DNA of 64,000 nt from Octopus vulgaris (GCA_951406725.2 OX597834.1:3286001-3350000); one strand, 5' to 3'. Counted from the stretch's first letter, positions 1-64,000 are shown. Notes: generated by a model not told the origin, from the sequence alone. Numbers and translations are program-made.

Positions 1-31
1 CACAGATTAGCAATAAACATTAACGTTTACC

Positions 32-1999
32 GGTTAATATAGGGCGTTACGATTATCAGAAAATCAAAAAAAAAATGTGTGTAATAGGTGTAAAACAACT
101 TCCTATGAACGAATATGAAAAAAAAAATTCGCGCACGCAAAAGGGGGGTGGGGGAGAGGCCTCGGAAAATTCACATCGGGAAGTTCCGAAAGCGTCTGAG
201 GGGCTGACCCGGGCACCAAAACAAAAAAAAAATAGTGTAATATGTGTAAAACAACTTGCTCTAAACGAGTATGACAAAAAAAATGCGCTCTCGCGAAAGA
301 GGGGTGGGGGAGAGGCCTCGGAAAATTTATATCGGGAATTTCCGAAAGCGTCTGAACCGGGCACAAAAACAAAAAAAAAACGGCGTAATAGGTGTAAAAC
401 AACTTGCTCTAAACGACTATCATGAAAAAAATGCGCGCTCGCGAAAGGGGGGTGGGGGAGAGGCTTCGGAAATTTCACATCTTCAGTCCACGGCCTTTAA
501 ACTAAGAAAAAATAGTGTAATTGATGTAAAACTACTTGTTCTAAACGAGTATCAAGAACACACACTCACACATGAATCATAAACTCCGTATTTTTGTACA
601 TATTTCCCCCCCCCCAAAAAAAAATAAAATAAAATAAAGAGAAGAAATTCTGGAAAAAGTGAAGAAATGTTGGATCTCATTCCTTGGTTAAAGCTATTTT
701 AAACATTAAATTTATGCTTTTCTTTGAAATAGTTCAGATATATGCAATTCTTCTCACTTATTAAGATGCATTTATCAGAAAAAAGAGACAGAAAAAATTA
801 TTATTTTGTGTCAATCCTTCCCTAATTATCCTTTATTAATTAGTTTTGGCGTGTATTTTTTTCCCAAATTTATTTTTTCACCTTTACAACACTGTTTAGT
901 AAAGCAATTAATTATCTTTATAATTTGCATATTTGACTTATTAATCAAAATTCTCTAGATGTAATATATACTAAGTAATGCATCCTTCATTTATGTGTTC
1001 CGTTCTGTATTATGCATGCGTGACTGTTTGTATGTAAGTGTGTTTAACTGTGCACATGAATGTGAATATTAATAGAACATATTTATTTACTATGATTGTT
1101 ATTTTCAGAACAAATAAATCTTTTGGCTGTTATGTTATTGATGTTATTATTATTGCTAGTTAAAGGGTGGTGACTTGGCTGAATATTTTGAGTCTTGTAG
1201 TATGTAGTTGTGTTAGTCAATATTCTGAGTTCAAATCCAACTCATTTCTTTATCATCATTGTCGATGGACCACTCAAAGAGGTATGTATACATTATCATT
1301 TTCGTAACATAATTTCTGTAGTATTTCAAGATGTTTCTGACACGTATTTTGATTCACATGGCGGAGATCCAACATTTCTTTACTTTTTCCAGAATTTCTT
1401 CTCTTTATTTTTTTTTGGGGGGGGGGGAATATGTACAAAAATACGGAGTTTATGATTCATGTGTGAGTGTGTGTTCTTGATACTCGTTTAGAACAAGTAG
1501 TTTTACATCAATTACACTATTTTTTCTTAGTTTAAAGGCCGTGGACTGAAGATGTGAAATTTCCGAAGCCTCTCCCCCACCCCCCTTTCGCGAGCGCGCA
1601 TTTTTTTCATGATAGTCGTTTAGAGCAAGTTGTTTTACACCTATTACGCCGTGTTTTTTTGTTTTTGTGCCCGGTTCAGACGCTTTCGGAAATTCCCGAT
1701 ATAAATTTTCCGAGGCCTCTCCCCCACCCCTCTTTCGCGAGAGCGCATTTTTTTTGTCATACTCGTTTAGAGCAAGTTGTTTTACACATATTACACTATT
1801 TTTTTTTTGTTTTGGTGCCCGGGTCAGCCCCTCAGACGCTTTCGGAACTTCCCGATGTGAATTTTCCGAGGCCTCTCCCCCACCCCCCTTTTGCGTGCGC
1901 GAATTTTTTTTTTCATATTCGTTCATAGGAAGTTGTTTTACACCTATTACACACATTTTTTTTTTGATTTTCTGATAATCGTAACGCCCTATATTAACC
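32..1999. mobile_element. Non-autonomous foldback-type DNA element with ~640-bp terminal inverted repeats
   Basis: 32-678 is the near-exact reverse complement of 1364-1999. Each arm holds ~3.5 tandem ~150-bp subrepeats. AT-rich spacer at 679-1363. Perfect 8-bp TSD CGTTTACC at 24-31 and 2000-2007. Termini GGTTAATATAGGGCG. Confidence 0.9.
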
Positions 2000-2276
2000 C
2001 GTTTACCTCAACAGCAAATAACTTAATTTACTCAACAAATTATAAACATACCCAGTAGGCGGTGTAAAACGACAAAATTACCGTTGCATAAACCATACCG
2101 GTGTTTAAGTTAAATATCTTTCAGTATCTGGGCATTAAAGAAGTAAATAAAAATTCAAGGGGAAATAATAACTAGGGGAGATAATTAGGCTCTCATTCAG
2201 TTCTATATTTAAGAGATGAGGAATTATGTACATTATTTACAATTGACGGATATTTGTTCTCATCTTGTTTGTTGTT

Positions 2277-2322
2277 AACACACCGTTTCGGCTGATATAC
2301 CCTCCAAGCCTTCTTCAGGTGT
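2277..2322 (-). ncRNA. Degenerate minimal hammerhead ribozyme motif (Penelope pLTR type)
   Basis: Minus strand reads acac-CTGAAGA-a-ggct[loop]agcc-GAAAC-ggt-gtgt: core boxes, stem II and stem I (acac/gtgt) are present, but the cleavage triplet is non-canonical. Lies 3' of a Penelope ORF on the same strand. Confidence 0.45.
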
Positions 2323-2462
2323 CTTGGGGAAATTTCGATGTTTAGTTATTGTTCAGGTCACTGCTTGGAATCGAACTCGAAATCTTGGGGCTGCCCGTCA
2401 GCAATTATGGAGTGAATTTTAGAGCTTATAAATCTAATATTCTCCTATCCTTCCTTAATATC

Positions 2463-3112
2463 CTACTCATATCTGCTTAGGAGGTTGTTGTGTCCTAGTA
2501 TATGTGCTGCTTCTTTTAGTTTCCGTATTTTCCAGTGGTGTTCTCTGCCTATTATTTTAACTTCATCCCAAAGGGAGAGGTGCTCTCCATTCTCCCATAC
2601 ATGATCAGCTATACCCGATATATCAACATCTCCCCGTGTCACAGCTTTGCAATGCTCCTCTACCCTTATTTTGAGGGGGTGACATGTTTCGCCTTTGTAT
2701 AAACTACCACAGCTGCATGGGATGGAGTACATGCAGTCTTTGGTCATATTTTCTTCTATTGGTGGTTTTACTCGAAGGAGATATTTGCGAAGTGTTGTAT
2801 TACTCTTGAATACTGTCCTGATGTCATATGGGCCGCATATCTTTTGTATCTTTTCGGAGAGGCCTTTCCCATGGGGTAGACAGACTGTGGACAGTTTATT
2901 AGCCTCGTTCTCCCTCTTCTTCATAATTGGAGTGGATAGTGTAATTTGGGGGTAGTTGTTGCTTAACAAATCGTTATTGAGCTTGATCATTTCTTCATGG
3001 TGGGTATCACGATCGCTGCTTATATTCTTCGTACGATAATTTAGGCACTGAGCAATCCCTCTCTTTACACTGTATGGATGGTGGGAATTGAAGTTGAGCT
3101 ATCGTCCAGTAA
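2463..3112 (-). mobile_element. Penelope-like retroelement 3' fragment (RT C-terminus, linker and GIY-YIG endonuclease)
   Basis: ORF 2463-2990 has CMYSIPCSCGSLYKGET..LKIRVEEH..IADH..EAAHI (GIY-YIG). The upstream in-frame sequence FTGR*LNFNSHHPYSVKRGI is a typical PLE motif, interrupted by a stop. Confidence 0.85.
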
Positions 3113-3767
3113 AGGTTACAGAGAGCTTCTAACAATGCGGTAAAAAGTTGAGTCACTTTTATGTATTTCAGGCAGAAAGGACCATCATCAGAACTGAACT
3201 ATTCATAAATATAAGTTTACGGAGATCCTGGGCCTTCCTACCTGAAAGAGATATAAAGGTCGCTCAGCTTTCCGTTTCTGCGTTACCAGAAGCTTTCCTT
3301 CTTCGTTATTTGTTATTTTAATTCTCTATCACAAGGTTTCGAGAAAATTACAACGCTCTTCTATAATTGCTTATTTAATTCTATTGCATCAGTAATTAGC
3401 CAAACTCCCAGATTAAGATGTTACTGCTATGCGGTGGTGGTGGTGGGGAGACGTAAAAGAGTCGTGGTTTAATTTCAGAACAAAAATATCTTAAACTTAG
3501 CTGTTGTAGATCAACCATCCTCATTGATAAACGAGAGTTATTTATCTGGGTGATGTTTTATCGACTTACCATGGGTTCGATGCAAATGGAGGAAATTGAT
3601 ATAATTAAAGTGACTTCTAAACGTATTAAATTATGTAAGGGAAATTTATACGACGGTAAATTTGTCGCCTTACACAGCTCGGGATATTTAGAATTGATTT
3701 CATTGAATTCTCTTCTGTTAAGGTGAACTTGACATTCTGGCATGTTCTATGGTTCTTCGTAGTGAAG

Positions 3768-4085
3768 ATGCGTGGTTTAGTGGTGATCGGTTCATGATTG
3801 TCAAGTCGTGAGTTCGATTCCCAACGGCGCATTATGTCCTTGAGCAAGAACTTTAGTTTGAGTTGTTCCAGTCCCACTCAGCTGGCGAAAACGAGTTGCA
3901 CCTGGAATTCAGATGACGAATCTCGTCGTATTCTGTGTCCCGCTGAATTTCCTTGAGAACTACGTTAAGGGTTACGCGTGTTTGTGAAGCGCTCAGCCAC
4001 GTGTGCGTTAACTTTGCGAGCAGGCTGTTCCGTCGATCGATTCAACTGGAACACTCGTCGACGCAAGCGACGGAGGACCAGTTTT
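3768..4085 (+). mobile_element. tRNA-derived SINE (diverged)
   Basis: A-box-like GCGTGGTTTAGTGG, B-box-like GAGTTCGATTCCC, followed by a GTCCTTGAGCAAG central motif. Confidence 0.6.
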
Positions 4086-4589
4086 CCTAGGTTGGGAGTT
4101 ATCTCCCTTGTATGAATTGTCTTAATTGCGCATGACCGGAACTGGTGATGCTGGAAATGGTTCTCGCATGGAATTCCATACAGAGATTTTTTCTGTGATG
4201 TTTCCTTTTTTTTGGTATTTAATTATTCCTGACACTTGATGCGTTGATCGATTCTGGTTGTCTTTCTTCCGACATCGATCGTCTCACACTTTAATATCTT
4301 TCCTTACTTATATATATATATTCTAACCGAACTCGACCGTTACAACCTGTAACAGAAGAGCAGACTTCACCATGGCATCTCTTTCTGAATCTCTTTTATA
4401 GACTTCGCGGCATCCTTTGACCCTATCCACATTCATCAACGTAGAGACAGCAGTGTTATTGTCTGCCACAATATATGACGTTGTCAAACAACAAATGTCC
4501 TCGTGGTGAGAAGAGAATATATCTGCATTGACAAGAAATTGAATCATGGTAAACATTTCTTAGATTTTAAGAATTCCTCTCGAGCTAAT

Positions 4590-5474
4590 ATGGAAAACGT
4601 GAATCATTTGGACGTTTCTCAGACAACTGTTTTTAGCGAGAAAGATTCCATTAGACAGAGATTCAGTGAGGAAAAACCTTTTTGTAATGAAACGCTTACT
4701 AAACGGAAAAATATTGTCTGTGAAATATGTGGCAGGTCTTTTGTGAGTAACAGTAATTTAAGGAAACACATAAGAGTCCACACTGGCGAAAAGCCATATA
4801 ATTGCGAAGTCTGCGGCAAATCATTCTCTCAGGATAACAGTCTTGCAATACACAGAGCAATACATACGGGAAACAAATCGTTTCACTGTGATATTTGTGG
4901 GAAATATTTCATAACTCATAATATTTTAATAAATCACAAAAGAACACACTCGGCTGAAAAACCTCATCGTTGTGATTTATGTGACAAGTCGTTCGTGTGT
5001 AACGGTAAGTTAACAAGACACAGGCGGATACACACGGGGGAGAAACTATTCAACTGTGAAATCTGCGGTAAATCGTTTATTGATAACTCCCATCTTACGG
5101 GCCACAAACGAATGCACACGGGAGAAAAACCCTGCCATTGCGACGTCTGCGGCAAGTCCTTCTTCTCCAATAGTAATTTAAAAAGACACAAAATATTACA
5201 CAGTGGCGAAAAACCATTCCACTGTGACATGTGTGGCAAATGTTTTGTCTCGAACAGTGTTTTGGCAAGGCACAGACGGATGCATGATGGAGACGAGAAA
5301 AGGTTTTATTGTGAAATCTGTGGAAAGACATTCTTTGACAATTCTAATCTTATAGTCCACATTCGGAGCCACACGGGAGAAAGGCCTTATCGTTGCGATA
5401 CATGTGGCAAATCGTTCATGTATAAAAGTCACTTAAACAAACACATGGTTAAACACAAGAGAGCAGCCTCTTAA
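4590..5474 (+). CDS. C2H2 zinc-finger protein ZNF-1 (9 fingers), divergent from the other cluster members
   Basis: Nine CX2CX12HX3H repeats with TGEKP-type linkers. First ATG at 4590 in ORF 4503-5474. Candidate acceptor TCTCTTTTATAG ends at 4400. Confidence 0.92.
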   Translation: MENVNHLDVSQTTVFSEKDSIRQRFSEEKPFCNETLTKRKNIVCEICGRSFVSNSNLRKHIRVHTGEKPYNCEVCGKSFSQDNSLAIHRAIHTGNKSFHCDICGKYFITHNILINHKRTHSAEKPHRCDLCDKSFVCNGKLTRHRRIHTGEKLFNCEICGKSFIDNSHLTGHKRMHTGEKPCHCDVCGKSFFSNSNLKRHKILHSGEKPFHCDMCGKCFVSNSVLARHRRMHDGDEKRFYCEICGKTFFDNSNLIVHIRSHTGERPYRCDTCGKSFMYKSHLNKHMVKHKRAAS

Positions 5475-5577
5475 TTATGAAACGTTAATTAATAGATGGA
5501 CCCACAGCAGCAACAGGTGTATCGTGGAGAACATTTATTAGGGAGATCGTTATTGTCGAACTGTTGTCTCTTGTTAG

Positions 5578-5950
5578 TAGCAGGCATAGTTGTGTGGTAA
5601 GAAGTCTGCATCCCAACCGTATGGTTCTGGGTTCAGTTCTTTTGTGTACCACCATCTATAATCGCAGGCCTTGTGAGTGGGTTTGGCTAACAGAAACTGA
5701 AAGAAACCTCTTGTGTGTGAGTGTAACTGTCACCTTGTCCTGGCATTGTGTGATGCTCACAAATAAGTCACCATAATGCAAACGGTTTGTTTCGTTTCGA
5801 ATATTCTGTGAAGATATGTCTGGGTCTTACCTTACTTGGAAACAGGTGAGGGTTGGCAACTGGAAAGGCATCCAGCTATAGACAGTCAGCCTGAATTAAG
5901 TCCATATGACCCATGCAAGCATGGAAAAGTGGACATTGGAATAACGATGT
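5578..5950 (+). mobile_element. tRNA-headed SINE with RTE-LINE-derived 3' tail
   Basis: Head GTGTGGTAAGAAG..GGTTCTGGGTTCAGT is shared with the 6614 family. Tail GGCATCCAGC..GCATGGAAAAGTGGAC matches the RTE 3' ends in this window. Similar copy at ~22370-22765. Confidence 0.6.
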
Positions 5951-6613
5951 CTGCAGGAGTGATCTCATTTGAGAGAAAGTCTTTTAGAAAAATATTTCAG
6001 AATTATAAATTTGTTGAGGAAAACAAAGTGTATCTCAGTGTGAAAAATGTGAAGAGTGATTTGAGTGTGGGGTGGGGCTTCATCTGCTGTGAACAACAGT
6101 GGGGAAGAGACCAGAGGGAAAAAAAAGCTGTTATTGTAAAACATCTTGGGAATAGTTTTCTGAGATTTAGTCTTAAAGTAATTACATTAATTTATGAACA
6201 GAGAAAGATTTGTTGATGTTTGTCATTAAAGTCACACATTCATTAATCATAATTGGAAAATCTGAAGCCTTAATTAAACTTTAGAGAAGTTTGTGGAACA
6301 TTATTCCCATTGAAAAGCCAGGTTGTTGTGTAAGAGGAGGAAAATGTCACTGGGATGATTTGTGCAAAGTATTCTCTGTAAAGAGAAATACAGAGAAAAA
6401 AAATAAATTTATGTAAAATTTTATCAATTTTGTGATCACTTAAATATTTGCCTTTTTATAGAAATCAAAATTTTATTTATAAAATTTTAAATCAAATAAC
6501 CATATTTGTTGGAGAGGATTTCCTGCAAGTTTTTTTTCTTTTTTCCTTCCAAAACTGATTCACATCTGTAAATAATTTACTAATATGAAATGAATCGCAA
6601 AACATTCTTGGAT

Positions 6614-6960
6614 AAGGCGTAGGAGTGGCTGTGTGGTAAGTAGCTTGCTTCCCAACCACATGGTTCCGGGGTTCAGTCCCACTGCATGGCACTTTGGGCA
6701 AGTGTCTTCTACTATAGCCTTGGGCTGAGCAAAGCCTTGTGAGTGGATTTGGTAGACGGAAACTGAAAGAAGCCCGTCGTATATATGTATATATATGTAT
6801 GTCTGTGTTTGTCCCCACCACCATCACTTGACAACCAATGCTGGTGTGTTTACGTCCCTGTAACTTAGCGGTTCAGCAAAAGAGACCAATAGAATAAGTA
6901 CTAGGCTTACAAAGAATAAGTCCTGGGGTCGATTTGCTCAACTAAAGGTGGTGCTCAACA
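6614..6960 (+). mobile_element. tRNA-derived SINE, young family (octopus OR/OK-like)
   Basis: AGGAGTGGCTGTGTGGTAAG..GGTTCAGTCCCACTG..GGGCAAGTGTCTTC head, TA/TG spacer, AATAAGTAC..GGGGTCGA body. Near-identical copies at 7300-7668(-), 51855-52248(-) and 58482-58870(+). Confidence 0.8.
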
Positions 6961-6964
6961 TCAA

Positions 6965-7285
6965 TGGAAATTGTAGTTGTGATACCAGTGCTGCTAGCAT
7001 GTAAGAGAACCATCCGAACATGGCCGTTGCCAGTGCCGCCCCGACTGGCCTCCGTGCTGGTGGCATGTAAAAAGCACCATCCGATCAGGGCAGTTGCCAG
7101 CCTCGTCTGGCACGTAAAAAGCACCCACTACACTCTCAGAGTGGTTGGCGTTAGGAAAGGCATCCAGCTGTAGAAATACTGCCAGATCGGACTGGGCCTG
7201 ATGCAGCCTTCTGGTTTCCCAGACCCCAGTTGAACCATCCAACCCATGCTAGCATGGAAAGCGGACGTTAAACGATGATGATGAT
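6965..7285 (+). mobile_element. RTE-clade LINE 3' end with (GAT)n tail
   Basis: GGCACGTAAAAAGCACC repeats, TTAGGAAAGGCATCCAGCTGTAG, GGACGTTAAACGATGATG. The same tail follows RT-coding sequence at 11880-12005. Confidence 0.75.
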
Positions 7286-7299
7286 ATTTATATATATAT

Positions 7300-7668
7300 A
7301 TTTGTTTCAACCATTCGACTGTGGCCATGCTGGAGCACTGCCTTTAGTCAAACTAATCAACCCCAGGACTTATTCTTTGTAAGCCTAGTACTTATTCTAT
7401 CACTCTCTTTTGCCGAACCACTAAGTTCACTAAGTTACGGGGTCATAAACACACCAACACTGGTTGTCAAGTGATGGGTGGGGGACAAACACAGACACAC
7501 ACACATATATATATATATAGTTTCCATCTACCAGATCCACCCACAAGACTTTGGTCAGCCGAAGGCTATAGTAGAAGACACTTGCCCAAGGTGCCATGCA
7601 GTGGGACTGAACCTGGAACCATGTGGTTGGTAAACAAACTACTTACCACACAGCCGCTCCTGTGCCTA
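7300..7668 (-). mobile_element. tRNA-derived SINE, inverted relative to 6614-6960
   Basis: Reverse complement of the 6614 family over most of its length. Confidence 0.8.
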
Positions 7669-7760
7669 TAAATATATATATATTAAATATGAGGGTAATA
7701 AATTAACATAATTTATTACCAGCGGTTAGCATGCATAAATACAAATCATAAGGCATTTTT

Positions 7761-8056
7761 AAAAATATAAAAGTGTATAAAATATTTTTATACACAAAGC
7801 GGAGACCATTGATAGGACTCCTTACATGCTAAAAAAACCAGTTAAAACCCAAACCATGAAAAAGAGAGCCGTTATAACACTAGAACGGACAAAAAAATGA
7901 ATTAGTTATTTTTTCTTTGTTCTAGTATTATAATTGGTTTACCTCATGAATTCTCTTTTTTGTGGTTTGGGTTTTAACTGCCCTTTTTAGCATGTAAGGA
8001 GGCCTGTCAGTGGTATCCACTTAGTATATAAAAATATTTTATACACTTATATTTTA
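7761..8056. repeat. Imperfect long palindrome (MITE-like hairpin)
   Basis: AAGTGTATAAAATATTTTTATA..CTCCTTACATGCTAAAAA..AGTTAAAACCCAAACC is mirrored by GGTTTGGGTTTTAACT..TTTTTAGCATGTAAGGAG..TATAAAAATATTTTATACACTT. Centre near 7900. Confidence 0.75.
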
Positions 8057-9054
8057 TATATATATGTGTGTGTGTGTAGGTACATGGGTCTAGTGATTAG
8101 GTTGTTACACTCGTGAGATCGTGGTTTCAATTCCTAGACTGGGCAGTGTTTTCTTGAGTAAAATACTTTACCTTATGCTGCTTTGCAATCACTTCAACAC
8201 CTGACGTGTGGTACACCTTGCACCTGTTTAGGCAACGTCGATTTGATGGGAAGGGGTGAGCTAATGTGCAGCATGAACTCACGATTGTAAGCTCAACGTT
8301 CTAACTACTGAGCCATGTGCCTTCGCACACACACATACACATATATGAATTTTTGAATTTAGTTGATGGACCCCCAGGGGTCGGCAGACCCAAGGTTGGG
8401 AACCTCTGCTCCAGAACAAGATGGTGAGTTGGTAGAATCATTAACAAGCAAAATACTTTGTTGCATTTTGTTTTTCTTTACATTCTGAGTTCAAGTTCTG
8501 TTGAAGTCAACTTTGGCCTTCATCTTTTCAGGGTCAATAAAATAAGTACCAGTTGCATACTGGGGACCGATGTGATTGACTTTCCCCCACTCCCTCAAAA
8601 TTTCAGGCCTCTTATCTGTAGCAGAAAGAATTCTCTTGATCAAAAGAACAATTAATTGGTGGTATCATTAAGGAATGTTTCACATTGTTGTGACCCTTTC
8701 CATTCACGGTTCAAATCCAACCAAGGGATTATGGAGTTGAGAAAACAAAATAGCAATCAAGTACAGGAATGCGATGGTAACCTCCTCCATTTACAGGGAT
8801 CAACTACCTCCAACTCCACTGGTCTGTTCTTCTACCCTAGTCCTTCACATACCCTCACCTTCTCTTAGTCCCCTCCTGCTTCACCCGAACCCTAGCTCTG
8901 TGGTTCTCAATCATTTTTTGTCAATAGATCCCCCCGATTCCTATTTTACTCTGCTGGACCCCCCCCCCATGTGTCAAAAAAATCCTGTTATATTTTCATA
9001 ATTAAATATCATTAACAATTGCAGCATGGGAGGTGTTTATAAACCATTTAAACT

Positions 9055-9315
9055 ATTGCAGCATGGAAGGTGTTTATAAGCCATTTAAAAACATACAAAA
9101 ACTGTTAGATTCACTTCAACATTTAAATTTGTCAAAATAATTTCGCTTTGAGACTGCAACCTGTTCACTGAAAAAATTCTGTGCTGCACAGAATTTTTTC
9201 AGTGAACAGGTCACAGTTTCAAAGCGAAAATATTTTGACAAATTTAAATGTTGAAGTGAATCTAACGGTTTTTGTATGTTTTTAAATGGCTTATAAACAC
9301 CTTCCATGCTGCAAT
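9055..9315. repeat. Near-perfect 261-bp palindrome
   Basis: 130-bp arms symmetric about 9185 (GTGC-T-GCAC) with only a few mismatches. A duplicated arm end lies at 9016-9052. It sits inside a hAT-like MITE (~8898-9484, CAGTGGT-like ends). Confidence 0.85.
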
Positions 9316-10489
9316 TGTGTTTGTTTCAGCACACGATCTCAGATCAGGTCACTTGCTATGCAAGTACATCTCTGTAATAAATATCATTAGTTCTATATAA
9401 ACAAAATGTTTTGTATTTTGTAGAAATATAACCAGATGAGCTTTAACAGCAAAATCTTATTTGGACCCCAGTTAAAGACCACTGCCCTTATTGAGTACTC
9501 TCAGTTCTTCTTGCCTTACTGCCTCTGTATTTCCCCTCTTTTGACTACAAGCCAAGCTCCCTGAATACTGCCTAAATTGTCGTTTGTACTGTACAAGACC
9601 CTTTTTGCTCTGGTGTCACAACAGAAAGCCAACAGCTATCACTGCCTCAAAGTGATGGGTTCAGAGGTCCCTCTATTCAACCTGTCTACTGTTGGGGTTC
9701 ATGGAAAATTGACTCTGAATACTCTGTAAAGTGTTTGACAATAGGAAATGCATCCAGTTGTAGAAACCAAGCCAAATGTCACACGTAAGCTTTGGTCTAC
9801 AATGGTTGCAGCTCCCAAGAAAGAGATGACTCCGACCTTGACAACCCATCAAACCCATGCCAGCATGGGAAGTGGACGTAAAATAATGAAGGATCATGAA
9901 ACACACTTTCATTGAATTGTGACATGACTGCTGCATGAAGTATGCTGGCCTGGTTATTATGCATGTGATGTGGAGGACTACATTCATTGTTGTCCTTCTA
10001 AATGGAACTAAACTTTGGAAATAATCTAATTTCCAAAGAAACAAGCATTTTCCCATGGATGAAAAGAGTTACACCTGAAACTTATCCATCTTAATGGTTT
10101 CGGGTGGTGATTCTCTGTAATGCTTATTTATTCCCATTATTTTGAATTAATCCTGCATTATCTCATAACTTGGAGATTTTCATGATGTGATATTGCGTTT
10201 TTAATGACATTGTAGTGTAGGTATGAGAGGACAGATCCCTACATAAACAGGTAGAATATTTGGGTCAGGTAAAAGGTTAACGAGATGTAGACACATGTAG
10301 TACAACATCCAAATTAATGGTTTGGGATGCTGATATTACAAGTCAATTCTTTCCCAGGGTGGCCAAAATGTATCTCTTTCGCAGTCACATTGTTCTGTCA
10401 AATGCTGGAAAGGAGAAAGTTTGCCAATGTTCTGCGACATGAGGAAGAGAGGCTTGAAGACTTTCCAATTGCCAAACAGTGTGTCAGAG

Positions 10490-12005
10490 AAAATCATAAA
10501 GTAGGAGAGAGAGATGTGTTCATATGGATGATGGCTGACTTGCAGTTAATGATTCTGCAAAGGAGGAGGCTTGGAAGTGCCACTATGAAAGGCTGCTAAA
10601 TGTTGAGAATGCATAGAAGGAGAGTCTGCCTAATGTGGACCCAACAAAGGGGCCAGCTATCTGAAATGACAGTAACATACTAGATAAAGCAATTAAGAAT
10701 ATGAAGACAGGGAAAACCTCCAGCCCATCAAGAATCACTGTTGAGATGTTTAAAATATCCGGTGGAGTGGGATATGACCTGGTCATACATATAGTTTAAT
10801 CAGGTTGTCCATGAAGGAGCCATACCCAGTGGTCAGTGTAGCAGCATTATAGTCAACTGCTACAAAGGAAAGGGTGATGCCCTAGACGGAAATAATTACA
10901 ATGGCATCAAATAGCTGGACTAGGTGGTGAAGGTCATAGAAAGGGTCACAGATTAATTAAATGGGAAGAGAGCATAGATGAGATGCATTTTGCATTTATA
11001 TTAATTATAAGATGTACAGAAAACAGATTCCATCACATGTCAGGAGAAAAACCAGTAGCTGATAGCTTCTGTTAGCTAGGTAAACCAAGTCAGTAGTGGG
11101 GGTGGATGCTCTGAGAGCATAGCTGCTAGAATAAGAATAACCTGGGCAAAGTTCAGAGAACTTCTACCCCCTACTGGTAACAAAGGGCTTCTCACTTAGA
11201 GTGAAAGGTAGACTGTATGATGCCTATGTGCAAACAGCCATGCTACACAGCAGTGAAACATGGGCTGTGACTGCTGAGGACATACGTAGGCTTGAAAGAA
11301 ATGAAGCTGGTATGACCCACTGGATGTGTAATGCCAGGGTACACACACAACAGAGTGTAAGTGTCTTGAGAGAAAAGTTGGACATAAAAAGCATCAGATG
11401 TGGTGTTCAAGAAAGACAACTGCGCTGGTATGGTTATGTGTTGCGTGTGGATGAGGACAGCTGTGTGAAGAAGTGTCACACCTGAACAGTGAAGGGAACC
11501 TGTGGAAGAGGTAGAACCAGGAAGGCATGGGATGAGATGGTGAAGCACAACCTACAAATGTTGGGCCTCACAGAGGCAATGACAAGCAACCGAGACCTTT
11601 GGAGATATGCTGTGATTGAGAAGACCCAGCAAATAGTGAGATCATAGCTGTGGCCAATGCCATTGTCACATAACCAGCCCATTTAAAAGGACCCTTCAAT
11701 CGTTGGGCAATATGCTGTGCATGAGAAGACCTGTTGGGTCAAGTGAAATTGTAGCCATGGCTGATGCCAGTGCAAGTAGCACAGAGCACAGACGGTGCCA
11801 GTGCCACCCGACTGGCCCCCGTGCCGGTGGCATGTAAAAAGCACCCACTACACTCTCAGAGTATTTGGCATTAGGAAGGGCATCCAGCTGTAGAAACCTT
11901 GCCAGATCAGATTGGAGCCTGGTACAGCCTTCTGGCTTGTCAGTCCTCAGTCAAACCATCCAGCCCATGCTTGCAGGGAAAGTGGACGTTAAACGATGAT
12001 GATGA
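10490..12005 (+). mobile_element. Decayed, internally deleted RTE-clade LINE (RT C-terminal region and 3' UTR)
   Basis: ORF 11201-11485 has LYDAYVQTAMLHSSETW..RLERNE..QLRWYGYVLR. Upstream frames have multiple stops. Ends in (GAT)n. Confidence 0.85.
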
Positions 12006-12544
12006 GGTTACATTGATATTAAGATTCAGTTTAACCCTCAAATCGTGAAGGAATCATACAAGAAATAAAAGAAATGATAAAACTGTAGAAATCAAAACCA
12101 ACATCAGAACTGGTCCCTTGGTGGGATACATCCATAATAACATTTAAACCAGAATATATGAAACAGTCTATAGAAGATTCATATTTTATTTCTAACATAA
12201 TAACTGTACAGGGATGGTATGACTTATGAGAATAGATTTCTCGGTTATTTACCCACAATGTCAAATAAATTAATGGTATCTTTTCTCCCAGTAGATGGAA
12301 AAGATATGAATATTTAGAAAGAATACTTTTCTCACAAGCATCACAGTTCTAAGTTATCTGACCGATATAGATATAGTCACAGTTCTATACTGTGATATCT
12401 TCTTTCCTGTGTCAATACAATTGTTATCATATTTCGACCTTCAATGGATTCTGTTATGGTAAGCAGAGCAGAGCAACATGTACAACTTTGGTTTTAGTGA
12501 TTCAATCAATCATTTCATTTTTCTTGTTGGTTAATCTATAAATA

Positions 12545-12746
12545 TTGAGTTGGTGCATAATTATTGCGGCTTTTTTTCAACAAAAACATCTTTAAATGAT
12601 TATTCTGGAGCATATTCACCATCCACTTCAATTACTGCTTCCCTTTTGCTTGGCAGACGGTCAGACAGTCATTTAAAGATGTTTTGCTGAATATTGTTAT
12701 TGTTTTTTGTTGAAAAGAAAGCCGCAATAATTATGCACCAACCCAA
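12545..12746 (-). mobile_element. Internally deleted mariner element (MITE)
   Basis: TIRs TTGAGTTGGTGCATAATTATTGCGGC / GCCGCAATAATTATGCACCAACCCAA resemble mariner TIRs. Internal minus-strand peptide DRLPSKREAVIEVDGEYAPE* resembles a mariner C-terminus. TA at the left end only. Confidence 0.8.
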
Positions 12747-12879
12747 AATAAAAGAAATACCAAGTTGTGTCCTTTATCCCCTGGGTAGGAAGATAACGAA
12801 ACTGATATTTGTAAATATTGATCACTGTGTATTAGTAAAGCTTCAAAATTATCCTCTGAAAAATCTTCAATATTCATTA

Positions 12880-13277
12880 CTGGCACTCGAGCCCCGTGCT
12901 AGTAGGGTGCTAAGAGCACCATTCGAGCGTGATCGTTGCCAGAGCGGCCATCTGGCCTCCGTGCCAGTGGCATGTAAAAAATACCATTCGAGCGTGATCA
13001 TTACCAGCATCGCCTTACTGGCACCTGTGCCGGTGGCATGTGTAAAAGATTCAAGCGAGATCGTTGCCAGTGCCGCCTGACTGGCCCTGTGCCCGTGACA
13101 CGTAAAAGCACCCACTACACTCACGGAGTGGTTGGCATTAGGAAGGGCATCCAGCAGTAGAAACTCTGCCAAATCAAGATTGAAGCCTGGTGACAGCCAT
13201 CTGGTTCGCCAGCCCTCAGTCATTCGTCCAACCCATACTAGCATGGAAAGCGGACGTTAAACGATGATGATGATGAT
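12880..13277 (+). mobile_element. RTE LINE 3' UTR fragment, antisense to ZNF-2
   Basis: Tandem GTGGCATGTAAAA subrepeats, conserved tail and (GAT)n. Confidence 0.75.
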
Positions 13278-13384
13278 TCATAAAACTACTAATTATAAAA
13301 ACAAGAAAATTAATTTGATCCAGAATTTGGTGGTGCACATGCTACCCTGCATTTAACACAACCTGAATGTTGACATTGATCCAA

Positions 13385-14323
13385 TCACTGATCTGTATGA
13401 GTCCTTATATGTCTAGTTAGGCCACCTTTCTGAGTGAATGCTTTACCACAGATATCACAGTGATATGGTCTCTCTCCTGTATGGACACGTTTGTGAATAA
13501 TTAAGTAACTACTTCCAATGAAGGATTTACCACAGATGTCACAGTGATATGGTCTTTCATCAATATGAAGATGTTTGTGTTTGCCCAAATCACTGCTTCG
13601 AGAGAATGCTTTGTCACAAATATCACAATGAAATGGCCTCTCACCTGTGTGGATACGCTTGTGAATGGTTAACGTACTGCTGGCAGAGAATGCTTTACCA
13701 CAGATTTCACAGTGAAATGGTCTCTCACCTGTATGAATACGTTTATGAGTAGTTAAGTAACTTCCACCTGTGAAAGATTTCCCACAGATATCACAGTTAT
13801 GTGGTTTCTCCCCTGTATGACGACGCTTATGACTGGTTAAGCAATATTTTCTCGAGAATGATCTGCCACAGATGTCACAGAGATATGGCCTCTCGTCTGT
13901 GTGAATGCGTTTGTGTTCATACAAGGTGCTACTAAGAGAGAATGATTTACCACAGATGCCACAGTGATAGGGCCTCTCACCTGTATGAGTGCGTATGTGT
14001 TTGGTTAATTGACTTCCAATGAAGAAAGACATCCCACAGATGTCGCAACGATATGGCTTGTCATCTGTATGAAGGCGTTTGTGTCTCGTTAAATGACAAT
14101 TTACAGGGAACGACTTGCCACAGATATCACACTGATATGGCCTCTCCCCTGTATGAATACTTTTGTGAGCAGTTAAATTAAATTTTAGAGTGAATGTCTT
14201 TTTACAGATATCACACTGATATAAGGTTTTCCCTTTCTTTTTCTTTCTATCATCAGGAAAATCAATCTGTTTAAATAGTTTTTTACATTCAACTTTGTAC
14301 TCGGAGAGTTTGTCTTCCATCAT
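13385..14323 (-). CDS. C2H2 zinc-finger protein ZNF-2 (10 fingers)
   Basis: Ten intact fingers with TGE(K/R)P-type linkers. First ATG at 14323 (MMEDKLSE). Conserved acceptor AG at 14673-14672. Confidence 0.93.
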   Translation of the reverse strand: MMEDKLSEYKVECKKLFKQIDFPDDRKKKKGKTLYQCDICKKTFTLKFNLTAHKSIHTGERPYQCDICGKSFPVNCHLTRHKRLHTDDKPYRCDICGMSFFIGSQLTKHIRTHTGERPYHCGICGKSFSLSSTLYEHKRIHTDERPYLCDICGRSFSRKYCLTSHKRRHTGEKPHNCDICGKSFTGGSYLTTHKRIHTGERPFHCEICGKAFSASSTLTIHKRIHTGERPFHCDICDKAFSRSSDLGKHKHLHIDERPYHCDICGKSFIGSSYLIIHKRVHTGERPYHCDICGKAFTQKGGLTRHIRTHTDQ

Positions 14324-15369
14324 TTTACTTCTCCCACCCACCTCAATATACAGGTGATTTTACTTCTTTTTATTCCAAATAAATATTTCTTCTGCTATAT
14401 CTCCATCAACTGTGATCTTTGTTGATATTTGAAGATGTTGCAAAGTCCTTTGTTATCCAATTTTAATTACAATATAAATTCATTTTCCACTCGTTTCAGA
14501 CAGTGAAACGGAAATTTTGCTGTTCATCTCAGTTCACAGCAAATATTTCACAGTAATTCTACAACAGACTTATATAAACAGGATTAAGTCTGTTCTGCAT
14601 AATTCATTTTTGGTCTCCAAGTAACGAACTCAGTAAGTAATAATTCTTTTATGCCAATGCCATCTGATGTTCTGAAATAAAAGAGAATGAAATATTAAGA
14701 AAACAGAGGATACATAAAATTAAGACTACAACATTTCTTCTATATTGATAAACGGGAGATGGAAACGTTTACCTGAACAATGGAACTCGTCTAATATAAG
14801 CCATTCCTTTTTAAGACCAAAAGTTGACATACATACACACACACACGTACCCCTTTTTCTGAAGATACGATCAAGTAGGGCGAGGAGTTTTGTTTTTTTA
14901 ATGCAAATTAGATGCGTTTCAGAATGTAATGACAAAACATAGCAAAAAAAAAAACAACATATTATTGGCGGTTGTTTGTCAATAGACATGATGGGAGGAG
15001 GGGAGACAGACGTTTGATAAAAACAAAAAAGATAAGCAAAATCTCGATCAAAACAGAGCCAGCAACTCCGAAAGTCCGTCCAAAAACTACGGAGTGAGAC
15101 ATGAGGGAGATATGGGGTTAAAAGACGAGATGGTGAGGGTTGGATCGCTTTCAAAAACAAACTGGGTGGGCATGATTGGAACGTTTTAAAATGACATGAT
15201 GGTCGTGTTTGGAAAGCTTCGAAAGACAGAAGGGCGACACAACACCTTCACAAAAACGTGTTTCCGAACGTCCGCTAGCACACCTGTGCACAAGCTTCAC
15301 CAAACATAAATCAGACCGATTATTTTCGAAGACTACACTTTTGCGTAATTATTCTGCGTAATTCTTGGA

Positions 15370-15680
15370 TTATTCTTCGAAAACAGTGAAAGTATTAAGA
15401 CAACAATATGAAATGTCAGTGAAAGCAAGTTTTTTCACTCGCTATATTACATGTGATAAGAGCAACTTTAGTAAAATGTCTTCTCTTCTTCATTTTCTTT
15501 CCTTCATCTTTGAACAGATCGAAGACAAATCGATGAAGCAGGAAAAGGACAGATTTATAAATGTTGATGCTATTAATGATACTTACATATTGAGAAGCAT
15601 TGGCGAGGATGTCAGAGGCTGGACAACGAATGTTGTGGCTGTTTCTTTCCACAGTTAATTAGCAATCATCTCTAATTAAC
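15370..15680 (-). promoter_or_regulatory. Conserved ZNF 5' module (putative non-coding exon 1, donor and intron start) of ZNF-2
   Basis: Reverse complement of GAGATGATTGCTAATTAACTGTGGAAAG..ATAT|GTAAGTA..AAACTTGCTTT..GTCTTAATACTTTCACTG. Donor at 15586. Homologous blocks lie upstream of six other ZNF loci. Confidence 0.7.
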
Positions 15681-15785
15681 TGGATTACCTAAATACCAAT
15701 AATAAACTGCGTCTCGCCCAGAAACAACAACAAAACCGCGATCAATTCTCTCCAAGGTGTTGGTAAAAATTAGAGTCACTCATAC

Positions 15786-15810
15786 TACTTCCGGTTGTAG
15801 TCTTCCGGTT
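15786..15810. promoter_or_regulatory. Candidate bidirectional core promoter (two ETS sites flanking an ACTACA motif)
   Basis: ACTTCCGGTTGTAGTCTTCCGG in a locally CpG-rich patch between ZNF-2 (-) and the Tigger ORF (+). A ZNF143-like TACCCAGAATGCACTG lies at 16057-16072. Confidence 0.45.
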
Positions 15811-15852
15811 ATCGCAAGTATGGAAATCCATACGGATCCGCGCTAATTCATA

Positions 15853-18327
15853 CTTGCAACCTCGTTCATCACGGACTCGTTCAACGCTCGGCCTGGATAA
15901 CACGGCACGCTTAATTGTAAACCGTGTTATGTTTATCAAGGACTGATATGTAAAAACAAGAGGTCAGGGATCAGTGGAAGATTCTGCTTCCACCGCAAAA
16001 AAATAATAAAATAAACCCACCCTCCCCCTCCAGCAACCATCCCGCTGATGCTCAGCTACCCAGAATGCACTGATTATCACTTGTGTGTACATGACCGTGT
16101 TATGAGGCTGTGTATTTTTTAATACGGATTTATATACTCGAACCTATGAACATGGGACCAACGAAGAGAAACAATACGAAAGCAGCCGATCTGAACAAAC
16201 GACGAAGACGAGTTTATTCTTTACAGGAAAAAGTGGAGATGATCAAGAAAATATACGACGGGGCAAGCTTCGCTGGTGTGGGCCGCGAGTATGGTGTTAA
16301 TGAATCCACCATTCGGTCCATTTACAAAGTGCGTGGAGATATAATGAACGCATTCACGGATGCTGCCCCTAGATCAGTGAGTCGAATAGTCAGAGTCCAT
16401 AAAGATGCTTTTATTCAGTCCATGGAAAAGGCGGTTTATTTGTGGATGCAGGACTGCTACAGTAAGCGGCTTCCTGTGTCAACAAAACGTATCCAGAATC
16501 GTGCTAAGCAAATATATAAGAGCTTGGTTGAGCTTAGTGATGTTGTTGATAAGGACAAATATACTTTTCAAGGTAGCCGTGGGTGGGTACAGAAATTCAT
16601 TAAACGATATAATTTAGCCAGCAAACTTGTTTCAGGTGATGCAACATCAGATGATACAGAGACTACTCGGCGTTATATTGAAGAAATTGATAAAATGGTG
16701 AATGAGGGTGGATATTTACCGTGTCAAGTTTTTAATGCAGTTGAAACAGCCCTTTATTGGAAAAAGATGCCCGAAAAAAGTTACGTAGCGAAAGAGGAGG
16801 CCATAACGACGGGTTTTAAAGACGCCAAAGACCGTGTGTCTCTGTTGTTCTGTTGTAACGGCTCTGGTGATTTTAAAGCTAAACCACTGCTTATACATCG
16901 TTCTGCCCGGCCTCGTCCTTTCCAGAACATTAGCATGTTAACTCTCCCTGTGCACTGGCGTGCTAATAAAAATGGGTGGATGACTAGAGGGGTTTTTGAA
17001 GAGTGGTTCATGACCCACTTTCGCGCTGAAGTGAAAGAATACTGTGCCACAAAGAATATTCCTTTTAAAGCAATTCTTGTGTTAGACAATTGGCCTGGCT
17101 ATTCTACAAACTTAAATGACCTTCAGAATGAAATCAAAGTGATTTATCTACCGCCTAACACTCAGTCATTGCTGCAACCTATGAACCAAGACGTGATGGC
17201 CACATTTAAGCTTCTCTATCTTGACCTTACCTTTGAGGATATACACAAGGCACTGGTGGACGATGACGAACTGACTGTACGGCAATACTGGAAACGATTC
17301 AACATTCTACACGCTGTTCGCTTCATTGGCAAGGCTTGGCAAGCTGTAACTCAAGGATGTCTTTTGAATGGATGGCGCAACCTATTGCCTGACACAACTC
17401 CAGACTTCGTTGGGTTTGAAGAGGATAACATGACTCGAGTTCTGAACATGGCAAAAGCATTACCTGGGGATGGTTTTCAAGACCTCAATGAAAATGACAT
17501 CTGGGATATGATGGAAGCTCCTGAGCGAGAACTAAACGACACAGAGGTGTTGGAATTAGTCGACAAAAGACAAAATGACAGAGGCACAGAGGACGATGAT
17601 GACGGCGACTGTGTCGAGTCTAGTCCAACATTAACCATGTCAAACCTTAAAAAAATAATGTCCTACTATGAGCAGTTGACTCAACTCATACAGGAAGCCG
17701 ATCCAAGTTTTGAGAGAAAAGAATCTGTAACTGCCATTCTAGATGGTGGCATTGCACCCTACAAAGAAATTTATAGGGAACGACAGGCATTAAATAAGCA
17801 GTCGATGATAACTCCTCTCTTTGGCAGTTTTTCTGGTTCTCCAACACCGCAAAAAGAAGAACCAGTATCCAGCCGTTATAGAGCTTTCACTATTAGGTCT
17901 TCTACACCTCGTATCCAAGACTTTGACTCTAAACCAGACTTCTCAGGCATTCTCTCTCTACCGCAATCAGCTCCAACAAACAACGATGACAACACGGAAG
18001 ATGCAGATGACGATTCCAACCTCGTCTAACTCCAGCACACCTTCCTACATTACACTAACTCAGTGGAATCCGTAAGTGTTATATTTTTCACGGTTACATT
18101 TTTTTCTTTTGTACTGATCGTATGTAATTAAATTTTATTATTTTATTCCAACCATGAAACAAAATTATTGCGTATGTTTAAAGACCGTTTGGAGTTCACA
18201 GTTTGGAGTCTCGGAACGAAAAACTATTTTCCCGACGTATTCTATTATTCATTCGTCACGCTTCATTCAACACGTTTCTATTCATCTTTTTTTTTCTTCG
18301 CCCAACCGTGATCAACAAAGATCAATG
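15853..18327 (+). mobile_element. Tigger/pogo DNA transposon footprint with decayed TIRs
   Basis: TA|CTTGCAACCTCGTTCATCACGG (15853-15874) versus CCGTGATCAACAAAGATCAATG|TA (18306-18327): 15/22 complementary, TA flanks on both sides, 2475 bp long. Confidence 0.7.
16146..18029 (+). CDS. Tigger/pogo-derived CENP-B/TIGD-like protein (HTH-psq, CENP-B HTH, DDE_1), probably catalytically dead
   Basis: Uninterrupted ORF. YSLQEKVEMI..VGREYGVNESTIRSI (HTH), MEKAVYLW..GSRGWVQKFIKRY (CENP-B HTH), VFNAVETALYWK / LVLDNWPGY / LLQPMNQD (DD32D spacing with D1>V and D3>N), acidic C-terminal tracts. Confidence 0.88.
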   Translation: MNMGPTKRNNTKAADLNKRRRRVYSLQEKVEMIKKIYDGASFAGVGREYGVNESTIRSIYKVRGDIMNAFTDAAPRSVSRIVRVHKDAFIQSMEKAVYLWMQDCYSKRLPVSTKRIQNRAKQIYKSLVELSDVVDKDKYTFQGSRGWVQKFIKRYNLASKLVSGDATSDDTETTRRYIEEIDKMVNEGGYLPCQVFNAVETALYWKKMPEKSYVAKEEAITTGFKDAKDRVSLLFCCNGSGDFKAKPLLIHRSARPRPFQNISMLTLPVHWRANKNGWMTRGVFEEWFMTHFRAEVKEYCATKNIPFKAILVLDNWPGYSTNLNDLQNEIKVIYLPPNTQSLLQPMNQDVMATFKLLYLDLTFEDIHKALVDDDELTVRQYWKRFNILHAVRFIGKAWQAVTQGCLLNGWRNLLPDTTPDFVGFEEDNMTRVLNMAKALPGDGFQDLNENDIWDMMEAPERELNDTEVLELVDKRQNDRGTEDDDDGDCVESSPTLTMSNLKKIMSYYEQLTQLIQEADPSFERKESVTAILDGGIAPYKEIYRERQALNKQSMITPLFGSFSGSPTPQKEEPVSSRYRAFTIRSSTPRIQDFDSKPDFSGILSLPQSAPTNNDDNTEDADDDSNLV

Positions 18328-18655
18328 TAGTTACATTACAGTCTTCCACCCAAGAAAAGAATGATGAAAATAATTGTAGAAACATAATCACCAATGTCAA
18401 GGAAAAGCATGTTTTGAGGCAGCCAAAATAAAAGATTGCCCGGTTTGGCGATGAGGAATAAGAAGGAGGAAGAGTGACTAAATCTACGTCCTTTAGAAGA
18501 TAAAAGATATGAAAGAGACCAGGAGATATTTAAAGACTTACACTGAATCTAGAGAGACTTAGTTATTCTGTGAGTTTATGATTATATACAATTCTGTTGA
18601 TTCCTTCGTATTGTTTTATAAACACCTTTATTACAGGGTCGGAAGGTGATTGAAT

Positions 18656-19545
18656 TAGAGATGATTGTTGCTAATTAACTGTGGAAAGAAATAGCTACAA
18701 CATTCTTGATTATGTTAATGTGAAAGTACAAGTTAGTAGTCCTGTAAATTTTTAAGCAATTGGCTCTTTTTCCTCACTAAAACTTTTTCAAAGCCTCTGA
18801 TTCCGCCTAATATCAGGGCTGAGTAATTTAATTCCGGGTACTATTTTGACACAAGGAACTATATTACTATTGCACGCACTATAAGTAACTGTTTAATGAT
18901 GACACCGCTTTCTCTTTAGGTTTCCCTCCAAACTCTGGTTGTTATTGTTGTTGTCGTGATCGTGGGGTAACGTGCGGTTTACTATAATATTTCTCGTTTT
19001 AAATCATTTTAAATACTTTAATAAGCAACAAACCTTAAAAAAAGAAAAAAAATCTGTACAGATATTTTGGGGGAAATATTGATATAAATGAAGGTTTGTT
19101 GTAAAATATAGAAGTTGTGTTGAAGCTGTCGATGTCCAGTCTTTGTTGTGACGACTTGAATCTGTCGTGACATCTTCGTCATTGGATCTCTATTAAATAT
19201 GTAAGTATTATTAATAGGAACAACATCTACATTGTATAGATCGCGTCTTCTTTCTACTTCATCTGTTTGTTTTAATGTTTGTTCAAAGAAATTGAAGAAG
19301 AGAAATTTTCCTCAAGTAACGATGCTGTCTTAAATCCCCATACGGTTCAGCTGTCACATATGTAATAGAAGTGAACTGAGAAACTTGCTTTAGCTGAAAT
19401 TACCTATTGTTGTCTGAATATTTTGTTTTCCTTCCTACTCACCATTTCAATTATCATTTTTTTCTTCTAAGATCTTAATGTTAACTCAAAGACAAAGTAT
19501 TTATTCAGGTGAATACACTGTTTAGTCACCAGTTACCTTTATTTA
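18656..19545 (+). promoter_or_regulatory. Conserved ZNF 5' module of ZNF-3 (split by an insertion at ~18725-19085)
   Basis: GCTAATTAACTGTGGAAAGAAATAGCTACAACATTC at ~18670, GTGACATCTTCGTCATTGG, donor GTAAGT at 19201. Acceptor TTTCAG at 19695. Confidence 0.7.
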
Positions 19546-20043
19546 TAACATCGGGCCTACTTTCTTCTGTACAAGCGCCTCGTTGACACGGTATTGTAGA
19601 TCCATGGCTTCGGTTAAAACGTTGACATTTTCTGTTTTTCGTTTATTTCTACGACAATATTTTTTTAATAATTTATACTGTTTCTCTTCTTTCAGAATAT
19701 CATACGACACGGCGACGAAAAGCGTCCCCACCCCCACCACTCAAGCATCTATATCATCTTTTAACGACAAATTGAAATTGTGATGAAGAACAGATATAAG
19801 CCTCTTTTTTATTACTGGAGTAATTAATTGCTAATCACAGAGATTATCTGTAAGATTTTCCTACCCTACCGTACAAGATGATTTATATATTTTGATTAAA
19901 CTTACACTACATAGGAGTTTGTGGTAGCTTCAAATCTCAACAAGGGTCACAGTTGAGTGAAATAATAGCAGAAGGAATATTTGTTAAGAATAAAACCAAA
20001 ACTAACAGAACCATTTGTACATTGTGGTGAGGATCAGAAAATT

Positions 20044-21141
20044 ATGGAAAGGAAATTATGTGAGAACAAGTCTGAAACCCAATTTAAACAGATTAGTTTC
20101 CCTGGTGACATAAATGAAGAGAGAGAAAAAACATTCTATCAATGTGATATCTGTAAGAAGACATTCTCTGTAAAATATAACCTAACTAGTCACAAACGTA
20201 TTCATACAGGTGAAAAACCGCACAAGTGTGACATCTGTGATAAATCCTTCTCTACTGGAAGACATTTAAGAGTACACACACGTGTTCATACAGGAGAGAA
20301 GCCATATCACTGTGATATCTGTGGTAAATCTTGCTCTCAAAGTAATGAATTAATTTCTCACAAACGTATTCACACAGGGGAGAAACCATATCACAGTGAT
20401 ATCTGTGGTAAATCATTCTCTCAAAGTGGGGAAATAATTTCTCACAAACGTGTTCATACTGGAGAGAAACCATATCATTGTAATATCTGTGGTAAATCAT
20501 TCTCTCAAAATGGTAACTTAATTACTCACAAACGTATTCATACAGGAGAAAGGCCATATCACTGTGATATCTGTGGTAAATCATTTACTAAACATAGTGC
20601 TGCAATCAAACACAGACGTATTCATACAGGGGAGAAACCATATCACTGTGATATCTGTGGTAAATCATTTTCTACAAGTTCAAGCTTACCTATTCACAAA
20701 CGGAGTCATACAGGAGAAAGGCCATATCACTGTAAAGTCTGTAGTAAATCATTCTATACAAATAGTGCCTTAGCTACACACAAGTATATTCATACAGGAG
20801 AGAAGCCACATCCCTGTGATATCTGTGGTAAATCATTCTCTTGGAAAAGTGCCTTAACTATTCACAAACGTGTTCATACAGGAGAGAAGCCATATCATTG
20901 TGATAACTGTGGTAGATCATTCTCTGTGAAAGGTGCCTTAACTATTCATAAACGTATTCATACTGGAGAGAAGCCATATCAGTGCACTATCTGTGGTAAA
21001 TCATTCTCTGATGGAAGACAATTAAGTGTACACACACGTGTTCATACGGGAGAGAAACCATATCAGTGTAATGTCTGTGGTAAATCATACTCTCAAAACT
21101 CCAAGTTAACCTCTCATACCATTACTCATGCTAAACAGTAA
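20044..21141 (+). CDS. C2H2 zinc-finger protein ZNF-3 (12 repeats, finger 4 has C>S)
   Basis: Tandem fingers with TGEKP linkers. ATG at 20044 (MERKLCE). Confidence 0.93.
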   Translation: MERKLCENKSETQFKQISFPGDINEEREKTFYQCDICKKTFSVKYNLTSHKRIHTGEKPHKCDICDKSFSTGRHLRVHTRVHTGEKPYHCDICGKSCSQSNELISHKRIHTGEKPYHSDICGKSFSQSGEIISHKRVHTGEKPYHCNICGKSFSQNGNLITHKRIHTGERPYHCDICGKSFTKHSAAIKHRRIHTGEKPYHCDICGKSFSTSSSLPIHKRSHTGERPYHCKVCSKSFYTNSALATHKYIHTGEKPHPCDICGKSFSWKSALTIHKRVHTGEKPYHCDNCGRSFSVKGALTIHKRIHTGEKPYQCTICGKSFSDGRQLSVHTRVHTGEKPYQCNVCGKSYSQNSKLTSHTITHAKQ

Positions 21142-23069
21142 CTGTATCAATGTCAGAATTCATATTTTGTTAAATAAAGTACAGTGTGGATATTAATTAA
21201 TTTTTGTTGATCAGTTATATTTTTTAATCTTTTCTCTTATTTGTTTAATTACTAATCTTATTGATACTTTTCTGTGGGGTCATTTAGTAACTTTCACAAT
21301 ATGCACAGTGTTGCTCACATGGTAAATATCAATATTTATAAATTTCTGGTGAGGACGCTTTCTCTTGTGGCTGGTAAAAGGCATAATTCAGTGTTTGTCG
21401 TAAATTTTGTTTATAAATTTCAGTTTTTGTTATTCACAATATTTGAAAAATTATTAGGTACAGCAACAATCATCATCATTTAACGTCTATTGTCCATGCT
21501 GGCATGGGTTGGACGGCTTGACCAGAGCTGAGGGGCTGCATCAGACTCCAGTCTGACTTGGCATGGTTTCTGCTGCTGGGTGCCCTTCCTAATGCCAACC
21601 ACTCCGAGAGCATAATAGGTGCCAGTTGTGTGACACTGGTTTCTGCTACAACTAGAAAGATGAAGTGTTTCCTACATTGTGTTTACCAAGAACATCAAAA
21701 TTCTGTGTATGAAGATGAGACACAACCGTAAATGTATTCCAGACATCAAAGAAGATGTAACTGTGTAATAAGAATCTTGCAGCACCATGGAAGAACACTG
21801 ATGTTTTTAAGACAATTATTCTTTATATTCCATCTGCTGGAAGGAAAGACAAGTTTAGTCTTTATTTGACATTGTAGGTAAATAACTAAGGAATCTATTT
21901 TCATAAGCCATGTTATAACATCCCTGTACAGTTATTAGGTAAGAAATAAATACAGAAACCATTAAAGAAAATATTTCCTTTATATCATTATGTACATATG
22001 ATAGCTTGTATGTATTCTGCATCTTGTTAGTTCCGTAACAGTAGATGTATTAATGTTAACATATTTGTAAAAAAAAAAGAGTTAGTGGTGATGGTGTATT
22101 TGTATCTAAAATATTACTGGTACTTTATTAACCCCAATAAAAGGACCAGCAGACCTTGGTAGGAATCAAAAAGTAGATGAACTAAACTGACCACTGCCAG
22201 CAATTAAACCCAGAACCACAGTATTTCTGTTGTTGGATTACAAATGACCAGCATCAATTAAGGAATATTTAATTGCTAACATTGGCTCAAGGCCACACAT
22301 TTTGGAGAAGTTCAGCAGGGATTAAATTTACTCCAATATTTCACTGGTACTTCACTCGAAATGGATGCAGATGATGCTGTTAGAAGTTTGCCTTCCAACT
22401 GCATGGTTTTGGGTTCAGTTCCCTTATTTGGTATTTGGTCACGTGTGCTCTGTTATAGCCCTGAGCCAACCAAAGCCTTGTGTGTGAATCTGGTAGACAG
22501 AAACCGAAAGAAGCCCATTGTGTGTGTGTATGTTCGTATTGCTTTGTTTTGTTTGTGTGTGTTAGTTGCAAATGAGTATTAGTGTCTTGTCTTTTCTAAT
22601 ATTCTGCCAGAACATGTTTGGCCATGGGAAAATATTACCTTGCTTAGAAACGGATGAGTGTCAGTGACAGGAAGGACATCCGTTTAAAATCTGCCTCAAT
22701 AAATTGTGTCCAAACCATGGAAGTATGGAAAAGTTGTTACAATGATGATGATGATGATGATGACAACAGGCTCTTATTTTCCAGCCTGGGGCTGTAGTAG
22801 AAGACACTTGTCCAAGGTGCCACTCATTGGAACTGAAACTTGAAGCCACATGGTTTGGAAGCATGCATCGCAACCTCACCACCATGGCTGGAAACTAACC
22901 AGACATTCCTACCGCTTACACCAAATTAACTGCTCCATACCTGAGTAATTAATTAGACTGGCCATCAGTAATTATGTCTGAAAGGTGCAGCAAATCATGG
23001 TTGGTAAAATATGAACCCTTGTAACTTTGGCTGGTGGCCTGCAATCTAACCAACTCGACCAGCTCACAC

Positions 23070-23310
23070 ATATATATAACAATGTTAGCAGTGGAGGAAG
23101 ATGGTCTGATAAGCATAGGTGCTAGAATAAGAACAAGCTGGGTAAAGTTCAGAGAGCTCCTCCCTTTGTTGGTAAGAAAGGGCCTTTCCCTCAGAGTGAA
23201 AAGCAGATTGTATGATGCCTGTGTATGAACAGCTTTGCTGCATGGCAGTGAAACATGGGCTGGTACTGTAGAGGACATGAAGTCTTGGAAGAAATGAAGC
23301 CAGCAGTCTC
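23070..23310 (+). mobile_element. RTE LINE RT C-terminal fragment
   Basis: ARIRTSWVKFRELLPLL..GLSLRVKSRLYDACV is homologous to 11120-11230. Confidence 0.75.
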
Positions 23311-23707
23311 TGCTGGCTGAGTAATAAAGAACATTTGGTAACAGTGTTGGCGCCACCATATAGTGTATTCTTCCTTCTTAAAGATGGTCATATGTGGCTT
23401 GAGATTTGGCTGCTATTTCTAGCAGCCATTTAACCACAGACAAGTTTCTCGTTAGATTCTATTTAATCAAACTGATTTTGATACAAAAATTTAAAGAGCA
23501 ATCATATTTTCTATTATCTTACTTAATGATTTCAAAAAAACCCTATATTTCCCATTTTTTATAAAATAATTCATCTTTTCTAAATTTAAACAAATATTTG
23601 GTTAAGAAATTCTGTATGTTGAGAAACAGTTCTTTAAGCCCAAAACCTTACCAAAATAAACTGGTTTTGTAATTAACTAAAACGAAACTACATCAATAAA
23701 TACTGGT

Positions 23708-23941
23708 TTCAAATTTTAGCACAAGGCCAGCAATTTCAGAGGAAGTGAGCAAGTACCATTTATCGACTGATACTATCGATAAATTAAGTACCAGTCGCAT
23801 ACTGGGGTTGTAATTGACTTTCTCACTTCCTCTGAAATTGCTGGCCTTGTGCTAGAATTTGAATTTAAAGTCAATTACAACAACCACAGTATGCGGCTGG
23901 TACTTAATTTATCGATGGTACCAGTCAATAAATGGTACTTG
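23708..23941. repeat. SINE segment containing an inverted self-copy (A-B-A'-B')
   Basis: 23708-23749 pairs with 23822-23863, and 23750-23821 pairs with 23867-23941. Confidence 0.8.
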
Positions 23942-25544
23942 AGGGGATAAGAGGCAAAGCTGAACTCTAAGCATTTTGTCTGGCATGCTAACACTTCTCC
24001 TGCTCACCCCCTTACAGAAAGGGGACACGGCTGATTGAATCAACACCCCCGTGCTCCACAGGTATTTATTTTATTGACCCCTCTGGGAAGAGAAGGATAA
24101 AAGGCAAAGTCAACCTTGGTAGGATTTGAACTCATAACATAGAGATCCACAAAATGCTAAGCATTTTACTCGACATGCTAACCATTCTGCCAGCTTCACA
24201 CCTTACAGACGCCAATGAATATCATGATTATGGAAATGAGGTTATTTAATCATCTCGTTATGGTTTTAATTAGTTTATTCAATGATCTCCAACTTTGTAG
24301 AGAAGAGAAGAATTTCCTCGTCTTCCAAATTTTTCACATGCTCAAAGTGAATGGAAGAGGAGACTGAAGAGAAGACTTGGGCAATGAAAAATGTGATCTC
24401 AAGATGTTATATCTGATGAAGGAGACGACCGGGGATCAAGTGAATGTGGGACATGTAGTGCTCCAGCAAGCTTGACAAAATACTTTATTAATATAAAGGG
24501 GTGGTACACAAACCCCTACCTCTTACCCATTCACATCTCCACTCTTATGCATCATACCATCCATAACTAAGAAATAATTCTTTTCTGTTCCCCTCTCTCC
24601 TTCTAAATCACAGCGCTTGAGTGGGGCTGAAGTACACTCTTGCAACAGCTATCTACCCTCCCTCAGTCTTCTGTCATCATCCTCTCTTGGACACACTATT
24701 TTGTGTTTAGGTCCTGGCTTCTCCTTATCACGTCTCCCTCATGCACCACTCTACTCATCTAAATGTAACATGGGGTAGTAGTGCATCTCTCCCTACTTGT
24801 CCCACCTCATAACATAAAGAATGACCCTTCATCAGTTGTCGGCTGTTTTTCTAGTCTTGTATTTCAAGCATTTAACAATATACGCTTTTGATAAAACAGT
24901 TGCTTCCACAAAACAAATTAAATAAAATTTGGGATTTTTTCGGAGAGTCAAAATAGGTAACACAAACAAGAAGGGCTGCTAAGCCTAAACGGGGTTGGGG
25001 TGGCGAACACATACACACACACAAAGAAAATTCTTTAACACCTCTTTGATTCTAAGTTACACGTTTCTGTACCAACTCCATTTGTAATGCCAGTTTACAC
25101 GAAAATTCTAAAAGATAAAATTATGTAATAAATGCAGTTTTAGGCATTGGAGAGGCACTTCGTCAGACATGCAAATGGAGATGGTATGGAACCATGTGTA
25201 AGTTCATTTTCTTTGTCTTCTTCTTTTCATTGGATTATTTACTCTTTGCCAAATTCATATGAAGGTATAATCATCGTGAAACTTGGATTTCCTACACCTG
25301 AGATATTCCAGCCTTGGCTTGGATCCTGACACTGTTCATAGCCCAGTATTTGGGTCAAGTGCTTCTCTGGAATTACTCCAACTGAATTTGGTACATGTAG
25401 ATTATATATATATATATATACGTGTGTGTGTGTATGTATATATAATCACACACACGTATTTGTATATTGAATCATACCATAAATAATGTGGCTTTTTATA
25501 CTTCTTTTATTTTTCAAAATAAGTTCTTTTTTAATCTAAAATAT

Positions 25545-25812
25545 ACTCTCTCATCTCTCTGGTAGACTTGCATGGCCTCTCTTCCAAAATTCACTAAGCC
25601 ATGACAAAAAATACTCCTCCAGTACTGTTCTGACCTCGCCTACAGAATTCCTGATAATTAGATGGGGCAATGTCCAACAAATATGGTGGGTGGGTGGGGC
25701 ATCATTTCCCATTCAAACTGCTCCAGCCTTTGGAATGTCATCCTCATTCTATGTGGCCAAGCATTATCCTGATGGAAGAACACCTTTCGTCTTGAAACCG
25801 AAGCCGGTCATT
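25545..25812 (-). mobile_element. Mariner transposase relic
   Basis: Minus strand reads RKVFFHQDNAWPH..FEWEMMPHPP (compare HDNARPH..WE.LPHPPYSPDL), followed by a frameshifted C-terminal part. Confidence 0.75.
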
Positions 25813-26689
25813 TATAGGATGACCCAATATATATGAAGTCTAACTGCACTCTTCAAAACTTGCACTAAGTAAAGTTTCTGTCCATTAATTATAAACTGTT
25901 TGGGCTTCTGACATCTGGAAAGTATTACTGGGATATTTAGAACAACATGACCAGAGTGAAACTTCATTACAAATTTAAACACTATTCTTAAGTGAAGGAG
26001 AGCAAAGCTGCCATTAAGTTTGAGGATTATGGAAGGGAGACTTTATAACACCAACTGGTCTATCACTGAGACCGTCTTCATATCCAGCATAACAATATGG
26101 TAAAGAGTCATTCATCCAGATGCGATTGCAATGTCTTGAATTGAATAGTAAGAATTTCCAGAGAATATTACATCTACACAAGTAAATTAGCAGTGAAGTG
26201 TCCTTATGTCCATTAATTATAAACTGTTTGTGTTTCTGACATCTGGAAAGTATTACTGGTATATTTCAATCAACAAGACTAAAGTCTTGTTTTGTTACCA
26301 AAGAAGCTACACAAACACTGCTCTCTACCATTTATGGGTGGTGGATAGAATATTTGGTATTAAGTTACATCCATATATGTTCTCGGTCCAAATCCCACTA
26401 CATTGGTCTTTATCTTTCGTACTTGTTTGTTTGTTGTAGATTGAATCCATCCAGAACTTCCCCAAAATGTGTGGCCTTGAGCCAATGTTAGTAATTAATA
26501 TTTATTAATTAATGCTTGTCATTTGTAATCCAACGATTTGCTAGAAATACTGGAATTCTTGATTTAATTGTTGGCAGCATTTAGTTTTGTCCATCCACTT
26601 TGTGATTTCGATTCCTACCAGGGCCTGCTAATCCTTGTATTTACTTAGGGGTTAATGAAGTACCAGTAATGCCATGGTTTGCTATAATT

Positions 26690-27150
26690 ATTTTCTTTAG
26701 ACTGCCTCTCACCTGGCTACCATCAACCTATTGGTTACATCACATCTTTACTACATAACCACCATCATTAGCATTTAACGTATAAAGTTAGCTTATCGTT
26801 CATCTCTCATTCACTTCATCATAACCTATAATATCTAATATTTACTATCAAATAATGTCAACAAATTATATAAATACAAAGTAAACAGCTTTGAAGATCA
26901 GTTTGGGAAATGTGTAACTTTTATCAGACATTGATCAAGTCTGTGAATTCTATAGATTATGGTTGTGTCAGGACAAGTTTTGGTTAAATGTTCTACATTT
27001 CGAATAACAGGAGAATAATGGAAGAGCAAAACCACATTTATTTCAATTTTAGGTAATTAAAAATATTTACAAAGAATGATGAGGTTAGAACTCAAGATCC
27101 TGGGACTCAAACCTGAGATGACAAAAGATTGAGAAAATCTTCTGATATCT
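26690..27150 (-). repeat. Duplicated ZNF 3'-flank block (copy downstream of ZNF-4)
   Basis: Reverse complement of 43270-43710, and of 35235-35341 joined to 36459-36795. Confidence 0.85.
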
Positions 27151-27256
27151 AGTGTCACAGACATATCAGATCCATACCATTATGTAGAATGGACATTAAA
27201 ACAATGATGATGAGGATTCAGAAATTGTGTCAGCCACTTACTTAGGCCATACAACT

Positions 27257-28183
<927 letters not shown>

Positions 28184-28979
28184 TTACCAAAATACTCAGG
28201 TATTTTCCTTGACTTTGTTTTTTATATCTTATTCCTGATATTTCCTCTGCTCTTTTTCATACAATGTGGTCTTTGTCAATATTTGAAGATGTGGCAAACT
28301 CTTCTGTAAACCAGGTGCAATAAAGATTCAAAATCTCTGCTACACATTCCAGACAGTGGATTAAGGTTAGTTTGTAATTAATCTCAGATCAGAGCCAATC
28401 TACCACAGATTTATATAATGAGGCTTATATCTGCTCTTTGTCTTCTTTTAGTCTTTAAAAGATGATAAATAACTAAAATATTCTTTTAGGGTCGTGTCAT
28501 CTGATATTCTGAAATAAAAGAGAACGAAATATGAATTATGGAGGATACTGAAAACTGAAAACATTTTATTACATTTCTTCTACATTGATTAACTGCAGGT
28601 ATAAACCTTTACCAGGACAATGGATTTTAACTGAAAAGGGAGAAAGCCGGAACGAATACACCAAGGTAATTTTTCTGATGCAAATCATTGAGATAACAAA
28701 GTTAGCTTCGACTGTCAATGATTGGGATTGCAAAAACATATCCTGGCTTTCTTTGAATAACCGAAACGAATGCTTCGTTCAATCTCGCTAACCTTCGAAT
28801 AAATAATCATGCTTTTATTTTTCGTAATGAGATTTATTGATAAAAAATTTCTTATCTTCAACACAAACTTAATTGTTTTTTAACGATGCTAATTAAAAGT
28901 AAAACAGTTCTATGATATTAACCGAGATAAAAGCATTTCTTATTCTTTTCGATAATTTGGGGAAGTCTTTCCTCCTTAA

Positions 28980-29755
28980 TTGGTCATTTCATTTTTGTTG
29001 ACGTCGCTTCAAAGGTAAACCAAAATCTCAGCTAAAATATAATATAGTGAGTTTTTCGACTCACTTATATGTGAAAGGCGACCGGGCGAGGATGAAGACA
29101 TCTTCACTTTCTTTCCTTTATAGTTGAACACATCAAAACAAACAGATGTAAGAGAAAAATGACACAAACCTATACAATGTAAATGTTTCTATTAATAATA
29201 CTTACATATTAATGATGTGGAGATGTGGTGAAGCGGGAAGAAAAGGTGAGCAACGTCAATGGCTGAGGGGCCCCTACTGGAAGAGGAAGAATGGGTGCGG
29301 TCACGTGGGTACGTGTGGGACCAGCTCAGGGGTCTTCTTCTCCTCGGTTCGTGGGAGCGGAGGAATGTGTGTAGACGTGCGAACGAGAAAGGTTCTAGCG
29401 ATAGATTAGACGGGTGGGGCGCATCTCGGATCTAACCCTGTTGGACTGACAACGCTGAGGGGTAGATGCATCGCACCCTGTTCCTCGCATTAACAATATA
29501 GCGCCAATGACGAAGAATTCACGAGTCAGGATGGAAAATGAAGGCTTCAACACAATTTCCAATTTACAACAAACCTTCGATTAGATTTTTACATCGACAT
29601 AATAAAGAATTTGTTGTTTACGTCTGACATCTCGATACGAAACGTTGTAACAAAAAATCAGTGCTGGTTATAATTTCTGTAGACATAAGCATCACAAAAT
29701 AATAAAGAATATTATAGCTATTTCTTTCCACAGTTAATTAGCAATCATCTCTATT
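28980..29755 (-). promoter_or_regulatory. Conserved ZNF 5' module of ZNF-4
   Basis: CTTTCCACAGTTAATTAGCAATCATCTC at ~29725-29751. Donor (ACTTAC) at 29200-29205. Interrupted at 29213-29489. Confidence 0.7.
29213..29489. mobile_element. GC-rich 277-bp insertion, TG...CA ends with TTAA duplication (solo-LTR-like)
   Basis: TTAA|TGATGTGG...CCTCGCA|TTAA. Absent from the homologous module at the other ZNF loci. Confidence 0.55.
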
Positions 29756-31096
29756 TAATTGCATCCTCTAAATGTGAGTTGTAAACCAGATCTGAACCAA
29801 CAATAAACATGCTTGTCAGACAATTGCAGGGAATCAACAGAATTCTTTCGCCAGTTTTAACCATTTTCTGCTAAGGGACGTCACTCTGACCTGCAGAGGC
29901 ATTATCTACCTGTTCAGCTGTCTTTATTATAATTAGATTTTGGGTATTTCATTATATAACCCCTATAGATTACAATTTCCGATGTAAAGTTTTCAGCTGT
30001 AACTCACCCCCGCCCCGTTAACTTGAGATGGTTTTCTAATTTCCGGCAAATTCGATGAAATCGCCGGGTGATTTTAGGTTAACGTTCCTCAAATTCTTCC
30101 TCGAATGCTTGTTACTCTTGTGGCAAATAAGTATCAGTCGAGCACTGGGGTCGGGATATCGACTAGTCCTGACCCCCACCTAAAAATTTAAGGTCTGCGT
30201 CAGGCGCGGCTTAGGCACTGGAACTGCCAAGTACACTGACAACCATCACTTGACGTCTCGGGTAAGGAGAACCGTAAACGATTACAAGAATTTCGCTGTC
30301 AGCGACCCAGCACCTCCAAAAGTCTCTAACGCCACAAGCTGGAAGAAATGGTTCACTGACAAGTCCCTATACTAAAGGCTTTTATTCGACTGACTGACAT
30401 ATTTTGATTCGTTGTCCTACTTCGCTTACGAAACTGAATAAGTTTTTTTTCTTTTGTCCCTCCTGTGTTATGCCATCGCATATAAATCATGTACAAGTCA
30501 TACGCTTGCGTAGTTAGTGGGGAACGGTAGGGGCGGCACTTTTAAAGGGGTCGGACTTTTGGGTCTGCTGTAGGCAATGTTTTTTGTGGGGTTCGGGGGC
30601 GGTAAACAGAAGGGCTGCACATACTCTAGCTACTCTTGTGAAGTCATGTACTGTCAGTTACTAACTAATTTAAAATATTTGTTTCATTACTTTAAATGTT
30701 TATAATATTTAAATAAAATTGTGACTCTCTCCGGACACCCGTACGACTAATTTGATAACTTCTCGGCTTCAACCATAGCGAAACTTACACAAGTGTGATG
30801 ATCTTTGCGAGACAAGAGTTCATTTTAATTGTTTCCTTCGCCAACTTATACAAAATACCACAATAGGGAGTTGAATTAACATTCACAGACGACGAAGATG
30901 TGAAGTGATGCTGTTGGAAATGTCAAATGGGACAACGAAGTGCGGAAAGCCGTGGTTATCGCCCCTCACCCATTAATTCTGTTGTTTGGTAAGCAAAATA
31001 ATAATGAAATTATTGTATACAGTGCTCAGGTGCACCACATCTTAATTACTGGGTCAGTTCTTGTTTTAAACTGACATTCAGGGGATCCGGTTCAAT

Positions 31097-31510
31097 AGAG
31101 ATGATTGCTAATTATCTGTGGAAAGAAATGGCTACAACATTCTTTATTATGTCAATGTGAAAATCCAAATAAAGGTTCGTTGTAAAATATAGAAGTTGTG
31201 TTGAAGCTGTCATTGTCCAGTCTGAGTTGTGACTACTTGAATCTATCATGACATCTTCGCCATTGGCTCTTAAGTAATATTGAAGTATTATTAACAGAAA
31301 CAACATCTACATTGTACAGGTCGTGTCCTCTTTCTACTACATCTGTTTGTTTGGATGTGTTAAAAAATAAAGGAAAGAAAGTGAAGTAAAGAAGAACTAT
31401 ATTGTCTTAATCCTCATACGGTAGACTGTCACATATAGTGAGTTGAAAAACTTGCTTTAGCTGACTTTTGTTGTCTTAATACTTTCACTTTTTCTCTTTC
31501 CGCACTCCAT
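31097..31510 (+). promoter_or_regulatory. Conserved ZNF 5' module of pseudogene ZNF-5 (donor mutated)
   Basis: GAGATGATTGCTAATTATCTGTGGAAAG start. The donor position reads TGAAGT at 31281 instead of GTAAGT. Confidence 0.7.
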
Positions 31511-32204
31511 TTCACAAAGAGAACGTTTATATTAATTAAGAAGTATAAACGTCACTTCAATACAATATTTGATCGCCTTTTACTTTTATTTCCAACATAT
31601 CGATTTGACAGCTTTAGTTCAACATTGCTAGGAAAGTGAGAGTAGAGAGACAAGTTTTGTCTTGCGAATGTTTCAAAAAAAAAAGATGGGTGAATGTAGC
31701 AAGGTTGGCACGTATGAATGACGAAGCCTCCTTGAGCATAATCCTATGAACCCGGAAAAAATTTAAAATAGAGAGTTACTTACTTGCAAATAAATGTGTT
31801 AACATGTGACATTATTGACCGAGGTTACCGTGGTCTTTTCAGTAGGCTTTTCTTTCCACGCGTAAACCTTATCTGCTTCCCCCTTAACACCTTACATCAT
31901 AACATTTCTGTGATACACGATCCCTATTGATCGTTTTTTTTCTTTCCTTTTTACGATCCCTTTTGATCGAAAACCTACCCCCACTTTTTTTCCTCCCTAA
32001 AAAGACAAGCTCTACTTTGTAATTTGTCCCGTCTGTGTTCAGCCCTGTGTGGCTAATAAAGAAACATAATTTAAAGTGATTTTGATGTTGCTAGTCAGAG
32101 GTCGATATTAATTCTCCATTCCACCACAGAATCTGGAATATGTATTGAAATAGTTACAAGATATCAACAATAGATATTCATGTACAAGTCTACATGCACG
32201 CGTA

Positions 32205-32275
<71 letters not shown>

Positions 32276-32589
32276 TTTCAATCTTTGAAGCGAACAGTAT
32301 TATGATTTCAAAGTAGAGAATGTATAAAATACATCACGGTTTACTTGAAATACTGAAAAGAAAACGAAATCTCTCTCACTTCATGGAAAATTGTGTTGCC
32401 AGAAGGAAAAAAACACATTTAAGGTAAATACTTAAATGGAGACACTATTCAAAAACAAGAGTAATTAGATGTAAGAATAAATTGAACAACATTTCATTTC
32501 GTTTCATTATTTCAAATAAATCACATCTTCGAAATTACGCCATCACTCGTCACATTTACCTTGAACCCCCGCCTCCACACATAAACACG

Positions 32590-33000
32590 TGCTATGTTTT
32601 CTTGTGTCTCTCTTTATTTGGTCCATCTGATGGTACCCATCGTATAGCTATCTTGGGTGTTTGCCCTGGCATTTGGAAGGCATGACCAGCGAGTCTCTCT
32701 CTTCTTTCTACCACAGTTTCCTGCAGGTTGCACCGATTGGCTTGGGACTTCAGAATTTGTGATTCTGTCTCTGTAGGGCATCTCGAGATCCTGCGTGGAC
32801 ACCATCGGTAGAATGCATTCAGATTCTGAGCGATTTTCCAAGTTTCTCCTGCATAAAATGTTGGCAGGATAATGCTCTGGGACAGAGGGATCTTCATATG
32901 GCTGCTAATCGAAGTACTGTTCTGAGCCAGATCTTGTTCATTCCTGTGAACACTGTCGCTGCATGCTGGTTTCTGAAGTTCTCATCTGTCTTGGCACCCT
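32590..33000 (-). mobile_element. Old RTE-like LINE RT C-terminal fragment (second family)
   Basis: IILPTFYAGETWK..LNAFYRWCPRRI..DRITN.EV..RERLAGH..TPKIAIRWVP, read across frameshifts. Confidence 0.65.
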
Positions 33001-33926
33001 CTTCTCCGTAGCAGTAATGCTGCTCTGATGGCTGAAGTTGCTGCTTCACATCACCTGGAAAGATACAGGTGACTATGCTCAAGATTGGGGTTCTTGGAGA
33101 CATTTTACTGCCCAACGCAGAGGCCAGCCGTGCAGGAGGGATTATCATTGAGGGTAAGGCTAATATATATGTGTGGATGTCTTCTATTTTTTACTTGTTT
33201 CAGTCATTAGACTTTGGCCATTCTGGAGCACTGCCATGGAAAAATTTAGTTGAACGAATGAGCCCCAGTACATTTTTTTAAAGCCTGATATTTATTCTTT
33301 TAGTTTCTTTTGCTGAACTGCTAAGTTACAGGGATGTAAACACACCGACATTTTATCATATCATTAGATATTTCTGAAGGTCATTGCAAATTTTGTTTTA
33401 TTTTGTGCTTTATATATATATACCAGTTATGCACTGGGGTCGATGTAATTGACTTAATCCCTTTGTCTGTCCTTGTTTGTCCCCTCTGTGTTTAGCCCCT
33501 TGTGGGCAATAAAGAAATAAGAAACCATGCAAAAACAGGCAATTAGAGCCTGAGCAGCTCTCCAGCCTTGCCAGCTTCTGTCAAAGTATCCAACTCGTGC
33601 CAGCATGGAAAACAGATATTAAATGACAATGATGATGATGATGATGATGATGATGCCTAGGTGTATGGGTGGCTGTGGTGTTCAGATATTTGCTTCCCAA
33701 CCATAGAGAAGAAATGTAATAAAATGTCCCCTTGTTGAATGCCTTCGGTTTACGTATCCTTGATATTTTATATTGTTTGTCTTTTATTTTAGAATATTGG
33801 ATGAGACTGGCATAAAAAGAATTTTTACCAACAAATATCATCAAAGTTGATGGAAATATAACAAAAAAGAATATTTGTTAGAAACAAAATACATACAGAA
33901 ATAAAAAAAGGGAAATAAACATATAA

Positions 33927-34914
<988 letters not shown>

Positions 34915-35341
34915 CTATCATCATCATCATCATCCAGTGTTTTAAATCTAGGTTTTTGTCCCTGTTAACTAGGGTTCTACCTCAATGCTATAGCAACCTC
35001 AATCTACCTCATTGCTATAGCAACCACCCTCACACCATCTCACCTTCTTGCCCAGTTTTGGGTATCTTCCTTATTCAAACTTTGTTGGTGTCAAGCTGTA
35101 AATTGTATTAAATAAGGTGCTGCTTGTGTACCACGAAATTTTTGTTGATAAAATATATTTTAACTTTCTCATTGGTTTAATATTTCTTCCAAGTATCAAC
35201 TTTTTCATTACCATTTCGTGGCTTTGTCTGTTACACAGGATATCGGCACATTTTCTCAATTTATTGTCATCTCAGTTGCGAGGCTCAGGATCTTAAGCTC
35301 TGACCTCATCATTCTTTGTAAATATTCTTAATTACCTGAAA

Positions 35342-36455
35342 TCATCATCATCATCGATTAACATCCATTTTCCATGCTGGCATGGGTTAGACGGTTTGAC
35401 TGAGAGCCAGTAGCTGCACCAGGCTCCAGTCTGATCTGGCAGAGTTTCTACAGCTGGATGCCCTTCCTAATGCCAATCACTCCGAGAGAGTAGTGGGTGC
35501 TTTTTATGTGCCACCAGCACAGGAGCCAGTAAGGCTGGCCTGGCAACAAACATTCATATGGTGCTTTTTACGTGTGACCAGCACAGGAGCCAGTCAGTGC
35601 ATACTGGCATTGATCACGATCAGTTGGTGCTTTTTACGTGCCATCAGCATGGAGCCAGTCAGGGGCCACTGGCTCCAGCTATGATATTGGTTTCATTTGA
35701 CTCAACAGGTCTTCTCAAGCATATATCACCCAAAGCATCAGGAGCATTTTTAACAGGGCTGGACGTGCGTGGCTGCAATCTCACTTTATTTGCCGAGTCT
35801 TCTCAATCGCAGCGTATCTCCAAAGGTCTTTCTCCTGTCAATGCCTCTGTCAGGCCCAATGTTTGAAGGTCATGCTTCACCACCTCATCCCGTGTTTTCT
35901 TGGGTCTACCTCTTCCACAGGTTCCTTCTATAGTTAGGGAGTGGCACTTCCTCACACAGCTGTTTTCATTCATACGTAATATATGACCATACCAGTGCAG
36001 TTGCCTCTCTAGCATACCACATTTGATGCTTCTTACGGCCAATTTTTCTCTCAGGGTGCTTACACTCTGTTGCAGATCATACTAGCTTTATTTCTGTCAA
36101 GACTACGCATGTCCTCAGCATTCATAGCCCATGCTTCACTGCTGTGTAGCATGGCAGTTCGCACACATGCATCATACAGTCTACTGTTCACCTTGAGCAA
36201 GAGACCCTTAGTTGCCAGCAGAGATAGGAGCTCCCTGAACTTTGCCCAGACTAGTCTTACTCTAGTCGCTACACTCTCAGAGCATCCACCCCCACTATAG
36301 ACTTTGGTCGCCTAGGCCACGGAAACTACTTCTAGTTTCTTCTCCTGGCATGTGTTGGAATCTGTTTTCTGTGGATCTTCAGAGTTTATTGCCCCAGTGC
36401 ATCTGCCACATGCAAAAACTATTTTCTCAGTTAACCTTTCTTTGATATTGCTGCA
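35342..36455 (-). mobile_element. 5'-truncated RTE LINE inserted in the duplicated 3'-flank block
   Basis: (CAT)n at 35342, then 3' UTR, then RT C-terminus (QLHWYGHILRM..GRGRPKKT). The flanks are nearly contiguous in the 43270-43400 paralog. Confidence 0.85.
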
Positions 36456-36458
36456 ACC

Positions 36459-37087
36459 TGCTCTTTAATTATTCTCCTGTTATTCTAAATGTAGAACATT
36501 TAACCAAAACTTGTCCTGGCACAACCATAATCTACAGAATTCACAGACTTGATCAATGTCTGATAAAAGTTACACATTTTCCAAACTGATCTTCAAAGCT
36601 GTTTACTTTGTATTTATATAATTTGTTGACATTATTTGATAGTAAATATTAGATATTATAGGTTATGATGAAGTGAATGAGAGATGAACGATAAGATAAC
36701 TTTATACATTAAATGCTAACGATGGTGGTTATGTAGTAAAGATGTGATGTAACCAATAGGTTGATAGTAGCCAGGTGAGAGGCAGTCTAAAGAAAATCGA
36801 TTTCCCAAGCATTGATACTGTTTCAATCTGATAGCATATTGTAGTACAAAGATTCCCATGTGTGACACATTGTTATTTATGATGTCTAGAAGAAACAACA
36901 GAGCAACATACAAGTGGCAAATTAGACATTTTTATGGAAACGGTTATCAAGAAATACTTTGTTTCTCCCCTCCAGTCTGTGACCACCACTACAGCAGAAC
37001 CAGATTCACCAGAGACTTACTACACGACCAACCTTATGTCTGAAATAAGAACATCCAGACTAAGACATTGTGTTTTGTAATGGCAAA
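36459..37087 (+). repeat. Duplicated ZNF 3'-flank block (copy downstream of ZNF-5)
   Basis: Nearly identical to 43375-44001 over ~630 bp. Confidence 0.9.
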
Positions 37088-37539
37088 TTCATAATCTCCG
37101 ACAACTGCTACATTCGTACTTATGTTATATATAAAAGAGAGAGAGAGAGAGAGAATTTCACTAATTGTACGCTACACATTATTTCTGGATCAAATGGATT
37201 GGGCCTTGTGATATAACGGGACAAATTACATCAATACACCGAATTTGAACAATTTCGCTTAATTTTAAAATTTCAAAAGTAAAAACCAAACATAAACGAT
37301 TCCTTTAACATTTTTCTATTAATTCTTTTCTGCAAGAGTAAATAACAGATGAGAGTAGAGAAATCGTATTTTGTATTAAGTACGACACTGCGGCGCAGCA
37401 TCCAATGCTGTTACTGAATGGATGCTGTCTTTACTTGAATATTAAACAACGTGTCTTTGTGGTCGACGGTCAAAGGTTAAAAAAGAGGAGAAAGAACCAA
37501 GTTCGAATCTAAGAAAAAGCCTTCTTATCAATTAGTTTA

Positions 37540-37905
37540 CGACAATCAGTGTGTAAGTATTATTAATAGAAACTACATTGTATACATCGTGTCATTTTTC
37601 TACTCTATCTGTTTTGATGTGTTCAAAGATAAAAGGAAGAAAGTGAACAGAAGGAATTTTGGCCAAAGTAAAGAATTCGTACCCCGGGTGTTTCGGTTTA
37701 GGGTTTGGGTTAGGGCTTGGGTTACGCCGAAATTTTAGTAAAGTAACGATGTTGTCTTAATCCTTATCCGGTCTGTTGTCTTAATCCTTATCCGGTCTGT
37801 TGTCACATATGTAACAGAAGTGAGTTGAAAAACTTGCTTTAGATGACATTAACTATTGTCGTCTTAATAGTTCCACTGTTTTCCTTTCCACACTCCTTTT
37901 CAATT
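37540..37905 (+). promoter_or_regulatory. Conserved ZNF 5' module of ZNF-6 (donor and intron part)
   Basis: GTAAGTATTATTAATAG at 37553, GAAGTGAGTTGAAAAACTTGCTTTAG. Contains a telomere-like insert and a 24-bp tandem duplication (~37751-37804). Acceptor at 40381. Confidence 0.65.
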
Positions 37906-38884
37906 ACTAGCAAATCTACGATGGAGGGATAAGGGAAAGAAGTCATAACAGCAGTATGTATTGAGAAACGTTTAAACGGACTTCATAGATTTCTGAGTGA
38001 TGCCTTAGAGAGAAACCCCGTTATTGTTGGTGATACAGCATTCTGTTGCAGCGGCTATATATTGAGTGTTTGCGACTCAATGCCATATGATGACAATTCT
38101 CCCCCGAACTGAAACAGGATCCCAATCCTAACCTTATGAATGGTTATGTGCATCACTCCTAATGAAAGCCAAACCTTCCTTCGACCACTACACAAAGAGT
38201 ATTAAGACAAAATTGTTATTTAGATATACTTTTATTTTTAGTTGTTTACACTATTTTACGTTTGTTTATACTCTTATACATTCAAAGTCAACAAATTTCC
38301 ATATTTAAATTATGAATCATATTCGTTTTGATAATATCACTATAATTACAAAACTTCTTTTTAGTCAATATTTTCTGTTTAGTCGACACTAATTTTCAAA
38401 TTGCTGGAGTCTGTTGCTCTACTCATGGCGACGTATAACTGGCTGTGTGTAGACATCGGGATGGGTAAAAATACACCTACACGATCTAAAGTCTGGCCTT
38501 GTGCCTTGTTTGCTGTAAATGCACGAGAGGAATTTTTAGGGTTGCAAAAAATCAAACTAAGACTTATCTCTCACTGTTCTATGCGAATAATGCATGGATG
38601 TTCTGGTACCATGAGTTATTTTGATTGACAAAACTGAAATGTAAACAACAACCGTTTCAAATCTCAAGACTGACACGCTTCAATAACCACTAAATAATCA
38701 CACACACACTATATACTGACACAAGCTTTTCCCATTTTATTTTCACTATTAACTGTCCTCGCAACCCCCTTTGTATCTATGATGGGGCCACAGGCTATAC
38801 AATGAAAATCCAGAGTTACTCATGGTCGGTGAAATTTTAATAAAAATGCGAAGTTGGTTTATCAATTCGAAAATCGATGGCTAT

Positions 38885-39341
38885 GAAATAATCATACTTT
38901 CTGATCTTTTAATGCTAAAAACCTTCCTTTATGACCGTCTTTGTAATCCCGAAAAATATTGTAACCATTGGGCCAGCCGTCTGGTCGCGAAGAGGGAACA
39001 GACAAAGAGACGGACAGACATAACGCCCATCATAGTAAGATAGGAAATAAAAAGGGATACTATTGCAAATCTAAACCCTCTAAATTCACGAAGTATATGG
39101 GTGGGGATGTGGGGAATCCAGAGTTAATCCTCATCGCCAGAATTTTAGTAAAAAAAATCAAAGGTGATTTATTAATACAAAACTCAATATGCACTTAATA
39201 ATCATACTTTTTCACTTTTTTTTTCCGCTAAAAACCTTTCTGATTACCTCCTTCATAATAAAAAAAAAACATTGTGATCATTGGTCCAGCCGTTTCACCC
39301 TGAAGACAGAACAGACGGACATAACACTCATTATAGTTAGA
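38885..39341 (-). mobile_element. Two tandem related units, possibly non-autonomous Helitron-like
   Basis: 38885-39043 and 39195-39341 are homologous. On the minus strand they start TCT(T/A)ACTAT and then run through CTGT/CCGT microsatellite-like sequence. Confidence 0.35.
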
Positions 39342-39544
39342 CTTTGTGTATATATGTGTGTGTATTGTTGTGTGTAGGAAGAGTCCTTATGCCAATATTA
39401 ATAACCCACGCACTGACATAATTCCACTGCTTTATTATTAGTCAGTTGGGTGAATATGCAACCCACTTGTTTATGTGCATGTATGTATATTCGTGTATTT
39501 ATGTGTAAACACAAATACACGTATGTATACAGTATTATATATGA

Positions 39545-39858
39545 AGGTTCATGGCTCAGTGATTAGAGCATCAAGATCACAGTCACGAGGTAGTGAGTTC
39601 AGTTCCCGGACCAGGCTGTGTTCTTTCATGTTGCTCCACTTCACTCATCTGTAGACACAAGTTGTGACATCACTGGTGCCAAGCTGTATCGGCCCCTTTG
39701 CCTTTCCCTTGGATAACAACAGTGGAATGGACTGGGGAGGCTTATATACTTGGGCGACTGCTGGTCCTCCATAAACAATCTTGCCCGGGCTTGTGACTTG
39801 GAAGGGAATGTTCTTAGTGCAATCCCATGATCATTCACGCCTGAAGGGAGTCTTTACT
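39545..39858 (+). mobile_element. tRNA-derived SINE (third family)
   Basis: TGGCTCAGTGATTAGAGC A-box and GAGTTCAGTTCCC B-box, followed by a non-tRNA body. Confidence 0.6.
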
Positions 39859-40801
39859 CTGATGCACTCGGAGAGACACCTATATGTGTGAATGTATATC
39901 TTGGCATAGTTATGCAGATTGGCAACTGTTGTCAAACCTTCGAAACCATGCCTCCATGGAAGACAGGTGTTAAATGATGAGGATGATGATACATATACAC
40001 ATTGATACATAATGAAGCATGTATTGATGTACACACATCATACACTCTTTGTGCATGTATAAAACAAGCTGTGTATTGTCTCAGATGGGAAGTTGCTCAC
40101 TCAGTGTCTGGCAGAGCAGTTTTACTGTTGTGTTGGACAACAGGAGACTTCAAAGATGTTGAAATTTGGTAAAATGTAAGAAGTTGGCATTTCCACAGGT
40201 TCAAAGATATCAATGCATGTTTTGTCATCAGGAAAAAAAAAAACACGTGAATGAGGGCCGTTGTCCTGGTAAAGATTTATACCTATAGTTAATCAATATA
40301 GAATGTAATAAAATGTCCAGTTTTGAATGTCTGCAGTTTAAATATCCTCAATATTTTATATTTTATTCTCTTTTATTTCAGAATATCAGATGACATACTA
40401 ACAGGGAAATAGCTTTTGTGTGTGGCAGATGTACAGGTACAATAAACCCCAAAAATGTACAGAAAATAGACTCCAACTGCAAGTGGGGAAAAGAATTATT
40501 TACCTGAGGTCGATAGATGTTTATCATCTTTTAAAGACAAACAGATGTCATACAGAACAGATATGAGCCCTCATCATATAAATCCATGGTAGAATTACTG
40601 TGGAACATTGGCTCTGAACAGAATTTGTATTATAATGATTTGAAATTGAAATTAAAGCTGGTTTACAAAGGAATTTGCAACATCTTCCAATATTGACAAA
40701 AAATTACAGCTGATAGAAATATAGCGAAAGAAATCAGAATAAAAGATATAAATAAAGTGAAGAAGAACCTTTATATTTACTGTGGTGAGAGAGAAACAAG
40801 A

Positions 40802-41986
40802 ATGGAAGACGAATTGTGTGAGAAAACTATTAAATGTGAAGCAGAGTCTCAAATTATTGATTTCCCTGAGGATATAAAGGAAGAGAAAGAAAAGACATTA
40901 TATGAGTGTGATATGTGTAAGAGGACATTCTCTCAAAAGTCTAACTTAACTACTCATAAACGCATTCATACAGGAGAGAAACCATATCAGTGTGATATCT
41001 GTGATAAGTCATTTTGTCAGAAAGATGATCTAATTACTCATAAACACATTCATACAGGAGAGAAAAAATATCAGTGTGATATCTGTGGTAAATCTTTCTG
41101 TCAGAAAGGTGATCTAATTAGACACATACGCATTCATACAGGAGAGAAACCATATCAGTGTGAGATCTGTGGTAAATCATTTCCTCGGAAGAGTGAGTTA
41201 ACTCCTCACAAACGCATTCATACAGGAGAGAAGCCATACAGTTGTGATGTATGTGGTAAATCATTCTCTCAAAAAATTAACCTAGTTACTCACAAACACA
41301 TTCATACAGGTGAGAAACATTATCAGTGTGATATCTGTGGTAAATCATTTGCTACGAGTGATGATTTAAGAAGGCACAAACGTATTCATTCAGGAGAAAA
41401 GCCATATCACTGTGATATCTGTGGAAGATTATTTTCTGATTGTTCTAGCTTATCTAGACACAAACATATTCATACAAAGGAGAGGCCATATCATTGTGAC
41501 ATCTGTGGTAAATCGTTTCCTGCAACAAGAATTTTAAATATACATAAAGAACTTCATACAAGAGAGAAACCGTATCACTGTGATATCTGTAGTAAATCGT
41601 TCCCTTCACCTAGTTTCTTAACTAAACACAAACGCATTCATACTGGAGAGAAGCCATATGAGTGCGATGTGTGTGATAAATCGTTTTCCCTGAAGCATCA
41701 CTTAATAATTCACAAACGTATTCATACTGGAGATAAACCACATTGCTGTGATGTCTGTGGAAAATTGTTTTACCAGAACAGCCACTTAACTGCTCACAAA
41801 CGTACTCATACAGGAGAGAAACCATATCACTGTGATATCTGCAGTAGATTATTCTCTGATTACTCTACCTTATCTAGACACAAACTTGTTCACACAGGAG
41901 AGAAGCCGTATCATTGTAATATCTGTGATAAATCATTCTCTCAAAACAGCTCTTTATGGAAACACAAGCGTATTCATACAAAATAG
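40802..41986 (+). CDS. C2H2 zinc-finger protein ZNF-6 (13 fingers)
   Basis: Thirteen intact fingers. ATG at 40802 (MEDELCEKTIKCE). Confidence 0.94.
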   Translation: MEDELCEKTIKCEAESQIIDFPEDIKEEKEKTLYECDMCKRTFSQKSNLTTHKRIHTGEKPYQCDICDKSFCQKDDLITHKHIHTGEKKYQCDICGKSFCQKGDLIRHIRIHTGEKPYQCEICGKSFPRKSELTPHKRIHTGEKPYSCDVCGKSFSQKINLVTHKHIHTGEKHYQCDICGKSFATSDDLRRHKRIHSGEKPYHCDICGRLFSDCSSLSRHKHIHTKERPYHCDICGKSFPATRILNIHKELHTREKPYHCDICSKSFPSPSFLTKHKRIHTGEKPYECDVCDKSFSLKHHLIIHKRIHTGDKPHCCDVCGKLFYQNSHLTAHKRTHTGEKPYHCDICSRLFSDYSTLSRHKLVHTGEKPYHCNICDKSFSQNSSLWKHKRIHTK

Positions 41987-43269
41987 TAACGAGCTCATTA
42001 TCAGAATGGAGTTTGTGATAATTGCTGTGCAGGATGTAGAATATTTTCTCATGATAATCAAATGAATTTTTCCCACTTTTTCAGTTTCTTCAGTGAATAA
42101 TCTTCTGAAGACTTCCTAATATTCAGAAAACTTGCTGTAGAAACAAACAAGAAAAGACAAATTTACTCATCAAAACTTGGAAACAACACATTTACTGCAT
42201 TGTGTTTATCAAAACCATCGAAATTCACTGAATAAAAAATTACGCATGATACAACCAAAATATATTCTCCTTTCCAAGAAGATATCACATTATATTTTGT
42301 ATAGTTACGTAAATATATCTTTAGTGTGAGGTAACTTTCCTCTGTGATACGTTTAATAAAGCTTTCTTTCTCCAGATATATCTATATATATCTTCCATCT
42401 GATATATTTCTGGGAGGGAGAAAGTATACACTTTATTTATTTGACATTATGAGTAAATACCTGAGACACGTATTCTCTTCAATCTTGTTATAACATCACT
42501 TAAAATGTTAGAAATCATAGACTGGTGTCATCATCACCATCATCATCATTTGACATCTGGTTTCCAAGCTGCCTTGGATTCTGCACTCTTTGGGACTCCA
42601 ACTCTTTCTATTTTCGATTGTACTGTGTCTGAAGAAGTTTTGAGGATCCTTCTTGCTCGTTTATACCATTTAGACATTGTAATCATGGCTGGCAAATCAT
42701 TCTAACACCAATCCCTTCACACAGTGACCTGGGACAGTAAATGGACACTTAACAAAGGTCCAGAATACAGATATACAGCCTAGTCTCCATGTCTGGCAAC
42801 AGATTAACATCCATTTTGCCCTCCTAGCATCCATGCATGTATCTTCTCTAGCTCTGTATGTTACCAACCATTTACTGTCGTTTGTCATACCACGTGTGTG
42901 GTTCACAATCTGATAGCTTTAGCTTCTGCACGTTTCCCTCCATATGTTACGTATTCTGGATTCTTCTATACATTGTTTCGTGTATGCTACGTATATCCTG
43001 GTTTAAATGTTATTATGGATGTATCCCACCAAGGGACCAATTCTGATGTTGGTTTTGATTTCTACAGTTTTATCATTTCTTTTATTTCTAGTATGATTCC
43101 TTCATGACTTGACGGTTAAACTGAATCTTAATCTGCAAGTATGAATGTAACCTTAAACTTGATATAAATGCCAAATGAATGACGTAATTTGTGAATCATC
43201 ATCATAGTCATCAGTGTTTTAATGTCCATTGTACAAGCTGGTATGGGTTTGATATGTCTGTTACACAAG

Positions 43270-44020
43270 ATATCAGCACATTTTCTCACTTGTGAGGCCC
43301 AGGATCTTGAGTTCTGACCTCATCATTCTTTGTAAATATTCTTAATTACCTGAAATTGAAATAAATATGGTTTTGCTCTTTAATTATTCTCCTGTTATTC
43401 TAAATGTAGAACATTTAACCAAAACTTGTCCTGGCACAACCATAATCTATAGAATTCACAGACTTGATCAATGTCTGATAAAAGTTACACATTTTCCAAA
43501 CTGATCTTCAAAGCTGTTTACTTTGTATTTATATAATTTGTTGACATTATTTGATAGTAAATATTAGATATTATAGGTTATGATGAAGTGAATGAGAGAC
43601 GAACGATAAGATAACTTTATACATTAAATGCTAACGATGGTGGTTATGTAGTAAAGATGTGATGTAACCAATAGGTTGATGGTAGCCAGGTGAGAGGTAG
43701 TCTAAAGAAATCGATTTCCCAAGCATTGATACTGTTTCAGTCTGATAGCATATTGTAGTACAAAGATTCCCATGCGTGACACATTGTTATTTATGATGTC
43801 TAGAAGAAACAACAGAGCAACATACAAGTGGCAAATTAGACATTTTTATGGAAACAGTTATCAAGAAATACTTTGTTTATCCCCTCCAGTCTGTGACCAC
43901 CACTACAGCAGAACCAGATCCACCAGAGACGTACTACACCACTCACCTTATGTCTGACATAAGAACATCCAGACTAAGACATTGTGTTTTTTAATGGCAA
44001 ATGAATTAACATGTCTGTGT
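43270..44020 (+). repeat. Duplicated ZNF 3'-flank block (uninterrupted copy downstream of ZNF-6)
   Basis: Matches 35235-35341 plus 36459-37087, 26690-27150 (rc) and 49676-49828. The neighbouring 42990-43133 matches 12015-12160 (rc). Confidence 0.9.
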
Positions 44021-45460
44021 GTCAAAGATTTAGGGACATTCTAATTGAGAAATTTGATGAGAGGGAGGAGGAGTTCAGATTTGTGAAATGTTTCAGATTG
44101 CAAGACTGAGAGAAAACTGTGATGTCATAGGAGAGGAACGTGTCCACATGGATGATGGTGCACCACTTGCATTGAATGATTCTGCAAAGAAAGAGGTTTG
44201 GAGATGCCATTATGAAAGGCTGCTGAATGTGGAGAATGAATGGGAGGTGAAGAGTCTGCCAAATGTTGACCCAATTGAGGCACCAAGTATCCAAATCAAC
44301 AGTAGCTTGGTAGATAAAGGAATTAAGGATATGAAGACAGGGGAAGCCCCTGGCCCATCAGGCATCACTGCTGAGATGCTGAAAGTATCTGGTGGTGTGG
44401 ATTATGGTCTAGTCACCTGTATTGTAAATCAGGTGGTTCACGAAAGTCATACCCAAAGACTGGTGTAGCAGCACCATAGTCAACTGCTACAAAAGTGAAG
44501 GTGATGCCTTCGATAGGAATAATTACAGAGGCATCAAATTGTTGGATCAGATGAAAGTTATGGAGAGAATCATAGCCCAATTAGGATGAGATGCAGTTTG
44601 GCTTTGTGCCACAAAGAAGCACCACTGATGCTGGTAAGGCAGCTGCAGGAGAAATACATAACCAAGGATAAACCTCTGTACTTGGCTTTTGTTGACGGAG
44701 GAAGCTGTTGACAGGGTCCCCTGATCCCTTATCTGGTGGTCAATGTGGGAACTAGGGATAGACAAGCTATTGGTGACAGCTGTACAAGCCATGTACAGGG
44801 ACGCTGTCAGTAATGTGAGGGTTGGAAATAAGTTCATTGAAGAATTCAGGATATAAGTAGGGGTTCACCGAGGATCAATCCTCAGTCCCCTCTTGTTCAT
44901 CATAGTCCTCCAGGCAATAACAGAGGAATTTAAGACAGGCTGCACACTAGGAGCTCCCCTATGATGGTGACCTTGTTCTTTTAACTGAATCACTACCAGA
45001 ACAAGTGAAGAAATTTCAGGTGTGGAAGCAAAGTCTAGAATCAAAAGGTCTTAGAAAACCAAAGTCTTAGTAAGTAGGAAGGTAGACAAATCACAAATCC
45101 CTTCAGGTAGATGGCCTTGCTTGATCTGTAGAAAAGGGCATAGGTAGAAACTCCATAAGATACACCTGGTGTAAGCTTTGGACACCTAAGTGGTGCAGCA
45201 ATATCAGAGGAAGGTCAACTGGGAACATAGCTTTTTGTGTGGAGGATGCACAGGTAAAATAAACACTAAGAATGTACTGAAAATAGACTCCAAGGTGCCA
45301 GTGGGGTAAGCTAGAGGTAGTAGATAGCTTCCGTTATCTAGGTGACCAAATGAGTAGTGGAGATAGAGGCTCCAAGAGCATAGCTGTGAGAATAAGATTA
45401 GGCTGGGAAAAGTTCAGAGAGCTCCAACCTCTGCTGGCAACAAAGGGCCTCTCTCGGGCA
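44020..45460 (+). mobile_element. Decayed RTE LINE reverse-transcriptase region
   Basis: HYERLLNVENEW..MKTGEAPGPSGITAEMLK, NYRGIKLL, GVHRGSILSPLLFIIVL, with frameshifts. Confidence 0.85.
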
Positions 45461-45569
45461 TCATACAATCTGTGAAAGACAATATGAAACATGTCTTTAT
45501 TGTTGGCCATCCCCGATCAACGGTTAAAACAGCGATTAAAAAAGCCTTCTTTTCAATTGATTTACGACA

Positions 45570-47105
45570 ATTAATGTGTAAGTATTATTAATAGAAACAG
45601 CATCTACATTGTATAGGTCGTGTCATTTTCCCCTACTATATCTCTTGTGCTTTGATGTGTTCAAAGATTAAGGAAAGAAAGAGAATTATTAACTGATTTC
45701 ACTTTTATTTAGTCTACTTTATTTATGGCGAACCTTCGGTATAGGTACACACGTAACTTTGTTTACATTTCTGAAGATAAAAGAAACCCTTTTCTCCCAC
45801 CCCTAACCCTAACACAAACTCCCCATATATAAAAAAAAAACACTTTCTTGAAATGTATTCGGTACTTATACCGAAGTTACGCCTTATTCATTTTTACTCC
45901 TATAAACTTAATTCCAAATTTAGCCGTATTCAGCCTTGAAATACAAACATACGCGCAAGTCGTTGTAGGATCGACTACTTGCGATTAGCTAGCGCGGATG
46001 CACGAGTGCGCGCACTGTTCACTAGTAGTACCCGGTACTATTAACATAACTGCCAATTATAAACCCACGTGGGTTTATTTACATTTCTAACTCTAACCCC
46101 ACATATTAAAAAAACAAAACTAGTTGGTGCACAAACAATTGACATGCTTACTTGTATGTATGTATGTGTGTCTATGTTTGTATGTATGTCGTCGGTAAAA
46201 CGTAATTCCGAAAAAGACGCACACTCCAAGATATGAAGCAGGGTATTATGTAAAGCTAGATGAGAGCTCATAAGCCAAACGGGTTTGGGATATAATAATA
46301 ATAATAATAATAATGAAATTATTGTATTCAGTGCTCAGGTGCACCACGCCGTAAAGCTAAGCGCTTTATGGACGTGAAGCTCAGGGCAATCCTATAAACC
46401 TGCTTTATCTAACTTATATATAAAATGATCTACCTAAAATTCGAGATCATCTTTAATTACCTTGATTGTTTTTACGTCAAATAAAAATAATTTTAAGCCC
46501 ACCAATGCGAGGATGGTACTAATTACTTCAGCGGTGTAAAGAAATAACAGGTTCCTTCATCACGGTGGTCAGTGTGAATATTATTCCTAATAAAGACGCA
46601 AAACCTGAAATATTAGGGAAGGTCATTATTGGATCATATCGACTCCAGCACTTAACTGGAACTCGATTTTATCTATTCTGAAAGGAAGAAAGACAAAACT
46701 GATCTGGTTTGGATTTGAACTTCGAAAATGAAGAGACTGGCGACTATAATCTATCGTGACATCTTCGTCATTGGATCTCTATTAAGATGTAAGTATTATT
46801 GACAGAGACAACATCTACGTTGTATAAATTCTGTCATCTTCCTTCTACATCTGTTTGTTTGGAGGTGTTCAAAAATAAAGGAAAGGAAAACGATGTTTGT
46901 CTTAATCCCCAAACAGGTCGACTGTCGCATTTGTAATAGAAGTGAGTTGAAAAACTTGCTTTAGCCGACCTTGCCTCAATACTTTCCCTCTTTTCCTTTC
47001 CACTCTGCATTTCAATTATCGTTATCCCCCCCCCCCATATCTTAATACTAACGCAAAGAGAAAGTTCCTATTTCTTATTGTTTAGTCACCTTTTACCTTT
47101 ATTTC
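45570..47105 (+). promoter_or_regulatory. Two partial copies of the ZNF 5' module upstream of ZNF-7
   Basis: Donors GTAAGTATTATT at 45578 and 46789. Acceptor at 47808. Confidence 0.65.
45727..45883. mobile_element. MITE with GG-starting TIRs and an internal CCCTAA telomere-like motif
   Basis: GGCGAACCTTCGGTATAGGTAC / GTACTTATACCGAAGTTACGCC. Flanks TTATTTAT / TTATTCAT (7/8 TSD). Second copy at 57298-57475. Confidence 0.75.
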
Positions 47106-48181
47106 TCGCACCTGAACTTTACAAACTTTTCTCCAACTTCGCTAATTTAAAGTCATTTTGAGGATAATTACCGGTAGTCTAGCTGATAATTACAACGAAC
47201 AAAATTGATTTCTAATTAAAATATAAAAAACAACAACTGAGGTATTAAAATTCCTTTTAAAGTTCGAAGCCGTTCCATTCCAATATATTTTGGTGTTTTA
47301 CTGACATAAAGGAAATCCTGTAATTTCTCTGAGACAGATGTAGATTCCTCGTGGATAAAGATACAATCTGCTTTGATATATTAGAAAGAAGCAAGAGAAA
47401 TGTTATGTCAAACACTAACAAATGACTAAACATCGACTTTTTACATTGAGACCTGTTTTTATTCGTGATTTCTTATTTGTTTTCTCAAACGTTAATACAT
47501 TTGTGTTGAGCTGAGGTTTGTTGAATGTGTTACGTTGATTTTGTTTTGCTGAGAAAGTGAAGGAGGTTTGCGTGACATGCCTCTTCAGCAAGATTATCTG
47601 CTCTACTTCACTGCATGTTCTGATATTACATGTTTTCTCAGCGAAGAGAGAGAGAGAGAGAAGAAATAAGACGGATGAGTTCCATTGTCCAAGTAAAGGT
47701 TTATATCTACAGTTTATCGATATAGAAGTAACGATTTAAAGAGTTCACTGTTGAATGTCCTCAGTTTAAGCATCCTCGATATTTTATTTTGCTTCTCTTT
47801 TATTTCAGATCATCAGATGGCGTTCGCATAAAACAATTATATACTCGAGATCCATCAATATTTATCATCTTTTAATGACAAAGAGAAGATGTCATACAGA
47901 ACAGATACGAACCCTCATCATATAAATCCATGGTAGAATTACTGTGGAATATTGGCTCTGAATAGAATTTGTATTCAAATTGCTCTCAAATTCACAGACT
48001 GGAATTTGTATTATAATGATTTGGTATTGAAATAAAAGCTAAATTACAAAGGAATTTGCAGCATCTTCGAATATTGACAAAAATCACAGTTGATAGAAAT
48101 ATAGCCAAAGAAATTGGAATAAAATATATAAATAAAGTGAAGAAGAACCTTTATATTTACTGTGGTGAGAGAGAAACAAGA

Positions 48182-49453
48182 ATGGAAGACGAATTGTGTG
48201 AGAGAAAGATTAAATGTGAAGCAGAGTCTCAAATTATTGATTTCCCTGAGGATATAAAGAAAGAGAAAGAAAAGACATTATATGAGTGTGAGATCTGTAA
48301 TAAATCATTCTCTCTAAAGTCTAACTTAACTACTCATAAACGCATTCATACAGGAGAGAAACCATATCAGTGTGATATCTGTGGTAAATCATTTGGTCAG
48401 AAAGGTCACCTTATTGGTCACAAACGTATTCATACAGGAGAGAAACCATATCGCTGTGATATCTGTGGTAAATCATTTCCTCAAAGTTGTAACTTAACGA
48501 CTCACATACGCATTCATACAGGGGAGAAGCCACATCACCGTGATAACTTTGGTAAATCATCTTCTCAGAAAGGTAGACTAATTGGTCTCAAACACATTCA
48601 TAAAAAAGACAAAACCTTTAACTGTGATATCTGCGGTAAATCATTTCCTCAAAGTTGTGACTTAACCAATCACATACGCATTCATACAGGAGAGAAACCA
48701 TATCAGTGTGATATCTGTGATAAATCATTTTGTCAGAAAGGCCACCTTATTGGTCACAAACGTAGTCATACAGGAGAGAAACCATATCGCTGTGATATTT
48801 GTGGTAAAGCATTTAGTCTAAGTTGTAACTTAACTGTTCACATACGTACTCATACAGGGGAGAAGCCACATCATCGTGATAACTGTGGTAAATCATTTTG
48901 TCACAAAGGCAGCCCCATTAGTCACAAACACATTCATACAAACGACAAACCATATCATTGTGATATCTCTGGTAAATTGTTTCCTGCGCCAAAAATCGTA
49001 AATATACATGAACATCTTCATACAAGACCAAAACCGCATCATTGTGATATCTGTGGTAAATCTTTCCCTGTACCAAGTCACTTAGCTAAACACAAACGTG
49101 TTCACACAGGAGAGAAACCATATGAGTGTGATATCTGTAGTAAATCATTTTCTGGGAAGCATCACTTAGTGATTCACAGGCGTATTCATACTGGAGATAA
49201 ACCACATCGCTGTGATATCTGTGGAAAATTCTTTGCTCAGAACAGCCACTTAACTGCTCACAAACGTACTCATACAGGAGAGAAACCATTTCAGTGTGAA
49301 ATCTGCAGTAAATCATTTGCTCAAAATAGTGAATTAACTTGTCATAAACGTTCTCACACAGGAGAGAAGCCATATCTCTGTGACGTATGTGGTAAATCAT
49401 TCTCTCAAAAAGGCTACTTAACTAAACACAAGCGTATTCATACAATACAGTAA
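48182..49453 (+). CDS. C2H2 zinc-finger protein ZNF-7 (14 repeats; fingers 4, 8 and 9 lack Cys ligands)
   Basis: Open ORF. ATG at 48182. Leader nearly identical to ZNF-6. Confidence 0.92.
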
Positions 49454-50872
49454 CGAGCTCATTATCAGAATGGAGTTTGTGATAATTGCTGTGCAGGATG
49501 TAGAATATTTTCTCATGATGATCAAATGAATTTTTCCCACTTTTTCAGTTTCTTCAGTGAATAATCTTCTGAAGACTTCCTAATATTCAGAAAACTTACT
49601 GTAGAAACAAACAAGAAAAGACAAATTTACTCATCAAAACTTGGAAACAACCCATTTACTGCATTGTGTTTATCAACAAATACTTCGTTTCTCCCCTCCA
49701 GTCTGTGACCACCACTACAGCAGAACCAGATCCACCAGAGACTTACTACACCACTCACCTGACATGGGAACATCCAGACTAAGACATTGTGTTTTGTAAT
49801 GGCAAATGAATTAACATGTCTGTGTGTCTTTATAAATATTTGGTGAATCAGCAAAACATTGTCAAGTATGCTAATGTTTATGGTTTGCTAATGAAGTCAT
49901 AAAACTGAAACATGCCTACAGTTGTCTAATCAGTGGTTAATGTTTGTCATATTTTCTCATCTTGTGATGATTTACTTTTCTCATTAAATATTCTAATACT
50001 CACTTAACTGTTTTGTCATTCATGCAGATGGTGTCTCTTAGTAATTTATTTTCTAAACAATTTTACATTTTCTACAATAACCAGTGCACATTTTTTGTAC
50101 ATTTCCCTATTTTCCCATCTTTACTTTGAAATGTACAGCGATGTCTATGCTTTGCTGATGAGGTTGTAATCAGAGTGAAACATGGTAGTTAGCTTATACT
50201 TGACATTTGGAGTTTTTTTTCTATAATGAATCGTTTGTGAGTGGCTGCAACATCACCTTCTTTCTCACTATTTGTGTTGTCAGAGGTAATAATACCTGTT
50301 TTCACTGAAAAGGAAACCTTGGTTTGTCTTTGTCATGTGACCATCTGATTGGTCATATGACATACAAACCACAGCAGCACATATGTTATAAAATAACGAT
50401 AGCCTGTCTCTTTATACGATGCTAGAGCAACTCCCTCGGTCATCCATTTTGTTTTGCCTAACATCATTAAGATCCATGGAGTTAGGATCCACATCAGCTT
50501 TATTTTGTGCTGGGATTTCTATGATCCTCAGTTATTCAATCTGTCTTCTGATTATTTGATTTGCTTTCTCTTAGTTTTTTGTTTTACATTACAATTCTGC
50601 ATTTTATTTTCCCCATCATGCTCAGCATTTTTTTTCCTATTTGATCTTTCTCTGTTAGAACTGTTCCATTGTTTTTCGCTTTTAATGACATATTTCTCCT
50701 ACTCTGTGAGATATCAAAATTTTTCAGGTTTAGGAAAAGTTGTAAATCAATGCCAAAATACATCAATGCTGAAGGACTCGTCTTTTCTGGCATGGAGAAT
50801 TGATTGGTAACAGTAGAAATCTTGATAAACAGGTATCAAAGGATTCGAGTTGTGTCGAAAGATTGGCTTTAA

Positions 50873-51092
50873 CTCTTTCGTTACTGTATTTATTTTGAGA
50901 TACTCTGTTTCTTTTAATTAATTTTAAATATAACAAACTATTTAGTAAAATAACTTAGTTATCATTAAGCTAGTGTTAGGAACATAAATTGTGACTAAGG
51001 TTTGGTGGAAGATATTAATCCAAAACTTATAAAAACAAGACATTTGTACTAAAGAACCAGAGGTGGCTTCAGGTGGGTCGGTAACGAAAGGG
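50873..51092. mobile_element. piggyBac-type MITE
   Basis: TTAA|CTCTTTCGTTAC ... GTAACGAAAGGG|TTAA. Confidence 0.7.
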
Positions 51093-51854
51093 TTAATTCT
51101 TATTTTCTCAGTCTACCATTCTTTCAACCTGACCTGAAGATTCTGGGTTGTTTGGTGGTTGCAATCTGTCTTCTTAACCCATAATCACACTTGTTCTCAT
51201 CATCCTCACCAACGTTTGTCTGTTTTCTGTGCTGGCATGGATTGGAAGGGTTTGACTGGAACTGGTAAGGCCAGTGAGCTCTCCAGACTCCAAATTCTCT
51301 GTTTTGGCATCGTTTCTACAGCTTGATGCCCTTCCTAATGCCCACCACCTTACAAAGTGCACTGGGTGCTTTTTACTTGCTGCTGCATTTTATGTGGCAC
51401 TGGCACCTGTAAAGGGGACAAGCCTGTATGGACGGACGATTTTACTTGGCTTGATGCAGCTTCTCAAGTGCAGTAAATCACCCCAATTCCTGGTCCCTTG
51501 TCGTTTCCTCAGTGAGGCCCAGCATTTGCAAAATAATCCGAAACCGATGTATGTGAAACTCCATCCGCTTTCTATGCTGTATGATGATGATGATGATGGT
51601 TTGACAGGGGTCCAGTGAGCTGAAGCCAGGCTGTTTAGCTCCACTAAATACTTCTCAGAACATTGATCATTGTTCTAGCAGATCAGTCATTAACCCTGAT
51701 GACTGATCTGGTTAATAAGAAAATACATCAACAATTACGAGTCGCAGGAAGCTAGGATTCATTTCTGACCCCATTTTCAACAGATCCTTCAACCTCATTC
51801 ACTCTTTAGCATTCAAATTACTTATTCTATATTTTGGGGCTGTGGAATTATCTC

Positions 51855-52248
51855 TTTCTCTTTTACTTGTTCCAGTCATTTGACTGCGGCCATGCTGGAG
51901 CATCGCCTTTAGTCGAGCAAATCGACCCCAGGACTTATTCTTTGTAAGCCTAGTACTTATTCTATCGGTCTCTTTTGCCGAACCGTTAAGTTACAGGGAC
52001 GTAAACACAACAGCATTAGTTGTCAAGCTATGTTGGGGGGACAAACACAGACACACAAACATATACACACACGCACATATATACATATATACGACGGGCT
52101 TCTTTCAGTTTCCGTCTACCAAATCCACTCACAAGGCTTTGGTCGGCCCAAGGCTATAGTAGAAGACACTTGCCCAAGGTGCCACGCAGTGGGACTGAAC
52201 CCGGAACCATGTGGTTGGTAAGCAAGCTACTTACCACACAGCCACTCC
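51855..52248 (-). mobile_element. tRNA-derived SINE (6614 family)
   Basis: Reverse complement of 58482-58870 over nearly the full length. Confidence 0.85.
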
Positions 52249-53524
52249 TTTACAATGGATGGATAGGTGGATAAGAGTGCAGGCTGCTAACCCTTGGATT
52301 CTAAGTTCAATCCCAGTCAGGGACTTGGAAAATAATATTAACAGAAAAATAACACTAGCAACATACCTTAGGGGTCAGAACAGTGTATGTACCCCATTAG
52401 TGAAATAAAGGGTTGGGTTTGAAATTTCAAGCCACTTTGTTCTGAGTTTTGTGCAACTGGTCCTAGCAGAAGTTCTCCTCTGTGAAGAGCCAGATCATTT
52501 CAGGCTCAGCAGATTACCTCAGCTTGTTTAGGGGTTTCTTTGCCTTCATCAAGCGGTTCTTCTTTGCCTTGGCTGTCAGAATTTGTCCTTTGCACCTCTT
52601 GTTCAAGTAAGGCATCAAATGATTTAATAACTTACAAATGCCTATTTGGCTCAAGGAATTAGGACAAGTGTTAACAATGTGTCCCTGTCAAATGTCTTCC
52701 TCTCAACATATCCTCCTAACAATAACCCCTCCCCCACCTCACTATTTCTATCTTCTAATTACATTCTCTCCCACTCTTGTTTTGCAATCTCATTAATTCA
52801 CCCCCCACCACCACCCTCACTCACCCAATGCAATCCTTGGTTCTACTTATATACATGTCCCCATAACTTGAGTGTACTCCACTATCATTCTTTCTTCGCC
52901 AGTTTCTCTCCCTCCAGCTGAGGTAGCTTTCTATCTCCCCTGTGGCAAATCACCTCTCACATGTTAACCTCTCATCACCTGGTGCAAAACCATCTCCCTC
53001 AACATTACTCCATCCCTCTCAGTTCAGCGGGTCTTGTCTTGCAAGTCACTTAGTGACCTCACAGGTGCTGGTGCCACATTGTATGCAGTACATTGTATAA
53101 ATTGGTAACGAAGGGGGTGGCTTTGTATCAGGCATGAAGTAGTGGAAGATTAAACGGGGCACCTTTGCAGGGAGTTCACAAGACTGCAAAGGGGTGAAGG
53201 GGAGGGAGGAGGGAATCCAAAGTGGAGTGAAACATGGGTGTGTAGGGGAGCAACAGGGTAGCAATGATACAGTTGGCAGGGGCCATCATGCAGAAAAGAG
53301 AGATGATAGATCAGTGTTGGGATGCAGGAGAGAGAAACATTGTGCATGAAGAAAAGATAACTTTATAAAGTTATCTTCATTCACACACATCCTATGTCCA
53401 AACTATTGCAGTCTTTCTTGCATGCCTCATCTAATTCTTTTTGCACCCAGCTTTTCTCACAGCATGTTTGCTCTTTGTCATACATACACACTGATGTTGC
53501 TCATTTTTGGAAATTGCAGTTAAG

Positions 53525-53843
53525 ACACCCGTGCCGGTGACACGTAAAAAGCATCATCGTACGTGGCCGATGCCAGCGCCGCCTGACTGGCGTCTGTGTC
53601 GATGACACGTAAAAGCACCAACCGATCATGGCCGTTTGCCAGCCTGCTCTGGCCCCCGTGCCGGTGGCACGTAAAAAGCACCCACTACACTCACGGAGTG
53701 GTTGGCATTAGGAAGGGCATCCAGCTGTAGAAACACTGCCAAATCAGATTGGAGCCTGGTACAGCCTCCATGGCTAACCAGACCCCGGTCGAACCATCCA
53801 ACCCATGCTAGCATGGAAAACGGACATTAAATGATGATGATGA
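53525..53843 (+). mobile_element. RTE LINE 3' end
   Basis: GGCACGTAAAAAGCACC subrepeats and a (GAT)n tail. Confidence 0.75.
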
Positions 53844-53844
53844 T

Positions 53845-54945
53845 TGGCTTCATTCCTCTCCAACCTTTGCATGTCTCCTACATTCAGAGCCCGTGTCTCA
53901 CTACCATGCATGTAGCACCATATAATCTGCCTTTCACTCTGAGAGAGACCTTTTGTTGATAACAGAACAACTCTCAGAACTTCCATCCTATTCTTATTCT
54001 AGCAATAAGATTTCCAGAACATTCTCCTGCGCTACAAATTTGGTCACCTAGGAAACAGAAACTACCCACATCCTGAAAGGAACCTGCTGGGCATTTGAGA
54101 AAATCTAAATCTTATGCACCCTCAGTGCTTATTGTTACAGTACATGCAAAGCTGACTCTGTTGATGTATCTGTGATTCCACTGTACTCCTTGTGTGTCTA
54201 TAACTTGTACTGGGAGCCATGAATAGAATCCCTTCCAACACCTTTCTTACATATTAAGCAGGGCCATTTATCTGTTGCCAACAACACTTCAGGTTTTGCT
54301 TCTTTTCCAATTCTAATCCAAGAGCAAGGTCATCAGGATATAGCAGTTCCCATGGGGAGCCAATTTTAAATTCCTCTTTAACGGCCTGGAAGACGTGGGG
54401 ACTAAGAACTGATTCCTGATGAATCCCTACTTGTACACTAAATTTGTTTCTTTATTCATGGTCGACTTCTACCCTACTGACAGCACCCCTACACAGGGCT
54501 TGTATAGTCCTAACAAGCCACTCGTCTACGCCTAACTTCTTTAGGGACCACCACATAACAGAGTGAGGGACTTTGTCAAAACCTTTCTCCAGGTCAACAA
54601 AAGCCAAGTATCTGTAGTCCAGATACTTTTCCTGCAGCAGTCTCACAAGGAAGATGGCATCTGTGGTACTCTTCTCTAGCACTTAGTCAAACAGAAACCC
54701 AAATAATATAATCCTCTTCCTAATCCATTGGCTTATAACTTGCTAATTTTCATGGCTTGGTCCAGGAGTTGGCTATCCCTTAAACTGTTTCTAAGGCATC
54801 ACCTTTTCCCTTTGTAGTAGCGAACTATAATGTTGCCACTGACGATGACGCCTTCTTGGATAACCTGATTAGCAGAATTGCAAAGGAATTCAAGGTATGG
54901 AAGCAAAACCAGATGGTCCAGGGGCTTTCCCTGTTTTCATATCCT
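53845..54945 (-). mobile_element. Decayed RTE LINE RT region
   Basis: KSTTDAIFLVRLLQEKY..LAFVDLEKGFDKVP (ORF 54452-54682) and HGSETRAL..RLERNEA. Confidence 0.85.
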
Positions 54946-55754
54946 TCACACACACACACACGCACAAAAACACGTATGTATGTCTGTATGTGTGTGTGAA
55001 TGAGATGATATAGCAGTTACTGATGATTTATTGAATTGTTAACGCTGAACAGGACACTCAGCCTTGTTACTCCTTTTTATCTGCTGACGGGATGAAATAA
55101 TTTGTAGTAAAATGACTAGATTTCTGTTCTTTGTTGAATGAAGATGAAAGTGTCACAACTGAGGAAAGAACTCCTTGAAGTAAATTGACTGATATTGATG
55201 TTAACGTCGGGTGGTCTTCGTCGCCATATTTCTTTGGTATTTTGTCAACAGGCGTGCTTCAGGTAAGTTATTTTACATTAGGTGTAGGTTAGATTCGCTT
55301 AATTTTTTTTTTGTCGTGTATGGACGTTTTTCAAGAAAAATTGTTTTTATTTATGTTACAGAATAACAAGAAATTTTTTTTAATCATGTAATAAACGTTT
55401 TATTTTTTTAAAATATGATATAGCATGACTTTTGAGAAATTTAGCTGCTATTTCTAGTAAGCTGATTGACCATGTACAGGCATCTTCGTTCCACCTTTGT
55501 GAAAAAGCATTTCTAAAATGAAATATTTACAACACCACCACCCAAAGCCAATCTCATGGACTACGACTATAATACTGGTGAAAGGATCTCTTTTCTTCTC
55601 TTTTGATACAAAAAAAAAATCCCTTAGACTTAATTTTTCTAAACAAATTGAAATTATTAATATACACCAATGTGAGGGAAGTAATAATTTTTTTTTTTTT
55701 TCACCTCGCTGAAAATTCATCTCCCTCATTTTTATTAATTGTAGACGTTAATTA

Positions 55755-56250
55755 ATAGACGATTGCTAATTAACTGCGGACAGAAATGGCTTCAGCATTC
55801 TTTATTATGTCGATGTGAAGAATCTAAAAACGTAGGTTTGTCGCAAAATATAGAAGTTGTGTCGAAGCAGTGGATGTCCAGTCTTAGCTGCGACGACTTG
55901 AATCTGTCGTGACATCTTCGTCTTTGGCTCCGGATTAAGATGCAAGTATCATTAATAGGAACCACACCCACATTGTTCAGGTCGTGGCATTTTCTGTTTG
56001 TTTTGATGTGTTCAAAGGTAAAAGAAAGAAAACGAAGAGATGGAATTTACCTGTCTCAATCATAATCCGGTCGGCTCTCAACCGAAGTGAGTTGAAAAAC
56101 TTGCTTTACATGACATTAATTAATTGTTGTCTTAATACTTTCACTGTTTTCCTTTTCAATTATCGTTACCCCCCCCCCCCATAACTCAAACTGAAAGTTT
56201 GTATTTCTTAAAGTCACTTCAATGCATTGTTTTCTCACCATTTACCTTTA
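55755..56250 (+). promoter_or_regulatory. Conserved ZNF 5' module of ZNF-8
   Basis: GATTGCTAATTAACTGCGGAC..GTGACATCTTCGTC. The donor reads GCAAGT at 55942. An extra upstream CAG|GTAAGT donor at 55263 follows a YY1-like CGCCATATT. Acceptor at 59237. Confidence 0.65.
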
Positions 56251-56441
56251 TTTCTAACAAATAAACCCGGGTCAATTTACCTAAGAATCCTTAATAGGCT
56301 GCGGTTATTATTATTATTATTATTATTTTGTTTTCGTGACAGGTGCTTGAACGGTAGATTGACAATAAACCCAAGTTTTGTCCAACTTCGCTAATTTAGA
56401 GTAATTTTGTTATTGCTAATCGGAGTTCGATATCACTTCTC

Positions 56442-56682
56442 GGTACTACTTGAGAACAGTGGTCCCGGTGCGCGCACTCGCGCAAGCTAGTCTTGACTAG
56501 TCGATCCTTACTTTGTGTTTTTGTGTTTTATCTACTTTGCTTAACAAAAATTATTTACTTTGTGTGAAAAAATTATTTATTTTGTGTTTTATTTACTTTG
56601 CTAGGTAGTCGTTGTAGGATCGACTAGTCACGACTAGCTTACGCGAGTGCGCGCACCGGGACCACTGTTCTCAAGTAGTACC
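56442..56682. mobile_element. Merlin-like MITE
   Basis: ~70-bp TIRs starting GGTACTACTTGAGAACAGTGG. Flanks CACTTCTC / CAATTCTC (7/8 of an 8-bp TSD). A related single end lies at ~45958-46032. Confidence 0.75.
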
Positions 56683-57297
56683 CAATTCTCTTCTCCATAG
56701 AATCGGAAATCAGTGGTTAAAAAGATTTAAGTGTTTAATAACTCTTTATATTTTTAACGATAGAAATTCGACAGTAAATCCACAGAATTCTGCCCTCCGA
56801 ATTTTGTTTCCCTCATAGTTTCCTTAAAAATACATATTTTTTCATAAAATTTTCCAGAGATATATTTTAAATGGTGTTGATTGCGATTATGAACGATTAA
56901 AAAGAAATTTCTTGGACGATGAATCCTCTACCAACACGGACTTTGTTAAATTCATAATGATTCTATGAGAACATCGGTTGTCGTGGGCGCAGATTGCAAT
57001 TATGTCGATAGATTTAAAGGGAAAATCAAGGAAAATGTATGGCTGGAAAATTTCCATAGAAATTAAGCACATTTAAGAAAGTTGCGGAGAAATGCAGTCG
57101 GCGAGGACGAAGAAGTTTACTTAATTTACATTTTGGTTCCTGCATTTTGAATAGAAATACACACTTTTTTCGCTTAATTTTGAGTAATACTGATGTTAGT
57201 CAAAGTATGGTCAGTGCAGCGGCGCACCCAATGACAGCAACCACCATACGCCACTAACATACATACATATATAATAATAATAATAATTATTATTATT

Positions 57298-57475
57298 GGC
57301 GATCCTTCGGTATAGGTACCGGAAGTGGCTTTGCTTACATTTCTGAAGATAACAGAAACCCTTTTCTCCCACCCCTAACCCTAACGCCCCATATATATAT
57401 ATATATATATATTAAAAAAACAACTCTTTCTTGAAATGTATCCGGTACTTCCGGTACCTATACCGAAGTTACGCC
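57298..57475. mobile_element. MITE, second copy of the 45727 family
   Basis: TIR GGCGATCCTTCGGTATAGGTACCGGAAGT / ACTTCCGGTACCTATACCGAAGTTACGCC, same internal sequence. Confidence 0.75.
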
Positions 57476-57509
57476 AGCATATATATATATATATATGATG
57501 GACTCTCCC

Positions 57510-57780
57510 GTCGAAGACGATATATGAGCTTTCAGCTTTTTGCCGAACGACCTGCACAAATGATTTGTTTTATAAAGATCAAATGTTCGTGCCGCGCGTT
57601 CGCTCACTCTCTCTTCATCAAATCGACGTCGTCTGAACAGGTGCACAGGTGTGCCACTCGTCAGGTGTCGAAGTGATCGCAGAGCAAAGTGAGGTGAAGT
57701 GTTTTGCTCAAGAACACAACGAACCCCCCGGGCTAGGAATTGTGAGTACGACTCCCTAACCACTCAGCCACGCACCCTTA
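57510..57780 (-). mobile_element. tRNA-derived SINE (related to 8078-8270)
   Basis: Minus strand reads GCGTGGCTGAGTGGTTAG..GTTCTTGAGCAAAACACTT..ATCACTTCGACACCTGACG. Confidence 0.65.
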
Positions 57781-58264
57781 CACACGCATTAATGTTTGTT
57801 TTTATGTTCAGTTACAGTAAAAACGATTTTATACATTAATCTGATGTGTGACTGTAAATTTTGTAAAGAGTGGTTTGTGTTAGGAAGGTAATTCAGCCGT
57901 AAAAACCTCTCCAAAACAGACACAGTAGTCTGGGTAGTCTTCTACCTGACCGGCACCTGTCAACCGTTCTACCCGTGCGTGCCGGGTTAAACAATAATAA
58001 TGGTGATGATGGAGAATATTATTGAGAGTGACTTTGAGTTTTGGTCAGCTAAGCCATCGTTGGACTGTGGTGCATTGAAGTTAATCTTGGCTTTATATAA
58101 TCTCTGTTGAGATAAAGTCTTTCTTGAGTGTGCGGATTTGAGGGGTAATTAGATTGTGGGTGGGTTGTGGTAGAGAAGTGTTTTGGAGAAGTTTCTGTTG
58201 CTTAATTTTGGGATTATGCTATCGTTTAGAATTTATTCATGTAGGGCCAAGGTGTCATGCATAC

Positions 58265-58303
<39 letters not shown>

Positions 58304-58305
<2 letters not shown>

Positions 58306-58870
58306 TACACTCACGGAGTGGTTGGCGTTAGGAAGGGCATCCAGCTGTAGAAACACTGCCAGATCAGACTGGAGCCTGGTGCAACCTCCTGGCTTCCCAG
58401 ACCCCAGTCGAACTGTCTGACCCATGCTAGCATGGAAAACGGACGTTAAACGATGATGATGATGATGATATATATATATATAGGCGCAGGAGTGGCTGTG
58501 TGGTAAGTAGCTTGTTTACCAACCACGTGGTTCTGGGTTCAGTCCCACTGCATGGCACCTTGGGCAAGTGTCTTCTACTATAGCCTTGGGCTGACCAAAG
58601 CCTTGTGAGTGGATTTGGTTGACGGAAACTGAAAGAAGCCCGTTGTATATATGTATATATGTATGTGTCTGTGTTTGTCCCCCTAGCATTGCTTGACAAC
58701 CGATGCTGGTGCGTTTACGTCCCCGTCACTTAGCGGTTCGGCAAAAAGAGACCGATAGAATAAGTACTGGGCTTGCAAAGAATAAGTCCTGGGGTCGAGT
58801 TGCTTGATTAAAGGCGGTGCTCCAGCATGGCCGCAGTCAAATGACTGAAACAAGTAAAAGAGTAAAAGAG
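58304..58870 (+). mobile_element. RTE 3' tail (58304-58468) followed by a full-length SINE (58482-58870), between (TA)n tracts
   Basis: Same families as 6965-7285 and 6614-6960. The SINE ends in AAGTAAAAGAGTAAAAGAG. Confidence 0.8.
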
Positions 58871-59581
58871 ATATATTCATAAGTATATATGTGTGTGTTT
58901 ACATCCCCTTATATGTGTATTCATACATGGATCTACATTGTACCTTCTTGTGCATGTCTAGGCAAGTTTTACATCTACTTTAGATGAAAAGTTGCTTCCA
59001 AAATCTCACTCAAAGTCTAATGGGGCACTTTCACTATTTTGATGGACTAAAGGGAACTCTGGAAGTGTTGACATTGGCTCAGGGACTCCTACGTGTGTTC
59101 TGTGAGTCAAAAAGGGATGAGTTCCATTGTCCAGGTAAAGATTTATACCTACAGTTAATCAATATGGAAGGAATGTTGTAAAATGTTTACTTTTTAAATA
59201 TCCTTGATATTTTATATTTTGTTCTCTTTTCTTTCAGAATATCAGATGAAATCAGCATAACAGAATATTATTTACCTGAGATCCATCAATATTTATCATC
59301 TTTTCAAGACAGAAGATGTCATACCGAACAGATATAAACCCTCATTATATAAATCTGTAGTAGAATTACTGTGAAATATTGACTCTGAACTGAGAGTGAC
59401 AAACATGTCAAAGACAATTTCGAATGCCAATTAATTTTTGAGTAGAAAGAAGTTTACAGTATCATCATACAGTCACTAAAATCACAGTTAAAGGGAAAAT
59501 AACAGAAAAATATTTGTTACGAAGAAAACATAAAAGCAAGTAAAGATAAAATTCTGTCTATTGTGTTGGAAGATAAAAATA

Positions 59582-60664
59582 ATGGAAAACCAATTGTGTG
59601 TGTTGAATGTTAAATGTGAAACACAGTCTGAGACAAAGAATGAGAAAGAAAAATCATTATATCAGTGTGATATCTGTAAAAAGTCATTCTCTCACAAAGG
59701 TAACTTAACTACTCACAAACGTATTCATACAGGAGAGAAGCCCTTTCATTGTGATATCTGTGGTAAATCATTCTATCAAAATGGGGAGTTAACTTCTCAC
59801 AAACGTATCCATACAGGAGAGAAACCATATCATTGTGATGTCTGTGGCAAATCCTTCTCTGGAAGTAGTTACTTAACTACTCACAAACGTATTCATACAG
59901 GAGAAAAGCCATATCACTGTGATATCTGTGGTAAATCATTCTCTGGCAGCAGTGATTTGACTAAACACAGACGTATTCATACAGGGGAGAAGCCATATCA
60001 CTGTGACATTTGTGGTAAATCATTTATTGGAAGTGGTCAGTTAACTAAACACAGACGTATTCATACTGGAGAGAAACCATACCACTGTGATATTTGTGGG
60101 AAATCATTTTCTACTTGTAGTACCTTATCTGCACACAAACATGTTCATACAGGTGAGAAGCCATATCACTGTGATATCTGTGGTAAATCATTCATTGAGA
60201 AAGTTAACTTCACTATACACAAACGTCTTCATACAGGAAAGGAATTGTATAATTGTGACATCTGTGATAAATCATTCTCTGCACCAAGTCACTTAACGAA
60301 TCATAAACGTATTCATACAGGAGAGAAGCCATTTTGCTGTGATGTCTGTGGTAAATCATTCTCTAGGGACCATCATTTAACTATACACAAACACATTCAT
60401 ACAGGAGATAAACCATATCACTGTGATATCTGTGGTAAATTATTCTCTCAGAACAGTCACTTAACTACTCACAAACGTAGTCACACAGGAGATAAACCAT
60501 ATCACTGTGATATTTGTGGTAAATCATTCCCTCAAAATGGTGACTTAACTACTCACAAACGTATTCATACAGGTGAGAAGCCATACCTTTGTGACATCTG
60601 TGGTAAATCATTCTCTCAAAAAAGTAACTTAGCTACACATGTATGTACTTATATAGAACAATAA
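59582..60664 (+). CDS. C2H2 zinc-finger protein ZNF-8 (12 repeats; last ends HVC)
   Basis: Eleven canonical fingers plus an atypical terminal one. ATG at 59582 ([13 protein letters not shown]). Confidence 0.93.
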
Positions 60665-60955
60665 TTATTTTCATAGCTGCTAATTATAATTAATTTGATC
60701 TAATAAGATTGAATGACTAACAATATTTTAGGTTCACAAAATGAAATGTCTAACACAAATAGAATATTTATACATCAATAAATATTACTCATGGAAATAA
60801 ACTTGTCGATTTGTTGTGTTGTTATTGTTTCAATTAGTTTATTTGCTGATTTCAAACTTTGTCGTTTATTATAGTTACCAGGTTTTGTGGGTTATCATTA
60901 TTTAAATATAAATAAGGGTGGTGTGTGGCAGAAACGTTAGCATGCCAGCTTGTGT

Positions 60956-61204
60956 CTATTCCAAATCCTTGAACAACCAGCATAGAGCTGACCGTGAGAA
61001 AAGCAGGATTCCATCAGATGAAGCCCAGTTACTTTCAATGATTGTACTTGGAATCTTTTGATTGACAGAACAAACTAAAGTCTTTTGAACTATCTCCACA
61101 ACAACTGGTTGCCCAGCGGCATCAATGCTATCGATTTGCATTCAATTTTGTTTGAGCCAAGCGTCGCTTATGGCTCGACAGAAGCTACTCCAATCTATGA
61201 CTAG
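60956..61204 (-). mobile_element. Merlin/IS1595(ISXO2)-like transposase relic
   Basis: One frame reads LVIDWSSFCRAISDAWLKQN*MQIDSIDAAGQPVVVEI...TIIESNW. This resembles Merlin motifs DW.NFCR..IGG...VVEIDES and HTQ.IES.W with the middle deleted. Confidence 0.5.
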
Positions 61205-61227
61205 TTCTACTTTCTACAGAAGATCCA

Positions 61228-61840
61228 TACATCATTTAACGTCTGCTTTCCATGCTAGCATGGGTTGGACGATTCGACTGACGGCTGCACCAGGCTCCAA
61301 TCTTGATTTGGCAAAGTTTCTACAGCTGGATGCCCTTCCTAATGCCAACCACTCTGAGAGTGTAGTGGGTGCTTTCTATGTGCCATCGGTATGGGGGCCA
61401 GTCAGGCGATACTGGCAATGACCTCACTCGAATCTTTTTATACATGCCACCGGCACAGGTGTCAGTAAGGCGATGCTGGTAACAATCATGCTCAAATGGT
61501 GCCCTTTTACATGCCACCGGCACAAAAGCCAGTTAGCCGCTCTGGCAACGATCATGCTCGGATGGTGCTCTTGGCACCCTACTAGTGCCAGTAAGGCGAT
61601 GCTGGTAACAATCACACTCAAATGGTGCCCTTTTAGATGCCACCAGCATGGAAGCTAGTTAGTCGCTCTGTCAACGATCACACTTGTATGGTGCTCTTTG
61701 CACCCCGCTAGCACGGATGCCAGTCATTGAATTTGATTTCACTTGCCTCAACAGGTCTTCGCAAGCAGAGTTTAGTGTCCAAAGAAGGAAAAGATACGCA
61801 TAAGTTGGCTGGTTACGCTCCTGGCATAGGCCACGGGTTA
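61228..61840 (-). mobile_element. RTE LINE 3' UTR with expanded internal tandem repeats, antisense to ZNF-8
   Basis: CATCATTTAACGTC tail plus several ~60-bp ATGGTGC..TGCCACC units at 61430-61720. Confidence 0.75.
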
Positions 61841-64000
61841 GATTAAAAGGATGTTATACAAGGGCACATGGCTTTTGTCAAAGTATGACCTGTGACGGAT
61901 TGGTTTTCACATTCTACAAAGCTTGAGTGCCAAAAATGTCACCACATGTGATAAGGCCACATGGTGAATTGCGATATTCACCTGTTCATAATTAAACAGC
62001 GCCATGCTAACCACTGAAGAATGTTGTAACATGATTCTGAAAATTTAGTAATATTCCATGATTCTTCTAACATTGTTTCGCAATTGAGGATTTCCACTTT
62101 GGTACAATAAACTGCAATGCTGTGACATCTCGATTGATTTCCAATTCCAAACCAAACTAATTTTGGTGAGGTGCAAACTCATTTTGGTAAAGCAAGGTAA
62201 CTTACTTCCCTTTGCTTCTTTTATTACTTATCTCCCCTTACCTTTTATTTATCTTTTGGGAATCCAAAATTTCAGATTCGGCCCAGAATGTTTTTAATTT
62301 ACTCATAGAGTTGGCTTGATTCCAAAATGGTATATGTTGGGCTACGACCTCTAGGAGTAATTTTGAAAAAGTGTGACACACTGACATTCGCATTTATCAT
62401 ATTAGATATGCACAAGAGTGTATATATGTATATACAGAGTGTATATATGTATATACAGACACACACAGAGGTTAGCATCAAATTGTTTCAGAAAAGTGCT
62501 TATAACATACCTTTCTGTCAAATCATTAGATTAATCCCAACAAAATACAAACATTTTCCTAAATTTTATCAATATAAATATTTGATAAATTAAACGTTTC
62601 AGGCTGTGTGCCAACATTTTAGAAAAAGAGAAAAATCACTTTCACTTTGCAGATGTCTTCCTGGGGTTATAAACAACAGTAGCATTGTCCCCTATGGGTC
62701 TGCTACGTTTACATGGCAAATATACTTCACAATTCTGTGCTGCTACTGTTTACGTCTCGTCAGAGATTTATTATTGCTCTATATATAAATATATATATAT
62801 AATGTATACACACGCATTTCATAGACTGTGACTTCAGAAAAAAACATTTTTAGCATAAAATATAAATACACACGATATAAATGTTAACATATTAATTCAT
62901 ACTAGCTGAACCTGTGAAAAATTCACGGAAAATATAAAAAATGTAAGCATTTGTAAATTGTGTGCTGGTACCATGAGAACCACATTAATGATATGCAGTT
63001 CTGTGGAGTATGCAGCCACTTGTGAGTTAAACTTTATCCTCGTGTGGTAATGAAAAGTGAAAGTGACATCCAATATTTGCTTGGATCTAGATATCATCTG
63101 TCTCTCCCACTTCCTCTTTCCCGCTTTTAATTTAACAATGTGTGTATGTATCTACTTTCTTGCGATGTGATAAAACAAAACGAATGCTGTTGCCACTTAC
63201 TCCGTTTGCTGTACATAAGGAGGTCAGAATACTTGATTCCATGCAAAAAATCGGAAGTTTCTTTCTTTGTGAAACGCGTGTGGGTGTACTTACCAAAATT
63301 TACCAAAGTTAAATCTTTAAATAGAGAAAAATAAAACACAAACAGGTTATTAAATAAATTATTTAATACGTGACTTTTAAACACTTACATATTTGTTCCG
63401 TTTCCATTTTGTGATAACCGAGTCTATTTTTTCATTACTCCTATATTTCTATTACCCCGTCAGACACCCCTATATATATGTGTAGTGACTTCATTCGAGC
63501 ATAGGGTAGATTTGAACCTGAATCAGCAAATTTCCCATAACATTTCAACAGCATTTCTTTCACAAAAACAACAAGTTGCCAGCAGTTACATTCAACAAAT
63601 GGCTTTGCCAAATCAATTTGTGTCCTTTCAGTTTAACTCTTGACCTCTTCGATGCCATCTAAAGATGAAATTAGATAAGGGCGACCTACATCAAGCTGCT
63701 CAGTGTTCACGGCAATATACCTCTCTTTCTAGCTGGTTTGCATGATTATAAATACGAGAATCCTGTAAGGAAAAGTTAGTTGGTGAACAGAGATGACCAG
63801 CTTTGGGAGGCTGACGGTCAAACAATCTTCCACTATGATACATACAGCTTCCCTCTATTCTCTCTCGCTAGCTCATCTTTTCTCTTCTAGCAAACACCAC
63901 TCTATCACTATTTTTTGCTTACTACTACAACTGACAAGAACATATACATACTTATACCAGGAAAAATTAACTCTCGATTTTATTATTCACGCCCACGGTC

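Follow-up and report, generated by a model that had tools for sequence, protein, structure and literature searches.

Within a 64,000-nucleotide window of the Octopus vulgaris genome (the whole stretch of DNA analysed here), positions 15853..18327 of the plus strand hold a Tigger (pogo superfamily) element whose transposase-derived reading frame is maintained by purifying selection in Octopus. We consider it highly probable that this is a domesticated Tigger gene, and its mRNA is likely a two-ORF transcript in which the exon carrying the transposase ORF is joined to the coding exon of the C2H2 zinc-finger gene to its right. The explanation that we favor as a whole, to which we assign a probability of roughly two in three, is that of a selected, triad-poor Tigger gene that likely acts as a host regulator and likely uses a two-way promoter belonging to the zinc-finger genes. 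The kind of gene is known already; what is new is the arrangement, namely the probable sharing of a transcript with a zinc-finger gene.

Structure of the element and its open reading frame

The element spans 2475 bp between two decayed 22-bp terminal inverted repeats (TIRs), at 15853..15874 on the plus strand and 18306..18327 on the minus strand. These match at 15 of 22 positions, and a TA target-site copy lies outside each (15851..15852 and 18328..18329, plus strand), which is the same count and the same flanks as in a preliminary description of this DNA. The TIR match is weak on its own, as 2 of the ~64,000 reverse-strand positions in the window reach 15/22; the right TIR is nevertheless the best match within 18030-19000, where the runner-up reaches 12. 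Sibling alignments (four 5′ ends and nine 3′ ends, judged by eye) lose similarity near the element boundaries, which supports the assigned ends. We also considered a 43-nt inverted repeat at 15628 and 18663 as an outer TIR, but it was rejected when the sequence proved to be a leader motif present at five places among the zinc-finger genes of the window.

The interior of the element is occupied by a single-exon transposase-derived ORF of 627 aa (16146..18029, plus strand), which reads through without a stop, as had been described. A second ATG, at 16152, has a better context than the first and aligns with the start of a lobster relative; seven short upstream ATGs lie between 15820 and 16102. 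Three Pfam domains, all of which exceed the curated cut-off, fall within this one ORF on the plus strand, the combination expected of a Tigger (pogo) transposase: a CENP-B_N helix-turn-helix with the basic stretch KRRRR (aa 18-66, 16197..16343, E 1e-8), an HTH_Tnp_Tc5 helix-turn-helix (aa 92-160, 16419..16625, E 2e-13) and a DDE_1 match (aa 228-410, 16827..17375, E 2e-41). The short TIRs, the TA target duplication and the size of 2-3 kb likewise agree with the norms given for the family in PMC9219625.

The intact DDD triad of an active autonomous transposon is absent. The D1 position reads V (V199, GTT at 16740..16742) and the D3 position reads N (N347, AAC at 17184..17186), while D2 is intact (D314, GAC at 17085); the three codons are in frame on the plus strand and, together with the two intact helix-turn-helix domains, are as the preliminary description had them. 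The D2-to-D3 spacing of 32 residues is inside the 29-36 range for Tigger (pogo) (PMC7386202). In an AlphaFold model of the protein (mean pLDDT 68, pTM 0.43) the helix-turn-helix and RNase H-like regions are ordered, residues 498-560 form a long helical pair and the tail is disordered; the model's best match among solved structures is the Mos1 transposase (E 9e-4, the sole one of 204 below 0.001).

Two points that the preliminary description made about the triad are not supported. The new Asp two residues past D3 (D349), raised as a caveat to complete inactivity, offers no rescue; this position is E in the second copy of the gene, the orthologues and the lobster relative, and D349 is an E-to-D change confined to the window branch. 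Loss of the aspartates had also been tied to domestication, but among broken siblings D1 reads D, S, C, and N (n = 4) and D3 reads D, N, D, N, and D (n = 5). Since both positions already vary there, the losses cannot clearly be assigned to the domesticated lineage alone, and on these alignments the triad loss may be earlier than domestication. We looked for subfamilies that might account for N at D3 and found none, the sibling tree being star-like with supports of 31-64.

A second intact copy and purifying selection on the ORF

The block 14368..21009 matches C21:23030797-23037580 (reverse) as a 6.6-kb segmental duplication, which carries a second intact copy of the gene (630 aa) 20 Mb away. 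The two copies are 94% identical at the DNA level, and because they share their flanks from 14368 to 21009 the second is a segmental duplicate and not a product of transposition. When the octopus's own genome was searched with the protein, 70 of 2825 candidates were scored and there were 73 matches; the two above 60% identity are the window locus and C21:23.03 Mb (96%). At the DNA level 40 of 378 candidates were scored and there were 47 matches, 2 full and 45 partial at 67-79%, with no near-identical dispersed copies bearing matching TIRs among the 40 candidates scored. The copy-number check suggested earlier, for which a single copy was the expectation, thus returned two copies, a number that is still low. 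We examined seven sibling loci overlapping the ORF, counting two loci of a single C4 copy as one, and each is broken by stops and several frameshift gaps, with 49 stops in 2313 aligned codons. In a tree of six siblings, which is star-like, the sibling branches measure 0.17-0.26 vs ~0.10 for the intact lineage.

Selection was measured both from the divergence of the copies and branch by branch, within the species' own genome. Between the copies there are 30 synonymous differences at 419 sites and 29 non-synonymous differences at 1459 (dN 0.020, dS 0.075, dN/dS 0.27, Fisher p 1.2e-6). In neutral simulations run 5000 times for each of three transition ratios, this value was reached no more than once per ratio. 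The two copies differ by 35 indels, of which 2 are inside the ORF and both of those are multiples of 3 (p 2.5e-6). Divergence is 6.6% in the flanks, 6.0% in the non-coding DNA of the element and 3.1% in the ORF, where synonymous sites (7.2%) have diverged about as the flanks and non-coding DNA have (6.0-6.6%) and non-synonymous sites by 2.0%. When the changes are polarised by the siblings (16 of 56 tested codons are unpolarised by DNA, and gapped codons 589-595 were left out), the window branch has 14 synonymous and 15 non-synonymous changes (dN/dS 0.31, p 0.002-0.02) and the branch of the other copy has 7 and 4 (dN/dS 0.16, p 0.004-0.02). Measured against the sibling majority, the window copy shows 41 synonymous and 78 non-synonymous codon differences, compared with 162 and 557 in the siblings (p 0.008).

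Orthologues and wider relatives

Orthologue records with an open frame that also carry V199 and N347 come from O. bimaculoides (93%) and O. sinensis (96%), in addition to record P0003 (86%); the second copy likewise reads V and N at these positions. Identity across the orthologues is 94-98% in both helix-turn-helix domains, 90-96% in the DDE region and 68-92% in the tail, and the O. sinensis record is identical, in the alignment, to the second copy. In a quick tree the O. bimaculoides protein branches off before the two copies separate (support 98), which dates the duplication to after the split from O. bimaculoides. A more recent gene model for that species (P0041) has zinc-finger sequence at its end, which would fit the same neighborhood there.

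The next relatives are a Homarus americanus protein, P0004 (62%, with S at D1 and D at D3), and P0005 (47%, with a full triad). The quick tree, which took in Tigger-like proteins but neither human TIGD nor CENP-B sequences, groups the gene with lobster P0004 and P0005 among those proteins (support 100). Protein searches returned no named squid, cuttlefish or nautilus member (39, 39, and 6 hits, respectively), which is weak evidence of absence; with every named orthologue belonging to Octopus, the "cephalopod-lineage" label of the preliminary description is too wide. The similarity to the lobster relative suggests horizontal transfer, perhaps with parallel domestication, and Tigger elements are described as moving often between animals (PMC9219625). 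Two further features of the lobster sequences were observed: P0004 reaches 77% in the DDE region and is also without D1, and a gene model, P0038, joins part of a P0004-like sequence to a Harbinger-like ALP1 domain.

A probable transcript shared with a zinc-finger gene

The element sits between two head-to-head C2H2 zinc-finger genes, the left on the minus strand (an ORF of 324 codons from stop to stop, 13385..14359) and the right on the plus strand (365 aa, 20044..21141). Leader motifs flank it at 15628-15680 and 18653-18705, and without the element these would be ~0.5 kb apart. The early non-coding exon of the left gene (15587..15684, minus strand) is spliced across 14672-15586, since X3 record 29 joins 14671 to 15587 with GT-AG ends. 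Its homologue on the right (18653..19200, plus strand, with an interruption of ~350 nt) is the right gene's own leader, which ends at a GTAAGT donor past 19200 and is followed by the acceptor and 5′ untranslated part of the coding exon (19696..20043, plus strand). ETS-like motifs mark two-way promoters, and the two ETS-like CTTCCGGT motifs in the head-to-head gap (15787..15809), which are 2 of the 4 in the window, are likely part of such a promoter; a deletion in the second copy removes one of them.

Four of 24 listed runs, presumed to be RNA, were compared as contigs, which carry no strand, start or single-molecule information; uncovered bins were given no weight, save for the stretch spanned by X3 record 30. 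This record (2516 nt) follows 16062-18071 with 7 differing letters and then continues at 19696-20208 across a GT-AG junction. The exon end at 18071 is 42 nt past the transposase stop and coincides with a splice donor inside the element (18071..18077, plus strand, the exon end being followed by GTAAGT). X14 record 15, which has the second copy's letters and indels, also ends at 18071, with 75 letters beyond, and X14 has differences of equal depth at 19725-19741. The donor and the acceptor are both conserved in the second copy. The single close sibling that covers the post-stop donor differs there, and the donor may or may not have come with the element. Pieces from X14 and X15 that begin at 15767 and 15804 run into the element across the left TIR. 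In X13, 133 letters of a contig precede 19696. Bin 19150-19383 has a depth of 1.77 in this run, equal to 51 x 8.12 / 234, which points, by depth arithmetic and with no listed joint, to a Tigger-free exon ending at 19200. The physical link to the zinc-finger genes is therefore closer than was previously thought, because it extends to a shared splice junction. For the junction observed we rejected an in-frame transposase-finger fusion of the POGZ or KRAB-transposase type, as the transposase ORF stops at 18029, ahead of that junction, and the finger ORF has a separate start at 20044. A stop within 50-55 nt of a junction spares mammalian mRNAs from decay, and the transposase stop is inside this distance.

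The leader motif is partly palindromic and occurs in the window at 15628-15680, 18653-18731, 29696-29773, 31076-31168, and 55747-55819, as well as at 6 places within the 50 kb surrounding the second copy. The spliced early exon of the left gene contains it, and it could possibly be a shared regulatory or RNA element. The zinc-finger genes that were duplicated with the element (20044-21141 and C21:23030749-23031819) have a nearly unchanged N-terminus and first finger, but there has been turnover among their inner fingers and the second copy lacks one finger, a far faster change than that of the Tigger ORF. For this pair pS is 0.24 and pN 0.14, with a dN/dS that is unreliable because of the turnover.

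Proposed origin and function

The domestication proposed in the preliminary description is supported by the dN/dS of 0.27 between intact copies, the broken siblings, the orthologues sharing V and N, and the spliced contig. As to how the gene arose, we propose that the element landed at a TA inside the ~0.5 kb gap of the two-way promoter, and that the insertion captured rightward transcription from the promoter of the zinc-finger genes. The transposase ORF would then be translated as the first ORF of the mRNA, with the zinc-finger ORF riding second on the joined molecule, while the zinc-finger protein would probably be made mainly from the Tigger-free isoform via its own exon. The Tigger protein is, in our judgment, probably a DNA-binding regulator that does not cut. 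From what is known of the family, we infer that it would bind DNA through both helix-turn-helix domains, with motifs resembling the ends of its family as the most likely targets, and that the dead DDE fold and the C-terminal helices would serve dimer or partner contacts. The gene would have been kept for this DNA-binding protein, with the duplication coming later. The family end motif, allowing one mismatch, occurs twice in the window, once inside a TIR, and 5 of 100 shuffles also reach two occurrences; local binding targets near the gene are thus not evident.

An unlikely alternative accepts the domestication and takes the window copy for a redundant duplicate drifting to loss, the work being done by the other C21 copy. 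The window branch is ~3x longer (0.023 vs 0.008 at the DNA level), and of the amino-acid changes since the duplication, as polarised by the orthologues, 17 are in the window copy and 4 in the other (6 unresolved). C316W, two residues past D2, is among the window-copy changes. With most of the changes on its side, the window copy is, judged from these substitutions, the less constrained of the two, and three of the four compared runs have mostly the second copy's letters. However, the window branch is still synonymous-rich (14 of 29 changes), its frame is open, and X3 record 30 is a window-type contig with the splice junction. A separate observation on the letters of the two copies comes from an X13 contig (organism B) at 16720-17568, which agrees with the letters of the second copy across 17314-17537 and departs from them at several sites within 16987-17148; this mixture may be gene conversion, another species' allele or an assembly mosaic.

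The protein might instead have been kept to act against Tigger elements, through a dominant-negative effect or competition for binding sites, that is, as a transposon repressor and not a regulator of host genes. This would accord with the retention of the DNA-binding domains and the loss of catalysis, with the family end fragments spread across many chromosomes, and with the presence in the genome of a younger Tigger family of 40 or more copies. We regard it as improbable, because the gene's own family is long dead (siblings 27-34% apart) and yet selection persisted through the recent duplication, and because the younger family belongs to another clade and is ~32% identical.

It is very improbable that a nuclease or end-processing activity was kept with a changed active site. 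In DDD/E enzymes the metal is bound by D and not by V or N, so the residues at D1 and D3 could not bind it as D does. The kept D2, the high identity of the DDE region among orthologues and the RNase H-like fold of the model could be read in favor of such an activity, and the S at D1 of the lobster relative and the 3 of 4 siblings without D1 would allow that the family is atypical at this position. Against this, aa 166-430, the catalytic region, have the highest dN/dS between the copies (0.42), and vertebrate domesticated genes keep the domain and lose the triad (PMC7386202). Least credible of all is a young or lucky transposon copy, its frame open by chance or through low mutation at a promoter: the promoter-like location, where mutation may be lower, and the flank divergence of only 6-7% between the copies would suit it, but 13 stops are expected in the ORF at the siblings' rate, synonymous sites have diverged like the flanks, near-identical dispersed copies were absent from the 40 of 378 candidates scored, and the copy dN/dS, branch and indel statistics all contradict it.

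Comparison with known domesticated transposases

A domesticated Tigger gene of this type resembles vertebrate TIGD2, TIGD5, TIGD7, JRK, JRKL, CENPBD1, and primate TIGD1 in its domain order and changed triad. Vertebrate Tigger-derived genes have Ka/Ks well under 1 (0.055-0.21; PMC7386202), and two-way promoters host 8 of 13 human ones (PMC2777200). Unlike these, the octopus gene is of independent origin, from an invertebrate Tigger clade with a lobster relative at 62%, its TIRs and TA flanks are visible, it is present in two copies, and it is spliced to a zinc-finger gene. CENP-B and fission-yeast Abp1/Cbh have a homologous DNA-binding domain, with weak similarity only; a profile search matched CENP-B(1-129) (1hlv_A) at E 2.3e-5.

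A parallel to the arrangement is mammalian ZBED6 in ZC3H11A, likewise a domesticated transposase ORF ahead of zinc-finger coding exons, in which promoter and transcript are shared and shorter host transcripts lack ZBED6 (PMC2780926). ZBED6 differs from the octopus gene in being hAT-derived and single copy, in arising via retained introns and in having a CCCH finger host, whereas the octopus gene uses a donor located inside the element and has as its host a C2H2 cluster gene that changes fast. The locus would thus extend a two-ORF arrangement like that of ZBED6 to the zinc-finger cluster of an invertebrate.

The O. bimaculoides orthologue (XP_014768235 / LOC106867769, 92-93% identical) appears as Ob_67769, a row of class HTH-Psq among transposon-derived transcription factors, in supplement file 3 of PMC10027918. 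That study already states pogo domestication in the Octopus lineage and reports a family-wide Ka/Ks; the sections of it available to us contain no triad, duplication or shared transcript for Ob_67769, and "synteny" is absent from its main text. In the literature searched, which lay mostly outside subscription papers, we found no description of the shared transcript of this locus. The strings tigger, pogo and domesticat are absent from PMC12988792, and PMC12513265, which does not contain tigger, terms the link between finger expansion and transposon control an open question. With the present results, a database-listed octopus "TIGD1-like" record becomes a well-supported domestication whose history appears to be visible: insertion in a two-way promoter, capture of transcription, splicing to a host gene and later duplication.

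Other Tigger loci in the octopus genome

A further open Tigger ORF, of 564 aa and from another clade, lies at C13:73940249-73941943. The 10 siblings examined carry 2-8 stops each, and the ORF shows 27 synonymous and 36 non-synonymous differences against the siblings' 227 and 659 (p 0.005), so that it is apparently under purifying selection. It has N at D1, where 10 of 10 siblings have D, and a donor-like GTATGT 11 nt past its stop; within C13:73935174-73941943 a zinc-finger ORF lies 3.7 kb downstream on the same strand. If this copy has the same arrangement as the window gene, the clusters would be repeated sites of transposase capture. That Tigger transposases are captured time and again by octopus C2H2 clusters, to serve as dead first ORFs that are co-transcribed, with the window gene and the unrelated, younger C13 copy as examples, is a doubtful proposition at present, under which the family of the window gene was perhaps horizontally acquired, given its 62% lobster relative. 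Were it true, transposases would supply DNA-binding or effector partners to the finger family. Enrichment of intact Tigger loci near zinc-finger genes was not demonstrated, with 2 of 6 independent intact loci vs 2 of 11 broken ones; here the window pair counts as one locus, one broken locus has only 2 linker motifs, and the frameshifted copy at C21:40.75 Mb is included.

Four more long open pogo/Tigger ORFs were noted, at C17:62131476-62133323, C23:19219257-19221125, C19:24184946-24186676, and C3:101822514-101824211. All have D1 intact and no zinc-finger motif within ~10 kb, and by eye the C17 and C3 ORFs resemble O. bimaculoides Ob_76935 and Ob_72090 of PMC10027918; searches for an exact match to three other intact ORFs had no hit. 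A frameshifted Tigger at C21:40748398-40750148 (S at D1, N at D2) lies between two zinc-finger ORFs and is 86% identical to the intact C17 copy. Elsewhere in the window, two GC-richer repeat blocks at 1-600 and 1430-2010 are nearly the same in sequence, and both strands carry long open frames.
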